From NCBI RefSeq assembly GCF_052425735.1, contig NC_135761.1:62434001-62498000 (forward strand): a stretch of DNA of 64,000 bases, read 5' to 3'. This document shows, in pieces, positions 1 through 64,000 of this stretch; position 1 is the stretch's first letter; each line of letters opens with the position of its first letter. The translations under genes and the position numbers were made by a program. Under the pieces are notes generated by a model. It had not been told where the DNA came from, made no database searches, and saw only the letters and a program-made list of their open reading frames with translations. The stretch comes from Oculina patagonica (lineage: Eukaryota).

Positions 1-97
1 GCAAACAATCAAACCAAACTATAGCCTTTTATCGCAAATTCGTCTAAAGAACTGGTCTGTTTCGTCTTCTTTTACCGCCACGTTATTGAATATCTAT

Positions 98-438
98 GTA
101 AGTAAGGTAGGTAAGGTCTGCGTTGGAGCCTAGTGGCCATCAGGCCGGAGCTTATCCTGCTTTCAGAAGCATGAAGCGACTGGGAGTATTTCTACTCGCT
201 CTATAGATGGGATGCTAGTCCGTCGCAGGGTTACTCCCCAGCATTAAATTCGCCGGTACCCATCTGGTACCCGCCGGTACCCAGCATTAAATTCGCCGGT
301 ACCACCTGGATTAAGGGAGGCACTCTGAGAGTAAAGTGTCTTGCCAAAGAACACAACACAGTGACCCCGGGCAGGACTCGAACCCGGACCGCTCAATCAG
401 AAGTCTAGTGCACTAACCGTTAGGCCACTGCGACTTCC
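98..438 (-). mobile_element. tRNA-derived SINE, full length, in guanylyl cyclase intron
   Basis: Minus-strand head has Pol III A-box (TGGCCTAACGGTTAG) and B-box (GGTTCGAGTCC) and a CTTAC/CCTAC-type tail. 10-bp TSD GAATATCTAT at 88-97 and 439-448. Internal duplication of CCAGCATTAAATTCGCCGGTACC. Homologous to 56743-57030. Confidence 0.9.
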
Positions 439-520
439 GAATATCTATTTAGAACCTTTTTATTTCATTTTCAAAGATATCGAGTCAGTCACTTAGCCAT
501 AACCAACATTGTTATTTCAG

Positions 521-3500
521 TGCTTCGAGAACGTCACAGTCATGTTCAGCTACTTGGATAGCTTTGTCACAGTTTGTTCTCAAGTGGACGCCATGGAAGT
601 TGTTAACCTTGTCAATAATATGTTCATTGCATTCGACAAGTTGACTGAGCTGCATGATGTTTATAAGGTAATGATATTAATATAATGAATTTGTTAACGG
701 ATCAATGACAAACATGAGTGAAACAATGTGTGAATACTCGACCCTTCAAAACCTTCAAGAGCAATCAAAAAAGTTCGACAAGTTGACTGAGCTGCATGAT
801 GTTTATAAGGTAACGATATGAAATTAAAATAGAAATAAACTTATTAACGGATCAGTAAAAAACATGAGTGAAATAATGATTGTGTGAATACAATTGAAGC
901 CCGATAACTCGAACCTTCAAGAGCATTAAAAAAAGCTAAAAAAAAAAGTTCGAGGTATTGGGTGCTTCGAGTTATCGAGGGTATTCTTTTAGTTATCGTG
1001 TGTTTCGAGTTATCTAGGGTAAAATTAGTAAGAGAATGGCCAAGAAGGGAAATTAAAAAGGTTCGAGCTACAGGGACGTTTGAGTTGTCGAGGGTTCGAG
1101 TTATCGGAATTCAACTGCATGTAAGTGAATCTGGCGATTTGTCGGAAGGGTTGTCGAGGGTTTCGAGTTGTCGAGGATTCGAGTTATCGGGATTCAACTG
1201 TAAGTGAATCTGGTGAGGTGTGAAGTGGACTTGTGAGGTGAAGGAGTGAATGTGTCGTAGACTGTTCACGGTAAATTATAGCCATTTTGAAGTTTATCGT
1301 GAACGAATCATTGGCACACTAAAATTGTTCGACAAATTTGAAATGCCAATTACAAATTGCGACAAAAATAAAATAGGACTAGTTTAAAATGATTTAAGAT
1401 TGTCGTAAAATGGGGAACATGAAATTTTTCTCTACTTAAAAATGGAAATAATTAATCACGATTGTGTGATATAGTTTGAAACCTTAGGGGACGCAATGTA
1501 CATGACGGTCAGCGGTGCTCCAGTGAAGAAGGCTCGTCATGCTGAACCAATCTCGGCAATGGCACTGGACATGTTGGAAGCTGTTAAACTCCTAAAGAAC
1601 CCTGCCACTAAGAAGCCAATGACAGTGAGTATTGGTAAGCTATGACTTTATTCATGTAGTTAGGGGAGACTGTTTATATTAATCACAATACCGTCTTTTC
1701 TCGATTAAAAGCTGGGTGCCAAGTAAAGGCAGGCTCTAATGTGGACTTGTAAATCAGCCCTCGATTATTTATTCCAGGTATAGGTAGCTCTATAGGCCAG
1801 TTGGCTAGATCAAAAGTAATGCAAACACCCATGTTTAATGAATGTCGGCCTAAAATAAATAACAAAATTTAAACAAACGTTGGTCCACCAGGACGAGCCA
1901 AGTCTCAAATAAACAATGGGGACGTTTAATCGAGAAAAAACGTTACCCTCGTAGTTGACTTTAAAAGCCAATGAAAACCCTATCAAGAGGGTTAAGCTGG
2001 TAGCTTGCTCCTGATTGGTTAAGGCGACACATTCTGCAATCTGATTGGTTAGATCAGCGTTTTCTCGGAAGGTGGTTAAAAAATGTTGATTTCAAATATA
2101 ACTGCTATAATATTGCTTTTCAGGAGTCTTTTGCATCAATAATAATAATAATAATAATATTTTTTATTCAGCTCAAATTAAAGTTTAAAGTTTTGTTCGT
2201 ATTCTTAATAAAATAGAAATAAGGTATTACAGGAATTTGTAGTGAATTAAGTATTGAGCTTGGGAGCTAAATCAACATGGTGCAAGTAAAGTTGATTCAT
2301 CCGGCTTATGGTAATACGTTGCCCTTTTGTAAAGAAAGCATTCTCCTCCAAACAAACAAGAACAATACTGTATTGCATGTAAATTGTATCCAAAAGTAAC
2401 TCATTTTTCGTCCTTCCAAGTTTTGTTTGCGTCAGGGAATAGAAGCCTAGCGCAACGACTCAAATAGCGAATGTAACGAGCAGAATTTACTGGACGCTTT
2501 AACGACATTAAAATGTTAACTTTGAGTTTCTCTACATGTTCTTAAACAGGTATGCACTCTGGTTCCGTGGCAGCGGGTTTAGTTGGTGAAAAGACACCTC
2601 AGTACTGCCTATTTGGAGACACGGTGAACATTGCTTCACGACTTAGAACCACTGCCTTGGTAAGCTGCACGAAAGTGTTTGCATTATCCGTTTATGATGG
2701 CAGTTTGTATTAGCTGTGCTTAGGGAAACTTCTTGTTCAACGCTATGCTGGGGCATCATACTGCATGGAGGGTCTGCAGGGAGGAGTACGTCCGGCGTCC
2801 TATGCTAGCCAATGGCCTTGTGTTGAGCAATTGACTAGACATCCCCCCACACAAAAATATAAATCAGTACTGGCATCGTAGTGTTAGGAAAACTTTGCAA
2901 CATTCTGGGGGTATACTTGCAATGGACTAACACCCTATCCTGGTGGAAGTGGCAAATCTCCTTTTCAATTTATCTAACAGAAATGGGAGTCAGGCGTAGA
3001 CCGGTGCCACTGGACTTGAAAAAATGTTCGCCTTACTATTAATTAATTATATACTTATTCGTTCATGTTGTTTTATACCTTTCAGCCAATGAGAGTCCAT
3101 ATCAGCGAAGCAACCAAAAAATGCTTGGAAAACACAGAATTTCGAACTGAATTCCGAGGCATGGTGGAACTGAAGGTAGCTATAAAATAATTCCATTTTG
3201 TTATTATTATTTTGTTTAAATTTGTGTGCCAACTTTCTAGAGTTGGAAGAACTTAAGTGGTTTGTACTGCTGGTAATGCATTCGAAATGCATTGAGCAAA
3301 GTCACAGTCAATGTAGCGCTGTTTTTTTCTTACGCGATGTTAATAAGAAATGTGACTGTTAACATGATATTTTTTGGTGGCCTGTTCTGTGTTCAAATTT
3401 CTACTCCCTACCCAAATTTTCTGGTACTAAGTCATCATGCAGTTGATTTTGTACACTGCTCCTTGTCCGTCGCTTGTTTCTTGTTATCATTCGTTAATAA

Positions 3501-3594
3501 TAATATATTCTTTTATTTTCTTTGTTCTTCTCAAAAGGGTAAAGGGAAGACTAAAACTTACTGGATGACTGGAAAAAAGAAGTCCTCTAAATAA
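521..3594 (+). CDS. Soluble-type guanylyl cyclase, C-terminal class III cyclase domain; last 5 coding exons (gene begins upstream of the window)
   Basis: Exons 521-667, 1475-1634, 2550-2659, 3086-3175 and 3538-3594 are all AG/GT-bounded and in phase. Translation: [15 protein letters not shown]...[28 protein letters not shown]...[12 protein letters not shown]...[36 protein letters not shown].../PMRVHISE...[25 protein letters not shown], showing guanylyl cyclase motifs ETx[11 protein letters not shown] and KGKG..TYW. Confidence 0.9.
632..955 (+). repeat. Tandem duplication of a cyclase exon 3' end, its splice donor and intron start
   Basis: 632-667 is identical to 774-809 (36 nt), each followed by GTAA. 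Downstream intronic copies (668-773 vs 810-955) are alignable but diverged. Confidence 0.9.
891..1200. mobile_element. TA-flanked MITE (Tc1/mariner-like) with TTCGAGTTATCG subrepeats and a duplicated right end
   Basis: TA-CAATTGAAGCCCGATAACTCGAA ... TTCGAGTTATCGGGATTCAACTG-TA inverted termini; right end repeated at about 1096-1137 and 1178-1216. Confidence 0.75.
1691..1943. mobile_element. TA-flanked MITE (pogo/Tc1-like), diverged
   Basis: TA-CCGTCTTTTCTCGATTAAA ... TTTAATCGAGAAAAAACGT-TA inverted termini. Confidence 0.6.
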
Positions 3595-4848
3595 AATCCC
3601 TGCTACTTTTCTGTTACTAGCCTGTGAGCACGCTCGCCTTTGGGTCACGCGCATGAGTGAAAGACAGGCAATAATAGATGGGATATTTGCAATGTGTAGC
3701 TATTTTAACACCTCACTTTTCCAGTTTACTTACAACTTTGTACATTTTTGATAAAAAACAAGCACAAATGCACAAACAAACTCATATCACACAAATGCAA
3801 AAATAAATTAATTCAATAACGAGGTACCTTTTTTAAGATGACGAGGATTCCTGGCATTCATGAACTATTTATTCAAAATTGATGTTATGTATATGAAATG
3901 ATTCATTTTATCACTCTCTTATTCAAAATTGTTGTAAATATGGTAGAAACACCTTGAGTTTATATACCTGTAAAAAGAATGGGGAACATGGAGCGGGAGG
4001 GGGGGTGGTTGGAGGAATGAAATGGGGGGGGGCAAAGATGTCGCAAGAAAATTCCCCTGTGATTAATTATTAATTATTACGCAGGCTATCGTTTTTTTGT
4101 CAAAAAGATCTAACTAAGTTTGCTTGATAAGTAGTACAGGTCGTTACTTTGAGTAAGGGTTAGTTTTGAATACGTGCACTGCCATATGAAAGGGACGCGC
4201 ATGCTCCTCGTCTAGCCAAGGGGTGTAAATAGAGGACTTTTGTCTTACTTTGGGTTTTCAGGACAGAACGCCAATATTTTTAGCCGTCAAGCGTTTGTCA
4301 AGGAATGAAAACACCTTCGCATCATACTGTTTAGGGGTCCAAAAAGGCTCGTTTCTCCTTCAATGGTTTAAAACGTAATTTTAATTTTTTGATGAGCAAC
4401 CCCGTCCCTTTCATATTTCTTGGTGTGCCCCCCTCCCCCACAGAAGGGAGGCACTTCATTGGAACGTAGCCACCTTCATTTAATTCACACCAATAAGTAT
4501 TAGTAGAATTATTTTAGTATACTAATGCAAAAGCGACAATCTGATTGGTTGAGCTACTCGTATACTATCAACCGTTATTATACGAGTTCGCGTGAGCTCG
4601 GAATGTGTAAAGATAAGTTATACTATATAATGCAGAAATAATTGGAAATAGTTCAATTGGAGGTACTTTAGTGAGAATCCACTAAAACAATTGGATTATG
4701 AGCTCAAACTTTCTATGAGACAAACAATCTTATTGCTAAATACTTCTCATTTAGCTATCCTGTACTCTATTTACACCAGCTAAACTCGGTTTATTGAAAA
4801 CTGAAAACTACTAGGAGATTTGTTGAAGGAGTTACCAAGTGCATTCTT

Positions 4849-6083
4849 AACGAGTGCTCCATTCGGAGAGTGTAGTGTTTGAAATACATGTAGCAACCAA
4901 GATTGACACCTCTATAAAGCCGAAGCGGTTACTGTTAAGACCATAAATAAATGCAACATAACATTGTCCTCCCTTGGACACGACGATAAGCATCACGTTT
5001 TTACTTATCACATTGCAGTACTGTTGATGACAATTAAATTTACATCGTCATTTATTTCGCAATGTAGTGATTTCAGTTTAATTTTCGTTATAATCACAAT
5101 ATGCGAAGTTTTCGCTTATTTCCCTCCTCCGGCCATTTGACCGGTTCAGTAAACTCATGCTGACTACAGACCGTCCGAAAATCCAAAAGCAAAACAATGT
5201 CACGGACAAGAAATCACAATGAAAATCGAAAAGATGGGCAATACAATAACTATTTCTGTGCAGTTGAATAACGATAGTTCACAAACCTCTCAAAGTAGAC
5301 TTGGAAATTTTCGGCCCAAAATCCTTCCAACTGACGAAACCAAACCTATATAACCGTTCGTTAGTTCACAGTGAAGCCACAGTTTCCACGTTAAAAAACA
5401 AAAAAACACGGTAATTGTCGTAAATGTTTTGCTTTTTTCAACAGATGGAATCAGCAGTGAAAGTATTGTTTTTTTTTTTTCACTGTGAAGATTTCACACG
5501 GCTTTCGTGCTCTTGTTATAATGTCTCACGGTCTGAAAAGTTTCTTCTCAGGAAATACTCCACTCTCAAACAAAATTTCCATTCATGGAAGGAAATACTT
5601 CAGAAATGTTCAATTTGCGTGACGGATTGTCGGTGTCGGGAAAAGGTCATGTTGCTTTAGATTAATTAAATTGCCCGTGGTATTAAAATTTAGAAAAAAC
5701 AATTCTACAAATCTCTTTATAAATCATTTAGAAACTTTCGCTTTCATGCTTGACAAATCGAAGAAACTTTACTTGCCAACTCGAAGTTTTTGACATGTAT
5801 TTGCTGTTTCTTTAGAGGCAAAAGACAAGAAATTCTTGCAATTTATACCTGGAAACGCATATAATTACATACGATCTTTTAAAAGTAGCCCGAGGATTTT
5901 GTGACACTCCGGCTGCAACGCATGCTATTTAAAAGCCGATCTTTTGAAATGAATGGCACGCTTGTTCTACTTCAGTGTACATTAGTCCACACCTAGCGTT
6001 ATCCCGGTAGCACTTTCACCTCACCCACAACCACTGCATAAGTGTAGTTCAAACACTACGCTAAAAATGGTTCTTTTTGTTAA
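4849..6083. mobile_element. ~1.2-kb TIR-bounded non-autonomous element, possibly TTAA-flanked
   Basis: AGTGTAGTGTTTGAAATACA (~4870-4889) is the inverted counterpart of TGTAGTTCAAACACTACGCT (~6043-6062). TTAA lies just outside both ends. The segment is missing from duplication copy 2. Exact ends uncertain. Confidence 0.55.
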
Positions 6084-6566
6084 CAGTCATCAGCACAGCA
6101 AATAACACAACAGAAGCTGGTGCGTTTTGTCAATATCTGGCGGAAAGAAAAAAGTGCAGATCGCAGCTTACATGGGCCAACGGTTTAGCGTTTGCTCATT
6201 TGTCAGAGAATGATACCAGTTTTCTAAATACAGTTCACGTGTATGTATATAAGCAGAAGCTTGATAAGCTTCTGATATAAGGGATGGATGAAACCATATT
6301 GTATACCATATATACTTCAGTTTTTTACAGTTTAAATATAACCTGTAAACTTTGTAAACACTTTGGGGTAATAAACACAGCAGTTGTGAAGTTGTAGTAC
6401 TAGTTTTTCACTGTAAAATACCAGATTTATTCCTATTTCAGGCCATGTACCAATATTGATTCGTCTGCGCACGCGTGCCTCGTCAGCTCCGTTGCACGTG
6501 CTCCGAGTTAACTCTGGTAATAAAACACTCTAAAAATTCTCAACCATCCAGAATGTTGCTGCTGTT

Positions 6567-6567
6567 T

Positions 6568-6607
<40 letters not shown>
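6567..6607 (+). repeat. (GTT)n microsatellite
   Basis: About 13 GTT units; shorter paralogous tract near 10176-10191. Confidence 0.9.
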
Positions 6608-6698
6608 ACGTCCAATTTTCAAAACCCGTGAGTCACCTGTTCCACCCATAAAAATAATTAAACCACCCAAGACACTGTAAGTGTCTGGGGTGGTTTAA

Positions 6699-7246
6699 AG
6701 GAGAAGTTCACTCCAGAATGGCCATTTATTTTCTTTACGTCAATAAAACGTTTACACAAAGATATGTTATTCACCAAAATTTCAGCCTCCAACGTGCGCT
6801 TTAACCCTACGAAATCTTTCCCCAAACTCGACAACTGAACGCCGCCATCTTGGAGCTGGTAATGTATGCGTGACGTCAAAGAGCTCAGCCTGAGATTTTG
6901 CGGGAAAATTTTAATAGTCGAAACTCCTTGGTTTTTGTATTTTTGGAGCTCTGTTTGAGCAAAATGAAGCTGCGTAAAGAGGCATTTTGACAAACAAAAG
7001 CCACTACGAAGAAACAAGGAGTTTCGAGTATTTAAATTTACCCACCAAACTTCAGGATGAGCTCTTTGACGTCACGCATACATTACCAGCTCCAAGATGG
7101 CGGCGTTCAGTTGTCAAGTTTTGGAAAAGATTTCGTAGGGTTATAGCACACATAGGAGGCTGAAATTTTGGTGAATAACATATCTTTGTATAAACTTTTT
7201 TTTGGCGTAAAGAAAATAAATGGCCATTCTGGAGTGAACTTCTCCT
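6699..7246. mobile_element. Kolobok-like non-autonomous DNA transposon with ~195-bp TIRs
   Basis: TTAA TSD at 6695-6698 and 7247-7250; termini AGGAGAAGTTCACTCCAGAATGGCC / GGCCATTCTGGAGTGAACTTCTCCT. TTAA plus RR..YY termini are typical of Kolobok. Absent from duplication copy 2. Confidence 0.85.
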
Positions 7247-8702
7247 TTAAGGTAAAGTGTTTAAGCTAATCAAATGAACATTCATGTTGATTCACCTCAA
7301 AAAAGGATAAAAATGAGTACTTTATTGAATAAAGCCTTTTGAGGACACTGAGAAGTTAAATTTGAAGCATCCCATTTTACTTATTTGCAAATTTTTTATA
7401 ATGTATTTGAACTATTTTATGATTCCCTTTGCTTTTGTAAGATCTCGATTTATGTTTTAAAATATCTTTCATTTAATTTAACCCAAATTAAAACTATTAT
7501 CTAAATGTATATTTACAAATAAGCTTACTGTTTGGCTCAAGCAAACTGCAATTTTTTTTTAATATAACTTTGTTCTTTTGCATATGGAATATTAAAACTT
7601 TCTTTCGCAATATAACGCTTTACACACGTAACTCGAATTTATTTATTTTTATATTATTCCTATAAGTTGTGACGTAATCTTCGCCGCTAAGGTAAATTCC
7701 ATGACTCGCTAGAAGCGACTAAGCTCTCCTACCTTGTCATATTATTATACACGATAAACACGTTACAGTAAATAGACGTAAAATAGTTCCAAACTGCTTG
7801 AAATCATGCTGTAACAATAGCAAACGACACCATTTCATGTTCCGTCAACTTTATTTAAAATTTTCCCTTTTATTTATCGCTCAAAAGTTTTCCGTTTAAA
7901 ACCCATACAAACTCTTATATTATAAAAGGCCGCCATTTTATTTTAATAAATGCAAATTTCGTGCTTGGGCCACCTGTGTTCTCAGACACGCTGTCTATCT
8001 GTGTCTGCTCGATTCAACATCTCTTCAGTAAAATATCGTTCATAGTTATTCGTTGCTTATGCATAAGCTCTGCAATAGAAAAAAGAATAACAATTTCAGT
8101 ATTTGTTAACGGAAAAATTGACAATTTAGCGTGGAAGAAAAAGCCAACTCGTTGTTTCGTGACTAATCCAAACCTTGGCAAACCTTTCAGCTGATTACTC
8201 TTGCGGTTTGTTGCATATGATTGGTCGCGAAACAATAAACATTGCAGAAATAATTTTAGGCGTTCATGGTTCTACGGCTTTCGCTGTAATTTATTAATGA
8301 AATACTATCTGATATCATATAGTTAAACTATTGTAAACTATAAACAGCCGATGCATGGAAACGAAAACTGCGATACAAATAAAGTTTATTGATTAAGGCG
8401 TAAAATCAAGATCGTGGCATATTGGCCAAGGCACCTTTTTGTGGACTTTTGGCACAAGACAAAGACAAGATTTCGCGAGCCGTCTTGGATCGAGCAACTG
8501 CACGTACGTTTGGACGCCAGCTTACTCAAATAACTTTGTAAGTTAAACAATCATTGAAATTTTCAGTAGAAACACGGTAAAAGTCCACTATAAATAACAT
8601 GATCGCCAACTTTGCAATCCAATGCCTTACCAAAACTGCACTGAGATGTGAACGGAGCAGTTTTCACCCTTTTTTAATTATTAATTAATTAATTTTTAAT
8701 TA

Positions 8703-8938
8703 CACCCGCTTTCAATGTTAAATGCATAGTAATCTTTCTACATCCATCTTTCGACATCATCTTTCGACAGCGTCTTTCAACAGCGTCTTTCGTCGTGCTG
8801 TTTGAAATGAGCCAATCAAAACCGATGTAAATGTCAGTGTGCTGTGATGGGCGGATTTCGATCCGTGTTGTTTGTTAAGCATGTCGAAAGATGGATGTCG
8901 ACAAAAAGCCGCTATGCACGCAACAATGAACGCGGTTG
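8703..8938. mobile_element. TA-flanked MITE with CATCTTTCGACA subrepeats
   Basis: TA-CACCCGCTTTCAATGTT ... AACAATGAACGCGGTTG-TA; internal inverted ACATCCATCTTTCGACAT / ATGTCGAAAGATGGATGT. Confidence 0.7.
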
Positions 8939-8939
8939 T

Positions 8940-10777
8940 AATTCAAATTAGTTGTAAATATGGTAGAGACACCTTGGTTTTATATACATGTAAAAAGAAT
9001 GGGGAACGGTGAGGTTGGTTAGGGTAATGAATGCATGGTGTTGCAAGAAAATTCCTCTGAGATTAATCATTCAACATTTTTGTTTCGATATGAGTAACAC
9101 CCTTTTCAGAGAATCAACAATATCAAACTAAGCTTGCTTCATAAGAAGTACAGGTCGTTACTTAGGTTTGAATACATGCACTTTGCCCTGGGGGACTTCC
9201 ATATGAAAGGGACGAGGATGCTCCTCGTCTAGCCTAGGGTGTAAATACCGGATGTGTGTCTTACTTGGGGTGTTCAGGATAGAATTTTTTTTTTTTTTTT
9301 TTTTTTTTTGCGCCAATATTTTTAGCCGTCGAGGTTTTGTGAAGAAATGGAAAACGCCTTCGCGTTGTATTGTGTTGGCTGTAAGTGTCTAGACCGATCA
9401 AGCAAGAAAAATATGGGTCAAAAATGGCTTGTGCCACGCCCAGATTGGCCTCATTTAGGGGCATAAATGCAATTTAAATTTTGCGATGAGCATCCAAGAC
9501 CCTTTCAAATGAATGGGCCCCCCTTCCCACACCGGGGAAGGGGGCACTTAACCAGCTACCACGTAACCAGCTTCCTTTTATTTACACCAATAAAAGTAAG
9601 GTTTTTTTTATAATACTTCCCATCTAGCTATCCAGTACTGAAAAACTCTGAGTCTTGTTCAAGGAGCTACCAAGTACGTTTTTATAAATGGTTCTTTTTG
9701 TTAAAAGCCATCAGCACAACAAAGAATAAAATAATAGCTGGTGTGTTTTGTCAAAATATAGGTTAGCGGACAAGAAATAAATGCGGATCAAAGCATAATA
9801 TATGGGCCAACGATTCTTAGAGAATCATACCAGTTTTCTAGATGAAAAATTCAGTTCACGTGTATGTATATAGAGGAAAGATGAAACCGTATTGTATACC
9901 ACATATACTTCAGTTTTTTACAGTTTAAATATAACCTGTAAACTTTGTAAACACTTTGGGGTAATAAACACAGCAGTTGCAAACTTGTCGTTCTACACTG
10001 TAAAATACCAGATTTATTTCCGTTTCAGGCCACGTACCAATATTGTTCCGTCTGCGCACGCGTGCCTCAATAGCTCCGTTACTTGCGCTCTTAGTTAACT
10101 CTGGTTATGGAAAACTCTAAAAATTCCCAACCATCTAAAATTTCCATTTCTTTGATTTTTTTATTGTTGCTGTTATTGTTGTTGTTGTTGTACGTCCAAT
10201 TTTCAAAACCCGTTGGTCACTTGTTTAATTTCAACCATAAAAATAATTAAACAACCCAAGATGCTGTAAAATGAAAGGTGTTTTAAAAGCTGATCACATG
10301 AACATTCATATTGGAACAAAACTGCAACCTCTTGGAGAAACTTATTCAATCAAAGAAAGTCAGTCACCTCAAAAAGGATAACAATGACTACTTTAAATGG
10401 GTACTTTATTGAATAAAGTCTTTCGAGGACACTGATAAGTCAAATTTGAAACATCCCCCATTTTAATATTCTATAATGTATTTGAATTATTTTATGATTT
10501 CCTTCTGCTTTTGTAAGATCTTGATTTATGTTTTAAATATCTTTCATTTAATTTTACCCAAATTAAAACTATTATCTAAATGCATATTTACAAATAAGCT
10601 TACTGTTTGGCATAAGCAGGCCGCCAATTTATGAATATAACTTTGTTCTTTTGCATATGGAATATTACAACTTTCTTTCACAATATAAAGTTTTAAATAG
10701 GTAACTCGAATTTATATAATTTTATTTTTTACATTTAATTCGTGACGCAATCTTCGCTGCAAAGGGTAAATTCCATG
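8940..10777 (+). repeat. Local segmental duplication, copy 2 (compact)
   Basis: Direct paralog of 3920-7705, lacking its inserts. Confidence 0.9.
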
Positions 10778-11498
10778 AGGCAAAATTAGAAAAATAGTAA
10801 TTAAATTACTTTGATATATCTGGCCGTTGGCTGCTAGATTCGTGAACGACATTATCAAGTTTCCCTATTAGTTAACTAAAGTAATTTTCCTAAATAAAGT
10901 TACGTTATGGCTAGGATACTCAGTCTTACTTTTATAGTCCATATGTGGTCGCTCTTGTAAAAAAAAGGTATACGTAATATCAAGTATCAAGGCAGTAAAT
11001 ATCCTGCGTTGTTTCCTGGCACATAGGTGAATAACGTTTTATATTACCAAGTCGGTATTACCAGGCAAGTCGGTTAATAACCAGGGCAGAAAGCTTATAA
11101 TCATATATATTTTCATTAAATTAAAATTGTTTTATAGGGAAATTTAACGTTGTAAGCCAAGCAGAAAGCGAGATTTTTCAGGGCTGGCCACTACTGGTTA
11201 GCCGATTTAAGCGGACGAATGGTTGACTTGATATAATCTAACAAACTATAAATTACTTTTTTTCAAGAATGGTCTTGAGATATTTCCAAATATAGCATAT
11301 ATCTATATGAAGATACCATTTTATATGTTCTCTATTTATGAAGAATATATTTTTCTCTCAACGAATCCTGGCGTTGTTTATAAAATAGTTATAAAGAATT
11401 CCTTGATAATTAACAGAGGTTTCTAACAAACGTATAAATTGTTTCTTCAATCATAAACATATTACAGTGTATATGAAAATTATTTCCTTCAAATAACA

Positions 11499-14400
11499 TT
11501 AAACTGCACCAATTCCAAGCCTGTTTAGCTGAATATCATGGACAGGTATACCATCCATCCCAAAGGAACTAGCGGGCGTGTTGAGCAGTCCATTGAAGCC
11601 CATGACGTCACTTCCGTTGGGTTGCACTGCATTCCTCATGGGATCATAGAGGTAGTTTGGTGCGTTGTATCTTGGATAAATGTTTGTTATACTAGGCACA
11701 TAGCCAAAGTCGTCCTTAGTAGGGGATATGTAAGGAATATCCGGTGGGCGAGGAGTTGAAGCCATTGTTTGGGCGTTTGAATAAACGTTAAGAGCGGGCA
11801 CGTTGTTGTCGTAACTGACCGGGTAATTCCCATTCCCTGGGAAGTTCATTGCCCCGTTATTAACAGGGTTATGTTCCTGGATGCTTACGGGGTTCAGTAC
11901 GGTAAGATTTGCTGGCTCGTTCTGAACCCACGGAGCACCCATGTATTCATCAGGGTTCAAAGTGACTCTTGAGCTTAGAAAGCTCTTGTCGATTGCATTA
12001 ATGAAATCGCCTTGGAATGCATTGATTTCTGGGACATTACCAGCCTCATGAGGTGGTTCTAGGTCGGTTACTGGTATTGGCTGAAGACTTGAGCGACATT
12101 GCTGTAGGGGTGCAAACGACATTGGCATAGGAGCGTTTAAAGGCGTTGTATGCACCATTTGGCGAGGTTGATTATTAAGAGGCGCTGTCTGGTAGATCTC
12201 ATCGCTGGGGTAGGTTACACTTGGTGCACTTGTGGTAATGTACAGCTTGTCTTCCTGGTAAACGTTTGCATGAGCTTTCTTGAATTGCTGATGGGAGGTT
12301 TTATCTTTGCCGATATTTTGTTTCGTTGCCTGAAAGAAACCGACCGTTGCAATCTTTTGCTTTCTAACCCGAGATGTTTCCTTTGGTTTATCCTGGCGGC
12401 GTTCTGGTTGCATGTTTTCTTTGGGTTTGTCAAGTTCTCTTTCAATTGATGGCACCAAAGTCGGGTTCTCTGAAAATAAAATAAGTAAATGTTAGGCAAT
12501 ACCAATACCATCACCCACAAATGACTAACACTGTTCACCACTAGAGTTCTCAGTAGCTCAGTGGTTAGAGTGTCCGACTAGTGTACGGAATGTCGAGGGT
12601 CAAGTCCCATCTGTGAACTCAGAATATTTTCTGAGTTCTTCTCTCATAAAACACACGTCATTCCATTATCAATACCATTTTAATTAATATTTCTAGTAAT
12701 GTCCAAAATAACATTCATGGCAATCTGAGGTATGTGTCGTGTGCAAAACCCTAGCCATGCAAAGTACAAAACCTTTTTAACAAAAAGATATATAACTGAT
12801 GCAAGTTTTCGACCTGGCCTTATACGAAGATAAAATATATGTCTGAGCAGTGAGATGTGCTGGACAGGCCGGGATCGATTCGCAAGACATTGTTAAAACA
12901 TTAGCAACACCGGAGAGGTTATCAGCTTAGGGAAAAAATTAAATAAAACTAACCTTTCTTGAGATGTGTTTCAAGTGAAATATTCAATTTTTTGTCCATT
13001 TCAGCAATCATCTGGTTTTCAACCACAAGAAACACATACTCTTCAAAAGCCGTGTGGATCAAATGAAATACTCCTGTTCAAATGAAAACATAAAAGCAAA
13101 CAAATAAGAATTTTAGAATAGTTTTAAGTGTGAACCTAACTCCAGTTTTCTAATTTAAAATGTGAACCCTGCGCTCAACATTTACGCAGGCTTACAATAA
13201 GCCTAGTGGCCCATGAGACCGGAGGTTATCTCAGTTTAAGTAGCATGAAACGACTAGGCACCAGGTTAGATTGATATAAAACCGCATTTGTTTCTTTGAC
13301 GGAAAACGTTTTGTTTTGTTTGATACAAATTTATTTATAGTGAAAAAAACTATAAAGTGAGTTCTTACCAAAACTTGGGGCGCTTCTGAGCGTCAAATCA
13401 GCAAGAACTCGAGCTGTAATAAATGACCACATGGCTAGGAATTTCCTGGCTCTGTCTTCAAAACACACTGCTTGGTTATCTTCAGATTCCTGTAAATAAT
13501 GCCAAAGGATTAACAAAAACCTTAACTTTCAGTGATTAAGTATGTGAAATTAAAAGTTACGAGTGATGACCAAATATGGCACAGTCGAAGGCTGTCAGAG
13601 TGTTGACCAAATATGGGCATAGTCGAAGGCAAACACGAGGTTTTGGAAGAGTCAGTTTGGAACGATGCTTCGCTCCTTGCGAACGACTTTTTTCTGTTCT
13701 GCGGACACATTTTGGACTTTGTCTTCGGACAATGACTTCTGTGGACATGTTGGTTTGCAAGTGGAGGTTGTGTCAGCAGATAAGCTTTGAACTTTACCGT
13801 ATTCTTTCGTACAGGTTTGTGTTTATTGGAAGATTAATTTTGCAATTAATGGTTACATTCGCTTGTAATAAATTCTGTGTTGTTGTTGTTGTTGTTATTG
13901 AAACGTCGCTGGTCTTGTTACACATCCGTAACATAAACTTGAGTGTCTCAACAGTTTTATTTAAGATTTTGTGCTATTGACAGGTTGTTATCGCGTATGG
14001 TGTTGTGAACTTTACCTTGAGGACACACCGATCCACTATACTGTCAAGCCATTCTATGTAAGCTTCTAACGGGGCCTGTTTACTGAGGAGACTTTCAAGC
14101 TCACCAACGTCTGAAAGAATTCAAAGGGCGAAAAATAAGCAATAAAGTTCCACAATTTATGACAAAGATTAGATAATTCTTAGGTTATGTTTACACGGGA
14201 GGGACCGGTTCCAAAAGGATCCTAATGGCTCCTCTCAGAAAAAACGGACCGGATAGGTGGTCTGTTTACACGAGACCGCGGTGGAACTGGTCGAGATTTG
14301 GATCTGTGCCGGACAGCTTCTAGAAAGAACCGATAGCCGATAGTCGTAGCCGATCCGATCCAATTCGAGTTCGGAAAGGTTCCGGACCTGTCCCGTGTAA

Positions 14401-17400
14401 ACGCATGCTTAAAAAGTCTAGGATAGTCGGCTTAAAGTATCTATCGATGATATCAAAGCCAAACATTAAAGCTGATGGAAAACAAGAATAGTCTAACCGT
14501 GACTGGCTATTAACAACAAATATGGACAAAACGGATTTATTAACGGTTTTTGTTTCATACGTTTTGGAGAGTTGCAATTTACCAGAAATAGAAGTGTTAA
14601 AATAAATAAGGACTGCAACGGAGTACTTACATGTTTTAGCTTTGTGAAATATTTCAGAGTTTCCGCTGATGAAAAAACTTTTCGAAAGTATTTGGCCAAA
14701 ATCGATTTTTCTTAGATCACCCAACATCTGTGATACATCTTCGTAGCTAAGCAACGTTGAACGTGCGGCCTGTAAGAAATGAAGACAAAAGATGTCAAAT
14801 TTACTAAAATTAAAAGCTGTCGGGGTGAACAGTGAAGTGGCTTGCTTAAAGGTAGGTAGGTAAAAGTCTGCGTTCGAGCCTAGTGGCCCATTAGGCCGGA
14901 GCTTATCCCGGTTTCGGTAGCATGAAGCTTATAGGAGTATTTCTACTCCACCCCTGGATGGGATGCTAGTCCATCGCAGGGTTTAGTAGCTTGTTTTAGG
15001 TCAACTTAGATATTTAAAACTTGACAACGAAAGATAAAGTTTTTATGATTATTTTGCATACCTGTGCAAGATGAACAAAACAGACTTGTCTCTTCAGAGC
15101 TTGTGCAAAAATCCTTGCAACTGAAAAGAAATTAAAGGATCTGTTAAATATGTCTATGTGATCGATCGCCTAGGATTTTTAAAATAATTCTTCTCCACTT
15201 TAAGGAGAGAATTTAGGTATTAAATAAAGGCCTTGTGAAAAGTTTAGCATTAACAAATCATCTTCTTTTTGAATCGAAATTTGTTTTGAACCATCGTTAA
15301 TAATAAAACACCAACCTTCAAATTTTGCTTCTTTCAGGGCCAACGGCACTTCCGTCAAAGACTCGTCTAACCAGTCAAGCAGGTTCTCAGCAAACTCAGT
15401 TATTTCTTCTCTAAGACTAAAATAGAAGTATTTCAAAACTTTGCTTAAAGTTTTATTATAGAGCATAGACTTCCACTACATCATATTTTTATTTTGCTAC
15501 ACAATAAATCAATCGAACAAGTGTTTCCTTTAGTTTTCTTTTCAGATAGAGAAGGTATATTTGCGTTGGAGTTCTCACCTGTCTGGAAGATCCTGAATGG
15601 TTGAAGGTATAAGGACATCTGTCAAAACCTAACAGAAATACATCAGTCTGTCAGTCAGTCAATCAATCAATCAGACGTCACATGGCAATTTTACAAAACG
15701 TTGAATATCTTACGAGCTCATTTCCTGACGATCATGACTAACTTCGTGATCACAGAAAAGATACATTAACTATTACTCGCTTTCTCTTCGTTAAGGCCTA
15801 ACACAGTTAACCGTTTTAGTTCTTTTAGTATTGTTGTCATTGTAACAACGAATTAAAGTTACACGTTATCGGCTTTTCATGTCTTAGTCATCCAAAAAAT
15901 ATCTGTCTAAACACCAAAAAAAACTGACCTGAATATTTTAAATCGATAAGAGACACTTTACCTTGTATAATATGGAGTCACAAATGGCCACAATATCGAC
16001 TACCACAGGGCACTCCAGCACTGAAATAATATGGCTCGGCATGCCTTGCCAGAAATGAGTGATGAAATTCTGAACCTGGGAAAACACAGGATATGTACAA
16101 TAAGAACAAAACACAACTGAAAATCGTGGTTATAAACCCTTCAATTTTAACCTGTAACAAGCTTATAGCCTCATATAACTACTGAAAGAATTCTGTATTT
16201 TTATGATGTATCCGCATGCATGCTGCCCTTACAGCAAGGCGCCCAAATGTGTGACCACTTTTAATTTATTCACATTCTTTCGTGCAGATTTAATCCAATC
16301 AAAAGCCGTGGATAGCTTGCAGTTGACTTCTGATTGGATTAAATCTGCACGAAAGAATGTGAATAAATTAAAAGTGGTCACACTTTTGGGCGCCTTGCTG
16401 TAACACATATTAACTTTTTTCATGTCAGCAATATACCATTGCTTTCTTGTGCTTTCTTGGGCTCATTACGAAGTTCAAACTTACTCCTTCAAAGTTGGCG
16501 CTGACGACAGTGTCCAACATTCTCTGGCAATGTGTTCGGTACATCATGATGAACGTCTCTACCTGTGGACAAAAATATTTGAATATTAAAATAAGCAGAC
16601 TTAAAAGCAACTGTTATAACAAAAATACAGTCACGACAACCAGAACATTAAGATCATGTACGTCTATGTATAGAGATCTTTAAAAGTAGTTACTTGTATG
16701 TTGACTGCGTGGATTGACTTCGACTGTAACATGTTACTTCTGAGGAAATGTCTGATAGGAGGCCTAGTCATGGCGGTGGCTTAATAGGTTGTACGTTTAA
16801 TTTCAAATCAATAGCTCGATCTTAACCGCTGTACTTTTTTGATGTTTCTATGCACAATACTTGACTCTCGCAAATGTAACTCTACGAAATGTGGAATTGT
16901 TATAAGTGGAATGGTTTTGTGGAGTAACTTGTGACGGGCTGTAATCTGATCCAGTGGGAACAGCAGTTACTCTTAGTCACTTAATGCTGCAGAAGTCAAA
17001 GACACTTTCTTGGTTTACTCACAGCTCAACATGCAAAAGTTTTTGTAGAAATAATATATATATATTATATGTATTCCGTGACACCTTACCTTGTGAATGG
17101 AAACTCCATCTGGTAGCTGCACTGTGTTAGCTTTTGGAAATTCAGGTAGCAGAGTTCCTGACTTGGAACTAAGAGAGAACTTCTTGTGGTTTGAATTCTG
17201 TACGAAAAAAGATTGTAAAAACTATTGAGTAAAGAAAGATGTATGATATTTAACCAAATAAGAAATGTTCAGTTAAAGTTCTGTTATGTCACACTAAATA
17301 AAAGTTGGTTTTTAATTAGTAGGATTCAACTCCAAATGAAAAGATTTTGTACAATAAAGACGCCACAATGAAAAAAGCGAAGAAATATATTGGGATGAGT

Positions 17401-20400
17401 TGAACCGTAATTTGTGTAGAGTATTTTCTACGAACAAAGAAGCCAACTTACCGCATCTCCCTTCCCTTTCATCCCCGAGAATCTGCAACAGAAAAATTGT
17501 GTTATTTCATTTTATTTCGACACTTTAATGACAAACGCGTATGTAACCGTAGGTAAAGTATTATACATACGTAAATTACTGCCTTGCGTACCTTGATAAT
17601 CCCTTTTTGGAATAGCCTGCATGAAAATAAGCCGATGTTTCCTTCACGACTATGCCATAGTAATGGTACCTGGAGCAATGAGAATAAAAATTGAGTTCAG
17701 TTTAGAGCAATGTTGTAAAATGAACCACTTCGAATTACACAAAGAAGGGCCTGTCAACAGTGAGTTCGACTTATACCCGTCTTAAAAAACTCATTAATAG
17801 TTCATAAAGAAAATACAAAAGAAATTAATGTTTAATGAGTGTCTTTATATCTGATAAAGACACGGCTTAACTTTACGTCCATCTAGGCCAAAATAACCCC
17901 AAATCTAAATATTAGTGCGAGAATGAGTTGATCTACATCAGAAGATTTTTCCATTGCAGTACGTGTTTTATCAAGTCTAAAACACCGGCTGCGCCTCGTG
18001 TTTTAAATTTGATAAAACACTGCTGCTCATTTATTAAACATTACACAATTCGAGAATGAAGTGTGGCAGCTATATGTACTGTGATGAAGAATACTACCAA
18101 TCCGTTAAATTGATAAATTGGGCAAGTCTCAAAACTGCATGACAGGCCTTGAAAAATTGTAGTTCGTGTTTATATATTGACAAAACTTACTTTGATTGTC
18201 CGCGAGTTCCAAGTCTCCTGGTCGTCAGTTTTGGAAACCTTTGACGAATAATCTAGGAGATAAGGAAACGTTGAGCTGACTGATGACTTGACTGGCAAAA
18301 AAGGAAAGACGAAGAACTACATCAACTTTCTGCCACAGTGTTAGCAATGTCTCAAAATGTGAATTGTAGTGTAAAGTTGCAAGTACAATTATTTAACTTA
18401 GTCCTTTGGTCCTTGTTTAGATATAGAGTCCGTATGTTATTTAGGAAATATCAAGTAAAGTTTTAAATAATATTTTTACCTTTCCAAAAGTTGCTGGTCC
18501 AGCGGGGCAAAGTTTGCCTTTTCTACAAAAATCTAAATAGTGTGTATACATGACACATCGCGGCAGACACATGCCTTCCTTTAGCTCGTAGTTTTCACCA
18601 AGCCTGCAAAGAAAAGAAACAAGCACATTGATCCTCCAAGAAAATGGCTGACATGTTTCGTAACGTTAACACTGTTCAATAAAACTTTTTGCTACGTCTC
18701 TACTTAAAATTCTCTTTTATTTGTGTTATTTTCTTGTTAATTCTGATCATAATTTCGAATGCTAAGTAAACCCGAAAAAACATTCGATCAATGAATTTAA
18801 CAAAATGGAACTGGAATACTGCTCCGACCAAAGCGCTGGTCGTAAAATTTTTGCATAAAATTAAAACAGATTTAGTTGAGATAGAAAGCTAGAAAAAAAG
18901 TTAGGCCGTAGACACGCAAGAGTAATATAACGAGATAGCTTTGTCCTTGCAAACACTTTATTTATAAATCTGACAGTATCACCTGAACTTGCACGTTCAA
19001 TTAAATACAAATTTATTTGACTAGTTTAGTTCATCAGACTATTATTTCATAAAGGCCAAGTAAGCATGATAAGACCATAAAAAGTTAAAGAGGAGATTAA
19101 AGATTTAAATGGTAATGAAGCATGCAGGACGGCTAACCACTTCCCTCCCTCCCCGCGGGACAAACGATACGTGAGCAATTTTAAGGGCCATAAAGCTTGT
19201 TCTTTTATTCCGTCGATATTCGTGACAAACGCCGTGTTTCTCGTTAATTATGTATATTACAAGGACATCACACACTTATAAATAACGTAATTCGTGTGTA
19301 TTAAGGACATTAGACCGTTATAAACAAATATTCTATAAATACGTTTTTGGATATCTTAATATACTTATGGCACTGCCTTTCACGTTCATTAACTTCTGTT
19401 ATGAAAATGAAAGAAGTAAACAGAAAAAATAAAAGTGAATAATAAAAGAGAACAGGAGTGCCAGAAAACCTTCTTCGTTATTTTCGATTAGTTATTTTGA
19501 CTGTTAGTTTAAAACTTCTGTCCATTAAGGACTAGAGATACAGGAGGTTTATCTGTTATATCTGATATTTTTTATAAATGTCCTTTTTGTATATCAAGGG
19601 CTTTAGACGATCATAAAACATATTCGTTTACTTAGTTTTTCCATGCTATTTAAAGGTCTGCTACGTGAAAGATAAAGTCCAGTTAGATAAAGAAAAAACG
19701 TAGCGAAGAAATTGTTGAGAACTGAGATCATTCGAACAGAGGAAAGCTAAAAGCGAATATTGTTGGGCTTGGGTGCCAAAAAAACTCGTTCTTTACTTCT
19801 GATGTTCTCTTTAACTCGAGTATATTAAGAAGTTTTAACAACGTCATAAGCATTGAGGACCAGAGATCCTGTACTCAATTTGTCCGTTATATCTGCTATT
19901 TGTTATAAACGTCCCTTGTGTATATTAAAAAGGGCTTCAGACAGCCATAAATCGTATTTGTTTAATTAGTTTTTTAATCAGTGCTATTTAAGGCGCCACA
20001 TGAAATTGTAGATAAAGTACTTATAGATTTAGCGAAAACGTAGCGAAGAAATTGTCAAGAAATGAGAGCATTCAAACATAGGCCAGCTGAAAGCGAATAT
20101 AGTTGAGCAGGGGTGCATGCCAAAAAAAACTTGTTCTTTACATCTGATGTTCTTTTTAACTCGAGTATATTAAGAAGTTATAACAGCACCATAAACAGAA
20201 TATTCGTTTAATTAGTATTTTGCTGCTATTTTAGGGGATTCTTATTTAAAGGCGCACTTGTACTAATTTGACTTGAGCCTCATGATAGTAACATGATAAC
20301 AAAAGAAAATTAAACCAAAAGCGAATACGGATGAAGGTAAACAACTGTAAAAATATCAAGTGGTGGAGCAGGACTAACAAAATTTGCTTATTTTGACCTA

Positions 20401-23400
20401 TTTTGACTTGGCATTCTTAAATTAAAGAAACATCTGACTGTCTGCTTCTGCTTGTGTCCTTTTGTCATAATTTGCTTTAACTGCATGGTTTTTGAATTCC
20501 TTTGTTCATTTGTCAACTCGCCTTGACTGGAGCAAAACAACTTTGGACAACAAGAATAACAACGAAATATAAGCTGCCCGTGTCGTGCCAGTAGCTGCAC
20601 TGCGGTACTGTCTCATGATTCTGTCGTTTTATTAAGCAAACAGATTTTTTTAATGTTAACTTCACTTTCTTTCCAAAGCTATGGTCTAACTGTGGAAAGA
20701 CTAGGTGTTAAAGGGCTGACAAGATGATAATTTGTCGAACGGTATTTTTTTCATTATTTATTGGGCCCTTAAGTTGTCGCGTGCGCCTACTCACACACTT
20801 GACAATATAAGAGAACATTTCAAGCTGTCTTCAGTTCACGCTTTTTGCATTTTCATGTTTACGCTTTGTTCACGGTTTAAGATTAATAAAGTTAAAGACA
20901 TTTTACGGCTTTAGCCTGCAATATTCTCAGGTGTATAAAATGTTCTACTTACCATCTAAGCGTTTGTGCTATCTGCCTCTGCTTTTTCTCCAACATTATG
21001 AATGAATATGACTCTTTTCGTCTACTTCCTGAAAGAATATTTAAGGAGAAAAACGAAACCTTTATCACTTGTATCTAAATAAAACCATGTCAATATGATA
21101 AGATGAAGTCAGTGCTAAAGAAAGAAAGCAGGCTGAAACTTCAACGAATTCCGAGATTTCATGTTTAAAAACCTTTGTTTTAAAAATAAGTCTTTGCACT
21201 AAGGTCAAAGACTAAGCTTTCTACGTTAACCTGTTTCGTATTAACAGTAGTTTTTACATTTTAAGAATAAAGAAATAACTTAAGCGGGCTAGAGATAAAT
21301 TCGCATTTTACCTTAAACAAGTCTTCTTATTTGATGATTTCTTTTTTATATACGATACTTTTGGGTGGTGTACTATAAAGTAGTCCTCCAGCAAAGATCG
21401 CAAACTACAGAATGTTATCGTAGATTATCTTTTGCTCTATTTATTCTCTTCGTCTTAACTAACGCTCATACAATGAGCAATCAGTTTCATTGAAGGAGCG
21501 TGCCGTTTTTAGAATTCAATACAATGAGAACAAAACTGCTGTTTATACGTGCGAGCTTTTGCTTTGTTTAAATTTCTGAAGCACGTGCGTAAAGAAAGTT
21601 ACAAACACAAAAGCGTGAAAAATAGTTGTTAAATGTAGCGCAACAAAGAGAAACTTCTCAAAAAGCTTAACTAACGTCTAACGTTGCTGAGCGAAGGAGC
21701 GAAAACCACACACTGCATTTCACTCATTTTTAGCAAACATCTGCGTGCGTTTTGTTGGAAAATATGAATTCTGACGACGTTCTTTTGTATAGAAAAAAGA
21801 AACTATCTAAATTGTAGCTGACGGCACTGGTTAGTTCAGTTGCTGGTTATAGGTAAATCAGCTTTAATCTTTCAAATAATATTCTTTCAAAGGGAAAGAG
21901 AGTTTTTAACGATATTGTGGAGCAGAAAGGCCACGCAATTTTGATTCCTAGGGTACATGGCGTAGCAATTACTGATCTGCAAATTTAAGCTACAGTAATC
22001 GCAATACTTTAAAAACAACACCAAAGGTTGCGATAGGAATGATTTGTAATAAAACCTTTGGTCACTTTATTGAAGAAAGATTCGGGTTTCTTCATTAAAA
22101 GATAAAAGAAAGAAATTTGATAGTTTGGTATACCATGCTTCTTTACCATAACGAACATAAAACTGATTTACGAAGCGTCTGAGTTAGATGATTTTAATTG
22201 CACAATTTATTCATTGCTTCGCTGTCCGACCCTATTGTAGCATCCTCTACACGTATTTAACGTCATAGCGTCTTCTCACAAACCAACGTTACTTAGTCGG
22301 GTCTTCGACCGAATAGAATGATTTAAACAACTTTTGAAGCTTGGCAAAAGAAGAACTAAGAAATGCTGGAGTCACTTGTTACGACGTAACGATGCTCGCT
22401 ACAATGCACAAAGCCGTAGATTTAAAAAAACACAAGCTGGCATGTAATACTTTGAAGAACTGATAACACAATACTTTTAATTTTGAATGTAATGTTGGTT
22501 GTATCAAAGTCTTTCACTGAACTTACTTTAAATTCTACAAGAAAAAGATCACTGGGTAGGGAATTTTAAAAATGGCCAATTATAGCCTAATTACTAGCTA
22601 ACGCGATTTTAACGAAGCTGGTAGCAGGTGAAAATTTAAAAGAACAAATCCTTTGACTCTTAAGCTATGTTCGTCATAATTTGGTTTTTGCTAAATCATT
22701 TTCCGCTTTAAATGTAGGTTTATGTATATAGTAGCCGTGCTAGTTAAAAAGTCTTATATCTTGTTGAGCGTTGGCGTATTTAGAATTTCAACAATTTTAT
22801 CATTTTACTTATGTGTCTCTACGCGGTCACGATTGGGAGAATTTAAAAAAAGGAAAGAGACAGTGTTTTAAGTTATAAAAACAGAAATATCGTGAGTTCT
22901 TTCTAAATTCGATTTCATACCCAAACAATTCTTACTCACTTAGGTTTTTTGCGCCATGTGGCGCGTGTAAGACCCCAGAGAATTCAAGGTCACTCCCCCC
23001 GATCTATTGAAAAAGGAAAATCTTAAAAGCAATATCAACCCATTTTATGGCAAAAGTTCAGTTTTATTGCGAACAACACGGTCGAAGATTTGAGCGTTCA
23101 CGCAAATTGACTGCCTCAGCCAGCTAAAGCCATTCTGCGTAAAGAAACCCTTAGTCCAAGCAAATCAAGAGAGCTTGTTTTTCGTCCTTTCATTTGCATT
23201 ACATTACATTTAGAAGCCAGTTAGAAAGCAACAGAATCGACTAAAACTACGAATAATTATACTATCAAGAAAGTGTGTAAGGTAGAATAACGTGATCTAC
23301 GATCAGTGATAGAATTCTTCGAGGAAACACACCACGCGGGCCATTTCGGCCGGTTCCAGCAATATTGAATTGTGCAGTTCGTTTTAAAATAATAACATGA

Positions 23401-26400
23401 CTACACTGTTGAAGGCGTCGGAAGACTGCTTAAATAATTTAACCAACTGTATTGTTGCTTGTGTCCTTTACGGCCTTCAATGCAGCAAGTTTTTTCGTGC
23501 TTTAAAGAGCAGTTTTGACACTAACAGGCAGAAGTAATTGAATATGCAATATTACTGTCCTGGCAGAAATTGTTTAGGATTAGACAATTTTCCCTCTCCT
23601 ATGAAATTATAAATACAAATTTAAATCATAAATAATGGCCTTATCAGTTGTTTTATTTGTATTTTTTTTTTCACATTACTGATCAGTCTTTTGCCATTTG
23701 TTTTCTTGTTATTTAAGAGCTATACCACCGATTGCTAATTTTTGAAAAATGTATCTTAAATTGTTTAGCAGTTAGTCGTGTGTAAACTGTCTCAACAGTC
23801 CATAGTCCGGCATCAACCTACTTTTTCTCTCTGAGCTATTTCCGTCATTTCGCGTAAGTCAGTTAAATGATATGTTGAATTTTCTTTCGATTTTAAAAAA
23901 TTCTGTACATTTGAAAAGATGCGTAAAGCTGGCATTCATCTCTACTGGGCATCGTGCAAACACACAGTCACAAATAATCCAACAGTTAAGTTGTTGACAA
24001 ACATCAATTTTAAAACAATTTTTGCTATAACTTACTTACCTAGCCCTTGAAAAGCGTGCATCATTTTTCAACTATTTCTCAAGAAAAAGTGTTTCAAGAA
24101 ATTGAATCAGCAATCGTGTTTCGTGATTTTCTTTCTGTTCCAATAAATCAAAATCGAAATTTATATTCAACTCTGCCAGAGAGCTGCTATAAATAAACGT
24201 TGGTATTACGTAGAACTCAAGTGTCCTAATACAACAATATACAAGCAATTTAGCATTTTGCAATACCACGGGGGTGGATGAACTGGATATGTTAATGTTA
24301 TCACATTAGGTAATAAGATTACATTATTACAATTTATCGAATAGCCTTTTGCAATTTCAAAAAGTGTACGTGATTTTAAGCTAAATGGCAAAAAAATGGA
24401 CATAAAATCTTGAAGTCAGAGGGAAGGTAAACACTTTCAAACATGAGATCTTAACCTGCCTTGCTCGTTTTGTATTAAATGTCACCTGGCGTATTTCCAC
24501 ATAAGAAAACTGTTGCTAAAGGATTTTCTTTGATTTATACTTGTAAACTGCGTTTTGCATTGAAACTTGTTTCAAAATTGCGTGAGCACGTTGGGTTTGC
24601 AAAAGAAGTACTAATATTTTGAACAGCCGCGCCCCAAAACATGATCAACAGTTTTAATGATATACGAGGAGTTTGTGTCACTGTCTGACTGATAAACATC
24701 TTTCCCAGTCAATATCGTTCTTTACACGATAACAGGGTCAATTTATTTACTTTCATTGAATATGAAGTTTTGCATAACGTTTTTAAGACTATTGGCTCTA
24801 AATTTAAGCTCTAAGGGTAAGCCCCATAAACGAGAATCTTTAAGAGTCGTGAATTCTATCACTTGGGAGGTATATTCTCCTAACGGTGCCCCCCTGAACC
24901 TCTGATCAAAGTTTACGTGACTTTACCCTGTTCCCATGCGTTCCAGCCAACCACAGTCAAAGTAGGTCATGAGGTCAATCAATTTGCAAGCACATCTAGA
25001 TAATTATATTTTTAACCACATGGTTAGGTTAATTTCACTCGATCATGTCAAATCAAAACGTGTTTCAGACGTTTTAAGGTTAGTGCATCACCAAGTAGAT
25101 TTTAGATTGAAATTGAGTCGTATGCTGTGTCACAGGCCATATATAAGCTTTCCTCTGAAAAGGAAAATCATCTCCTAAGTATAGTAAATTCAAGTTTTGC
25201 AACTTACGGCTCTTAGTCGTCTCGATGATTCAGGTTCCGTTGAAGTCACTGAGTCACTTCAGTGAACTATTTTAAGATTTGTTTCGACCTGAAGAGTATT
25301 TTTTCATCTTGCAAAAAGATTTCAAATTGCGTGATCAGATAGTGTTAGTGATAAGGTTTTAATATTCTGTGTGAAAATTCACATACACAGGCGAAAACAG
25401 GGTCAACAATTTTGTTTTTTGTTAATATTGCTTGTTTCACTGCCTGAAAAACCACGTGGGTAAACCGCTCAAAGTGAAAACGTCAGTTTAGTCTTTCCCC
25501 TGTGGCAAACAATATCATATCTTGCATAAAGATTATATGAGGCACACCCCTTATTCAACTAACCTCCTTCTCAATAAATGTTCATTTTTTAGCATTTTAG
25601 TTAATTAAATTTCTACGTATGATACTCAACACATAATTAGTTATATTCAGTTAAGGTCACAATGTACATCAATGATTTTGAAAGTTTCTCGGTTTGCTTT
25701 TGATGTGGTTTCAGAAAAAAAATTAAAAATATTTTACTGTCTTTATTTACCTCCTACCTGTAATTTATACCCCCTGTCAAAACAAACCCTTCAGGCACAC
25801 GATAAAACTCCTCAATAAAATGAAATTAATCCGAACTAGAGAAGAAGTTTCCTCAAACTTGCAGAAGCTCTCTCTTTGACGTAGAGGACTCTATAATGGT
25901 CGAAAACGTTTTTGAAAATTGCGGGGTTCAGACTTGTCAACAGTGTTTTTCAATTTCGTTATTTAAGGTTATGAGTCAAGGTCCAAAAGTTCAAAAAGAA
26001 ATATTGGCACTAGCGACTGTTTTTATGAATGTAGCTACCTATATCGATTAGTTCTTTCTTTTCCATTAAGCTCTTGTAATGTCTTACGTACTTTCCTGTA
26101 ACTGCTAATGTTGGCTAATTGGAGGAATGTTTGTACGCACGGTTTGTCAAATAATAATTAATGTTGCCTCCTGCAGCAGTTCTTCAAATCACTTTTAAGG
26201 ATTGGCAAAGCGAGGAAAGATGTTTCCAGAAACACTCGTAGAGCGCGCATGTTTCCCCAATGTTTCCCAGTTTTGCCACACGGAAAGCATTGTTTCCAGC
26301 ATCAATTTTTGTTTCCAAAAAGGAAAATTTGCTTCTGCTACACCGCAGAAACATTCCCGGATTTACACGCGGCATGGAACCATGGCCAAACCAGAAAACA

Positions 26401-29400
26401 ATTATGGAAAGATGTTTCCTCGTTTTGCCGGGCCTTTAGTTTCAAAGCAAGCTAAACAAATGTAAAAAAAAACTCATATCACATCAGTTTGGGAGAATAC
26501 GATTTAATCAAATCAAGACGTCTTTCATTTTATGATTATGAACTTCCGTATTCTCATTACCAACTGAGTTATATCTCATATAACACGGTTTAGAGGAGTC
26601 AGCTACTAATCGCGTAATGCATGCATGAAACGTGTGGGTTAATTTTGTTAGTGACGTCATTATTTTCAAAATAGGAAATGATGTGGGTGTGTTGTTTAGT
26701 TCAACTACGTTAAAAAAATAAATTCACAAAGGTGAAGCTGATAAAATCTTGATTGTACACAACCAAATGTTGGCACCCACATTCGTTTTCCATTATTGGA
26801 ATTTTCCATGTGATTTTACATGTTAAAGGGATTGTGTCACGGCTGAGTTAAGTTTATTTCATTAAGTTTTGCCAAATACTCGCTATGAAACGTAATGCTT
26901 GCAAAGAAATTACTTCTATGGACCGAAATGACAAAACCATAGCTTCATTGCATCCAAATGTGTCTCCTGAGCGTAATAATTTAAGGTAACAAGCAAACGA
27001 GATTAACTTTGAAAACTGTTCTTCAGCCCAACAATATTTCAAAAACCCATATCGCATCCGTTTCAATCTTCGTCAATTTTGCCCATCCGTACTTCCTTTT
27101 GTAGTTGCTGTGTCATTGAAATGTTCCTTCGCTGTTTCAAAGAGTTGTTTTGATATTCCACCGAAATTTATCGGCATTTCCTATCCCTAAATCCGTGACA
27201 CAGTCCCTTTAAAGTAGGTTGAATCTTTGCTGCAAAAGCTTATGCATATCTTTCTTAATGGTAGGACCCATAAAAGCTGGTATACAGCATTTTTAGTCAG
27301 TACATTCCTACGTTAAATATTAACTTATTGGCCGTTTTTTATCTTTCTGATATGCGGCATTCTAATACTGTGACAAAACGACTTGATTCGTGACTTAACT
27401 TAGCCCGGGTTCGTAGCTATAAATGCTCAACGGTTGATTCAATAACGGGCAATATTAACTGATGGGTATACATGCTCTGATAAAAAACGCGCATAAATCA
27501 ATCATTTCATAATGCTAAATTGTACAGCAAGACACTAGTCCGATATCAACACAAGCAAATGTCACCATGTTCCATTTAGAACATCTTAGCTTATTTTTTT
27601 TTTCTAAAAACAAAAAGAAAAATGTACTGAATTTACAACATATTTACTGCAACTTTTGAGGCTAGCCCTTTGGGGGTACATTTTCATGCGGTGTTTTAGA
27701 AATCACTTCACCCGCATTTTAGCTCTAACTAAAAACCAAACGGCGTTACACTAAACCTAATATTAAAATAAAATATGTCTTAACCGTATCGGGAAATGAG
27801 TAAAGACCATTAATTACCTTAATCTTGTTTTGTTGCAAGTGGCAGGCAGGACGAAATTCTTGTTGCCCTCGTTAAGCCTCTCCGTGCTCTTCCCAAAAAA
27901 TCTCTACTTAGCTTTTACAATTTTGCCGTCTTATAAGACGCCCTCTTTACAAACATCTGTTGGTGCTATGAGCCTAAGGGGTCTAAGTGACAAAGCCCTT
28001 ATTAAAATGAAACAACGTGGGCTTCTGTTTGTGCCTAGTAACCTATTGTTCTTACAGAGCTCTTTCTGGGCCTTGTAAGTGCAGCATACAAGACAAAATG
28101 CAATATCGTAGTACCTGCATATCTATAATGTCTTCAGTGTCTCGGCCTTCCAGTTTTTGTTTAACTGTTAATCTTTCAGGCTCACAAGAGCCATCAGCCA
28201 TTGTTTATCTCGAATCTTTAGAATATCAGCAATACTACCTGCTAAGACCTTTTTCAACAAAGAAAATTATTCTAAAACGTCTTACTGTGAATAATTTTCC
28301 TTATATAATGCAGTCTTTATCGCGGCTAAGGTTCTTTTCAAATCGCGATAAAAATGTCCTCATTTCGTATTTATCAATGCTGCAAGATTCAGACTTTTTT
28401 AAAAAGATCTCTAGACCTCTGGTTAGGTTTCCGATGGGTTTGATTTCCTTTATAGCGGCCAACCATTAAAAAAATCCTATGATCTCGCAGCATTGATAAA
28501 TTCAAACTAAAGATCATCGCGATTTGAAAAAAGAACCATGATATTGCACTTCAAAACTGGTTAAATATTAACTTTAGTAAGTAAAAGACAACCTGTCATC
28601 TGATTGCATACGACAGCTAGTCATAACAGGGTCCCGTGGGTGTGGAGAATATACAGGGCAGAATTATTTTGTACGCAACATCCTTGGGTACCAACGTTAC
28701 GGCTGGCGTAAAATCAACCATAGTCTGCTTCAATGAAGAATTGAAAACGCGATTTTGCAGTGACTGCTTATCTTACATGGAGCGTAAAGATGTAAAGCCA
28801 ACATATAAGGATCATTGTAGAGCCTTTTGAAAGGACATGGAGTGACATATTGAAATAATTTATATGCTTTTAAGGAACGCCATACTGAAGAACCTTTAAG
28901 CAACTAATTCGTGTTTAACTGGACGAGGACTTTACAAATAAGACCATTATCCATTTTTACGCGGTTTTTCAGTCCAAGCATATACGTGCTTTGGAAAGGA
29001 CAATGGAAACCCCCTTAGGAAGATCCTCGTGTTGACAAGTATTCACTTTTGTTTAAAAAGATACAGAAGACCCGCATTCAATTAAAAGCGAGGTGTTATA
29101 TTTTCCATCTGTCTTTGGCTGCCCTTGTGCTGGCAGAAAGCACTCTTTCCATTACGTTAGGTAAAATTGTACCACTTAGTTGAAAGTCAAGTGCTTGATA
29201 AAAAGAAGATTTTTTATAAAGAAATATTTAGGCAGATCGAGAGATTCTTGGCGTCACAAAACAAAAAGGTCGAAAAGCTTAACTGCTCCTAACAAAAACA
29301 GCTGAATTTGAAGTTATTTAAAACAGAGAGTTTAAAAACAATTTCAGAGAAATGAGCAAAGCAATTATCAGAAAATAATTACCCGAAAATGACGACCTAC

Positions 29401-32400
29401 ATTTATACTAACAGATGTTTATTTAGTCAGTTAAAGACGAATTAGATTTAATTTTTCTTTTCTTTAAACCGTACGACGAACGACCAGTTAATTGAAATTG
29501 AAATCTAAACCGAAATAAATTGCGCGCGGCAACCTCACAAAATTGGAATAAGCCGTACCGAAGTTTATTTTAATCATTTGCTTTGTGTAAATAAGTCTTA
29601 AATAACGTTTTTGTTTTAGGATTTTTATATCGTTATATATTCTAAGTCTTTAGATAAGCCGGCGATCTCAAAGAAATATCGTTGAAACCACCGCTTTCAG
29701 GATACAACAAAAAATGGTACGATTTAGAATAAAATAATGGGAATTTTCAAAAGGGGGTGAAATTCCTAGGATGAAGTATAATTATAAACGCAACAAAACT
29801 GGCAAATGATCTTTTGGTAACACGCAAAGAGAATTTATTCTTAACAAAAAACAGGTAGAACGAAACACAAAAGAATTTAATAACCACCTGTCATAAGTAA
29901 TTTATTCACCAGAAAACTTATTATATTTTCTGAATGAAAGAGAAAATTGTATTTCGCGAAAAACATAAGCAAAAGGCGAAGCACAATTAAAGCATAAAAC
30001 CGAAATACTGCGACATGCGGCGCCTTTTTTCGCGAACGATTTCAAAAACCCTGAAGAGTTCTTAATTTTGTTCTCGTTTATGCGGAGAGGTTTATTTTAA
30101 AAAGAGCAGTTTTGTCGGTTCGGCCAAGATTATTGTGTTCTTGTCTGAAGGCTGAATAAATATTTGCCAACTCACACAGGAAAAACACAGAATAATTAAA
30201 AAGATTATGATCTTAACAGTAAATATTCATGTTAGCTATCGTAAAGTTTGTACACCTTGGTTTGTCCCTCTGTGCTATTAAAAGAGATTTAAATTTCTCT
30301 CCGCATTGCCGAAAATTACAATTTTAACAGATACACGTGTAAAACACAAGATTATTGTGTTAGCAGATTTTTAAGCGAAGTTTAAGTCATATTAAAAAGG
30401 AACGTTTATGTATTTTAGTTTTAGAAATTATCAGTGATCTAAAACACGGTTAAACAAGTTTTGTAGATGAAGCAAGAAAGAAGATGGGAGAAGTTTTATT
30501 TTCCTAATATATAAATCCTAGCAAAATATTAAAATTCTTGCACTTAATTACGTTTTCTGATCGAAAAGCCAGAATTTTGAGTGTAACCAATTTCTCCAGA
30601 CTGTTGTGAGTTAAATTTGATGTGACTTTTAATGCTGCAGTGTAAAACGTTGTAAGGATTTAAGGCACATGTTATTTAGCCTTAAAAACTGCGGGTGATG
30701 GTCTTTCACAATCAAACTGGCAGCTGTGTTTGAATGGTTTGTGAAATTTTGTGACTTCTTAAACAACATCATGACTCTTGATGAGTCAGAGATAAGATTT
30801 GGATCCATAAAAATATATAATTCTAAAAATATTATTGTAAGAGCTTGTAAGTGAAAAATCATTCTATCTGCCTCGCTCTGTACTTATCAGAATTTTTTAC
30901 TCAAGGAGTCAATTAACAAGACTTTTGTTCTCCTCCCATATAGCAGCTTTTAGGGTATTTTTGATTAGCATAATATAACTCTGGAAAGAGAATTAAAAGA
31001 GCGTGAAGTAAAAAATTCTCAGACGTTTTCCTTTTACTTTCATTCATATGTGGTCATTTCTCTTCCTAAAGGGAAAACCGTTTGAGTAAGGAACCTTTCT
31101 CTACACTGATTTCTTATAAAACCTGCTTAAAGGTCATATTTTTTAATTTGAACATGTTCCATGTAAGTTAAAATTGTATTTGAAAGGACAAAAATACATC
31201 AACATCCGTATCTATATTTCACACCTAAAAAAATGATTCTACGCCTCGCATGTCGACTACAACGAAGTTGTATCGAAGTTGTTTGTACATCAGTCAGTTA
31301 AAAGAGATCATTTTAGTTAGCTAGCTAGAAGCATTTATATTTCCCGAAATGAGGAAAAATTGATAAAATAATTAAAAGAGGTATTGCAAGGAGAAAAGGA
31401 CTTGTTTTTAACCCTCTCAAATCACAATTTTCCTTATTGTCTACCATCGATTTCTTCAAAAGTTTGTTCAGAGAATTTCGTGTTTAATCCTTATTATATT
31501 CCCTAGTTTATTATTTTTATTATCAACCTTGATAACTGCTTGGCAACGCACATCGAGGAGAAATCAAACACTCGTCACTCTAAATGAGAGGCTTAAAAAA
31601 TCATCCATATTTGTACATCCACGATTGGGCAAATTCCAAGCCGGCTAATACATTACTTTTGAGGCTGCTCGATTAAAATGAAAGAAAGCGAAGTAAGAAC
31701 ATCTTCGTATGATCTCTTCAACGCTGCAGTCGAGAAAGATAATACATTACTTTATAATACATTACTTTTGAGGCTGCTCGATTAAAATGAAAGAAAGCGA
31801 ACTAAGAACATCTTCGTATGATCTCTTCAACGCTGCAGTCGAGAAAGATCCCTTGCGTTTTAAGAAAGGACAGAGCAAACATTACCCACATCATTTTTGT
31901 CATATACGTTGCTTAAGGCAATAGTGCCGTCGAAACGAACTCGTCCTACTGAATTCCGTGACAATAATGCTTAAACCTTCCCTTTTATTTTATCAAATAA
32001 ATCTCTATTCACAAAGGCCACCCTGAGCCAGAGTTACTGAACTGTTTTTTGTTGACAGGTGACCGAGACGTTCCTTATTTCGGTGGATCACGAAATCTCC
32101 TGTGCAGAGAAGTGGCTGCTAGTGGAAGTTCGACTGTATGCTCGCACTCTGCCGGTTTTTTTTTTTTTTTTTTGCAACAGAATAAAGTGCTAGAGTTTTT
32201 GCAACCCAAATCTAGCCAACTGCTTTCAAATTTAAAAGAAAACAATTAAAAAATTCAAAGCTTTATCTGTGCACACTTATACTCATTTTAATCCTTTACT
32301 CATTCTGTGTTCATGGTAAAGTCTGTGTCCGGCCTAGGTTAAGCCGGAGTTTCCCGGTTTGTTTTGGGTATTTTCTCCCCCTGTTTCCCCTTTTTTTGGG

Positions 32401-35400
32401 GGTAAAAAAAACACCCCCCCCCCCCCCCCCCCCCCCGGGGGGGCCCAAAACCCCCCCCCCCCCCCCCCTGCACTCATTTTACTCCTGGTGACCGCTATGC
32501 TGGGAACAAGAAGCGACGCTCACGAGGTCTAAAAATCTCTCCAAATCTCATGGAGAGATTGGTTTCTCGACGATTGGTTTCTCGACGAGAGTTTTCGCCT
32601 GTTTAACAAGCCGATATGCTAACTTTCGCTTGCTCAGTGTTAAATTAAAAAAAATAAATTCTCGCATGCTGCCTTGCATGTTAACCGCGTGCTTATGCTC
32701 GTTGATAACAGTTCAGTGAAAAGACTTCAGACCTCAACACTTGGCGACTCTTCTTTGATCTGTTCTGTAGTCATCCCCTTTGAATAATAGCTTCTTATCG
32801 ATTTTTGAATACTTATTCTACGAAATCAAATCGTTACTATTAGCCTCCACGATGCGTATGTTTTTTATTGTTTTAATGCTCACATTTCCAATAAATTATG
32901 CGGCAATTTAATTCCATGTGACAGTCAAAGCAGGACTAGACATTCTGGAACCGTACAACACGAAAGAATTCAAAATTACAGTGCGATAGGAAGTCGATCA
33001 GACAAGAGGACAAAAGGAAATACATGAATCACGGTGAAAAAATATGCTCGCCTTTCCAACATGATTATGTTACAATTAAATTCCATGTGGTACAGGCATG
33101 CAGAGCATACTAAAGTTTGAGTAGCGGGAAAAAAAGCCAAGACAAAGAAAAATTTAAAAAAACGTATGCAAAAATTTGCCAAGCAAAACAATCAATGTTT
33201 CGACAGCAGTGTATACTTCACATGGTATGACTAAAATTCCATTGTCTATAAAAATTCTGTGTGGAGAGCCTTGGCTACGCAAACATTGAAGCTTCTGCAG
33301 TTTTCCAACGAAACTTGCGAGATTTTTCTCTGAGGGGCTCTTAAAAAGTAGGCATTATAACGACACCGTTTTGGCACGGTTAACATCTATGAGAACATAC
33401 ATAGAAACATAACAAGGAAAATACAAGGAAGCACCGCAATTTAACAAAAGCATACCCGCAATGATAAACAGAGAAGTCTTATAAAAAAACCGATGACATT
33501 TTGAACAGTTAGATCAACAAAGCAGCTATTTGTTGAAGGAAAAATTGTCCGAAACTACTACTACAGAGAGAAGAGGTTTTCATCAATTTACTATGAAAGA
33601 AGGAAATGGATCGCAGCAAATTCCCTATTCTCACATTATAAACTACCACAAACAAAGCTGATAGAGTCATTAGAAAATTCGTAAAGGGCTTATTTGTACA
33701 ATTCTATGTTCGGGTGGAAGCCATAGCGAAGCGGAAGTCATAAAAACCGATCAGTGTAACTCATAAATAGCTTGCAGAAAAGATGAATTTTCATTATACA
33801 AATCACGAAGAAATTTGTGTTTGTGTTTTGCGGGCGTATACATTTAACAAAGATATAGCTCTCGGAAGCGGAAAGATCCACAATAATAATTAAGCGGCAC
33901 TAGGATCGGGAAAGAGATAAACACGCTACCAAATTTTATGTTAAGCCCAGAACGAAATAGTGTTTGTTGATCAGAACTAGTTAACGGGAAGATCTATAGT
34001 TAACCACCGCCATCGGCTAAATTAAAAATCACTATCTTTAAGGTCTCAATTGCATATTACTAGCTCATCTAAAGGAAACCTTTCTTGAAGCGAAACCAAG
34101 TTGCCACTTTTTTTTCTGTCAAAAATGAAGCGGTGAAACGAACATCGACCATTGCGTATTCGACAGCTGCAGAATATAATTTATTTCCAAACCGTGCAGA
34201 CGGGCTCGAAACAGTCAACGCCAAAAAGATCTCTATCGCTGATAAACCCCTTTTATAGCACTACCCTTTTTACTTTTATAGCCCTAAACGACAAATTATG
34301 CCGGCGATCAGAAACTTCAAAATGACAAAACAGAAAACTACTCTTGATGTCGAGAGGAACAAAATGCATTTAAATCGATTCTAGCTTCCTCTTGTTCTAT
34401 CAGTCGTGTCGAACAATAACTTTAAAACACTTTTAAATTAGCATTTAAAATCCATCCGACATTTTCGGCAATAAGTAGGTACTTTAACTCAGGGTAAAAA
34501 CAAAACCATTTTTAACGAGATCTTTAAGACAAATAATTGTGATTTAGTTTAGTTCTGTGAACGCGTGCTTGTATCAAAAATCAGGGTTTTAAAAATTAAA
34601 AACTGTATTCGTTATTCTAATCAGCAATTTATTCGTAATTAATAGCAAGTCCTGCCGTAGTAATATGTTATTATTGTCAGGATTTAAAGCTTTTCGACAG
34701 TATGTCAGCAAGTTGCCTTTTTTAACGCTGTGACTTGTCACTGAAACTCAAAACTTCAGAGCGATGAAAACTCGTCCTTCTTGTGAAATAAACTGTTCGC
34801 AGTAGTAAGAACACTCTTACTTCAACAAAAGAAAAATTATAACCTTGCTTCGATACAGAACAATGCCGGGCTCCTATTAAATTGTTATTCTAAGACTATG
34901 GAGGAGTATAATATCGGTGTTTTTTTTCTTTTATTCATTGTGTACAACAACGATGGGCGAAATGTTTTCGCTATTTTTCTTGCTTCGAATTTTGAATACG
35001 AAAATATCTCTTTTACTGACTCTGGCACTTTTACTGACGCTGTTACTTTTGATTAAATCGGCTGGTTTTTTTTTAAATTGGTGATAAAATATTTTACTTT
35101 CCTAGAATTTTCTCTCAGCGTGTTAGCACTGTGGAACGTTGTTTTTGAAATTAAAAATAGACAGTCGCGGCGAAGAAGAAATTGCTGTATTCTCGCGAGA
35201 CATTCAGTGCTTATAAATGTGTTAACATGACACAATATTTATAAATTTCCGAGAAACTCATTTTACCAGCTAGGGGACTAATTACCACATCCTAAATCAC
35301 TGATCAGGGAACAGTGATTGAAAATGTTTTAACTAAGTTACCTTTGGGTTTGTATTGCTTGACGTCTTCTGCAGTAAACTCATCATCAGTCTCTTCTTCA

Positions 35401-35513
35401 CAATACGACTTGCGAGAACAAACCCTTCTTGGCCGATCAACGTAAGTCTCCGCGTGGGTCACACTTTGCTTCGAAAGTGTTTGAATTGTCTTTGAGGCCA
35501 TCGCTTCTCGCAT
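11499..35513 (-). CDS. RFX6: RFX6-like (RFX4/6/8 group) winged-helix transcription factor, about 832 aa, 17 coding exons
   Basis: Exons in transcript order: 35342-35513, 20953-21028, 18480-18603, 18191-18252, 17592-17669, 17452-17482, 17090-17197, 16485-16562, 15962-16075, 15579-15628, 15316-15416, 15062-15120, 14631-14769, 14016-14110, 13369-13489, 12954-13073, 11499-12469 (2499 nt, all GT-AG, phases consistent). DNA-binding domain [33 protein letters not shown]...[35 protein letters not shown]6-like segments [48 protein letters not shown]; dimerisation domain [26 protein letters not shown]; long Pro/Asn-rich tail. Exon 1 rests only on ATG, donor, phase and a TATA box, so it is less certain. 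Confidence 0.88.
12546..12640 (+). mobile_element. Degenerate tRNA-derived SINE head (second family) in RFX intron
   Basis: GTAGCTCAGTGGTTAGAG A-box and degenerate B-box GGGTCAAGTCCC, followed by non-tRNA sequence; no convincing acceptor stem. Confidence 0.55.
13198..13259 (-). mobile_element. SINE 3' fragment
   Basis: AGCCTAGTGGCCCATGAGACCGGAGGTTATC...AGCATGAAACGACTAGG matches the tail of 98-438. Confidence 0.7.
14182..14408. mobile_element. MITE with GTTTACACG termini (Harbinger-like), diverged
   Basis: AGGTTATGTTTACACGGGAG ... TCCCGTGTAAACGCATGCT inverted ends; internal GGATCC/GGACCGG subrepeats. Confidence 0.6.
14851..14983 (-). mobile_element. 5'-truncated SINE copy
   Basis: GGTAGGTAGGTAAAAGTCTGCGTTCGAGCCTAGTGGCCCATTAGGCCGGAGCTTATCC...GGATGCTAGTCCATCGCAGGGTT matches the 3' half of 98-438. 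Confidence 0.85.
16232..16400. mobile_element. Young palindromic Tc1/mariner-type MITE (169 bp) in RFX intron
   Basis: TA at 16230-16231 and 16401-16402; CAG..CTG termini; about 70-bp near-perfect arms (CAGCAAGGCGCCCAAA...AATCCAATCA). Confidence 0.9.
19525..20235 (+). repeat. Diverged tandem duplication, unit about 330-340 bp, in RFX intron 2
   Basis: Shared blocks AAAACGTAGCGAAGAAATTGT (~19695/~20035) and TTTAACTCGAGTATATTAAGAAGTT (~19810/~20155). Confidence 0.8.
24040..24064 (-). CDS. Candidate alternative first coding exon of the RFX gene (MMHAFQGL)
   Basis: GAAAAATGATGCACGCTTTTCAAGGGCTAG|GTAAGTAAGT: consensus donor, phase 1 matching exon 20953-21028; TATAAAT on the minus strand at ~24160-24166. 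Confidence 0.4.
26196..26437. mobile_element. MITE with GGAAACAT/ATGTTTCC subrepeats
   Basis: AAGGATTGGCAAAGCGAGGAAAGAT ... ATGTTTCCTCGTTTTGCCGGGCCTT inverted termini. Confidence 0.7.
26827..27208. mobile_element. Kolobok-like non-autonomous element
   Basis: TTAA at 26823-26826 and 27209-27212; TIR AGGGATTGTGTCACGG / CCGTGACACAGTCCCT. Confidence 0.8.
28330..28537. repeat. Old inverted repeat (decayed MITE)
   Basis: TTTTCAAATCGCGAT...ATTTATCAATGCTGC mirrored by GCAGCATTGATAAAT...ATCGCGATTTGAAAA. Confidence 0.6.
31647..31849 (+). repeat. Recent 94-bp tandem duplication with a 13-bp aborted copy between the units
   Basis: 31647-31740 and 31756-31849 differ at one base; spacer is AATACATTACTTT plus AT. 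Confidence 0.95.
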
Positions 35514-35590
35514 AAATTCACGACTATTTAAATCGCGCTGGAAAACTCCGCGATTTTTTTCCCTCTCTCTCTCTCCCCGTAAAGTGTTGG

Positions 35591-35795
35591 TTATATACCC
35601 CGCCGCTAAAGGCCTTTAAGAAATAAGAAATTTCCGGACTGGTTAATAACTGAGATTCGTGCCGTCAGCAGGTGCAAATATCCCCCACTTTCCAAGTTTT
35701 GTGATCAAGGGTAGAAAGTCGCCTTTATGAATAATACAAAATTGAAACAAAGCGAAGTCAATGCAGTTGCTCGAGAACGACATGTGATTGGTCAG
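35591..35795 (-). promoter_or_regulatory. Putative RFX6 core promoter (TATA and CCAAT)
   Basis: Minus-strand GGGGTATATAA (35591-35601), about 80 nt upstream of the ATG at 35513; TGACCAATCACATG at ~35781-35794. Confidence 0.5.
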
Positions 35796-38679
35796 TTTTG
35801 ACAACAGCCGTAGAGACTTGCCACGCTCATATAAAACCATCAGTAAAGTTTTAATTGATAAATATTCCCATTGTAGCTTTGTAAACACGTCGCTTAAATT
35901 ATTCAGCATATAATTTCGCCCCGAGCTAGACCATCTACTAAGTCATCATGGACTTGTAAATTTATCATACAAGGCAAGGTTAAAAAAGTGATTTTTGTTC
36001 GCGGTATTGCACTCTAGGGTGATAAACCGCCCGCCTTTTAGAAGTATTTAATGACAACAAAAGCGGCCAATTTTGCGTTTATTGTCTGCTTGAGTATAAA
36101 CGAAGCTGAAAAATTCGATCATTTGTGAGTCGAAAGAAAAGCACAAAAGCCAGCTAGTTTAAATTCAACCGCAGAATTAATAGGACAGGTATAACGTACA
36201 GGTGTTTGGCGCTTAATGGCTCGCTTGGTCCCCAATATATTCAGCGTAATTTTGTTACACGGCATTTTTAGACGTGTAAAATTCAGAAGTCTTCTCGATC
36301 GTTTTAGTCACTTTTTCCTGACGTTTATACGAGTTCTTATCAAAATTTCATTTTAATTGCATTAAAAAGCTTATTCATCTTAGCTTCCTTTTGTATCCAC
36401 AAATGAACTTAAGTCGACGGAAAAAAACGGTCCGTACGTATAGACTTAAATGGCTTTTACTTTTATTTTTCTCGCAAATTAAGCGACGTTTAAAACTTTC
36501 CCAAGAGTTAGGGTTGTGTTTGGTCGGAAAATAATGTCACTATATTTATAAATAATTAGATTAATGGTAGAACGTCATTTCAAGTAGCCGGGTAAGGCGA
36601 CGACAATAACAACACCGCGAACTTTAGCTACTACATATCCTCGATACAATTTAATGACGGATAGCGAAGAATTCGAATAAGACGTAAAGGCTGTGTAAAC
36701 AAAAGGTGGCTGATTAGAATTAAAAGCTACAAACTGTATGCCTGACTGTTTTCCGAAGAACGTGAAGCGCTGACAATTACCGATGATTTATTTCCAATTA
36801 CAGCTGGCAAGTTCCTGTTACAGAAAAACGACAATGCATTGCATAAGCATACTCTTCAAAGAAGACTCTGACTAGCCTTGCATTATGAATTTAATAGCTC
36901 AGTTGTACGGAACACTAGAAGACCGGAATATAACAGAAATAACACAGGGACACGAGTTTCTTTTTCGTTGTTTTAATAAATTTTTTAGTTTGATGTTTTT
37001 TGCTGATTTTTAGCCTGCAAAAGTCCAATTTTCCCATCGTCGATTATCAACAAAGCAAGAAAATGACTTGTGCAGACGGGCTAGATATTTCACGGTGGTA
37101 GATATTTCGTGCTTCTCGTAGTGATAAAGAAGTAATTTGATCCTTGATCTGTCCGTAGACTTTAAAAGCCTTTTAAAACCTGTATCACGGAATCTTGATG
37201 GCATCGTTTCTGAGGTTTAGAATCACTCTAGAAACGAGACTTTCCTGGTGAGAAAACTTCAGTGTAATGGGAAAAAAAGTTTTTCGGTCTTTGCATTATG
37301 AACTTGATTTCGATCGGAAATCTGACCACACAGACCACCATCTAATCCAGGGGGGAGCTATACTCCTAGTCGCTTTATCTATGGAAGTCAACTGGAATTT
37401 AGAACTACAGACACTACTCACGATTCGCCAGGTGATGCACAGGTTTTCATTATCATACCCTTTTGCAAAAACGCTATCCCTATTTTCGTTCCTAACATTC
37501 CCTCCCTCCCGATAAAGATGGGTCGATCGGTCGGTCGATTAAATCAAAGTGCCCGTTGGGCTGTCTCGTGTTACAGATCAGTAAAGTAGCACCCGTTGCT
37601 AACAATCATATAAGCTCAGAAAAACCATCTCCGGATTCTACAATATTAATTCTCAAATTTCATTCTCAAGCATTTGCAACAGCTTGTGCTATACCAGCAT
37701 CGCACCATGTGCCCTTTCTTCACATTCTACTCAAATAGTCAAACCTGTCCAACTGTCCTTCCAAAAACTCAACAAAATCTTCGCAATGATGTTAAGCTTG
37801 GAGCAGACGAGCACAGAATACTTAACGTTACGTTGCTAGTGTAACAGAGACCATACCACAAGCACACAAAACAAAATGCTCTTTTTCATAAACTGAAAGA
37901 TGGCGACTTGAGTTGAAAAAAGAAATTAAGTCTTTGCTAGTCTATGAACAAAGTTTTTTTAAGATTGAAAAATATTTTGCCTGATTGTGGTTTACAGAAC
38001 TTCTGCTGTGATATTGAATCGTTAAAAGAAATCCAGACAGAACTGTTCAACATTTACGCTGCAAACTGAGAACCAGGTACCCAATCGCTATATAAAATGC
38101 AGGCAAGAATTCCATGAGTTGAACAGCAAATAGTTCTTAAGTTAAATGATCGACAGAAAAAAAAATATAAAATAGCTAAGCTGCTTCTTAGAGCTTGCAG
38201 TTGAAATTTTCATCAAATATACACGTGTAGTTCATGAAAAACGTTGCTGTTACTGGAATTTTCCAGCCCGCACTTTAAATGTTTTTATCTCTCCACAGGA
38301 CTAACCATTAGTTCTAACAGAGTCGTTTGTAAAACAGCATAACTCAACAATACACTTTATAATTATATAGATAGATATATCACTGTTGTACAGCAAAGTT
38401 TTGTACAGATAACTAAGGTAACTTTAACTTGTTTAATAGATGGGCTTCCAATATGTAAAAGAAGTGTTCTATATACACCTCTGCACAAACATGTTACCCT
38501 ACCGTTCACTCACCTTGCAACTAAAATTATTCTCAGTGAAAATAAACTAGAACTGTGCATGAAAAGCCCTCAGTCACATATAATAACCTTGATTAAATTA
38601 TTAATTCTCAATACGCTTTTTAGAACTTCCAGCGCAACTTGTTGATACAGGTACCTAATTAGTAAGACATAAGTACACT

Positions 38680-38940
38680 GAACAAAGCAAATTTGTTTCC
38701 CGTTTCGCAGATAACGATATTCGCACTTCCCTTAATGGTTTTATTCTGTATCTACCGCGTATTCAATATACTGCTTTCCTATTATGGCCTGAATGAAGTT
38801 TCAACCTACCAAAACGCAAAATGAGATACCACTTCAATTTTTCTGTTTGCGTGATAACTTCACTTAATATTCTCCTTTTGACACATCATTTGACATACAT
38901 GTATCTGAAAAGTGCTCTGGCGCCAACAACCCTCGACCCG
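38680..38940 (+). repeat. ~260-bp direct repeat, copy A
   Basis: AACAAAGCAAATT...CAGATAACGAT.TCGCACTTCCCTTAAT...ATGAGATACCAC...CAACAACCCTCGACCC recurs at 42232-42490. Confidence 0.9.
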
Positions 38941-39081
38941 ATTGTACACTACCCCCCGACTACCCACTACACAGTATCTTCGACAGATGTTGCCCGAACA
39001 TTCAGTCTTTGTTTAGCAAGAACGTCACCTGACACTACACTTGAAATCTAAAGCCGAAGTGGTGAAAAGCAAAGCAAATTA

Positions 39082-41087
39082 TACGGTGTACGATGAGTAT
39101 CATGCGTTAAAATCTTGAAAAAATACATAAAATCTTGAAAAGTTACATGAAATCTTGAAAAAATACATAAAATCTTGAAAAGTGACATGAAATCTTGAAA
39201 AACACGAAAAAATCTTGAAAAAAAGTAAAGAATCTTGAAAAACGCGAAAAAATCTTGAAAAACGCGAAAAAATCTTGAAAACGCGAAAAAAATCTTGAAA
39301 AACGCGAAAAATCTTGAAAAACACGAAAAATCTTGAAAACGCGAAAAAATCTTGAAAAACGCGAAAAAATCTTGAAAACGCGAAAAAAAATCTTGAAAAA
39401 CGCGAAAAATCTTGAAAAACACGAAAAATCTTGAAAACGCGAAAAAATCTTGAAAACGCGAAAAAATCTTGAAAAACGCGAAAAAATCTTGAAAACGCGA
39501 AAAAAATCTTGAAAAACGCGAAAAATCTTAAAAAACACGAAAAATCTTGAAAACGCGAAAAAATCTTGAAAAACGCGAGAAAACTTGAAAAACGCCAAAC
39601 AATCTTGAAAATCATTGAAAATCACGCGACAATCTTGATATAAACGCTGACAGGCCGCTGACAGGCCGCTGTTAGGCCAAACGCGACTCCCGTTGGCCGC
39701 TTAAAGTTAACCTTCAGTCTGTTTAATTATGGATTTTACGTTCTCTAGATCTCTAGAGCTGTTTCAGTAAAAATATTAATGCCATTTTGTTTGCTTGTTC
39801 TGTGGCATGTTTAGTTAAAAGTCGTTTATCAGTCCTTTAAAAGAATATTGTTGTCTCACTGTCTGGAACGTGTATCGGATCAGTAGACCTCTTGAACATA
39901 GCCTGCAGAACAGGCGGTTTATTTTGCGGGTCGAGGCGCGAAGTGCTAGGTTTTTATTTAGCGGGTCACGCGAGGGCGAGCGCGAAGCGCGAATGAAAAA
40001 TATAAAAACCGCCTGTTCTGCAGGCTATCTCGAACAATGATTTTGTTTACATAAGCGTGCGGTCAGCTCGCAGGATTATGTCTTTTCAACGGATGCGAAG
40101 ATCTAAGATCCGAGTCCTTTCAAGGGTAATGCAGTCTCAAAGCATTGTGAGTTATTTCAGTTTTCAAGCTCCCCTTAGCTTGGGTGTTGAGATTTGTACA
40201 AAAACGGCAAATCGAATGATTCAAATAATTGGACGAGACTTTAGGAGCAACTGATGAGTTCCACTGAAGAACCGAAACTCGAGTCTTGCTTAAGAATAAA
40301 AAAATTGCCAGAAGAGATCATCGTTACCGCATCCTGGAGACTTCAAATGCAGTAATCAAACTGTAATGGAATTTATTTGTTGGATGCAAGTAACGAGACA
40401 AAACGAATAAAAAAATGGAGGCAGTTAGTTGAGTTCCAAAACGCAAATCTCAACCAATACTTTTACCGAAACAGCTCAAAGGGAGTAGTGTTTGGCCTAA
40501 CAGACATGTATTCAACATGCAAGCACGTCGTCTCACGTGAGATCAATATCTCATTTGACCTTTATTAATCTTCAAGCTTTTTCGCGTTTTCAAGATTTTT
40601 TTCGCGTTTTTCAAGATTTTTTACCGTTTTTCAAGATTTTTCGTGTTTTTCAAGATTTTTTTCGCGTTTTCAAGATTTTTTTCGCGTTTTCAAGATTTTT
40701 TCGCGTTTTTCAAGATTTTTTTCGCGTTTTTCAAGATTTTTTACCGTTTTTCAAGATTTTTCGTGTTTTTCAAGATTTTTTTCGCGTTTTCAAGATTTTT
40801 TTCGCGTTTTCAAGATTTTTTCGCGTTTTTCAAGATTTTTTCGCGTTTTTCAAGATTTTTTACCGTTTTTCAAGATTTTTCGTGTTTTTCAAGATTTTTT
40901 TCGCGTTTTCAAGATTTTTTCGCGTTTTTCAAGATTTTTTCGCGTTTTTCAAGATTTTTCACTTTGTTTTCAAGATTTTTTCGAGTTTTTCAAGATTTCA
41001 TGTCACTTTTCAAGATTTTATGTATTTTTTCAAGATTTCATGTAACTTTTCAAGATTTTTTACGCATGATACTCATCGTACACCGTA
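39082..41087. mobile_element. Foldback-type DNA element (2.0 kb) with ~620-bp TIRs built from ~20-bp tandem units and a 6-bp TSD
   Basis: Termini TACGGTGTACGATGAGTATCATGCGT / ACGCATGATACTCATCGTACACCGTA; AAATTA at 39076-39081 and 41088-41093. Arrays of AAAAATCTTGAAAAACGCG (39108-39640) and its reverse complement (40570-41060); inner TIR match 39669-39700 vs 40472-40502. Confidence 0.9.
39899..40027. mobile_element. TAG..CTA mini-element with 9-bp TSD (Academ/AcademH-like MITE), nested in the foldback spacer
   Basis: TIR TAGCCTGCAGAACAGGCGGTTT / AAACCGCCTGTTCTGCAGGCTA; flanks TCTTGAACA (39890-39898) and TCTCGAACA (40028-40036). Confidence 0.8.
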
Positions 41088-41497
41088 AAATTAGTTTCCT
41101 GAGAAGGTTTTTCGACGTAATTTGCTTCTCACTTCTTTCTAATGGGGATCTGTTTTATCTGGAGGCATTATGTATTAAATAGAGCCGTAAGATTGTGGCC
41201 AAGGAAATGTCTAGAGGTCATTGCATAAATAGTCTGCGCTGCGTGGTTTCCTGTTTGTTTCACACTTCTTTGCCACATGTTTTGCTAGTTTAGTTTGTTT
41301 TTGCTCAAGTCTATTTGTAAAATACGCTTTAAACTCTCGAAATTTACGCCGTGGAAGGACAAGATATATGTTCCGTGAAAACGTTGATTACTTGCATTTT
41401 GTTGATACTGTTGCAAGATGTATTGTGTATTACACTTAATATATCTTGGTCCGGCTTCGCAAGTGACAACCGGAAATGAATTTGATTGCTTGACGCT

Positions 41498-41904
41498 TAA
41501 AAGACTTTATCCCTGGTCCTCTTCGTGCCAAATTTCGAGTTTAGTGCTCGCCTTATTTCATCCCAGACCTTTCGTGCTTCTCTGCTCTTCAGGCGATCGA
41601 AATTATCAGCCCAAAGACGAATTAGCATTTTCTGATCATCGTCGGACCCATTTGTCGTAAGTTCTCTTTACCGGTCCGGATTCGGGAGAAGATGCTGTAC
41701 TTGCAACAGCAACGGGACTCGTCGGGGAGCTCGTTATATCGCTCGATGCGCTCCCTGGCCTGCTTTGACTGCCTTCACCCACGTTTAACTGCGAATGCAG
41801 TTCATTCATAAAAGGGCCAAACTGCTGTTGCTGCTGCTGCTGCTGATCAAAAAAGTAACCGGATAAAATGGTGTTGAACTGAGAAAAAAGCCACCTCCAT
41901 CCAT
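41498..41904 (-). pseudogene. Frameshifted, truncated Myb/SANT-like (trihelix) DNA-binding protein, probable PIF/Harbinger accessory gene relic
   Basis: Reading across two frameshifts: MDGGGFFLSSTPFYP/GYFFDQQQQQQQQFGPFMNEL...SPESGPVKRTYDKW/SDDDQKMLIRLWADNFDRLKSREARKVWDEIRRALNSKFGTKRTRDKVF*. The three-Trp spacing fits a trihelix domain; helix 3 is cut off. A Harbinger-like end (AGGGCCGGGTCGCAC on -) lies at ~42126-42140. Confidence 0.7.
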
Positions 41905-42231
41905 GATCGAGTGTTCTAGCGAAGTTCCCGCGCTTTGTGTCATGACCTTCAATGTCATTTCCCTGACAGGTTCTGTTATCACTGGAGACGGCTTCCTTTG
42001 TTATTAAAGACAAAATTTTGGAAAATCGGTTCGCCTTTTTTTTTAAGTGGAGGTCGCACTTAAAAATCTCGCGTGTTGATAGATTTTCACCGCAAAGTAA
42101 ACAAATTCTTCCAAAAAATTTTTTAGTGCGACCCGGCCCTAAGAAAAACAAACAAAAAGGAATTATGAATTTGACTTGTGACCTTAGTGTCTTCAAAATA
42201 TCATATCACGTTCTGGAAAGCGTATACAATT

Positions 42232-42490
42232 AACAAAGCAAAGCAAATTAATTTCCTGTTTCTCAGATAACGATAATCGCACTTCCCTTAATCCTTTTAT
42301 TCTGTTTCTACACTATTCGTAATACGCCCTTCCTATTCTTTACTGAATAAAGTTTAAAGAAACGAACAAAGCCGAAGATGAGATACCACATCAATATTTT
42401 TGTTTGCGTGGTAACTTCACTTAATATTCTCCTTTTGACACATCATTTGACATATCTGAAAACTGCTCTGACTTCAACAACCCTCGACCC
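42232..42490 (+). repeat. ~260-bp direct repeat, copy B
   Basis: Paralog of 38680-38940; its start (AAAGCAAAGCAAATTAATTTCCTG) also matches the joined flanks of the foldback element. Confidence 0.9.
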
Positions 42491-42975
42491 TAACACGCAC
42501 CAAAATGGCTTTCTTGTAACGCAAACAGAAATTTAACAACAGCTTTTCTGCCAGCCGCATACTTTAACAATACCCACCGCAAATATAATATCAAAACACA
42601 AACCTACCGTAAAGATAAATTCATTTTCCATGTAAAAAACTACCTATTTAAGCAACATATGTGAGATAAAATCTCCTTATCAGATTTGGCGGTATTACTA
42701 AAGATGATACTTCATGTAATATATTACATTATTCACATACCTTAGCAATCCAAACATTTACACCATGTCTCACACGTGTAAATAAGCACGTTTAAAACTC
42801 GACAAGAGAAAACGCGCAATACGAAGAACAGCATCCCGATGCATCTTATCAGCAAAATGTATCTATGTAAATATGCCTATTTCTTACCTTGTTTCCTTGC
42901 TACTTTATCACTTCGTTACCTTACGAGAGGTCTTACACAAAGCACTATCCTGAGCTACCAAGTTCCCTCGGATAA

Positions 42976-43031
42976 TCTCGTGTTACGTCACGGTCACGTC
43001 GTTCACGACGTGACCGCGACGTAACACGAGA
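42976..43031. repeat. CpG-rich hairpin: 26-bp stem, 4-nt loop
   Basis: TCTCGTGTTACGTCACGGTCACGTCG-TTCA-CGACGTGACCGCGACGTAACACGAGA, one mismatch. Confidence 0.9.
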
Positions 43032-44734
43032 CAAAAGAAACCTCCCCCCCCCCGCCCCCCCCCCCCCACCCCGCCTACTTAAATACCATTTTTCGACTAG
43101 CCACGTTGGCTCGAAAAAAAAGATCGATTTAAACATTTAAAGCATTGGAATGGCCATAGTCTTGTAGTCTCGTGAAAAGGGCATTATGTTTTCCCTCAAG
43201 TTTGTTCCGTTCCTGGCTTTGGGTAAATTTCACTTCACTACACATAAGCGGCGAAGCAGGGGATCAGGGGGCCTGCACCCCCCCCCCCCAACAAAAATTT
43301 GGGGGGCTCAGCCCCCACGTTTTGGTGCGAGTTTTCCGGCACCAAAACGTAGGGCAGCGTAAAATTGGTTTATCAAGATATTCCTTCTCGTAAGTAAGTT
43401 CAAACATCTTCGAAACTTCGTTAACTTTCGGAAAAGTTCGAAAAATGATCGAAACGTTCGTTTGGCCTTAGAACAACAATCGGATGATCTTCGGAAATTT
43501 TCGGTTTACAAACTGCTCAGAAAACAAACAATCGCTACAACGGAAAAAAGTTTTTCCAAATATGAAAACCTGCCGAGTATTTTTGAACCAGTCTTATCCC
43601 GCCTCCCTCTCCCCACGTTCCAAAACGCTCCGCCGCCTTTGCTTCACCCGGTTGATCCCGCCTCCTGCTAAGCTATTGCTCATTATTGCAACAAAACATA
43701 TGATAATGGAAACTATTTTATAAAAGATGTACTACACATTTCTTTAGTTTGTTAACCATTCTCGGTAAAGTACAACATCAATGCACGTCAGGTTAATATC
43801 AGGCAGTAGAGTAATTTACTTGTAAGAGTACCAGACTTTACCAGGAGGGAAATTTCCTGTAGCTATTGAGTAGTCTAGCCTCTTGACTCCCAAACCCTCC
43901 CCACCCACCACTACCGCGACCCCGGAGGAAGGTTTGAAAACGAAAACACATAAACAATAAGTTCTGAATATTATTTTTTAATTAATTCTATTATTTTCAA
44001 TGCGAAAAAATAATTTCAGTGTCGCAGTATTTACACAGACTTAAAAATACTCAAAAGCTCTCGTTCTTTAGTTACTAAAACACTTAACTGTTCTTAATAG
44101 ACGAACACTTAACAGACAATTGTACTACACAATCGAAAAATTTCTATCACCTGCTTTGACAAGAAAATGAAAAGAAACTCTTGGCTACATCGGAAAACAA
44201 GCTCTCCGCTAACGTTACTTCGGCTGCCCACCCCCACCCCATTGCCTAATCGGTTTAACTGACAGTAAGCTGATACGTTTCCTCCTATTCGTGTGAACCC
44301 TTCTTCGCCGAAGCCATGTACAGGACTGTACAGGAAATTTAATTATAACAACAACAAACATTACCAAAACATTCACATGACAAGGAGCTACTCGCCAAAA
44401 AGTCCAGTTCAGTCTTACACGAAAAAAGATAAACTTGTATTTATCCATTAAACGCCTTATCTTAAAACAGTTATAAACGTAAAATTCTAGGGTTAGTCTA
44501 CCCAGGAATTAAGTATTCCATACAGTTACAGTATCCTTACAAAAATCTGTGATTCATTGTTGCTTGGTTATGAAGTTTTTTTCGCGAGTAACAGGCAATC
44601 GAAATACCACACGGATCTCTGCAAAGACGACTTTTGAATTGAGCGCGCAGAGTCAAGCGTTTTTGTTTGTTTGCTTGTTTTTTACCTCAGACTAGCCTGA
44701 GCATTTGATTGGCTTTTTTATAAGTCACGCGAGA

Positions 44735-46560
44735 CTAGAAACACAAGCAACCCGTTGTCTTTTCCTCTTTATCTTTTTTCTTATTCTTGTCGTCATCCTG
44801 GCACCAAGCGAGGCAGGGACACAGCTCCATTATAAAACTATAGAAAATCTTGTACGCCAAGAAGCCAACAATGAGTATAACCCAGAATACCAGGCCTATC
44901 ATAAAGATGATGTCAGAAGGACCAGCAACTGTACTCTCCAAATCCGGGACCTCTACCATCACTCTGAGCTTGGCTATGCCCATACATGGAGCCAGGACCA
45001 TCACCATGAAGCCAAGTCCAGCTGGCATAGCTATCAGGAACCTCAATGGATAACAGCTCCAGCAAAATGGGTTCCCAATCCAGAAGTACAGCGGAAGGAT
45101 CCCTGTGAATAATTATAGACAGAAGTGTTTATCATTAAATTGCAGTGTTAGGTGCCCTATCGCGGTCTCTCGTAAGTAATTTTAAGTTCAGAAACAAAAA
45201 CACCACCACCTCGGGAAGCCAGAGGCCCTGAAGCTGGTTTGACTGAGTGTGACGCTTTACGGTTTGAAATACTCATGGTCTAGGTGAGTTTTCCTTTTCA
45301 AATTAGAGCCTATGCAATAAGTTAATATGGGCAAGGAGTTCGACTGAATTTAAAAGTAAATTAACTTTGTAACCCACTTCGCTTACTGAAACAAGATCCA
45401 TAGCTTTTGAAAGTTATGAGCAGTTTCCAATTGAGTGCCGAAAAACCAATGCCAAAAAATGTACAACCCAGTCAGAACATATTAATTTTTTGCCACTAGT
45501 CAGCTCGTTTAGTTTTTACCATTAAGTTAATTTATTAAAAGCTGTACTATACTCTCTCTTTTCCTGGCAAAAAATGGTTGTTGGTTGGTTAATCCAGTGA
45601 ACCAATTGAAACTCGAAACAACTGCATGTAGCTGGCCCAAAGCGCAGAAAAACGTGCGCGAGGGTGTCATGATTGGTTTTGGTTCACTTCTGAAAGTGGA
45701 AAAGTGGCACGAGTACACGTATATTAGTCTTTTTTTAAACCAATAACTAAGCGTAGTAATGCAAAACCAAAGCAAATGCGAATTACTGGTTTCGACACTC
45801 AAGTAAAATTAAACTGCTCCATACATAAAAACTTAAATGCTGATACAGCTAAAATCGCCTTACCTTTATAAATAGTTATTAGTGCCACGGCTGACACTTT
45901 AAGCCCAATCCACAGGCTGCTCCTACTCAGAGAGAGTTCTGCGGGAATCGAGCTGGCACTTACTGCGCATTCCCAACAGTTTGCTGGCCCAAAGTAATGC
46001 ACACTCAGCTCCACGGCCAAACAAGACACTGGAATGTCGTGTACAAACGTCTCCAGGCACATGAATACGGTGTGAATGTGGACAATACTTCGGTAATATT
46101 TCGGTGTGTCCATCGCAGCAACTTCGTGCTCAAATTCTGGATCATGGCAGTGCTTGCATAAATTTGGAAGTAATGTGCACAGATGTGCAATATAAAGTCC
46201 CACACCGATTCCAGCAAAAATTAGAAAAAACCATTGTAGAATCTCCAGCGTAGTGATATGCTTGTCAAGATCAGACAATGTATAATTGCCTGGTTCTCTG
46301 CAGTAAATCACTTTTGTCCCTCCCGGATCAACTTGGGTGCCATTTATGTTCGATGAGCTGCTTTCGAGTTCATTGCATTTCTTCACAGCGTTAAACACGT
46401 CAAAAAACATGCCTATATCTGAGGCGACGTTGTACCCTTGTAAAACGCTGTACACGGTGAACTGAATAATGTATGAGGTCTTCATTGTCATTTCACGACA
46501 GAATACGGCGCAAATCGCTGAACAACAGCCTATACACAACTCACAAAGTCGATCCGCCAT
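44735..46560 (-). CDS. Uncharacterised Cys-rich multi-pass (about 6 TM) membrane protein, paralog A, 354 aa
   Basis: Exons 45864-46560 and 44735-45102 joined by a phase-1 GT-AG intron (...ITIYK-G-ILPLYFWIGNPFCWSCYPLR...). AAGATGG start context; ends KNKKKDKEEKTTGCLCF*. Homologous along its length to 50462-52107 with the same intron position. Confidence 0.88.
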
Positions 46561-49500
46561 CTTGAATTCCTTGCTAATCAGCCGAACTTAAGTTTGGGAG
46601 TCAAAAGTTTTGTCGATCTAATGAATTAAAAAGAGTATGGTCAAACTAAAGCGAAATTAAACTACACCACGATTGCATAAGTTTATACAAACTTCTGGAT
46701 GACAATTACTGTTTGATCAATATTTGCTATAAAAATCCTTCAACTAAATTAACAGCTAATGATGTTTTGAATCAAATCAACAATGGATCATAGAGTCCAG
46801 GACTCTCTTTCGATTTACTGTACTCATTGCAAGTTTGCAGTGTCAAGTTGTTGTTGATTTCTTCCACAGATCTGTACGTGTGTATGTTTCAACAACTCTA
46901 TTTAGATATTATTCTCTTTCAAGTATTTGCGTTTATCGCATGATTTAATACTAAGTATAAAAAAGAAAAAAATACCTTCAAATCCACAGAATGCTTGTCA
47001 GCTTGAAGCACTAGCAATGTTAACTTGTTGTCTGTTAATAATCCAAGGAAACTACCGCTAGTTTTGGGAAGGTAACGAAACTCTTGTAGAAACAAAAGTT
47101 CTGTTTATACAAATGAAAGCGACGGACTCAAGCGACCGTGAAGTGAACATTGTATTGATCCGATGAGTGGAAGTACAAAATATTTGCATACGCCTGCTAA
47201 AGAATTCGAGCGTGACCTTTTTAGAGAATAGAACTGAATAGTTTCAATTTTTCCGAATTTATAAACTTCCTTCCGCTCTGAACGCAGAAATAGTACCATT
47301 ATTTAACTGAATAGGCGTAAAAATGTTTTAGTGTTTGCTTGATACCTTATATATTATGAGTGGTTTAACATGCAAGGCAACAATCCAACTGAAAGACTAC
47401 GTTGATTGCTCAGGTCAATTCTCATTACATGCCTGCTTGATAATGTATTGCGTCCCTATTGAAGATGTAAGGAGAAATTAGATTTTGATGACAATAGGAA
47501 ATCATTTGAAGAAGAGAAGTTCTGCTCGCTTGATTGCCCCCTTTATTCATATAAAAGTAATATTGTGTACATAATCAAGTAGAGCAGGCAGATTTTCGAG
47601 ATCCTCGATCGGCAGAGTGAGTGCGCGAGTAGGTCGCGAAGTACGAGCCAAGAGCTCTTATCCCACGCGAGTCCGTTCTCCCGCGCGCGTGTTTCCCGTG
47701 TCGCGATATGATGCGCGTGGCAAAGTATGACGGGAAACAGACAGAACGTTGACCGACGGAGCATTCATGGCGGAAGATATACGGAAACTGTAGTGACGAC
47801 GCGATACTTTATTGGCGGGATTCGTGGGAAACAAGAAACTGTGACGGACATAGTATATTACGGCGGGTAACTCGTTGTACATGACAGAATTTGAAGCTTT
47901 CTTTGCAGTCACCTAAAAGGCGTAGGCATAAAATTAAATAACAGGTGTAGATGCCGACCCTTATTATTAATTTTATTTATTATATATGGGTTGCAATATT
48001 GACACCTTGACTTGAATATTCCTTTACGATTTCAAACAATCTTCTAATTTTTACGATTTTAGTCTGGGTATTCAACCAATCCCTGATATTGGGATTATCT
48101 TAAGCTACTCCCAACTTGGCTTCATAGTTCAGCTGGTAATTGGGGCATTTTGGCAGTGTCTCGGAGATCAAGGTACGTTTGAATCCCGAAATTGAGGACT
48201 GGATTATTTTATAGCCAAGAGTTACTTTCACTACATACAAATATAATGTTCACCATTCAATGACTTTGAAAATAATAATTTATTTTTTTTTTGCGTAAGT
48301 TACACTGATTTTATACACAGAAGTCGACACACTTTTACAACAATGAATTTTATCTTAAATACAGGACAATAACAATACAACAAACGATGCTAAATATAAG
48401 CTTATTCCTTAATTTTGCTTCAGTTGCTTCTTTCAAACTACCTAATTGATGAGTCGGCATAGCTGGCATAGCCTTTAATTTTACGAGTTCGTGGCGGCCA
48501 TTAATCACAACCCGCAGAGAGTCGTCTCTGGTTATCGCATCCTACGCTAGTACTGGCCAATAGCAGAAAGCGGTATCAAGACAGCTTACTGGAAAGCTAG
48601 CGAGCTAGAAACTGAAATTGCACGAATTTCTCTACCATTTTTATCACAAGATATCACGATATCCTGTGAAACATAAGTTTGCTATAACCAAAAAATTTCT
48701 TTTATTATAACCCAATTGTCACCAACCAATTGAAAATAGAGCGGGAAAACTCACGTAGACCACGAGAGCTGCGTAGACTAGCATCTCACTAGCTGGAAAC
48801 TAAATCTCTGCTACTATTGGTCAGCACATAGTGCACACGCGCGGTTCTATAGCCATAGCTACCAAAACACATTGCATATAGCCTTCCTATGATTGCGGTC
48901 TTTTGCAATTGAAGTCCGAGAATGGAAGTTCTATCCTATTGCTGTCATTGTTTCAGGGTTATTACATCATTTTAGGTCAATAACATAGTTTACAGACCTG
49001 TAAAAATTACATAGACTTAATTATAATTAATTATATACGACAACCGCTACACACAACACTGTTTAATCATCCTAGTCCCTTGGCGTGCTCGGCTCAAGGG
49101 AGTCTGGGCCTACGCGGTCACCGAACCAAGAGAGAACGCCTAGTGACTAGCTGATATTTACTGAATATATAGCTATAACTTAACTCCCCTTACGATTATT
49201 TTAAAGCCCTCTGAATTGTTTATGTATTCCACACTCATAATGAAAATAGCTCACATTTACGTGACATTTGTCGGACCGAGGAAAACTAGTTTAAAGGGAG
49301 AAATTATGAATGCATACATAAATCCTCACATTGCTAGGTATAACTTGGAAAGCAAATCGTACTTAAACGACTAAAGTATATTATAGCTCGATATTTGCCT
49401 TGCTTAATTTAGTTACCTTATACTACCTTGAATTCCTTAAAAACTAGACATGGCCCATGCCTGGTCAAATAAAAATCAATGTCTTTACAAGATACACTTT

Positions 49501-50461
49501 ACATGGATTTTCAAAAATAAATGGCTAATAACTTAATTATATTTCGCTTTTGGCAGTCACGAATTTGCTGTATATTTGTTATGTATATTTCCTCAAAAAT
49601 GATATTATAGACATCAAAGCGTTAAAATAAGAATGATATTTCTAAACTTAAAAGAATTTGTAAAAAAAAAGTGCAAATTAAATCTATTTATACTATTCAA
49701 ACAAGAAGCGGCATTTTACAAGACCAAGACCCATTGTCCCATTTACTGGAACTAAACAAACGCCAAAAAATTTAAAGCATAAATAACAAAGATCGGCGGC
49801 GCGGACCTTGGTCTACAAAGCGCTTTACGAAAACAAATGAACAAATATTAAATCTATCTTTTTCACTTGCCAGTTTTATTTTTTATTACTTTAACTTTTA
49901 ACTTTTTTGTATTTTTGTGTCCTCGTCATTTTTTCTAACTTCATTATTTTATTTTGGTGAGGCGCTTTTGATAAAACAAAATTAAATTGTTTATCCCTAG
50001 TAATCCGCTTTCCCCATGTTCACCGAGCGTGTCAGTTCTAGATGACATTGGATGTCTTGGGGACATTTACTGCCTCATTTATTTCAAACATTTTTGTATA
50101 CGTTATACTCACTTTCTTTCTTTGCTTGTTTTGTTTTCTTCCTTATTCTTTTTGCTTTGCATTTTTTTATGGGGAAAGAGGGTCGGGGTCTATACATAAG
50201 AAGTTCAGTCCAGTTAAGCAAAACACAGTCTCAAAAGTAACAACTTGCATTGCTTTTGTAAGCAATGGACATAAACAGATGACTAATGTGGCTTGGGTGC
50301 AACATACCTACTTTCCTTCCGCTCCCCCTCACCATCCCCTTCTCCTCCCCATCCATCACAGCTCCCCTCCCCTCCCCTACCCTTCCCCCACTATGATGCC
50401 GGAACAAGCAAACAAACTAACAAATAAACAAAACAAAACAAAAATTTGTTCTACCGTCTCA

Positions 50462-52107
50462 CTAGCAGCACAAGCATCCCCCTTTTGAGCCCTCTGCTTT
50501 CTCCTTCCTCTCGCAAGGAAGGCAAACGGCGCAGAGGCATTTGCCACAAAAATACCAATAAAGGAAGGTCAATAAGAAAATGATACCCCAGAAGAACAAG
50601 CCAAACGTCCAAATGGTCTCTGCTATGGTTCCCATTTCTTCCTTCATCTGCGGCGCCACGTCAAACAGGCGATTTAGGGCCACTCCCATGGCAGGGGCTA
50701 GGGTCAGCACACAGTAAAGGAACCCAGCTGGGAGCACTACACAGACGCGGAGCGGGTAACAAGCCCAACAGAATGGGTTCCCGATCCATGCATACAGTGG
50801 CAAGATTCCTGGTGATAATAACGATGATTAACAATTAATTTAACTTGTTTTACTTCACAAGCTATCTATAGGCGAGAAGGCAGTCTTCCTGGAGGATATT
50901 TCAGGGTCTGCGGAGAGCAGAAATTCATCCGTAGAATTCTTAGATTATCGACAACAAAGTTGTCCGTTCAGTACTAAATATCTTGCAGTGACGTACTAAC
51001 AAGCAAATGGGATGGTATGAATGCCAGTTGTCAAAAAAAATATTAATTTGACCATATGTTGATTAACCAGTCAACCAAAAGGTGTTTCAACGATTTTACG
51101 AACACTAAATTTCGTGCAAAAAAAATAGTAGTAAGAAATCGGTCAAAATTTCAAGGAAAATATTTGGTTCCAAGATGGTACGCATAACAAAAACTGAAGA
51201 ATTTGATTTTCACAAACTTAATTTGGCTTTTACTTACTGTTTGTATTTTATGCCAAACGTTTAATATGTTCGTTTTCTCTGTATGTAATTTTCCTGGATT
51301 TACACACTTTCATCTAAAAACTTCAAATTCAAGAAATTAAAAGGCATTAAAGTAAAGTCTTAACTTACCCTTATAGATGCTGACAATGGCTATAGAGCCG
51401 AGCAGAAGCCCTAACCACAACTCACAGTTGATCAGCGCCTGCGGTTCAAGGGGTACCTCGTCTGGTGTTTTGGCGCACTCCCAGCAGTTGATACCACCAG
51501 CTCCCCACATCTGCGCGCACAGCTCGACTGCCAGACATGACATGGGCACGTCATGAATCAGCGTTTCTACCAAAAGAAACAGCGTATGAATCTGTAGAAT
51601 CTTCTGGTAATAAGGCGCAGCGTCACTGACCATGTTCTCGAAGTTTTCATCTCTCCAGTGCTTGCATGTGTTCGGGAACAGCACCACAATATGGACAACG
51701 TATATCCCGCCCGAGAGGCAAATAAAGAAGAAGAAAACGCCTTCAAGGAGCTCCAGCGTTGCCGCCTTCTCGCCTAGCAACGCCTGGGTAGCGTTTGGCG
51801 TCGCGACGCAATACGGGCGCGTGAAGTTTGTGTCGTTGCTCAAGGGTTGCAGCGTCGCGGTTGAGAGCTCGTCACAGCGCGAGTACGTTGCAGACGTTTC
51901 CAGGAAAACGCCGACATCAGTGCCAATGTTGAAACCTTGGAACAAGGCGTAGAGAATGATTTGGCAGAGGAATCCACAACCAGGGGAAACAGCATTACAG
52001 AAGCAACGGCAGATGCCGCGGCAAATTGCCATGCAACTTTTCCCAAGGCATTTGCAGCAATTTGAAAGAAACGACTGGATGCAGCTACAAAGACACGAGC
52101 AACACAT
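50462..52107 (-). CDS. Uncharacterised Cys-rich multi-pass (about 6 TM) membrane protein, paralog B, 361 aa
   Basis: Exons 51369-52107 and 50462-50808, phase-1 intron (...VSIYK-G-ILPLYAWIGNPFCWACYPLR...). Upstream acceptor at 52150-52151. Ends RKEKAEGSKGGCLCC*. Confidence 0.88.
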
Positions 52108-53534
52108 GATGGCAGTTTGTTATTTACTCAGTTCACAGATGTAATCCACCTGAATATAATATTTCAAGTGTTACTGCTATGCGTTTTTCCTTCGGTTAAG
52201 TCGTAAACCAGGCCCTTTGAGTGTATTTGTCAGTTAAACGTTGTCTTCCGAAGGCTCTCTTTGAAATTGTTAGCGAAGATTTCGTCGAAACTTCTGTACA
52301 CTGTCGATGACCTTTTGCCTCAGATGAAACAATATGGCCGCCGTAGGGCTGTCACAACTCGTCGCGAGATTTGTTGTAGGATTTACTTCGATTTGCGAAA
52401 AGGCTGAAAGAATGATCGATATAGGCTTTGTTTCCCAAAGTTCTCCTTCAATGAAGCCAGATACTTTGTTACAATCTCAAAACAAAGTATTCAATCCAAT
52501 GTTTCTTTAATCAAATAAACCATGGTCGCTTTTTTTTCCTTCGGCAGTTTTCATGAAGTTGACCCGTCGGTTTCTTGGCGAGTAACCACGCTGCTGACTC
52601 TTGAATACGCCTTTTAAAATTTTCTTTCGGCTACCTTCGTTTCTTTTTAAGATCCAGTCGTGATTTTGATTAAATTTGTCGATACACAAGTCGTGTGTTT
52701 TAAGTTTTCCTTGACAATCTTGATCCCGGCGAAATTTGCATTTATCCTCTGGCCAACATACACTTGACAATCGCCAGCTGCAATGGCAAGACAAGCGAAA
52801 TAAAAATTAGTTTAGAGATTTAAACGAAAATTTCGTGAAAAAGTAAAGTAAATAGCGTATTTAAACTTTTACACAAACCTTTCTGGGAGCTCGTTCGAAT
52901 TTTCGAACAGAAGGACGCAAAAAACTTCGATGTTTGTTAATATTTAATGACAATGGCTTTTATACCGAGCTGTCAAACGGAGATGGAAGCTAGCCTTATG
53001 AATAAGACATCGAGGGAAATTGTGTACGCGCTGATTATGGTCTTGTGGAGATTAAATAAACAAATCTAAGTAAAGAGAGAGTTTTCAAATTAAACCAGTG
53101 ATTCCTGAAAAATTCAGGGTTTAAACCGAAAGATTTGGCTGGGTTCGTTTAAAGGAATTGGCGATATTTTTCAAGAACCGCAAAAACGTTTTCTTACCTA
53201 TCAGCAAGCGAAATTTTCGTCTTATTCAATAAAAATCCATACAATGATCCTATGCTAATTTATTCAAAGCGTATTTACGTAAACACAAACTGCCGAAGAT
53301 TATAAAAGGAAGCACTTTATAAGCAACAAATGCTGTGTTTTGAAGGGGTTCCAGTGTAAAGTAAGATTTCAATTCAAATGGGCGATTTTCATAAGGTAAT
53401 CGTTTCAATGTTCAATCGTCAAAATTTGATGGCTAAAAAAAAGAGATTTTACACAGATTTTTATCTATGGGATTCTTATTCAGAAATGGCAAAGTAAATT
53501 TACGATCCGTTTAAGCGCGCTCACTTTTTTTCGT

Positions 53535-53574
53535 GCTTGAATGTATACGGCCGGGCTTGAATGTATACGGCCGG
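53535..53574 (+). repeat. Perfect 20-bp tandem duplication
   Basis: GCTTGAATGTATACGGCCGG twice. Confidence 0.95.
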
Positions 53575-55576
53575 AAAAACACAAAATTAACAATACAGTA
53601 TTCCAACAAATAAAGTTATCTTGCATCAACAACTAAGTGTATTATAGACTACATTTATGATTTCCAATCTATTTTTATACATACATAAAAAAAATAATTA
53701 TACAAACATTGGTTATCATCTTTTTTGCATTTTAGATTATCTACTGTTTCTCCGCCATTCTGATGTCAAAACTTATGGGAACTGCCGGTTGACATCGAAT
53801 AAACAAATACCTTAGTATTCTCAACGTATAGCCGGATTGTAATCGATATACGCTACATGATAGTGCGAGGCCGGTTTGCCCATGAAATAAACTTGACACC
53901 CTGGACAAAAATAAATCAACAAGGAACAAAATAAAACATATGTTACCGGTCTAAATGACTGAAGCAAAAAAAAAATTAAATTACAAATTTAAGGTAGATT
54001 GTCGACACCTTAAGCTTGCCAAAGAAGATTGGAACAAATGGCAAATTGAGAACTTTTATAAAGCTTGGATCTTATTGTTCAAATATCAAGTCCAACTAAT
54101 ATGCATAGAGGATGTTACGCGTTGGTTGAAGATATGAATTTTATTTTCGAGTGGAAAAACAATATTTTACTAATAATCGCAGCGAATAAGTAAAATATTG
54201 TTTTTAACACGAGAAAATAAAATTAATCTTTAACCTACGTACAGTTTTGTTTTTAATTATATAGAAAAAAAAAATTCACAAATTGGGATAAACTGTTAAA
54301 GTGCCACTAGGACCAAATTTCACAATTTTTTTTCGGACATTTTTTGCCACAGAGTAACTCACCGGGGTCTATAGAGAACCTTGATCCAGAAAGAAAAAAT
54401 TAAAAAGCCTTCCTTCATAAAAATTGCGAGCTCCGAAAACTGCAAATTTTCGGCCGCCATTGCTCGAATCTGGTTCCAAGTGAGCCCGCATATTTCACAG
54501 CGGCAGGTCTCACTATGACGTCAAAGACTCAACACGTGACCTTCCCTGTGTTGTTTTTGTAGAGATTTTACTCGAAAAGTGTGGCGATTATTCGATGAAA
54601 TTATCCGTCCTCCAAGCCTTTAGGAGGAAGCTATTCTCCATCAAACCAAATAGAAACATTCAATAGTACAACGACAACGCAGATCAGGTATTGCGAAGGA
54701 TCTAGAAGCCGTGGAGTACGCTTGAGAAGAAGCTAAAGGCAGCCACGTGAACTCGTGTGCTTTTGAGTCTGTATTCTCAGGAGCAACTTCAGAATACCCG
54801 TCACTTCGGTCCGCCTTGTCGACACGCTAATTTTAGAAATTGGTACGTAGTGCGTTAATTGGTTTTTTGTCGTTTTCTTCTTTTATTTTTTTCAAAGCGT
54901 TCATTTTGAAAGCAAAGCTTGCTTATATGAAATGCAGGGTTACAAATTTCGGCCATGCAGAAATACATGCAGAAATATCTCAAGTGCCTGATTCGCAATG
55001 TTGTACGTCAGGGGGAACATAAGCTTTATCATTCATGAAATTTAAACCTTAAACTCTATGTTCACTATCTTTGTATTTCTCAAGGTTTTGAATCGATTTT
55101 AAGTGAGTATTTTGCTTAGTGATCACTCCAAAATAATTTCCCCATTTCTTGTTCACAGTCCACTTTCTTGAGTACTTCCTTGATCATCACGATCAGGTTC
55201 CCAGACAACAGTACGGAAGTTTTAAGCAATTATTTGTTATGGATTGTTGAACAATAAAAATAGATGACTGAACACAATGGAATGCCACGTCTCAGACAAT
55301 AAAATTTACATAAATAAAATGACTGTTGTTATTATATGACAAGGGACATAATAATATTATCATAGTCAAGTTATGGCTAGTTTTTCTGTTAACAACATTT
55401 TCATCACACATACATTTTGCACCATCATGATGCATAGTTGTTTTTTTTTTCCAATCTTTTTTCTTTTCAAGGAACACAAGGCATTGTCATAGGTGGGTGG
55501 TGCTTGTGGGAGTGTTACAGGGATATAATTTCAGGCAAAAATGTCACTGGCAAAATTTAATGTACACAACTTGTCT

Positions 55577-55653
55577 TAGCCTGCGAATGCAGCTGCCTCT
55601 CATTCGCTCTTCTGTGAGGGACTCGAATGAGAGGCGGCTGTATTCACAGGCTA
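55577..55653. mobile_element. 77-bp TAG..CTA mini-element with perfect 9-bp TSD (Academ/AcademH-like)
   Basis: AACTTGTCT at 55568-55576 and 55654-55662; TIR TAGCCTGCGAATGCAGCTGCCTCTCATTCG / CGAATGAGAGGCGGCTGTATTCACAGGCTA. Confidence 0.85.
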
Positions 55654-56742
55654 AACTTGTCTCTGCCTAAGGTTGTTTGATCTGATTGCCATTTGAGGTA
55701 TTTTAACACACTGAAAGCAGGCTGTGGTGAAGTTTAGGACTAAAATCGAAATGTAGCCACTCCCCCTCCCTTGGGCATTATTTACCCAATTACCCCAAGG
55801 CTGAAGGGTCGGCAATTTGACATCAGTGGTTGTTATTACAGCAGGGAAATTGAAATCATATGGGAGGGGTGGGGGAGATTTAAGCTAATTGCTTTGATTT
55901 TGTTTATGATTCCTAACCGTTCACAGTTATGTTAGTGGCTATTGGCTGAGATTAGGAAGGAAGCGGTCTTTTGACTTTTAAGCTGATCAACCGTGTTCTT
56001 TTGTGACATTGTGGCTGCAAAAGAAGGGCCTGCAAAAGCTGTGTTTTGCATTTAAAAGTGAATAGTTTGTTTCAGGTTTATCTAATTTGCCAATAAATCA
56101 TACACAGAAAAGAAAGAAACTTCTGCTTGACTGGTCAATTTTGCCCATTTACTACCAGTAGGTTTTCGGGGAAAAGAGAATTTGATCACAGAATGAGACT
56201 GTTATGTGGGGCATTTGAACAATATCCTTCGCCTGGGAATAATAACTTGAACAACCACAACTTCAAATGCTCGTGGGCTGCAGGGAAGGGGGTGCGGATT
56301 TCTGAAATTTATATTTGATCAGTACATTTTACATGGCTAGGGCTTGTTAAGATACAACATACATGGTGATTGGCTAATAGACAGGGTGGCAATATCAATA
56401 CCTGGCTAGAGAAAAACAGTTATTCTGTGCTCCCCCTGGTGCACAAAAGGTTGATGATCAAATAAACTTCTTATTAATGTTAGCTCTCAACTGAAGCCCA
56501 TACTGGGAGATCATTGCCCTTGCTCATTTCAAAGGACCAAGTAAATATTAAAGTTTGTTAAAAAACATGTCTGGATAAAAATATGTCACTATTTAGTCAC
56601 GGACAACTGGCTTTGACTAATGAAATACCGTTATGGAATTGTGAATATGATATCAGTGTTCAGCTTCAAGCCAAGGTTTTGTAGATAATTTAGAACAACA
56701 AAACCCAGAGGCTTCTTTTAAAGGAAGTATTTGTCCATAATA

Positions 56743-57030
56743 GGGTAAAGTCCATGTCAAGCCTAGTGGCCCACCATGCTGGAACTTATCCTGGTTTCTG
56801 TACCATGAAGTGACTAGGAGCATTTCTACCCCCCCCCCCCTTGGATGAGATGTTAGTCCATCACGGGCTTACTCCCCCCCCCAGCATTAGTTCGCTGGTA
56901 CTGGCCATGGGTGGAGAGAGATACTATGAGAGTAAAGTGTCTTGCCCAAGAACACAACACAATGACCCCGGCCAGGATCGAACCTGGGCCCTTCGATCCA
57001 GAGTCCAGCATACCAACCATTAGGCCACCA
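56743..57030 (-). mobile_element. tRNA-derived SINE, near full length
   Basis: 14-bp TSD ATTTGTCCATAATA at 56729-56742 and 57031-57044; A-box TGGCCTAATGGTTGG, B-box GGTTCGATCC; same family as 98-438. Confidence 0.9.
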
Positions 57031-60000
57031 ATTTGTCCATAATATTTGTTCTTTGTAATTAAAATAAATCTTTACAAGGCTAAAAATGGCTGAAGTTTTA
57101 GCCATTTCTAACCTTGTAAATATTATTGCAATCTGTATTTGCTTTTGATAATCTGAAAATACTATCCAAAGAAGCATTGCAGGTAAATATTTATTTTTAT
57201 TGACATTACCTTACACTTTATTGTTAAATTCCAATTTGACATGGAAAGAAGACCCACATGAAAACCAGCAAGAACTGATGTGGCTTCCTCTTATCAACCT
57301 CAACCTTTGGACTGATTGTATTTATCATTGCATGGGATAAAAGATAACAACCAATTTATCATGTAGACATAAATGTAACAGCTTGTCACAGAAAACCACA
57401 AAAATGAGGCAGCAAAAGTGAACATTGGTTGCTCTTATTAAATTCCTCAAAGCAAGATCTCAGGATATTGTTTTTCTCAGTGGCAATAAAAGATAGCACA
57501 ATGAATTTTTGAATTTTACCATGCTACATTGTATGCTTTCAATAATGATGCTCTCGAATGGTATACTTGTAATTTCTCAAATGGTATGTACTTGTAATAT
57601 TGTTGAACAACCTAAATATATTGAAATATACAACCATGCACAGTATCCTGGGCCTCATTGTACCAATAACGCCTGACAGATTAAGAAAACAATTAAAGCA
57701 CACATTTGATGACCTGTACAGAAACAAAACAAAAAAAACAGAATTTTGAAAGCAAGATTGGCTAAATATGAGTACATGTATCGACAATAAAATTATAAGC
57801 AGCAAGGCACTGTAATTTAATGCTATTGCTCGTGTAAACAACTCGTGTAGTTCGTGTAAGTGATGGAAGTAATAAAGTTGAAGTTGAAGGTGAAACAACG
57901 GCATTGTGCTTATTTTAAACCACACAGAAGAAGGCCTATGCATGGTCCGTCTAAATTGTTCGGAGATCAATCCCCGTATAAAATGAACTACCACAAAACC
58001 TGTCTCATGCAGCAGCCGGCTGTCATTCGGAAGGTTCGCTCGTGTGTGTGCGAGCAAATTTTAACTATTTGTGGACAACAGCTGCTCGAAGATTTGAATG
58101 TACCACACATTAAATTCCCAGCATAATGTAATTAAGCCTGGTGGACTTAAATTGTATTTGTGAAGTCTCGAAAGGCTGAAATTCTGTAGAGAACTCTAGC
58201 CATCTCTGTAGAGATTCGAAGAGATACAAGCGAAATCGCGTACGAGGCTGAGTCTTTGACGTCACATCCGGTAAATCCGCGACGATCCACGTCATTTCCC
58301 CTGGAACATGCTTGAATAATGGCGGCCAAAAAACCCCGAGAAATACAGTCGAAAAAAACGGTCTTCCCGTGCTCAGACAGCAAAACGGTTTGGACAGGTG
58401 AGTAAGAACCACATACAGATTACGAAAATGCAAAAACATTATATACGAAGAATTTGGTCCTGGTGGCACTTTAAACGAAACAACCGTGCAAAGGCGGGAA
58501 ATGACGTCATCGATTTTCCCCACTAGTTACGGTCCCGGATGTAGTTTCGATATGAATTTTTCGAGTGGTCTATTTTCCAGTAAAACACTCGCGTCTGTAT
58601 AATAAAGCATAATAATTTCTGTATAACTGGAATCTGCCACCAAAATGAAAACCTTAAAGGCTAACTTCCGTACCTTAAGAACCGGCCAATTGGAAACAAG
58701 AGCTTCCCGGCCTAAAGAATATATTATGTTATGTCTTATTTTTTTTTAAAGATGTTTGATCAAATCGTAGATGAAGAGCATAGAACAGTATTTTCTCTCG
58801 CCAATCAGAAGCAAAAACAAATCCAATAAGGCAATTGATCTTCGATTTTTGTGTACGATTTTTCCCTCGCTTAGTGATCTATTATTGGCTGTCCACATCT
58901 TGAATTCATAATAAATGTTATCAGAAATTTTAAACTATCATATCGGTTTAAAACACTCCCTAACTAAAACTGAATTCTAGCCAAAATTGTAAAAGCTATA
59001 TCGATGACATGCATGTCATGCATGGTTGTATGGTTTTATAACGTTGGTGTAGACTTTTATCGCATGTCTTTAGAGATTGTTTCAATAGGCCTCCCTGAGT
59101 ATCGCTTCATTTTACTGAAGCGATTTCGCAAAATGCAAAATCTTTTTTATTGCAATTAATAGACAACTTCCAAATAGTTCAGTGTTGGAAAGGTTACCAA
59201 AAAATATCAAGAAGAGCTGAAGTCATACGATTACAAAACCTAGTTATGTTTGTGATTCAAAAATCACTGTGATTTTGTTGCCATTTCATGTCCGAAAAAC
59301 TACGTGACACAGCCCATTTAATTTATAGGATAATTCAATTCAATTTTTGATTTTCGAAGAAGCTTTTTGAAATAATCTGATACAATTGAGTAGAACAGCA
59401 GTGGCTTTTGCACATGTGACACAATCGCCCGCAAGAGAAATTTATCGACGACGATAAAACTGTCTGTGCTCATCTTGATTCAGTCGATCACAAAGCTTAT
59501 TGATTTGTATAGCCATCCTCGCCACAACTTACAACATGCAATTTAAAAATTATTTCGTCAAAAAACAAAGTTTTCATTTCTTAACAGATACAAACAGAAA
59601 AACCTCACCTCCGAATTTTTGGCAAAATATTTTCGCCTTATTTATTTTGATGTCTTTGATTCTTTGCTCATTCGCGAAACCATACGGCAAAAATTATCCC
59701 TTGACTGTTGTTGCAAGGTAAGATTACGACTTTAATTTTGTTTCAACTAAACACTGAGAACATCAAGATTCAATTATGTTTAAGGTTAATAAAACCCCAA
59801 GGCATACAGCATGTTACATTGCCGGTGAACTGCGACCACTGTTAAAAATTTTACCGAGATCTCGGTGAAGACACCTGTAAAATTTTGGCCGCTGTTGATT
59901 TCATCATGAAAACACGCACAAATTCAGAAAAGCCCAACTGTAAATGGTTGATAATCCAAAAACAGTCATATTTATGCTATGTGGCATGGATTCGTAGAGA

Positions 60001-60201
60001 AAAAACAAAAGGTATATTATATTTATCCAGTGATCGTGTCCGCCATTTTGAACATTCAGAATGATAATTTCTCCCACTTATGGTAAACCGCCTTTTTTTC
60101 GTTTTAAACTGCGTTTAAGAGCATACAGCTTTTCATAATTTTTCTAACAAACGCAAAAATACAAATATTCAAATAAAACCGGTGAAATAATGTAAACTTA
60201 C

Positions 60202-60426
60202 CGTTTTCAGGGCTTTTTTTCTTGGGTGAACGCTTCGCCTCCTTGCTCTTCGTTTAAGATTTCCAACAGCGATCGAAGACAAGCGGAAACGAAAATCTAT
60301 TCTTTTCCATCATCGTATATATTAACAGCCAGGCAGGTGCATTCGTCTCAAAAGTTTCCGGTTTTTCAAACTTTCGAGGCTTTTTTGAGTTGCAACTTTG
60401 CAACGTTCGCTAGAACGCTTATATAT
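60202..60426 (-). promoter_or_regulatory. Candidate TATA promoter and non-coding first exon, possibly of membrane protein paralog B
   Basis: Minus-strand CGCATATATAAG at ~60418-60429 and strong donor AACG|GTAAGT at 60202/60201; no long ORF. The nearest downstream same-strand gene has an unpaired acceptor at 52150. Confidence 0.35.
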
Positions 60427-63165
60427 GCGAAAGAAAAAAAAAACATTTCTGAAATACTATCTGGCCAAAGTATTTCGTCTTCAGTTTTTTCTTTTTTTTA
60501 TTCAGTCTCCCGAATGTGAAATATTAATTCTCCCGTACTGAATGCATTTCATTACATACATATATACATTTTTCGTCTACACTGCGAGATTTTAGTGGTA
60601 CAACTGATGAAAACATTCCTAGTTGATGAATCTCTTTTCTGCTAAATACGGTAATGTACAACACGTAAGGACGTGATAGAAACAGACTCGTAAAACACAT
60701 AGAAATCAGAATTTTCAGAAAAAAGGACATTTTTAACTTTTAAAGACATGTTTCAGCAGAAGACTGTTGTCGTCAATAATAATACCCAGTCGGTCTTTAC
60801 GTCACGGGAAAATCAGAAATGAAATGAGAAAAACTTCGTCCTCGCAAACCAAAAATCAACCTTCTGGGTCCCAGGGCATATGGAACGAGGGTTTATAAAT
60901 CAGTGAAAACTATCTTCAGTTGCTAATGTTGGATTTTTTTTTTCCTCCAGGGAAAACAATTGCTATAGCTTAACATAATATTTTTACAACTTAAGTATTC
61001 TATATCAGAAGTGTATATGAACGTCACTATATATAATACATGTTATAATGTCTAATTTCTCTTCACGTTTCAAAAAAAGTACAATGATTAAGTTCGACAT
61101 AAACGTCTGTCGTCAGTTAAATGTTGGTTAAATCTGAATTAATTATTTTGTTAATGTTATGACAATGTGGTACATTTCAAGAAGAATAAGTAACACAATA
61201 AATAACAATAATAACGGAAAAAATTATAACAGAAGCTGGTAATAAAATAGCTATTTTGCAAGGAATAAGAAAACAAGCATTATGAAAAACGTTTTCAAAA
61301 AAAAGGGACAATGTTTTTGGTTAAAACGGAATAAAGTTTTTCCAACTAATGTACATCGCCTCCTTGGGTTTAGTTTGAATTTTTGTGGCGGAATCTAGCA
61401 TAGGGAAAAGTAATTCATGCACAGAGCATACGCTTGTCTGAGGAGAAATATATGCTGGTGGACGCGTATGGAAAATGGCTGAGCGTTTTTTTTTTTGCCA
61501 ACCTACAATTGCAGCTAGCATTATAGCTACAATCTTTGACAAAAGAAGTGTACACATTGACTTTGCTCTGCTGTTGTTATGATAAATTTACCACTAGTTT
61601 TTAAATTTATGACTGTCTGCTAAAATAACCTCTCCCCCCCCCCCCATCCAATGTTGTAAAATGGTAGCAAAGGGCTCCTAGAAACAAACTACAACATTGA
61701 TAGGGGGAAGGGGGGTTGGGAAAGTGGGGCACAAGGATGAAATTGGTCCAAAATAACAATAAAATAGCGCCTAAATTGATAATGTGTCAACACTTTTGTC
61801 AACGATTCTAGCCAAAAAGTATACATGATCCCCTCTTGAGCTAACACTTCTTCTGCAACGTTAGAGAAGGACCAAGACAATTGTAAAAATGTGAGAACAA
61901 CTGCCCCTCGATTTTACCTGTAAGAAAAATTATCAGGGCCACCAACAGACAAAATGTCGTGATAAACTAACCTTTAATGGACTACATAAAGCGTCCCATT
62001 CAGAGAGGTTGTGGCAATACTCCAAAGCAATTCATGAAGCTTTGATTTACACAGATATAGGAGCCCCAAAATTCTAGTAGATTTCTGGTTGACTTTTGTA
62101 ACAACACACGACAAGTCTGCCAACTCATGATCAAGTCAAGCCAAGTCCCATCGCAGGTTATAATCCCCCCTCCCTCTTCCATCCCCCCCCCCCCCCACCA
62201 CTTTTAGTATCCCCCCCCTCCCTTTGCAATAAATAATTTGCAAGAAGAGTGCATCAACACTTTTTAGCAGGATATAGTTTTTTACAACTTTTTGTAGGAT
62301 CAGAACCTAGGTGGAGCGTTTTGAAACATGGGGGGGCTCGTCGTTCACCAAGCGCCACCCACCCCTCGGGGGGGGGCTTTTCCCTTTTTTTTTTTCCAAA
62401 TTTTTTTTTTGACCTGCCTCCTTTGCAATCTTTTCAGCGACACGGTGTGTCCGTAATCGATTTATGAAGATACATAACTAGGTACAAGTAGATCAGACGA
62501 TCCGTTTCATGTCGAAGGATTTGGTTAAAGCTGGTTTTAGTCGTCGAAGGGCAAAAATGAACGCTCTGAAGCCGCCGATACCATCTAGGAATTTGTGAAG
62601 TAAAACGTAACACTTATGCGAATCTCTCTCAGTAGCATTTTGGGACGAGGAATTTCGTTGTTGTAAGTCAAACATTGTCCCCATATTATTTTGCCAAAGA
62701 CGAGCCTGGTGAATTTCTTGAAGATAAACCAATTTTATGCATGCGCTATCGATATTCTCGGCACTGAAATGTGGCGGGGGGGGGGGGGGTCAAAACGAAA
62801 GCTGAGCCCCTCACAACATTTGTTGGGGGCGGGAGGCTACAGCCCCCCTGCCCCCCTGTTACAACGGTTTTACGGAACATCAGGCAACATCATATCAATA
62901 TTTCTTTTTGTTTTTAATGAATTTTTGAAAAATACAAGCAGTTAAAAGATTTTATTAGAGGTTGCAGTCACGGCACCTCACGGTGTTTACAGTGATTTCC
63001 TTTGTGTCATTTCATTGCAAATCATTTCTTGTGTCATTTCATTCCAATCAGTCACAAAATACCTATTTTGATAACTCCCATTCACTTATTCAACTCAACT
63101 GTGTTAGTATGTGCTCTTATTGTTCTATTTAAGGATTGTAATGGAAAATTATGCTTATATACTTG

Positions 63166-63959
63166 CTATAAACTACTCTTGGAATTGTTTAGAGTTTGCT
63201 GAAGAAAATACAAAATTTTCTGCCAGGAAATTTCCTGAGCAAATGCATGACACTTGGGCTCCCCACCCATGACCCAATGTTCCTTAAATACCTTCATGAA
63301 AGTGGCATGGCACAGTGGAGTATAAGGAGGTTCGATCAGATGCCCGGCACCTGGAAACCGCATAATGGTACAAAGAGACTCCTTACCCGCTGATTTCAGC
63401 TGCTCAGATATGTGACTTACTGTGAAATCAGTATCAATTAACAAATCATCTGTCCCATAAACAAGCAAAACTGGGCATGTGATTCTTTCTACGGGTGTCA
63501 CTGCGGACAACTCAGCAGAAGGGAGAGTGTACTCTTTTGCTGATGGCATGCAATATCTGAGAATGACCCCTTCATCTGTAGTTTTGATGTTTTTCGTTGA
63601 GTAACGGAAAACATTGGAGAGCTTTTCTTTATATTTGTAAGGTCTCCAAAGGGGACTATGCCATGGTGATATTGCCACCAATGCTTTGACGAGATCAGTC
63701 CTATAACTTGCAAGGAGGAGTCCAACCCACGCACCCATGCAGACTGAGTGAATGGCTATACCATTTGGTAAAACCTTGGGATGATGGTTAAGCCATTCTG
63801 CTGCCTCTTCAATATAATCAAGATCAATGTACTGTGGTGATGAGGGGAGATCATCAAAAGCAAAATAGGCCAGCGCTAGAGCTGCAAATCCATGAGAAGC
63901 TAACAGAGAGGCCTTGAATTCAACCAATCCTCCAGCACCACCAAGTAGATCTAAAACAC
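63166..63959 (-). CDS. Acyl-CoA thioesterase / bile acid-CoA:amino acid N-acyltransferase (ACOT/BAAT) family alpha/beta hydrolase, last exon (gene continues beyond the window)
   Basis: Acceptor TTTTATTGCAG|GTG at 63960/63959. Motifs GVLDLLGGAGGLVEFKASLLASHGFAALALAYF, nucleophile elbow HSVCMG, YGTDD and FPGAGHLIEPPY..C; C-terminus SKSSL*. Confidence 0.9.
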
Positions 63960-64000
63960 CTGCAATAAAACAAACCATGTTAAACTGCACATTCAACATG

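Follow-up and report, generated by a model that had tools for sequence, protein, structure and literature searches.

A tandem pair of genes for six-helix membrane glycoproteins of an unnamed cnidarian family in the stony coral Oculina patagonica, and its possible kinship to XK-related proteins

Structure and expression of the gene pair

The sequence analysed is a 64,000-nucleotide stretch (the window) of DNA from the stony coral Oculina patagonica, which has the composition of AT-rich animal DNA, with ca. 37% GC. The listing of its ORFs shows two pairs of long ORFs on the minus strand, between positions 44735 and 52107, which constitute two genes here named B and A. In gene B (LOC144650991), the first coding exon (51369..52107, minus strand), delimited by an ORF and a GT donor, encodes residues 1-247, up to the first base of codon 247, and includes the Cys-rich N-terminus, TM1-TM4 and extracellular loops 1 and 3. 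A phase-1 GT..AG intron (50809..51368, minus strand), positioned after Y-K-G by mRNA alignment, separates it from the second coding exon (50462..50808, minus strand, stop codon included), which is supported by the spliced translation and by mRNA alignment and carries the motif GNPFCWACYPLR, TM5, TM6 and a Cys-rich basic tail with a GCLCC end. Gene A (ACROYT_G017415), also on the minus strand, is made up of a first coding exon at 45864..46560 (residues 1-233), to which mRNA contigs L010-L012 align (46563..45862), a phase-1 GT..AG intron at 45103..45863, located at the same position as in gene B, and a second coding exon at 44735..45102 (stop codon included), recognized as an ORF and by mRNA alignment, with GNPFCWSCYPLR, TM5, TM6 and a polybasic tail with a GCLCF end. 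Splicing renders proteins of 361 aa (B) and 354 aa (A). Two adjacent genes on the same strand with a common intron position had been recognized from the sequence alone, and this arrangement was borne out, with junctions supported by mRNA in both genes.

When spliced mRNA contigs of related corals (L008-L012) are aligned with the window, they fall into two blocks abutting exactly at the predicted junctions, which indicates that the genes are transcribed and spliced as modelled, and the related-coral contigs, of ca. 2 kb and derived from sequencing runs, contain unbroken ORFs of 361 and 354 codons. The alignment of contig L008 to exon 1 of gene B extends to position 51366 and, upstream, positions 115-758 of this contig align at 79% identity to a probable 5' UTR of gene B, continuous with the CDS (52108..52747, minus strand), which is deduced from the transcript of another species. 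A conserved non-coding block was also observed at 52880-53060, about 0.8 kb upstream of the gene B start codon, with 75% identity to Porites (L015 9116-9249) and 85% to the 5' end of the related-coral contig (L008 2-87); it could correspond to the promoter or to the beginning of the gene B 5' UTR.

Both genes are already annotated, as hypothetical or uncharacterized proteins only. The spliced B protein matches letter for letter RefSeq XP_078366968.1 (P0121, "uncharacterized protein LOC144650991 [Oculina patagonica]"), and residues 24-354 of A correspond to KAL9979713.1 (P0024, "hypothetical protein ACROYT_G017415 [Oculina patagonica]"). A search of the literature with the protein and gene accessions found nothing. 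The initial description of the two genes as diverged yet alignable holds: with 36% identity in exon 1 (E 8e-55) and 46% in exon 2 (E 8e-25), A and B are, as judged by their alignment, clear paralogues.

A second pair, B'/A', was observed beyond the end of the window, on Oculina chromosome CM126638.1 (L005 7806-21657). It encodes proteins (P0123 and P0114) with 3 and 2 residues different from B and A, respectively, within a block that is collinear with window positions 54295..43497 at a nucleotide identity of 92-98% and whose start coincides with a 500-N assembly gap (L005 7306-7805) inside a BAAT-like gene. This block arose by segmental duplication, recently or very recently, or else is an uncollapsed haplotype or mis-scaffold. 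The gene overlapping this second copy carries the Pfam domains Bile_Hydr_Trans and BAAT_C, and the window itself holds, at 63166-63999 (minus strand), a long ORF resembling the C-terminal part of a BAAT/acyl-CoA thioesterase. Elsewhere in the window, at about 39048-41182, mirror-image arrays of a short repeat, read on opposite strands as ORFs of the FFKIF/RVFQDF type and accompanied by a sharp flip in AT skew (+0.16, then -0.20), resemble an element of foldback or inverted tandem-repeat type. A 319-aa ORF at 11499-12458 (minus strand), with a high content of Pro, Asn and Gln, has no obvious identity.

Predicted architecture and conserved residues

Six long helices are indicated both by hydropathy and by the AlphaFold model. 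The model, built without templates on a 70-sequence alignment headed by gene A of the window, had a mean pLDDT of 80 and a pTM of 0.78; a model from a 4-sequence alignment reached a pLDDT of 42 and was not used for structure searches. TM1 and TM2 are modelled with ca. 45 residues each, protruding past the membrane, TM3 is unbroken, and no re-entrant hairpin is seen. Comparison by hhalign of the N- and C-terminal halves, and of helix pairs, rendered no internal repeat, with probabilities of 1.3% or less.

The motifs singled out in the sequence-only reading were found in both genes. In TM1, QG[YF]N..D.G is represented by QGFNIGTDVG in B (51910..51939, with N60 and D64) and by the equivalent segment in A (46411-46440, with N44 and D48), whereas TM3 carries H..F...ET..HD.P.SCLAVEL (51520..51588 in B; 46006-46074 in A, with E170, H174, D175, P177 and E184). 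Of the two CxxC motifs, NCWEC is extracellular (51475..51489 in B; 45967-45981 in A), and GNPFCW[SA]CYPLR is cytosolic, encoded at 50747..50782 in B, with a near-invariant final Arg, and at 45041-45076 in A, all on the minus strand. The first loop contains, as had been described, two Cys and several N-x-S/T sequons, namely 2 in A and 3 in B.

Throughout the family, conservation is greatest within the membrane and on the cytosolic face (gene A numbering is used hereafter). The N/D and E..HD.P residues, the loss of which from orthologues would have refuted the initial proposal, are kept in most members, with D or N at position 44 of TM1 in 50/57, D175 in 57/60 and P177 in 59/61, and the same is true of H126 in TM2 (47/59) and E184 in TM3 (50/60). 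Further conserved residues are K232 (56/60) and G233 (59/62), R253, which is the last residue of the cytosolic GNPFCW.CYPLR motif (52/53), P271 (52/53), G302 (56/57) and W306 (53/56). Of the NCWEC cysteines in loop 3, C195 is shared by 51/52 members and C198 by 51/61.

Loop 1 bears sequons in 58/59 members, with nearly none in the other loops, a distribution from which loops 1, 3 and 5 are predicted to be on the extracellular or lumenal side and both Cys-rich termini in the cytosol. The model includes a beta-bridge between residues adjoining C87, in loop 1, and C198, which fits a disulfide between these near-invariant cysteines; loops 1 and 3 are probably disulfide-linked. Regarding the tail, the unit G-C-[LMI]-C is conserved across the family, although its spacing to the C-terminus is not. 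A Cys exactly four residues from the C-terminus is found in Oculina A (CLCF), Oculina B (CLCC) and an A-like gene of Nematostella (CLWF), whereas the Acropora B orthologues end in GCLC and have no Cys at the CaaX position. A CaaX reading of the tail would therefore be strictly valid in some members only, and palmitoylation appears to be at least as likely a fit.

Selection, distribution and history of the family

Comparison of gene B with the mRNA of a related coral rendered a dN/dS of 0.067, a figure that covers B only, dS being saturated between gene A and its acroporid orthologue, and that is indicative of strong purifying selection. Gene B is 83% identical to its Acropora cervicornis orthologue and 63% to that of Nematostella, while gene A, with 73% identity to the acroporid orthologue, evolves faster.

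Searching 1.84 billion representatives exhaustively with a HMMER profile retrieved only 53 relatives at E 0.001 or better, and two more profile searches added close variants to the family. All of the relatives that carry an organism name are cnidarian: stony corals (Oculina, Acropora, Porites, Montipora and Desmophyllum), the sea anemone Nematostella and the scyphozoan jellyfish Rhopilema esculentum. Judged from these named members, the family is apparently restricted to Cnidaria. In a maximum-likelihood tree, group A and its sister group B belong to a clade with strong support and a common GNPFC motif, and the annotated Nematostella orthologue is placed in the B group. The members outside this clade, of ca. 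300-320 aa and encoded by a single exon, form several deep clades and share DIP.SC.A.EL, G..GL.CW.C, LWKGI..FYRWS, LTPAM..KYR and a CCCPLL end; homology between the clades of the family was confirmed by tblastn. Two distant members of different clades (P0150 and P0039; L016 10001-10951 and L003 3001-4077) lie ca. 12 kb apart on opposite strands of contig ctg28552_47x_l of ERZ25071797, so that A and B are not the only paralogues of the family that are clustered locally.

The tandem arrangement was found in two other cnidarians. In Porites evermanni, a 354-aa A orthologue (77-80% identity) is located 5.6 kb downstream of B on the same strand. In both assemblies of Nematostella vectensis, an intact three-exon gene of the A type, not called in the annotation, follows the annotated B orthologue LOC5511106 at a distance of 1.8 kb, again on the same strand (L007 14653-16947, plus strand; L006 about 14740-16960); it carries the motifs GNPFCWSCYPLR and CPCL.WC and has a GCLWF end. 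The position of the YKG intron is common to Oculina A and B, Porites and Nematostella, and Nematostella B has two introns beyond it. The same B-then-A order in Porites and Nematostella implies that the head-to-tail pair predates the split between corals and sea anemones and has been kept since; on these comparisons, the A/B duplication is older than that split and the B-then-A arrangement is retained.

Searches for known relatives

That no named family could be recognized in the sequence was corroborated by the profile searches. With Pfam at E up to 10, none of the 70 aligned members or of the four exon translations matched PF09815 (XK-related), and nothing but sub-threshold noise came out of scanning these two sets and ten distant members. 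A candidate match to EI24 was rejected, given that it scored 17.7 bits against a cut-off of 32, was limited to gene A exon 2 and was absent from the relatives. Sequence searches of the PDB with profiles A1 and A2 and with the TM1 and TM3 segments rendered zero matches at E up to 10, and accordingly no likeness to the solved XKR8, XKR9 or XKR4 chains at that threshold. TMEM26, which had also been suggested for comparison, was not recovered, with no Pfam match and no place among the 30 Foldseek matches listed for the Swiss-Prot AlphaFold models.

Foldseek rendered no significant match in the PDB or in the Swiss-Prot AlphaFold models (XKR8, E 1.0 and TM 0.26, and CED-8, TM 0.18, being non-significant). 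Among 2.3 million AlphaFold DB clusters it rendered only three matches, A0A6P8IN96, A0A7M5WS88 and A0A7D9HYX6 (E 2e-19 to 1e-8, TM 0.66-0.82, identity 19-43%), all of them uncharacterised cnidarian proteins of the same family as A and B, without a name or a known function. An aligner independent of Foldseek was then used to compare the model with all 48,161 PDB representatives. All three independent Xkr representatives appeared in the top 6 chains, above every other membrane protein: human XKR8 in position 1 (comparison values 10.9 and 221), human XKR4 in position 3 (10.0 and 210) and rat XKR9 in position 6 (9.4 and 201). The four-helix bundles 5VJU, 6Z0C and 6N63, which are soluble, designed or iron-binding and cover about four helices (model residues about 1-225), were discarded as a generic match of long helices rather than kinship. 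In a shape search of the ESM Atlas, the top match was an XK-related cluster (TM 0.52 over 221 residues), and in language-model feature searches with three family members PF09815 was the sole named family among the 100 nearest clusters, with scores of 0.80-0.84 that are to be taken as a lead only.

Comparison with XK-related proteins

The XK-related family (PF09815) includes XK, XKR4, XKR8, XKR9 and Caenorhabditis elegans CED-8, of which XKR4, XKR8, XKR9 and CED-8 have been demonstrated to scramble phospholipids. Xkr proteins act as scramblases for the apoptotic "eat-me" signal and as partners of proteins for bulk lipid transfer, but their mechanism is disputed and the function of most members is unknown. 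Structurally, they consist of eight TM and three re-entrant helices arranged as two four-helix repeats (PMC12334663). Conserved acidic residues, including the i/i+4 pair D26 and D30 in TM1 of Xkr8 and, in TM3, E141, or in Xkr4 E313, three residues before the helix-breaking P316, contribute to a buried negative vestibule amid TM1, TM2 and TM3, for which membrane thinning or Ca2+ binding has been proposed (PMC12334663). Our search of the literature for Xkr proteins in cnidarians returned nothing relevant.

The resemblance of the cnidarian family to Xkr proteins lies in several features. Xkr chains head the structural matches of the gene A model, and no other named family is found among the language-model neighbours; both termini are cytosolic in Xkr proteins and are predicted to be so here; and the segment between TM2 and TM3 is cytosolic, where Xkr proteins carry the IH1-IH2 hairpin. 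The cnidarian D/N44-x3-D48 resembles the TM1 acid pair of Xkr proteins (PMC12334663), and in TM3 an acidic residue shortly precedes a conserved Pro (E170-x3-H174-D175-x-P177, followed by E184). On the other hand, the invariant TM3 acid of the cnidarian proteins is located two residues before the Pro, instead of three, with His or Gln in the -3 position, and TM3 is unbroken in the model; the polar parallel in TM1 and TM3 seems therefore close but not exact. Moreover, the family has six helices instead of eight TM and three re-entrant ones, the second four-helix repeat being cut to two. Its TM1 and TM2 have long extracellular extensions bearing the glycosylated, disulfide-linked loop, its termini are Cys-rich, its tails, as read from their sequences, are devoid of a conserved caspase-type site, and it is known from Cnidaria alone, without any HMM or profile match. 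Since HMM match, helix count and repeat architecture all fail, the cnidarian family is not a member of the Pfam XK-related family. The remote, shorter XK-fold family put forward in the sequence-only reading is partly supported, by the Xkr chains at the top of the aligner search, the XK-related cluster that heads the shape search and the PF09815 neighbours in the language-model searches, whereas the HMM searches and the eight-helix, two-repeat architecture go against it.

Interpretation and proposed mechanism

A and B are two real, expressed and selectively constrained paralogues that encode six-TM glycoproteins of ca. 355-360 aa of an unnamed cnidarian family. It is probable, although by no means assured, that they have a genuine, very remote kinship to the XK-related fold, and above all to the N-terminal repeat of that fold. 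The whole reading that we favour, in which the family is a shortened and divergent offshoot of the XK-like fold in cnidarians, has somewhat better than even prospects. The main competing explanation, which we consider rather unlikely, is a cnidarian-specific six-helix fold unrelated to XK, whose resemblance to Xkr proteins would be due to generic packing of long helices and whose conserved His/Asp/Glu cluster would be the ion- or metal-binding site of a channel, a transporter or a sensor. Generic packing does not readily account for the presence of three Xkr representatives in the top 6 of the 48,161 chains, above all other membrane proteins, nor for the convergence of a separate shape search and three language-model searches on the same family, nor for the location of the polar residues on TM1 and TM3, the same helices as in Xkr proteins.

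The extracellular side of these proteins is compatible with yet another interpretation, namely non-transporting surface glycoproteins that act as a scaffold, an adhesion molecule or a receptor subunit in the manner of tetraspanins or claudins, in which function would reside in the disulfide-linked extracellular loops, with the polar residues in the membrane just stabilising helix packing. The near-invariance of C87, C195 and C198, the almost universal glycosylation sequons of loop 1, the projection of TM1 and TM2 past the membrane and the Cys-rich juxtamembrane tails, typical of palmitoylated scaffolds, could all be explained in this way, but we regard it as quite improbable. Finally, chance ORFs, pseudogenes or an annotation artefact, in favour of which only the missing family annotation can be cited, are refuted by the spliced transcripts in several corals and the low dN/dS of gene B, and are also opposed by the orthologues across Cnidaria and the confident structure model.

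In the divergent XK-like branch that we favour, the N-terminal four-helix half would have been retained with its buried polar and acidic cluster (TM1 D/N-x3-D, TM2 His, and TM3 E-x3-H-D-x-P followed by Glu), and the second four-helix repeat of Xkr proteins would be represented by only two helices. By analogy with Xkr proteins, the D/N, His, Asp and Glu residues buried in TM1-TM3 could form an outward-opening vestibule, hydrated or cation-binding, that would distort or thin the bilayer so that lipid head groups, or ions, could cross, as has been proposed for Xkr4 and Xkr8. That the acidic/His cluster is indeed such a vestibule, enabling scrambling, is a tentative proposal that we hold with well below even confidence. 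The Cys-rich polybasic tails would be held at the inner leaflet by lipidation, and regulation would differ from that of XKR4, XKR8 and XKR9, given the lack of a conserved caspase-type site. The long-kept linkage of B and A suggests co-regulation and possibly a heteromer. In a more speculative extension, which seems improbable to us, A and B would be the two subunits of an ancient, cnidarian-specific member of the XK superfamily, a minimal scramblase or a lipid transporter coupled to cations, for whose activity the N-terminal four-helix repeat with its acidic vestibule plus two helices would be enough, and the need to co-express the subunits would have kept the tandem together over more than half a billion years.

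Implications

If the kinship to XK is true, these proteins would represent a natural shortened relative, retaining only the acidic TM1-TM3 vestibule, that would test which part of the fold does the work. If the link is false, what is left is still a membrane fold outside any known class, in which a His/Asp/Glu site inside the membrane has been conserved. For the biology of cnidarians, a conserved, lineage-restricted family of membrane proteins has stood without annotation, and the linkage of its A/B pair has survived since the common ancestor of corals and anemones. This conserved, linked pair is therefore a candidate for a role in cnidarian-specific cell biology, which can be studied in Nematostella.
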